DNA of 15,947 nt from assembly GCA_048939245.1 (NCBI GenBank), contig JBHLPR010000050.1:1-15947 (forward strand), written 5' to 3'. Positions 1 to 15,947 of the stretch are shown here, piece by piece. Each line of letters opens with the position of its first letter. Position 1 is the stretch's first letter. Under the pieces are notes generated by a model. The model was not told where the DNA came from, did no database searches, and worked only from the letters and a program-made list of their open reading frames with translations. The position numbers and the translations under genes were made by a program. The stretch comes from Promethearchaeota archaeon (GTDB lineage: Archaea; Asgardarchaeota; Hermodarchaeia; Hermodarchaeales; Hermodarchaeaceae).

Positions 1-1
1 G

Positions 2-814
2 AGAAAGCTCAATGTAGGCGAGGAGTGTTCCTGATACATCCCCCATTAATGCACGACCTTTATCATCAATGAAGAATGCACGGTCGGCATCACCATCAGT
101 AGCAACACCCAAGTTGGCTTTGTGTTTTTTTACTAGTTTTGCAGCTTGATTCAAGAGGTTAACTCGCAAATTAGGAGAACGCCCAGGGAATTTTGAGTCT
201 TGCTTAGTGTTCACCCCGATAATGGTACAACCCATGCGTTTGATTAAATCCAGTAACCAAGGTATTGCAGTACCGTTTGCTGCATCGACTACAATGCGGA
301 ATTTTCGTCGCTGAATGACAGCCACATCGACCTGCTGGAGGACCTTCTTAATCCAGAACGAGCCTACATCACGGATTTCTTTTAACTGACCGTGCTGGTC
401 CCATCTGACAGGTTTTGCCACCGATAAGTTAAATCGTTCAATTTCAATCTCGACATCATGAGAGACTGGAGCGCCATCTTCTCCAAGCACTTCAACCCCA
501 GACATGTGCGCAGGGATATGACTGCCCGTAATGAGTATTGCTCCGGCTAAATTGCAGTACCGAGTATAAAGGCTGACAGCGGGAGTAATTACTTCACCAC
601 CATAATGTGCGTCGGATCCTCCAGCCATTAATCCGCTGGTGACAGCTCGGGTCAAAAGAGGGCTGCTAGTGCGATTATCATGACAGACCAGAATTGGCTC
701 CTGATTGAACACGGTTGCCACGCTATAGCCGATTTGCCACGCGATTTCAGGGCTTAGTTCTTCCGGAACTGACCCCCGAATACCACTGGTTCCAAAACGT
801 GGAGTCCATGCCAT
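2..814 (-). CDS. Alpha-D-phosphohexomutase (PGM/PMM/GlmM family), partial; runs off the window's left edge
   Basis: Not in the ORF track; translated by hand from ATG at 814: MAWTPRFGTSGIRGSVPEELSPEIAWQIG...VCHDNRTSS...ITGSHIPAHMSGVEV...GVATDGDADR. Has the FGTxGIRG start, the catalytic-Ser loop and the DxDxDR metal loop. Confidence 0.93.
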   Translation of the reverse strand, partial: MAWTPRFGTSGIRGSVPEELSPEIAWQIGYSVATVFNQEPILVCHDNRTSSPLLTRAVTSGLMAGGSDAHYGGEVITPAVSLYTRYCNLAGAILITGSHIPAHMSGVEVLGEDGAPVSHDVEIEIERFNLSVAKPVRWDQHGQLKEIRDVGSFWIKKVLQQVDVAVIQRRKFRIVVDAANGTAIPWLLDLIKRMGCTIIGVNTKQDSKFPGRSPNLRVNLLNQAAKLVKKHKANLGVATDGDADRAFFIDDKGRALMGDVSGTLLAYIELS

Positions 815-860
815 GTTAAAGCCTCTGGAATGATTCTGCCCATAAATCCTTGGTCAACGC

Positions 861-921
861 TTTTATACCCCTTTTTATAGGCTGGTTTTTTATACAATGC
901 ATAAAGCAAAGAAGTTAAATT
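861..921. promoter_or_regulatory. Divergent promoter region with TATA-like elements
   Basis: TTTTATA occurs at 861-867, 873-879 and 888-894; the minus strand reads AAAAAGGGG-TATAAAA (BRE+TATA-like) upstream of the mutase. GAAGTTAAAT at 911-920 lies about 30 nt before ATG 947. Confidence 0.5.
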
Positions 922-946
922 CGCTAACTACTGATAGGGAATTAGG

Positions 947-1657
947 ATGCGGGTCGTTAAGTCTGCGGATTCTCTCGGGAATTCTACATCAATGGATGAG
1001 GATCACCTGGCAGCAGTCATTCGTGAGTTTGGACGTTCCATGCGCGAAGTTACCGGCGGTCTTGACGATGCAATGAACCGTTGGGAATCAGCACATCGCA
1101 GTTCACTTCGCCCGATCCGAGTTATTCTCGGCTCATTATCTAAAATTAACTACCTGCGCAATATCGAAGATCTTGGAAAACTAACCTCATTCGATGGCAT
1201 TATCGACCGGGCTCTCACAAAGAACATGGGACTCCTTGATAAGGTGCTTCCGAAGGTATTATCCTTAGCCTCGGATTTTGAGAGTTCTGTCCGAAAAATG
1301 CGTCTGATGAAAAAACGCGTCTCTGAATTGCAACGACGCGGAGCCAATCTCTTAGGAGCAGAAGATAGCGATGAACCGCGAGTTCGTCAGCTTGTTGAAA
1401 ACGTCGATGCTCTGAGCCAGAAACTTTGTCAAATCGTATGTATGTATGAAGACGAGTATCTCTTCCGCATGAAAACGATTCGAAACATCGAGGAGCTACT
1501 GGACCCCAAGGAACTTTATACAAGCCTTCTCCTTTGGACCATGGAGCCCTACTTAGAATCAGACCGCATTGAAACCATCCGCAAAGAAATTGGCACCCAC
1601 ATTGAAGAAACCCGTTCATTAGTTTCTCGACAAAACGTGCCTGCGAATATGTTCTAA
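947..1657 (+). CDS. All-helical/coiled-coil protein; putative CINP / C1orf109(AIRIM)-like eukaryotic signature protein
   Basis: 236-aa amphipathic helical ORF preceded by AGGGA. The C-terminal MYxxExL...DP......L..W...PY.ESD matches human CINP as I remember its sequence; the N-terminal half resembles the C1orf109 family. Confidence refers to the family call; the ORF itself is very likely real. Confidence 0.65.
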   Translation: MRVVKSADSLGNSTSMDEDHLAAVIREFGRSMREVTGGLDDAMNRWESAHRSSLRPIRVILGSLSKINYLRNIEDLGKLTSFDGIIDRALTKNMGLLDKVLPKVLSLASDFESSVRKMRLMKKRVSELQRRGANLLGAEDSDEPRVRQLVENVDALSQKLCQIVCMYEDEYLFRMKTIRNIEELLDPKELYTSLLLWTMEPYLESDRIETIRKEIGTHIEETRSLVSRQNVPANMF

Positions 1658-1734
1658 GCCGCCTGTTAGGTTGAAGTACCCCCACATATTAATACGCAAA
1701 CAGGTAGATTTGAGGTTTATTAGAGGAGACACCG

Positions 1735-3114
1735 TTGACCCGACTTTTCGGCACACAAGGATTTCGTGGCATTGTGAACAAAGAACTCACATCAACGGTT
1801 GCACAAAACATCGGCTTAGCAGTGGCTCGCTATCTGGGACAGCAAAAAACCATTGGAATTGGATGGGATACACGCCAATCTAGCGAAATGATTGGGTTTG
1901 CCTTTACTGCTGGACTGATGGCAGGAGGTTGTGATGCACACATACTAGGTCTGGTTCCCACCCCACTGCTATCTTATGCCATTCCGCACCTCAACCTAGA
2001 TGGTGGAGCGATGATTACTGCGAGCCATAATCCCCCGGAATATAATGGAATCAAACTATGGGGAAAAGACGGCGCATCTTTTTCACCAGAAATGGAGAGG
2101 ACAGTAGAAAAACAATACTTTGCTGAAGCTCCCCCTGAAACACACTGGCAGAATTGTGGACGGCTAAGTCCGGCCGAAGATTTTCGGCTACAATACATTG
2201 AAGGTCTATTGGACCAAATCGACTCACAGCGCCTAATTACACACCAGTTTAATCTAGCGGCAGACTGTGGTGGCGGGGCTGCAACCATGGTTACGCCTGC
2301 ACTATTAAACGCAATAGGAGCTCAAACAAAAGAGCTATTTTGTGAGCCAGATGGCCTTTTTACAAACCGCCTGCCTGAACCAACTGAAAAGAACCTCACA
2401 CAATTGATTCACACCGTGAAAGAAGACCAACTCGATTTGGGAATGGCGTGGGATGGTGATGCGGACCGGATTATTTTCATCACAGAGAAAGGTCGATACT
2501 TAACAGGCGACCGTGTTTTTGCATTAGCTGCATATCATATGCTTCGGGATCTCCAAGAGAAACCGAAACGGATCGTCACACAGGTCGCAACAAGCGATGT
2601 AATTTTTGATGTGGCGTCAGCTGTTGACGCAGAGGTCATTGAAACCAGAGTAGGCGAGCCTTACATCGTCGCTAAGATGAAGGAATCAAATGCGGTAATT
2701 GGCGGTGAGGAAAACGGTGGCGTGGTATATCGTGGTTGGTCCTGGACTCGAGAAGGTTTCCTTACAGCCATTATGATTCTTGAGCTAATGGCTACAGAAG
2801 CCAAATCACTTGAAGAGCTAGATCGACAGTTCCCTTCTTATTTTCAGGTAAAGGATAGGATTCCATGCTCACCACAGCTGAAGGACAAACTGCTACAGCA
2901 AATTACGAAAATAACTCCTGCCGATGCAGACAGTAGCGATATTGATGGGGTGAAACTTCGATACTCAGATGGCTGGGTTTTACTCCGACCATCCGGCACG
3001 GAACCGGTCTTCCGTATCTTTGCCGAAGCAAAGACCAAAACGAGAGCAAAGACCTTATTAAAACAAGCGTATAAAATCGTGGATGAAGCACAAAGGGAAC
3101 TACAGAGTGATTGA
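1735..3114 (+). CDS. glmM: Phosphoglucosamine mutase / phosphomannomutase (alpha-D-phosphohexomutase)
   Basis: LFGTQGFRG, TASHNP (catalytic Ser), DGDADR metal loop, GEENGG sugar loop, LLRPSGTEP phosphate loop. TTG start with GAGGAG at 1723-1728. Substrate (GlcN-P versus Man-P/Glc-P) cannot be resolved from sequence. Confidence 0.9.
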   Translation: MTRLFGTQGFRGIVNKELTSTVAQNIGLAVARYLGQQKTIGIGWDTRQSSEMIGFAFTAGLMAGGCDAHILGLVPTPLLSYAIPHLNLDGGAMITASHNPPEYNGIKLWGKDGASFSPEMERTVEKQYFAEAPPETHWQNCGRLSPAEDFRLQYIEGLLDQIDSQRLITHQFNLAADCGGGAATMVTPALLNAIGAQTKELFCEPDGLFTNRLPEPTEKNLTQLIHTVKEDQLDLGMAWDGDADRIIFITEKGRYLTGDRVFALAAYHMLRDLQEKPKRIVTQVATSDVIFDVASAVDAEVIETRVGEPYIVAKMKESNAVIGGEENGGVVYRGWSWTREGFLTAIMILELMATEAKSLEELDRQFPSYFQVKDRIPCSPQLKDKLLQQITKITPADADSSDIDGVKLRYSDGWVLLRPSGTEPVFRIFAEAKTKTRAKTLLKQAYKIVDEAQRELQSD

Positions 3115-3116
3115 AA

Positions 3117-3539
3117 ATGCGATTGCTAATTTTTCATGGAAATCTTGCATACAAAGCTACCGAGGCCGTGAAGATTAGTATCCGAGATGATGCTGAAGAA
3201 GGCAAGTGGAAACACTTTGAAAACTGCTTAACAGTGTTTTGTGCTGTTGAAGCCTCTGACGAAGAACAGCTATCTGATATCGTGCAAAAAGCTGTCCAAG
3301 AAATTAAGGTTGTTGCTGACCGTGTAAAAGTCAAACTGGTGGTTTTGTACCCCCATGCCCACATTTTCCCACGAAAATTAGCCAAACCCAAGTTTGCCGT
3401 AAAAATCCTACAGGCATTAAGCCAAGCCCTTCAAAAAGAAAGCTTTACGGTCCATCAGACACCCTTTGGCTGGTATAAAGCATTCAAACTTGAATGCTAT
3501 GGACATCCTCTTTCAGAGTCCGGAAGAAGCATCGATTAG
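3117..3539 (+). CDS. Free-standing archaeal threonyl-tRNA synthetase editing domain (Ser-tRNA(Thr) hydrolase)
   Basis: MRLLIFH start, LYPHAHI and TPFGWYKAFKLECYGHPLSE are signatures of the archaeal ThrRS N-terminal editing domain. ATG 3117 is preferred over TTG 3111. Confidence 0.92.
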   Translation: MRLLIFHGNLAYKATEAVKISIRDDAEEGKWKHFENCLTVFCAVEASDEEQLSDIVQKAVQEIKVVADRVKVKLVVLYPHAHIFPRKLAKPKFAVKILQALSQALQKESFTVHQTPFGWYKAFKLECYGHPLSESGRSID

Positions 3540-3585
3540 AGGCTATCAATTCCAATTGAAGAAGCATTAACCAATTATTCAATTG

Positions 3586-5211
3586 TTAGTAGTAACCGAG
3601 TATACTTCTGCTTCTTATGATATGGTCAATACTGGATCTTGAAAAAGAAAATCCGTATTTGTCAAATACCTTTTCAGCAATATCACCAAAGGAATGTCCC
3701 TTTCTTTTCAAAGTTAGAATTTCAATGACAACATCTTCATGATATAAACCTCTACTTTGGTGTCTTCGTTTTCTTAGCATCTTTGCTAGCTTTTCAGCGT
3801 TTATTTGTCGCGAAGTAGCATGCAGGAAAAACGGCAGTCTAGCTGCTTGAATAATACTCTCCGCTTTTCGAATCACCACTTGTTTTCGATCAGATCGTGG
3901 TGAAGACTCAATATTTAAAGTATTTAACAACCGAATCAAGAATGAGATGTTGGGAATGCATGCATTTCCAATTATTTGACCTGTGACACTTGCAAACCCA
4001 TCACCGTCATTTAGAGCTTGAAGGAATTTGTGGCGAATTTCAAAGGGAGCTTTTTGAATCCATTCACACCTTATTGGCTGATATGTGGTACAATTAACTG
4101 ATTCAATTCCCAAAACAGAGCGGAGTATCCATCTTAGGAACGGAGTACGAGAACCATACCAGTGATGTTGTTCATGGCCCAGTTTGGAGAAAACAGGGGT
4201 ACCGAGATTGGCCTTGATGCCTAATTTTCCAAGATAGTAACAGGTTGCCTCACCAACTTTTTCACTCCAATATTTTGCCTTTGTGAGGGTAAGTTCAAAA
4301 CTTGTTGAAGAATAGCTTCTAGTACTATTTTTCGCGGCATCACTTACAATCATACCTAGAACGTAGGCAAACGCGTTTCCTTTGCTAATTTTCCCGAATT
4401 GTGTTTGCCACTCACGCATTTTTTGATCATTTCGCTCAGTGAGTTGACATAAGACCTGTTCTATTTGTTCCCAGGAGTTCAAAGTTTGGGGTACTTGAAT
4501 AAAATTTGAAGGAGAATGAACTCCATATGGATCAATATAAGTTGGTAACCATTTGTTTCCTATCCAAGGAGGTTCTTTAGGGATTTGACTCGCGAGATGA
4601 ATAAAGAAAGGTTTTCCTTCACTAGAAAACCATCTTTTCACCTGTAAACGACTTGCTCCAACCCGAGAGGCAACTTCACTAAAATGACCCCCGCTAGCCA
4701 GCAACTTGAGAGCTAGAAAATATTTGTCAACTTGGAGTAGATGATTACGGGCATTTAATGAAGAGCCTAAATCCTCATTTAGATAGAAGTTAGAAATTCG
4801 TCTTAGAACTTCTTTCGTTGATGAAACACCACAATTTTCATTCTCGATCTCAGTTAACCTAATTTGAGCTTTAGTTTTTGATATACATAGATCAATAAGA
4901 TGGTAAAGCCGTGGTCGACCCTGGCATTTCAGAAACGAATAGGTTGTTTGAATTGAGAAATTTAATTCACGAGCTAGACGAGAAATATCTCCTCTCTTTA
5001 GTTTGAAAGAATCACCTATTTTCTTAATAAGGATAAGATGATTTTCCGCATCAGCGATTAGCTTCAAAAAACGTGGATTGCGTTTTATTCCAGGATAATC
5101 AGTTTCAATAATCTTGTGAAGAGATTCTTTGCTGCTTATTGTTCTTTTTCCTATTTTTGGAAACCAAATATTGATTCGCTTTTTTGACATCCACGGCTCA
5201 ATCAAAGGCAC
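3586..5211 (-). CDS. Free-standing LAGLIDADG-type endonuclease-like protein with several HTH motifs
   Basis: Two LAGLIDADG-like helices, AYVLGMIVSDA (about 4336-4370) and FLQALNDGDG (about 3997-4026), with intein-endonuclease-like spacing. HTH-like segments: ISRLARELNFSIQTTYSFL, FSEVASRVGASRLQVKRWF, HSFGDIAEKV...SRSSIDHII. Very basic protein. Start is GTG 5211 or ATG 5190. Confidence 0.72.
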   Translation of the reverse strand: MPLIEPWMSKKRINIWFPKIGKRTISSKESLHKIIETDYPGIKRNPRFLKLIADAENHLILIKKIGDSFKLKRGDISRLARELNFSIQTTYSFLKCQGRPRLYHLIDLCISKTKAQIRLTEIENENCGVSSTKEVLRRISNFYLNEDLGSSLNARNHLLQVDKYFLALKLLASGGHFSEVASRVGASRLQVKRWFSSEGKPFFIHLASQIPKEPPWIGNKWLPTYIDPYGVHSPSNFIQVPQTLNSWEQIEQVLCQLTERNDQKMREWQTQFGKISKGNAFAYVLGMIVSDAAKNSTRSYSSTSFELTLTKAKYWSEKVGEATCYYLGKLGIKANLGTPVFSKLGHEQHHWYGSRTPFLRWILRSVLGIESVNCTTYQPIRCEWIQKAPFEIRHKFLQALNDGDGFASVTGQIIGNACIPNISFLIRLLNTLNIESSPRSDRKQVVIRKAESIIQAARLPFFLHATSRQINAEKLAKMLRKRRHQSRGLYHEDVVIEILTLKRKGHSFGDIAEKVFDKYGFSFSRSSIDHIIRSRSILGYY

Positions 5212-5445
5212 CAGTAGTATTTTGATACGGAGAAGCGAAATAAACTAAGGGAGACTACCTGCGAAGTAATTCACTTCATAATACTAGATGATATGAAATA
5301 CTGCTTCTGGTCGTAGTATTGATTGACGTGTGCGTGATAGCACAAAGTTTTTGAAGTAAGGACACAAGCTCAACTCAAGCAGTTGTGGGCTCAGCTGAGT
5401 GAACAGCTGACAGCAGCTGCTGTGAATCTTCGAGATGATTGTGTA

Positions 5446-5721
5446 TTGCCATCAAAACGGAAAAGTGGTGGTCGCACTAAAGGCGCGACCGGTCGTGGAG
5501 CCACAGTGCAATGTACTAAATGCGGTAAAGTAGTACCTCGTGATAAAGCTAAAAAACGAACCACACGTGCTTCTTTTGTCGACCCGCAGATGGCGCGGGA
5601 ACTTCGCCGTTCAGGCACTTTTATTCCAAGTCGTCGTGTGACAAAGTGGTATTGTGTCAGTTGTGCAGTTCATAGCGGGGTTGTAGCTATTCGCAGCCGA
5701 AAAGATCGTAAAAAGCGGTAA
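5446..5721 (+). CDS. rps26e: Small-subunit ribosomal protein eS26 (S26e)
   Basis: (M)PSKRKSGGR.KG, VQCTKCGKVVPRDKA and YCVSCAVH zinc ligands. The true start is probably TTG 5446 rather than 5383, because homologues begin MPxKR. Confidence 0.96.
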   Translation: MPSKRKSGGRTKGATGRGATVQCTKCGKVVPRDKAKKRTTRASFVDPQMARELRRSGTFIPSRRVTKWYCVSCAVHSGVVAIRSRKDRKKR

Positions 5722-5790
5722 ATCTTTACGAGGCAAACTGACACCTATATTAGCGCAGAGCACTAGCGGACGGAGGGGCATAGTCTGAAT

Positions 5791-6417
5791 TTGACGATTG
5801 TATTGGATGCTCTACGAGCACGAACCTCTGAGGACTTTCTGATTCGTGATGTCCCAGGCACAAGTGGAAGACTTGATGTGGTATGCCGCATTCTTGTTTC
5901 TGCTTATCGAACCTTACCTGAATTGGCCCCGTTCATTCAGGTGAATGCTGTTCTAGGAGGACCACCAAATCCACCGCTGCGCCTTCGCGTGGATGATGTT
6001 AGCCTTAACGAATTTCCTGAAAGTGAACTGGAATGTGCCCTTATTTTGAAAGGGTTACTTCACGACTATCAAACTGGAAACCAGCCGAGAAACCCACAAT
6101 GGCCTCAATTCACTATCCAACCCCAAGATTTCAAAGAAACCTTGCAAGAGGTTATTCAGAATACAGAACAGATTTTGTATTTAGTCGAAACTGGAGACCC
6201 AATTCACCAAGTACCTTTGGAGCTAAACCACCCCATCGTATTTGTCTTGGGAGATGATCGAGGGCTTTCAGCAGAACACAGGAAAATAGTTTATACACAC
6301 AAGGTTCAAGAGGTTAGCATTGGAACACGAAGCCTTTTGGGAAGTCATGTAGTTACATTAATTCTGCTCGAGTTGATGCGTCGAAACAACAAAGGCCGCC
6401 TAGGAGGTTCTGGATAA
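5791..6417 (+). CDS. trmY: tRNA (pseudouridine54-N1)-methyltransferase, SPOUT family
   Basis: DVPGTSGRLDVVCR, FVLGDDRGL and VSIGTRSLLGSHVVTLI match TrmY/SPOUT knot motifs. GGAGGGG lies upstream; exact start uncertain. Confidence 0.85.
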   Translation: MTIVLDALRARTSEDFLIRDVPGTSGRLDVVCRILVSAYRTLPELAPFIQVNAVLGGPPNPPLRLRVDDVSLNEFPESELECALILKGLLHDYQTGNQPRNPQWPQFTIQPQDFKETLQEVIQNTEQILYLVETGDPIHQVPLELNHPIVFVLGDDRGLSAEHRKIVYTHKVQEVSIGTRSLLGSHVVTLILLELMRRNNKGRLGGSG

Positions 6418-6418
6418 T

Positions 6419-6799
6419 ATGGTAGATAACCCCGATTTCCGTCAAGCTCTTGAGCTCTATTCAAATCATGATACAAAAGCAATGAGACGGCTGATTTCGC
6501 GTACAACAAAAGAGAATCTTTGGTTGTATGTGCTTTCCCTTTTAGAAGAACGCGATTATTTTGCATATGAGGTGCAAGGAGCTATTGACAAACGATATGG
6601 GGTGGAAATGGCGTCGGTGACCGCCTACGTGTTACTCTACAAACTCAAACGGGACGGCCTTGTTGAGCTGAGTGAAGAACGAAAAGAAGGACGCCGCCCA
6701 ACACGAAAATATTACCGAATAACAGAAACCGGTCGTAGGACATTGGAACAGGCTAGGACGTATCTTGATCTTTTGGTGAAGACTCTGAATCCACCCTAG
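6419..6799 (+). CDS. PadR-family winged-helix transcriptional regulator
   Basis: LWLYVLSLLEE...AYEV...AYVLLYKLKRDGLV...RKYYRITETGR. Alternative start at ATG 6482. Confidence 0.9.
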   Translation: MVDNPDFRQALELYSNHDTKAMRRLISRTTKENLWLYVLSLLEERDYFAYEVQGAIDKRYGVEMASVTAYVLLYKLKRDGLVELSEERKEGRRPTRKYYRITETGRRTLEQARTYLDLLVKTLNPP

Positions 6800-7415
6800 A
6801 CAGAGCGCGATAGGCCGCAACTGTCCGTTGGATCACTGTAACATGGGCTAGAATCGCAATTAGTACCACGCCGTAGGCTATCCAATTGTCGAGACCATAG
6901 AAACTTGGTGGGGCAAAAAGGATGCTTAGAATCGTGAGATATTGGAATAGTGTCACAAACATAATGATAATCAATCGTTCTGGTCGTTCAGCAATTCCTA
7001 TTCCAAGTTGGGTAACACCTGCAGCTTCAGCGCGCGCACGAGCATAGCTCACTAGAAGACTGCCAACTAGTGCAACAATCCCCCAAAAAGGTGAGACCCA
7101 CCCTCCGAGAATTATTCCAAAGAGGACAATTGCATCACTGTAACGATCACAGATACTGTCTAACACACCGCCAAATACAGAAGTTTTTCCAGTAGCCCGG
7201 GCAACCGCACCATCAAGAGCATCAATAAACCCAGAAATTAAAAGTAATAGAAGTCCTAATGCCAGTTGTTGTTGAAAATACATCCAAGCTGCTAGAGTTG
7301 CAACGACAGGACCCAAGAGAGTGAACGCATTCGGTGGAATCCGCGATTTCGCTACTACTCGTGCAACAGGAGAGAATATTCGTTTGAATTGCTCTTTGAT
7401 CCGTCCAATAACCAC
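6753..7415 (-). CDS. pgsA: CDP-alcohol phosphatidyltransferase (archaetidylinositol-phosphate synthase / PgsA-like)
   Basis: PNAFT, DALDGAVAR...GGVLDSICDRYSD (family signature DxxDGxxAR...GxxxDxxxD), SYARARAEA, AERPER and several TM helices. The start is probably GTG 7415 or 7424, not 7607, which would overlap the divergent gene. Confidence 0.92.
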   Translation of the reverse strand: MVIGRIKEQFKRIFSPVARVVAKSRIPPNAFTLLGPVVATLAAWMYFQQQLALGLLLLLISGFIDALDGAVARATGKTSVFGGVLDSICDRYSDAIVLFGIILGGWVSPFWGIVALVGSLLVSYARARAEAAGVTQLGIGIAERPERLIIIMFVTLFQYLTILSILFAPPSFYGLDNWIAYGVVLIAILAHVTVIQRTVAAYRALSRVDSESSPKDQDTS

Positions 7416-7574
7416 CGCAATCACGTTCGTTTGAGAATTATCACCCTGTAGACTTGTTCCTATTAATTTTCTTTGTATGGTTGGATAACTCGAAACACTC
7501 AAAAGCCTGTTTTCCGAAGAAAGCTTATTGGAAGCAGTGGACTTCCACTTTTTCTGGGAGCCCGTGACACCGTC

Positions 7575-8183
7575 ATGCAAGAGGAACTTCATGAAGTTGA
7601 ATATCAACCCATCCCAGTGCGTGACTTACTAGTGGAAATGAAAGACCTCAGTGAGTTGATGATCGATTTAGCCTATTCAGCAGTCATGTTTAATGACAAG
7701 GATCTGGCTGACGAAGTCATGGATATGGAAGAACGCGTTGACTATCTTGGCTACTTATTACTCATGAACGCGTCGCTAGCCGTCCGTGACAAAAAAGATG
7801 CAGAGCAGATTGTCAGTATCATGAAAACAGCTTCTGCAGCTAACAAAATCAGTGACGCCGCCGCAGATATTGCAGGACTTGTAATTCATGACATTGGGAT
7901 TCCCGTCATCCTTTGGTTGGCCGTAAGCCAGGCAGATGAAATAGTAGGTCGAGCCACAATCCTGAAGCAGTCAATGCTAGTTGGAAAGTCGTTAGCGGAT
8001 ATCAACCTTGAAGAAGAAATCGGAGCAGACATCATAGCAATCCAACGACGAAGAAAATGGGAAATCAATCCCCCCGAAGCCTTTGAATTAGAAAAAGGTG
8101 ATCGAGTTATAGCGCGAGGATCAGCTGAAAGCATAAAAAAACTACAGAGGCTAGCCGCCGGTGAGCTTGAAACGATTACTTAA
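7575..8183 (+). CDS. PhoU-like helical domain + TrkA-C (RCK_C) domain protein, paralogue 1
   Basis: LLVEMKDLSELMIDLAYSA...ISDAAADIA, then LVGKSLADINL...IIAIQR...INP...LEKGDRVIARG. ATG 7575 preferred over 7473. Confidence 0.88.
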   Translation: MQEELHEVEYQPIPVRDLLVEMKDLSELMIDLAYSAVMFNDKDLADEVMDMEERVDYLGYLLLMNASLAVRDKKDAEQIVSIMKTASAANKISDAAADIAGLVIHDIGIPVILWLAVSQADEIVGRATILKQSMLVGKSLADINLEEEIGADIIAIQRRRKWEINPPEAFELEKGDRVIARGSAESIKKLQRLAAGELETIT

Positions 8184-8778
8184 AACACCCACAGGTGAAG
8201 AGAGCCCAGAGGAACGCATTCTAGCGATGCTCATTCAAATGAAAGACACCTCTGAGCTTCTCATTAATTTAGCCTATACTGCACTCCTCACTAATAACAA
8301 GGATATTGCCGAGGATATTTTCGAATTGGAAGAGAAATTCGATAATTTTCACACAGAATTTGAGCTTGAAGTTCTACGTTTAGAATTAGAAGAGGGAGAA
8401 GAAAAACGCCGATTAGGACTTATCCGGCTCGGAGTTGCAGCAGAAAACCTTTCGGACGCGGCCGCACAAATGGCAGAAATCGTATTACGTGGCGTTGATG
8501 TTCATCCGCTTATGCAGTTAGCACTAAAGGATGCTGATGAACGGGTCAGCCGCCAGATTGTCAAACCCAACTCGATTCTCGCCAACAAAACTTTACGTCA
8601 ACTGCGTTTAGAGGATCATGGAACTAGAATCTTTGCTGTAAAGCGTAAAGACCAATGGACGTATGATCCGAGAGGACGATTCAAATTAAAACCTGGCGAC
8701 ATCATTTATGCTGGTGGTTATAAGGAAGCAGTCGAAAAGTTAGAAGGCATTGCTCAAGGCACAATCCAAGAGCTATAG
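8161..8778 (+). CDS. PhoU-like helical domain + TrkA-C domain protein, paralogue 2
   Basis: LIQMKDTSELLINLAYTA...LSDAAAQMA...LANKTLRQLRL...IFAVKR...LKPGDIIYAGG. Clearly homologous to the preceding gene, with a 23-nt overlap. Confidence 0.88.
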   Translation: MSLKRLLKTPTGEESPEERILAMLIQMKDTSELLINLAYTALLTNNKDIAEDIFELEEKFDNFHTEFELEVLRLELEEGEEKRRLGLIRLGVAAENLSDAAAQMAEIVLRGVDVHPLMQLALKDADERVSRQIVKPNSILANKTLRQLRLEDHGTRIFAVKRKDQWTYDPRGRFKLKPGDIIYAGGYKEAVEKLEGIAQGTIQEL

Positions 8779-8870
8779 TGTCACTTGCTTTTTCGCGGAG
8801 AAGGATATACAAAGCCACAATGTAATTATAGCAGGCATAACGTCTCACTGAAATGGAGGCAAATTAGACC

Positions 8871-9794
8871 ATGGCAGAAAAACATGACCTGATCATCGTG
8901 GGTTGTGGACCTGCAGGGATGACTGCAGGATTATATGCCGCTAGATTAGGTTTAAACGCAGTAATTTTGGAATCAGGAATTTGTGGCGGTCGCATGATGA
9001 ACGCCTGGCAAATTGAAAACTACCCTGGTTATGAGAAAATTAGTGGAGGCGACCTTGCCATGAAAATGAAAAACCAGGCACAAAACGCAGGAGTTAAAAT
9101 CCACGAAATGACTTCAGTTGAAGAGTTCAAGTTTTCTGATTCAATCAAAGTGGTAGTGACTACTGAAGGTGAAGAATTTCACGCGCCTGCAGTTATTCTT
9201 GCGATGGGAGCCTGCGATACTGAACTTGGTGTACCAGGCGAAGCGGAATACCATGGACGAGGAATTAGCTATTGTGCAACATGTGATGGCCCCCTTTACC
9301 GAGGAAAAACCGTTTTTGTCATAGGAGGTGGCAATACTGCTGCAATGGACACACTCTTTTTAGCAAATATTGTCGAGAAGGTCTATCTTGTACACCGTCG
9401 TGATAAACTCCGAGCCGAGCAAGCCTATGCTGATCGACTTATGAAAATGCCCACTGTCGAGATACTATGGGATACGATTCTTCTTGAGGTACTCGGTGAG
9501 GAGGGAGTCACAGGTGTGAAATTACGGAATAGAAAGACCGAAAAAGAGTGGACCATGAAGGCAGACGGAGTGTTTATTGCTGTGGGTTGTACACCCAATA
9601 GCTCATTTTGTGAACCCGTGGGCGTTGATCTTGATGAGAAAGGAAACATCGTTGTAGATTCCCATCAGCAATCAAATATCGCTGGAGTGTATGCGGTTGG
9701 TGATATCACAGGAGAACCACGACAAATTGTCAAAGCCTGTGGCGATGCAGTGAAAGCAGTGACTCATTGGCTTACTATCAGACCCGCTGAGTAA
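8871..9794 (+). CDS. trxB: Thioredoxin-disulfide reductase (low-MW type)
   Basis: IIVGCGPAG FAD motif, IENYPG, SYCATCDG redox CxxC, GGGNTA and HRRDKLRA NADPH motifs, GVYAVGD. GGAGG at 8855-8859 and TATA-like TAATTATA at 8823-8830. Confidence 0.95.
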   Translation: MAEKHDLIIVGCGPAGMTAGLYAARLGLNAVILESGICGGRMMNAWQIENYPGYEKISGGDLAMKMKNQAQNAGVKIHEMTSVEEFKFSDSIKVVVTTEGEEFHAPAVILAMGACDTELGVPGEAEYHGRGISYCATCDGPLYRGKTVFVIGGGNTAAMDTLFLANIVEKVYLVHRRDKLRAEQAYADRLMKMPTVEILWDTILLEVLGEEGVTGVKLRNRKTEKEWTMKADGVFIAVGCTPNSSFCEPVGVDLDEKGNIVVDSHQQSNIAGVYAVGDITGEPRQIVKACGDAVKAVTHWLTIRPAE

Positions 9795-9869
9795 TTGTCA
9801 CTGACCACAAGGTTTTAAGGGATATTTTGCTGTGAACGTCCGGTATATCTGAATTCGGAGGAACATTGC

Positions 9870-11057
9870 TTGCGTAGGTTAACTAGCCCTTTGATTCTGG
9901 GGCTGATTATTCTTGTTATGGCTAGCCCTTTGACTGCTATGGCCGCACCAACTCGACAAGATGTCATAATCACGTTCACTGTGACATTAATTGATGGTTC
10001 TGGTGGTGCCGTCCTGCACCCAGGCGCATCTGTACCAAAGATGTCAAACACCTTCGACATCACAAATGTGCTAAATACCTTGGATGCCTGGATTGCAGCA
10101 GACCTTCTGATGCCCGACCGTTTTCTTATCGAGAATATAACGGCATGGATAAACGGGCTCTTTCTTAATGAAACCGCATCAGATCTAGGTTATGGCGGAT
10201 TCCTTCCCTATTCTGGCGCTCCCAACGCAACACTTACTGCAAGTGGTTTTGCCGTACAAGCGCTTACCCTTCTTAATCAAACAGATACTATTGATTCTTC
10301 CATTCTGATTGACTTCGTCGTAAACCTGCAACGCACCAATGCAACCCTCTTTCCTGAAACTGTTGGAGCATTTACAGATACGATTAATCGTTCCGCCACC
10401 GTTTCTGCAACATACTTTGCCATTCAGATATTGGACGAGTATGATGCAATTTCTCAAATGAACACATCACTTGCCATCAACTGGCTAAATTCCAGTCAAA
10501 TCCTCGCAGATCCTGCAGCCGTTAGCTATGGAGGTTTTGCAAATGGTCGAAATACAACAACAGCGGATTTACAGACAACCTATATGGCCCTTCGTGGTCT
10601 CGAAATCCTAAATGCACTCTCTATCATCGATCAGACAGCAGCAATTGATTATATTCTTCCGCATTATCGTGAAGATACAAACTATCCCCAATTCTATGGA
10701 GGATTTGCCAATACTCCAGATAGCTCCGTTGCCACTCACTTTGCGACGTTTTATGCCGTCGCCAGTCTGCAAATTCTAGGTGCAAGCAACCAGTTGTCAT
10801 CAGACGACATCACAAATTGGGTACTTAGTACGCAAGCCTTAGATGGCGGTTTTGCCGATGGTTCTAGCGCAACCGGGTTTGCTCCTCAGACAAATCTAGC
10901 GATATCTACCCTCGCCTTACTCGACCAACTTAGCAGCCTTCTTTTGCCTGTTGGACCTGATCTTTACGTCTTTCCATGGTGGATTGTAGCTGTTGCAGTA
11001 GTAGTGATTCTCATAGTGCTCTGTATCATTATTGCTCGCCGTTCTGAATGGTTCTAA
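9870..11057 (+). CDS. Exported, C-terminally membrane-anchored protein with prenyltransferase/squalene-cyclase-like alpha/alpha-barrel repeats
   Basis: Signal peptide (MRRLTSPLILGLIILVMASPLTAMA); five G[GA]F...T..A...L..L repeats; C-terminal TM helix WWIVAVAVVVILIVLCIII followed by RR; many N-x-S/T sequons; GGAGG at 9857-9861. Confidence 0.8.
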   Translation: MRRLTSPLILGLIILVMASPLTAMAAPTRQDVIITFTVTLIDGSGGAVLHPGASVPKMSNTFDITNVLNTLDAWIAADLLMPDRFLIENITAWINGLFLNETASDLGYGGFLPYSGAPNATLTASGFAVQALTLLNQTDTIDSSILIDFVVNLQRTNATLFPETVGAFTDTINRSATVSATYFAIQILDEYDAISQMNTSLAINWLNSSQILADPAAVSYGGFANGRNTTTADLQTTYMALRGLEILNALSIIDQTAAIDYILPHYREDTNYPQFYGGFANTPDSSVATHFATFYAVASLQILGASNQLSSDDITNWVLSTQALDGGFADGSSATGFAPQTNLAISTLALLDQLSSLLLPVGPDLYVFPWWIVAVAVVVILIVLCIIIARRSEWF

Positions 11058-11108
11058 TCTCCAGCAGAAGAGCTGCTAAACGATTGGTCTTTTTGAAGCA
11101 ACGGAGGG

Positions 11109-11121
11109 AAGGTTTATTTAT
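11109..11121 (+). promoter_or_regulatory. Putative BRE/TATA promoter of serS
   Basis: Purine run GGAGGGAAGG followed by TTTATTTA (11113-11120). The spacing fits a transcript starting just before AGGCGA and TTG 11156. Confidence 0.5.
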
Positions 11122-11155
11122 CGCAAGATGATGAGTGCTTGCAAAGGCGAGAAAC

Positions 11156-12541
11156 TTGAGTGCATGGTCTATTCTAGCTGCAGTGCGTGAAGATCCTGAG
11201 ATTCTTCGAAAATCTCAGCGACGGCGCGGACTAGATACAGCGATCGTTGATGATGCCGTCCAATTAGATAAGGCTTGGAGGAAAACGCGAACGGAGTTGG
11301 CTGATTTCCAACGTCAGCGTAATCAAATTGCTAAAGAAATTGGGAAAACTAAGGAGAAGACTCAACGAGAAACGCTCATCAAGAAATCGAAACAGCTCTC
11401 GGAGAAAGTGGCAGCAGGAGAGCAACGCCTTACTGAACTCGAAAAGCAGCGAATGGATGCCTTACGTGGAATTGCAAATATTGTCCACGAGTCTGTTCCC
11501 GATGGAATGGATGAAACTGAATCTAAACCAATAAAATACATTGGTAAGCCGCGAGTTTGGAAGAAGCACGTCGATCAATTCCTAGCCGCGACGCAAGGCT
11601 TGAAAGTTGAGTATGAAATAAGTGATAGACAACCAAAGAGCCACTATGACATTTCAGAAGAAAGCGGTCTTATCGATACAACGCGGGCTGCAAAAGTGGC
11701 GGGGTCTCGCTTCTATTATCTAATCGACGATATCGTCTGGCTGGATCTTAGCCTAGGACTCTACGCCCTTGATAATATCACCAAACATGGATTCATCCCA
11801 ATCCTACCCCCAAACATGTTGAATCTTGCCGCTTACAGTGGCGTCACTGACATTAGCGCTTTTGAAGATTCACTATACAAACTGGAAGATCAAGATCTCT
11901 ATTTGATTGCCACTTCCGAACATCCAATTGCAGCGCAATACATGAATGAGGTCCTTGAAATCAATGAACTGCCTCTCCGGTTTGCTGGGTATAGTCCGTG
12001 TTACCGAAAGGAGGCAGGCGCGCATGGGAAAGACACTAAGGGCATCTTTCGTGTACACCAGTTTTCCAAGGTTGAAATGTTTGTATTTTGCCTCCCTGAC
12101 GAATCTTGGGCTTGGATAGACAGGATGATTGCCATTGAAGAAGAAATCTGGAAGCCACTTGGCATCCCCTTCCGAATTGTCATATTACCTAGTGGTGATT
12201 TTGGACGAGTTGCCTCCAAGACCTACGATTTAGAACTTTGGATGCCCTCCCAAGGCCGTTATCGAGAATTCGTATCCTGCAGCAACTGCACAGACTATCA
12301 ATCCTTCCGTCTCGATACCCGTTTTGCTGAAAGTCGAGGCCATCCAACAAAAGGCTTTGTGCATACTTTGAATTCTACAGTGATTGCCACGACACGATCA
12401 ATCACCGCAGTATTAGAAAATAACCTTCAAGAAGATGGACGAATCTTAATTCCAAAGCCCCTTCAAACATACTTGAAGCCAATACAGTCAGCCCCAGACA
12501 AATACATCACCCCTGCCCATCTGAAAAAATCAAAAGACTAG
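11156..12541 (+). CDS. serS: Seryl-tRNA synthetase (standard class IIa type)
   Basis: N-terminal coiled-coil arm, LYLIATSEHP, motif 2 YRKEAGAHGKDTKGIFRVHQFSKVEMF, EFVSCSNCTDYQ, motif 3 VHTLNST. Start is TTG 11156 (MSAWSIL) or GTG 11135. Confidence 0.97.
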   Translation: MSAWSILAAVREDPEILRKSQRRRGLDTAIVDDAVQLDKAWRKTRTELADFQRQRNQIAKEIGKTKEKTQRETLIKKSKQLSEKVAAGEQRLTELEKQRMDALRGIANIVHESVPDGMDETESKPIKYIGKPRVWKKHVDQFLAATQGLKVEYEISDRQPKSHYDISEESGLIDTTRAAKVAGSRFYYLIDDIVWLDLSLGLYALDNITKHGFIPILPPNMLNLAAYSGVTDISAFEDSLYKLEDQDLYLIATSEHPIAAQYMNEVLEINELPLRFAGYSPCYRKEAGAHGKDTKGIFRVHQFSKVEMFVFCLPDESWAWIDRMIAIEEEIWKPLGIPFRIVILPSGDFGRVASKTYDLELWMPSQGRYREFVSCSNCTDYQSFRLDTRFAESRGHPTKGFVHTLNSTVIATTRSITAVLENNLQEDGRILIPKPLQTYLKPIQSAPDKYITPAHLKKSKD

Positions 12542-12703
12542 ACAAGTCAGACTATGTTTACCTTAAATTGGCGTATCCGGTAGGATTAATGACCACTAAA
12601 CATTTGGGGATAATCCCCCATTCCCAGAAAACAATTATTAACACAAAGAAGTATGTAACTCTGTCCGTTGGGGTTGGTGACCTGCGTGCCTAGAGAATTA
12701 GTG

Positions 12704-13534
12704 ATGCTCCGCGTCGTTGATACCGGTGAGACAGTTCAAATCACCGATGGTGCTCCAGCGAAGACCCATATGAAAGGAGATGAAGTACTCATCATCATCG
12801 ATGATGAAGAACGTCTTATCTGGATATGGAAAGGCACCGAAGCCCCTGTTCGTCGCAAATTCATTGCTGCTCGTCGTGCATCGGGAATTAGGGATCAGCG
12901 TGGACTTGTCTATAAAATTATCTCAGAAGATGAAGGGCAGGAAGGCTCGAAATTCCTTGAATCAATGGGATTACCATTATCAAAGAAACTCGACGAAGGA
13001 ATCAAAGAAGCGCCACCAGCAGCACCTCCAATGCCCAGAGAAGCTCCAGGTCACGTATCTGCTCCTCCAAAACCAGCAGGGGTTCAGGAAGTTAAGCCTT
13101 CAGATTATCGAGAAGTCGTTGTTTCTGCAACACGAAAACCAGATCGCCAACCTGTTCAAGTTCCTCATCCACCCTCCGATATCATTGAACAAGTTGAAAA
13201 ACTAGAACCTATTCCTGGCTTCCGACGAGAATTCGTTTTAATTGGATATGATGCGTTTGGAATAACTGAAGAATCAACCAGCGTATTAGGCAAAACCACA
13301 AAAACCCAGAAACTACAACGCATTGATTCCCTACCAGAAGGTACCGTATTTGCTCAAGGATATACACCGCGGGTTGTAATTAAAAGCGGACAAGTATTAG
13401 CCATCGAATTCCTCAAGCATTTAGAGGAAGAAGAATACCTCCACGAAAAAGAAACTGTAAAGGAAGAAATGGCTCGACAAATCACTGAACTTATCGAAGC
13501 ATCTCGAAGTGAAAAGGGTCGACAGAAATCATAG
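12704..13534 (+). CDS. Single gelsolin/villin-like domain + Pro-rich linker + uncharacterised C-terminal domain (Asgard one-domain-gelsolin-plus-extension type)
   Basis: DEVLIIID....IWIWKG..A...KFIA.R.A....EDEGQE...FL is the gelsolin-repeat pattern. It is followed by EAPPAAPPMPREAPGHVSAPPKP, a beta-rich segment and a charged helical tail. ATG 12704 preferred over TTG 12668. Confidence 0.78.
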   Translation: MLRVVDTGETVQITDGAPAKTHMKGDEVLIIIDDEERLIWIWKGTEAPVRRKFIAARRASGIRDQRGLVYKIISEDEGQEGSKFLESMGLPLSKKLDEGIKEAPPAAPPMPREAPGHVSAPPKPAGVQEVKPSDYREVVVSATRKPDRQPVQVPHPPSDIIEQVEKLEPIPGFRREFVLIGYDAFGITEESTSVLGKTTKTQKLQRIDSLPEGTVFAQGYTPRVVIKSGQVLAIEFLKHLEEEEYLHEKETVKEEMARQITELIEASRSEKGRQKS

Positions 13535-13549
13535 GAATAGCGAGGGGAT

Positions 13550-13948
13550 ATGATGCAGCAATTTGCTATGAGTGAAGAAGAAGCCAAACAGTTAGCAATG
13601 TACTTACGTGAAATCACATTATATACCGAACTTGAAACGCTGGCAGTGGTCACCAAAGCTGGACGCCGAGTAGCATTCAGTTCAACGAAAGGTGTCGATA
13701 TTGACCCAGATCTACTCTCAGCAATTTCGGCGGTCTTATTACAAACGGGCATTGAAGCTGTCCAAAAATTAGCTTTTGAACCTTTATTCGAACTCATTGT
13801 CCGCGGGGAAAAAGGAATTATCGTCGTCACTGACGCAGGACCCTTAGTGCTTATTGGTGCTGGCGTTAAAATCGAGTCATTGGGACACGTGGTCTCCGTC
13901 TTCCGACACTTTGGGCGAGAAATTGCAGGGTTATTCGCTAAAAAGTGA
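13550..13948 (+). CDS. Roadblock/LC7 (MglB/LAMTOR-like) domain protein
   Basis: helix-LAVVTKAG-DPDLLSAISA helix-LIVRGEKGIIVV-LVLI-LG helix is the typical roadblock pattern; AGGGGA lies upstream. Confidence 0.88.
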   Translation: MMQQFAMSEEEAKQLAMYLREITLYTELETLAVVTKAGRRVAFSSTKGVDIDPDLLSAISAVLLQTGIEAVQKLAFEPLFELIVRGEKGIIVVTDAGPLVLIGAGVKIESLGHVVSVFRHFGREIAGLFAKK

Positions 13949-13951
13949 GGC

Positions 13952-13958
13952 TTTTTTT
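13952..13958 (+). terminator. Oligo-T tract, putative archaeal intrinsic terminator after the roadblock gene
   Basis: T7 run beginning 4 nt after the stop codon. It could instead, or also, act as the promoter of the next gene. Confidence 0.4.
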
Positions 13959-13983
13959 CAAGAAGCACCCCTTAGTATGAGTG

Positions 13984-14559
13984 ATGACGCTATTTCAATT
14001 TCTCATCATTTGTGATAATCTGAAACGTGTTCCACGAATGGGTTGGTTGCTCAGAGGCGTTCCACCATCAAGTGTAGAAAATGTTGCGGCTCATTCACAT
14101 ACCACTGCCATTCTAGCATATCTGTTGGCTTTGCAAGCAAAAGAAAAAGTGAATTTGAACCAGTTGCTCTTAATGGCATTAATTCATGATCTTCCCGAAG
14201 CAGAAATTGGTGATATTCCAATCAGTGCACAAGGAGTGGACCCTGGAATCCGTGAAGCGAAAGAGAAGGCTGAGGACTCAGCGATGCAACAAATTGTTGC
14301 TCATCTTCCAAAACATTCCCGAACCCCAATAGTTGATGCGTGGTCACAGTATCGCAAAGGGAGCTCAATAGAGGCACGTTTGGTTGAGGTTGCAGATCGC
14401 TTGGCAACCACGCTACATGCCGCACAGTTAGTAAAGTCCGGGTTTCCTGCAAAGATTTTCCAATCTTTTATTGATCATGCCGAAAGAACAGTTGTCGAGC
14501 TCCAAATTCCCCAAGCAAACGAGTTCATTAAAGAGCTCCAAGAGATATTCGCGTCCTAG
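13984..14559 (+). CDS. HD-domain phosphohydrolase, YfbR/HDDC2 5'-deoxynucleotidase-like
   Basis: LKRVPRMGW, ENVAAHSH, LIHDLPEAEIGDI, EARLVEVADRL. Start is ATG 13984 or GTG 13981. Confidence 0.9.
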   Translation: MTLFQFLIICDNLKRVPRMGWLLRGVPPSSVENVAAHSHTTAILAYLLALQAKEKVNLNQLLLMALIHDLPEAEIGDIPISAQGVDPGIREAKEKAEDSAMQQIVAHLPKHSRTPIVDAWSQYRKGSSIEARLVEVADRLATTLHAAQLVKSGFPAKIFQSFIDHAERTVVELQIPQANEFIKELQEIFAS

Positions 14560-14574
14560 CTTAGTGAGCATAAG

Positions 14575-14617
14575 AAAGAAACGTTTAAGACACGCATCGA
14601 CTGAGAAACCGCAGGAG
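14575..14617 (+). promoter_or_regulatory. Putative promoter and Shine-Dalgarno site of aspS
   Basis: A-rich BRE-like run, TTTAAG at 14584-14589 and AGGAG at 14613-14617, ahead of ATGATG at 14621/14624. Confidence 0.5.
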
Positions 14618-14623
14618 TAGATG

Positions 14624-15947
14624 ATGATTACACCAAAATCGAAAGCCCCGAAAAACACTGGTCTCGGACCTCTTCAACGAACCCACTATTCTAGCGAACT
14701 TGCTCCGAAGATGGCAGGCCAAGAAATCACGATTGCCGGATGGGTACAGCGAATTCGCCGCTTGGGCAAGATTAGCTTTCTTCTAGTCCGTGATCGAGAG
14801 GGAATCACGCAGTGTACATTTCCACATGCGAAATCGTCTCCCGAACTTCTTGAGATGCTGGATAAATTAGATAACGAGTATGCAGTGGTTATCAAAGGTC
14901 AAGTGAAGGCGGAAAAACAAGCGCAACGAGGGGTTGAATTAATTCCCACGCAGATTCTGTTAGTCAATTCTGCTCCTGCAACCTTACCATTGGATACATC
15001 GGGAAAGGTTGAAGCGGATATCGGAACCCGATTCGACAATCGTGTCATGGATTTACGCCGTATCGAGGCACAACGTCTTTTTAAGGTTCAGCACTTCACC
15101 GTTTCTCACATGCGTAAGTTCCTCGAGGAGCAGGGATTTCGGGAAATTCATACTCCGAAAATCGTAGCTACAGCAACTGAGGGAGGAGCTGACTTGTTTG
15201 AGGTGAAGTATTTTGAGCGGAAGGCATTCCTAGCGCAAAGCCCGCAGTTTTATAAGCAGCTCAGCCTCGTTGCAGGTTTTGACCGGGTCTACGAGGTGGC
15301 TCCTGTCTATCGCGCGGAAAAGCATAACACCCCGCGACACTTGAATGAATATACAAGTTTTGATTATGAGATGGCTTGGATTCAAGATGAGGAAGATGTC
15401 ATGCGTCTTGAAGAGCAAATGCTCGTTAATACGTTCAAGGCAGTGAAGAAGGAATGTTCGGAGGAACTCAATGAACTCGGGGCAGACATAAAGGTTCCAA
15501 GAATTCCGATTAAGCGGATTGAAGTTCGAGAGGCCCTTGAGATTCTACGCGAAGAAGGATTTGACCTGCCTCCCGATTCTGATATTCCCAGCGAAGGTGA
15601 AGAAACACTCTACCAACATGTGAAAAAGAACACTGGAGAAGAATTCTTCTTTCTCACGCGGTATCCGACTGCAATTCGACCGTTCTATACAATGCCCTTA
15701 GAATCTGACCCCACACTCACTCATGGATTTGATCTGATTTATCGGGGAATGGAGGTTACAACCGGCAGCCAACGGGTTCACCAATATGACTTGTTAATTC
15801 ACAAGCTTAAGGAAGCAGGATTGAACCTAGCTACATTTGCATTTTATGTTGAGCCTTTCAAATATGGGGCACCACCCCATGGAGGGTTAGCAATTGGCAT
15901 CGAACGATTAACAATGCAAATGCTTGGTTACTCTAATATTCGTGAAG
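14624..15947 (+). CDS. aspS: Aspartyl-tRNA synthetase, archaeal type, partial (last few codons lie beyond the window)
   Basis: Not in the ORF track; translated by hand: RTHYS...IAGWVQRIRRLGKISFLLVRDREG...TPKIVATATEGGADLF...LAQSPQFYKQ...YRAEKHNTPRHLNEY...YGAPPHGGLAIGIERL. Start is 14621 or 14624. Confidence 0.96.
   Translation, partial: MITPKSKAPKNTGLGPLQRTHYSSELAPKMAGQEITIAGWVQRIRRLGKISFLLVRDREGITQCTFPHAKSSPELLEMLDKLDNEYAVVIKGQVKAEKQAQRGVELIPTQILLVNSAPATLPLDTSGKVEADIGTRFDNRVMDLRRIEAQRLFKVQHFTVSHMRKFLEEQGFREIHTPKIVATATEGGADLFEVKYFERKAFLAQSPQFYKQLSLVAGFDRVYEVAPVYRAEKHNTPRHLNEYTSFDYEMAWIQDEEDVMRLEEQMLVNTFKAVKKECSEELNELGADIKVPRIPIKRIEVREALEILREEGFDLPPDSDIPSEGEETLYQHVKKNTGEEFFFLTRYPTAIRPFYTMPLESDPTLTHGFDLIYRGMEVTTGSQRVHQYDLLIHKLKEAGLNLATFAFYVEPFKYGAPPHGGLAIGIERLTMQMLGYSNIRE

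Follow-up and report, generated by a model that had tools for sequence, protein, structure and literature searches.

CINP and C1orf109 (AIRIM) are disease-linked small helical cofactors of the SPATA5-SPATA5L1 ATPase, acting in late maturation of the 60S subunit. Both human proteins consist of five helices, and they associate in a T-shaped heterodimer in which the α1–α2 loop of C1orf109 inserts hydrophobically into CINP (PMC12019325). CINP is found in this heterodimer on SPATA5-SPATA5L1, and the pre-60S particle is recognised through GTPBP4, a eukaryotic factor (PMC12019325). The plant counterparts, OPNR for C1orf109 and OAP1 for CINP, are an interacting pair, as are CINP and C1orf109 (PMC12332008), and the eukaryotic relatives in animals and plants act on the N-domains of Cdc48-type ATPases (PMC12019325, PMC12332008). 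CINP and C1orf109 were termed eumetazoan-specific in a 2025 preprint. No paper that calls the two proteins paralogues was found in the literature searched.

An Asgard homologue of CINP has already been published, as the earlier note on this DNA had cautioned. Köstlbacher et al. (bioRxiv 10.1101/2024.07.03.601958; Nat Microbiol 2026, PMC12962969, Fig. 4h) described Asgard "CINP-like" (CINPL) proteins in five major Asgard clades. In their tree the family is taken to be CINP, eukaryotes being sister to Hodarchaeales, and the main text deals with CINP only, C1orf109 appearing just in a cited title (PMC12962969). The protein described here is encoded in the window (the whole stretch of DNA that was analysed, 15,947 nucleotides long), which comes from an Asgard archaeon of the Hodarchaeota type, and belongs to the same family as CINPL, a family restricted to Asgard lineages among prokaryotes, with full-length matches to CINP in both structure and sequence. 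The present analysis goes beyond the published account of CINPL in four respects, which are the Pfam signal for C1orf109, the structural tie between C1orf109 and CINP, the single-copy status of the gene across 301 genomes, and the position of the window's subgroup as a diverged one.

Reading frame and predicted fold

The features of the locus are collected in Table 1. Translation of the reading frame reveals no internal stops, and it confirms the length of the product and the residue range of the C-terminal signature as they were given in the earlier note. The true start of this frame may be the second ATG, encoding M16, since the 15 residues that precede it are variable among the homologues, have pLDDT values below 50 in the AF2 model, and are left out of many orthologues, which are annotated from the second ATG. 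The product of this start would have 221 residues, which is also the annotated length of many orthologues, and the ESM Atlas record for the protein likewise begins at residue 16. A divergent intergenic region of 132 bp, holding three TATA-like boxes that are putative promoter elements, separates the reading frame from a phosphoglucomutase-type gene. The same 15.9-kb contig carries genes for S26e, an archaeal ThrRS editing domain, and aminoacyl-tRNA synthetases, and thus provides an archaeal context.

Table 1. Coordinates of the features discussed, in positions of the window.
Feature	Position	Strand	Basis or remarks
Phosphoglucomutase-type gene	2..814	-	
TATA-like boxes, three: TTTTATA (861-867), TTTTTATA (872-879), TTTTTTATA (886-894)	861..894	not assigned	sequence reading; putative promoter elements
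P0001, Asgard CINP/C1orf109-like five-helix protein	947..1657	+	236 aa, stop codon included in the coordinates
Alternative, possibly true start codon, M16 (MDEDHL...)	992..994	+	alignment, AF2 pLDDT, orthologue lengths
W46 codon, helix 1	1082..1084	+	invariant across the family; aligned with the W of KWE in human CINP
Helix 1-helix 2 loop (LGKLTSFDG, residues 76-84)	1172..1198	+	conservation and AF2 model; L79 and F82 conserved in the family
C-terminal CINP-like signature, residues 166-206	1442..1564	+	MYE.E in helix 3; W197 in helix 4; E200-P201-Y202 in the helix 4-helix 5 loop

The AF2 model of the protein (pLDDT 84.6) consists of five helices. The earlier note had called the protein a helical orphan, and the first word of this description is borne out by the model; the second is not, as homologues with 60–95% identity are present in many Promethearchaeota and Hodarchaeota MAGs, and the family gene is found in 120 of 301 sampled Asgard genomes. 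Two regions of the model deserve a closer description. The C-terminal signature of the CINP family, MY..E ... W..(E/Q)PY.E, is present in the window protein, and six of its residues (M166, E168, W197, E200, P201, and Y202) are kept in at least 90% of the 42 family members. In turn, the loop connecting helices 1 and 2 would be, by its position in the model, the counterpart of the α1–α2 loop of C1orf109 that enters CINP in the human heterodimer. A prediction of a complex of two copies of the protein (residues 16–230, with a 42-row alignment) gave a score of 0.01 against a mark of 0.42, and weighs neither way on self-association.

Likeness to CINP and C1orf109

When the C-terminal signature is aligned without gaps with human CINP, 13 of its 41 residues are identical, including MY..E, DP, W, and PY.ESD. 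The sequence of CINP used in this comparison was the one printed by the PDB search for chains 9gwj_B, 8cih_A, 8rhn_C, and 9lgo_J; the human C-terminus that the earlier note had quoted is identical to it, and the recounted identities agree exactly with those claimed there. Taken by itself, the C-terminal match of the single window protein is no better than chance, with CINP found at E 0.88 (residues 162–207) in a phmmer search of all PDB sequences, and at E 0.56 when a profile of close homologues was used instead. When the profile was built from 19 diverse Asgard members, about 20% identical to the window protein, human CINP was found at E 1.8e-11 (47 bits), with positions 5–182 of the profile aligned with residues 3–179 of the chain. 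Shared between the two are W46, which is invariant and lies in helix 1, the MYE.E of helix 3, and the W..EPY.E of the α4–α5 turn. Because the profile of the diverse family reaches such significance over nearly the full length of CINP, the relationship between the two is real.

The C-terminal 45 residues contribute about 25 of the 47 bits, as follows from a comparison of the full profile with the N-terminal one, and a profile limited to the N-terminal part still finds CINP at E 6.5e-4. Human CINP (8cih, 9gwj_B, 8rhn_C, and 9lgo_J) resembles the Asgard proteins in being a five-helix bundle of about 200 residues with a tryptophan in the first helix, MY..E in the third, and W..(E/Q)PY.ESD at the α4–α5 turn. 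It differs from them in that the identity is only 12–15%, and in that the hydrophobic L..F motif of the Asgard α1–α2 loop is absent from CINP in the printed alignment.

The likeness to C1orf109 is seen in other comparisons. The Pfam model PF15011 (CA109-like), made for C1orf109, matches residues 33–182 of the window protein at E 1.9e-5 (25.0 bits), which is 2 bits below the 27-bit gathering cut-off of the model; the family as a whole passes, and this member narrowly fails. Matches at E ≤ 1e-3 are found for 38 of the 42 family members, the best at 1.6e-14, and 11 of the 16 members that were scanned singly exceed the cut-off, with 35–54.5 bits. Every other Pfam family is matched by single members at most among the same 42. 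Several of the matches to PF15011 span only the N-terminal half of the model; the model as such covers the first three helices. C1orf109, PF15011, and plant OPNR have the five-helix fold in common with the Asgard proteins, and the hydrophobic α1–α2 loop of the latter lies where the loop of C1orf109 enters CINP; the difference is that PF15011, with its 161 positions, stops before the W..EPY motif shared by the Asgard proteins and CINP. In the ESM Atlas, the nearest language-model clusters consist of C1orf109 homologues from eukaryotes (arthropods, chordates, and plants) with a score of 0.94. Once the PF15011 clusters were set aside, no cluster in this feature search reached 0.9, and none bore the name CINP.

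Direct comparison with human C1orf109 is less favorable. The profile of diverse Asgard members finds it only marginally, at E 1.7e-3 (21 bits), below two phage helical proteins that are not related to it, the unrelated helical proteins in this PDB search standing at E 4e-4 to 7e-4. In the PDB, human C1orf109 was matched neither by the profile of close homologues nor by the two N-terminal profiles, one comprising the N-terminal two thirds and the other helix 1, the loop, and helix 2. Since the match to C1orf109 is only of this strength and is lost with the N-terminal profiles, whereas that to CINP is retained, the Asgard family leans towards CINP when its sequences are compared directly with the human proteins.

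Comparison of structures places the two cofactors side by side. A Foldseek search of 350,542 PDB chains with the AF2 model of the window protein returned cofactor chains of the 55LCC complex as the top six matches, with the best TM-scores given by C1orf109 (9gwj_A, 0.64/0.73). In VIA-align, which is independent of Foldseek and covered 48,161 representative PDB chains, C1orf109 (9gwj_C) ranks first with a Z-score of 15.4 (rmsd 3.7, 192 of 202 residues aligned), and CINP (9lgo_J) second with 15.1 (rmsd 3.0, 168 residues aligned), followed by the next chain at 13.1. The best CINP chain by VIA-align is 9gwj_B, with a Z-score of 17.2 (rmsd 3.5, 190 of 196 residues aligned); 8cih_A reaches 16.9, and the next unrelated chain 13.4. 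On the predicted model, C1orf109 and CINP are thus tied as the best structural matches. A divergent member of the family, P0042 (pLDDT of the model 88.2), behaves in the same way, as its ten best Foldseek matches are all chains of C1orf109 and CINP, interleaved, and VIA-align puts C1orf109 first (Z 16.2) and CINP second (Z 15.7), with a designed bundle close behind at 15.3. In these structural alignments, the identity of the Asgard models to the human proteins is 12–18%.

The last of the Z-scores points to an explanation that has to be considered for any long helical bundle, namely that the likeness is a generic one, caused by composition and coiled-coil bias, with no homology to the eukaryotic proteins. 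Designed helical bundles reach Z-scores of 13–15, so that the cofactor chains stand only 0.4 to 4 units above them; a shape search of the ESM Atlas with the model returned generic bundles only, and the matches of single sequences are not significant, as described above. Such an explanation is nevertheless very improbable, as it would leave unaccounted for the full-length match of the family profile to CINP with its shared invariant residues, the single Pfam family that is matched by nearly all members when all others are matched by single ones, and the position of the cofactor chains at the head of the Foldseek lists for two different models. In addition, four independent lines, which are Pfam, Foldseek, VIA-align, and the language-model features, tie the Asgard family to C1orf109. 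Very probably, therefore, the window protein genuinely belongs to the five-helix family of CINP and C1orf109, as an Asgard representative.

Resemblance to both cofactors, the central claim of the earlier note, is thereby upheld by the CINP profile, by PF15011, and by the two top-ranking structures. The division of this likeness along the chain is also roughly the one proposed there, with about half of the CINP signal located in the C-terminal part and PF15011 covering the first three helices. The checks by family profiles and by AlphaFold models with Foldseek, which the note had suggested, gave a significant match to CINP with the family profile, and the 55LCC cofactors ahead of all other chains.

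Distribution and ancestry of the Asgard family

Among prokaryotes, the family was found only in Asgard lineages when 1.84 billion representative proteins were searched exhaustively with a profile; there were 18 matches, and all those with a name come from Asgard MAGs. The weakest of the 18, P0050 (391 residues, with LED/LRR repeats), is likely to be a false positive. Word-indexed protein searches, one of which was seeded with a 44-residue CINP motif and a 15-residue string of C1orf109 given in the earlier note, returned Asgard proteins and no eukaryotic sequences.

Within the sample of 301 Asgard genomes, the 120 positive ones carry the gene nearly always once and are concentrated in four families, here designated by the labels of the search tool. 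The gene is present in 16 of the 18 genomes of the window's own family (f1), in 71 of 76 in f6, in 5 of 5 in f15, and in 20 of 21 in f21. It is absent from all 68 genomes of f9, all 29 of f4, and all 11 in each of f13 and f27. The window's genome (2.5 Mb, 88% complete) contains one member. An unannotated gene adjoining P0043 was considered as a hidden paralogue and ruled out (hhalign probability 0.1%, no Pfam match). The most distant members of the family are down to about 20% identical to each other. Because the window's subgroup by itself barely detects either of the eukaryotic proteins, it is a diverged tip of the family, and not the form nearest to eukaryotes.

The same distribution bears on the question of whether the gene could have come from a eukaryote, by contamination or by recent transfer. 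No point in support of such an origin was found, and its probability is negligible: the contig carries archaeal housekeeping genes on either side of the reading frame, the gene recurs once per genome in well over a hundred Asgard genomes with members as divergent as those just described, and the identity to the human proteins is as low as given above.

Asgard genomes carry one gene of this family, and animals and plants two whose products interact; a duplication is, for this reason, the parsimonious history. That a gene of the Asgard type was duplicated to give CINP and C1orf109 is a serious possibility, falling a little short of probable. With three clades (Asgard, CINP, and C1orf109) and no outgroup, this history can be resolved only if the proteins of eukaryotes are placed inside the diversity of the Asgard ones.

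According to a different history, the Asgard protein would be an orthologue of CINP only, and C1orf109 would be either an older paralogue, with an archaeal counterpart since lost, or an invention of eukaryotes that evolves fast and has no more than the fold in common; the pair would in that case not descend from the Asgard protein. Several of the results described above agree with this history, including the more than twofold difference in bits between the matches of the Asgard profile to human CINP and to human C1orf109, the retention of CINP by N-terminal profiles that lose C1orf109, the highest single Z-score, which belongs to CINP, and the published tree that treats the family as CINP (PMC12962969). 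We nonetheless consider it rather unlikely. The Pfam model made for C1orf109 matches the great majority of the Asgard members, some of them far above its cut-off, C1orf109 comes first in an unbiased structure search for two different members, and the closest language-model clusters are its homologues. Moreover, a second family member is nearly always absent from the positive genomes, and uneven rates of evolution after a duplication can make an ancestor-like protein resemble the slower copy more.

The explanation that we consider the best overall, and hold with moderate confidence, is that the window protein belongs to the five-helix family of CINP and C1orf109, is encoded in Asgard archaea by a single-copy gene passed on vertically, may be of the type that preceded the duplication, and is a candidate adaptor of an AAA+ ATPase.

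ATPase partners and a possible adaptor role

The 55LCC complex and its plant equivalent, OPENER, combine an ATPase pair (SPATA5-SPATA5L1 or CIP111-CDC48D, respectively) with helical cofactors. The window's genome is similar to these systems in that it encodes one cofactor-like protein and ATPases of the Cdc48 type with the N-D1-D2 arrangement. It differs from them in that neither a dedicated AFG2-type ATPase nor a second cofactor nor a placeholder of the Rlp24 type was seen in it, and in that nothing in gene order or distribution links cofactor and ATPase. Three N-D1-D2 Cdc48/VAT ATPases with N-domains are present, at C115 5598–7826 (+), C71 11863–14115 (-), and C16 1–2082 (-), and are 51–54% identical to each other. 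In a crude score comparison, which leaves room for a functional equivalent, archaeal VAT and p97 gave each of the three a higher score than SPATA5 or Drg1 did. The copy designated C115 is relatively the most SPATA5-like, with 655 bits for SPATA5 and 677 for p97. By this comparison, no AFG2-like ATPase was found among the three paralogues.

The earlier note had envisaged the protein as the adaptor of an archaeal ATPase in a proto-55LCC system, and such a system finds no support in archaea so far as the genomes analysed go. A quick maximum-likelihood tree was made of 39 Cdc48 genes, taken from 15 Asgard genomes (7 with the family gene and 8 without it), and no Cdc48 clade in it tracks the presence of the gene; the major clades are all mixed, and the observed 13 label changes are to be compared with 13.3 for shuffled labels. 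Of the co-occurrence across Asgard genomes that the note had proposed to examine, a wide, if patchy, spread of the gene was therefore seen, and a link to a particular Cdc48 clade was not. The neighbourhoods of three divergent homologues have nothing in common and include no AAA+ gene. No second, Rlp24-like L24e is present in the 88%-complete genome, the sole L24e of which has 116 residues and a lysine-rich tail. Two paralogous cofactors that could form a heterodimer were not seen either, the window's genome, like nearly all of the positive ones, holding a single family member. Because an AFG2-like ATPase, co-distribution, a shared neighbourhood, and a second L24e were all not seen, the argument for an adaptor function is one from homology.

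If the protein does act as an adaptor, it would work at the N-terminal domains of a double-ring AAA+ unfoldase of the Cdc48/VAT type, helping in the capture of substrates, with the hydrophobic α1–α2 loop (L79 and F82) and the W..EPY loop serving as sites of protein–protein contact. This function is plausible, and we propose it tentatively, by analogy with the eukaryotic cofactors. The negative results listed above (no AFG2-like ATPase, no co-distribution with a Cdc48 paralogue, and no conserved neighbourhood) favor another reading, in which the protein, although a true member of the family, has an archaeal role unrelated to AAA+ ATPases, for example as a scaffold, and the recruitment of cofactors by AFG2-type enzymes is a eukaryotic innovation. 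Many Asgard lineages that possess Cdc48 are wholly without the gene, f9 and f4 among them, which agrees with such a role. Two observations make it somewhat unlikely: the eukaryotic relatives from both animals and plants (OPNR and OAP1) work on N-domains of the Cdc48 type, which argues for an old function (PMC12019325, PMC12332008), and all three Cdc48/VAT ATPases of the window's genome possess such domains.

Returning to the adaptor reading, we can speculate on how one protein would do the work of two. Since the Asgard family keeps the loop with L79 and F82 together with the W..EPY turn of the CINP type, a single chain could play both roles. Each copy would then provide a donor α1–α2 loop, in the role of C1orf109, and an acceptor surface around W..EPY, in the role of CINP, and the copies, joined head to tail, would form a ring seated on the N-domains of a Cdc48/VAT homohexamer, as a proto-55LCC. 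Such an arrangement, modelled on the human heterodimer, is rather doubtful; if it did exist, eukaryotes would later have split it into two cofactors and two ATPases.

What the window adds to the published picture is modest and consists of the evidence for dual likeness, the count of single copies, and the negative results on a partner. Should the pair go back to a single archaeal gene, the cofactor layer of the SPATA5-SPATA5L1 machine would be older than eukaryotes, and a version with one cofactor and one ATPase could be rebuilt in vitro, which may show how such adaptors select their substrates.

Surroundings of the CINP-like gene

The CINP-like gene sits between two genes of the phosphoglucomutase/phosphomannomutase type, one divergent from it and the other downstream (see the table). 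Three further genes in the window, encoding ribosomal protein S26e, a prenyltransferase alpha-alpha toroid protein and a Roadblock/LC7 protein, are eukaryote-flavoured and typical of Asgard genomes. A Roadblock gene is likewise found near P0056, a homologue of the CINP-like gene in another lineage.

The threonyl-tRNA synthetase editing domain stands alone, with no synthetase fused to it, and the two PhoU + TrkA_C genes are arranged in tandem with an overlap of 23 bases. The 541-aa ORF, for which a Pfam search gave no match, lies in the stretch of the window with the lowest GC content (0.39, compared with 0.44-0.47 elsewhere).

Coordinates of the genes discussed in this section and the next
Feature	Location	Strand	Details
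Phosphoglucomutase/phosphomannomutase-type gene	window 2-814	-	divergent
Phosphoglucomutase/phosphomannomutase-type gene	window 1735-3114	+	downstream
Archaeal threonyl-tRNA synthetase editing domain	window 3111-3539	+	142 aa; PF08915, E 3.9e-41
ORF	window 3586-5211	-	541 aa
Ribosomal protein S26e	window 5383-5721	+	
PhoU + TrkA_C gene	window 7473-8183	+	
PhoU + TrkA_C gene	window 8161-8778	+	
Prenyltransferase alpha-alpha toroid protein	window 9870-11057	+	PF00432
Roadblock/LC7 protein	window 13550-13948	+	
eL24	L056 1330-1680, on contig C64 of the window's genome (G000)	-	116 aa; sole eL24 gene in the genome
Cdc48-like gene	Asgard genome G025, contig C47 (L095/L099), 3851-7525		1236 aa; one open frame

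The eL24 gene and unusual Cdc48 genes

The eL24 protein of the genome that holds the window carries a lysine-rich C-terminal tail of ~50 residues, the usual archaeal eL24 being shorter. A second, Rlp24-like copy of eL24 was looked for in this genome, and none was found.

Three Cdc48 or Cdc48-like genes of Asgard genomes are unusual. The Cdc48-like gene of G025 matches the query in two halves, one corresponding to residues 22-279 and the other to 275-736, that are ~1.5 kb apart within a single frame; the D1 domain thus looks as if it were interrupted by an insertion of the intein type. One in-frame stop codon (TAA) interrupts the Cdc48 gene L063 (genome G005, contig C49), and two, one TAG and one TAA, are present in L072 (genome G003, contig C43); these stops could reflect pseudogenes, assembly errors or recoding.

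Distribution of CINP and C1ORF109

On the basis of reciprocal BLAST, CINP and C1ORF109 have been called eumetazoan-specific (bioRxiv 10.1101/2025.11.07.687187), a claim that conflicts with the work on their plant counterparts, OPNR/OAP1, as well as with the Asgard family.
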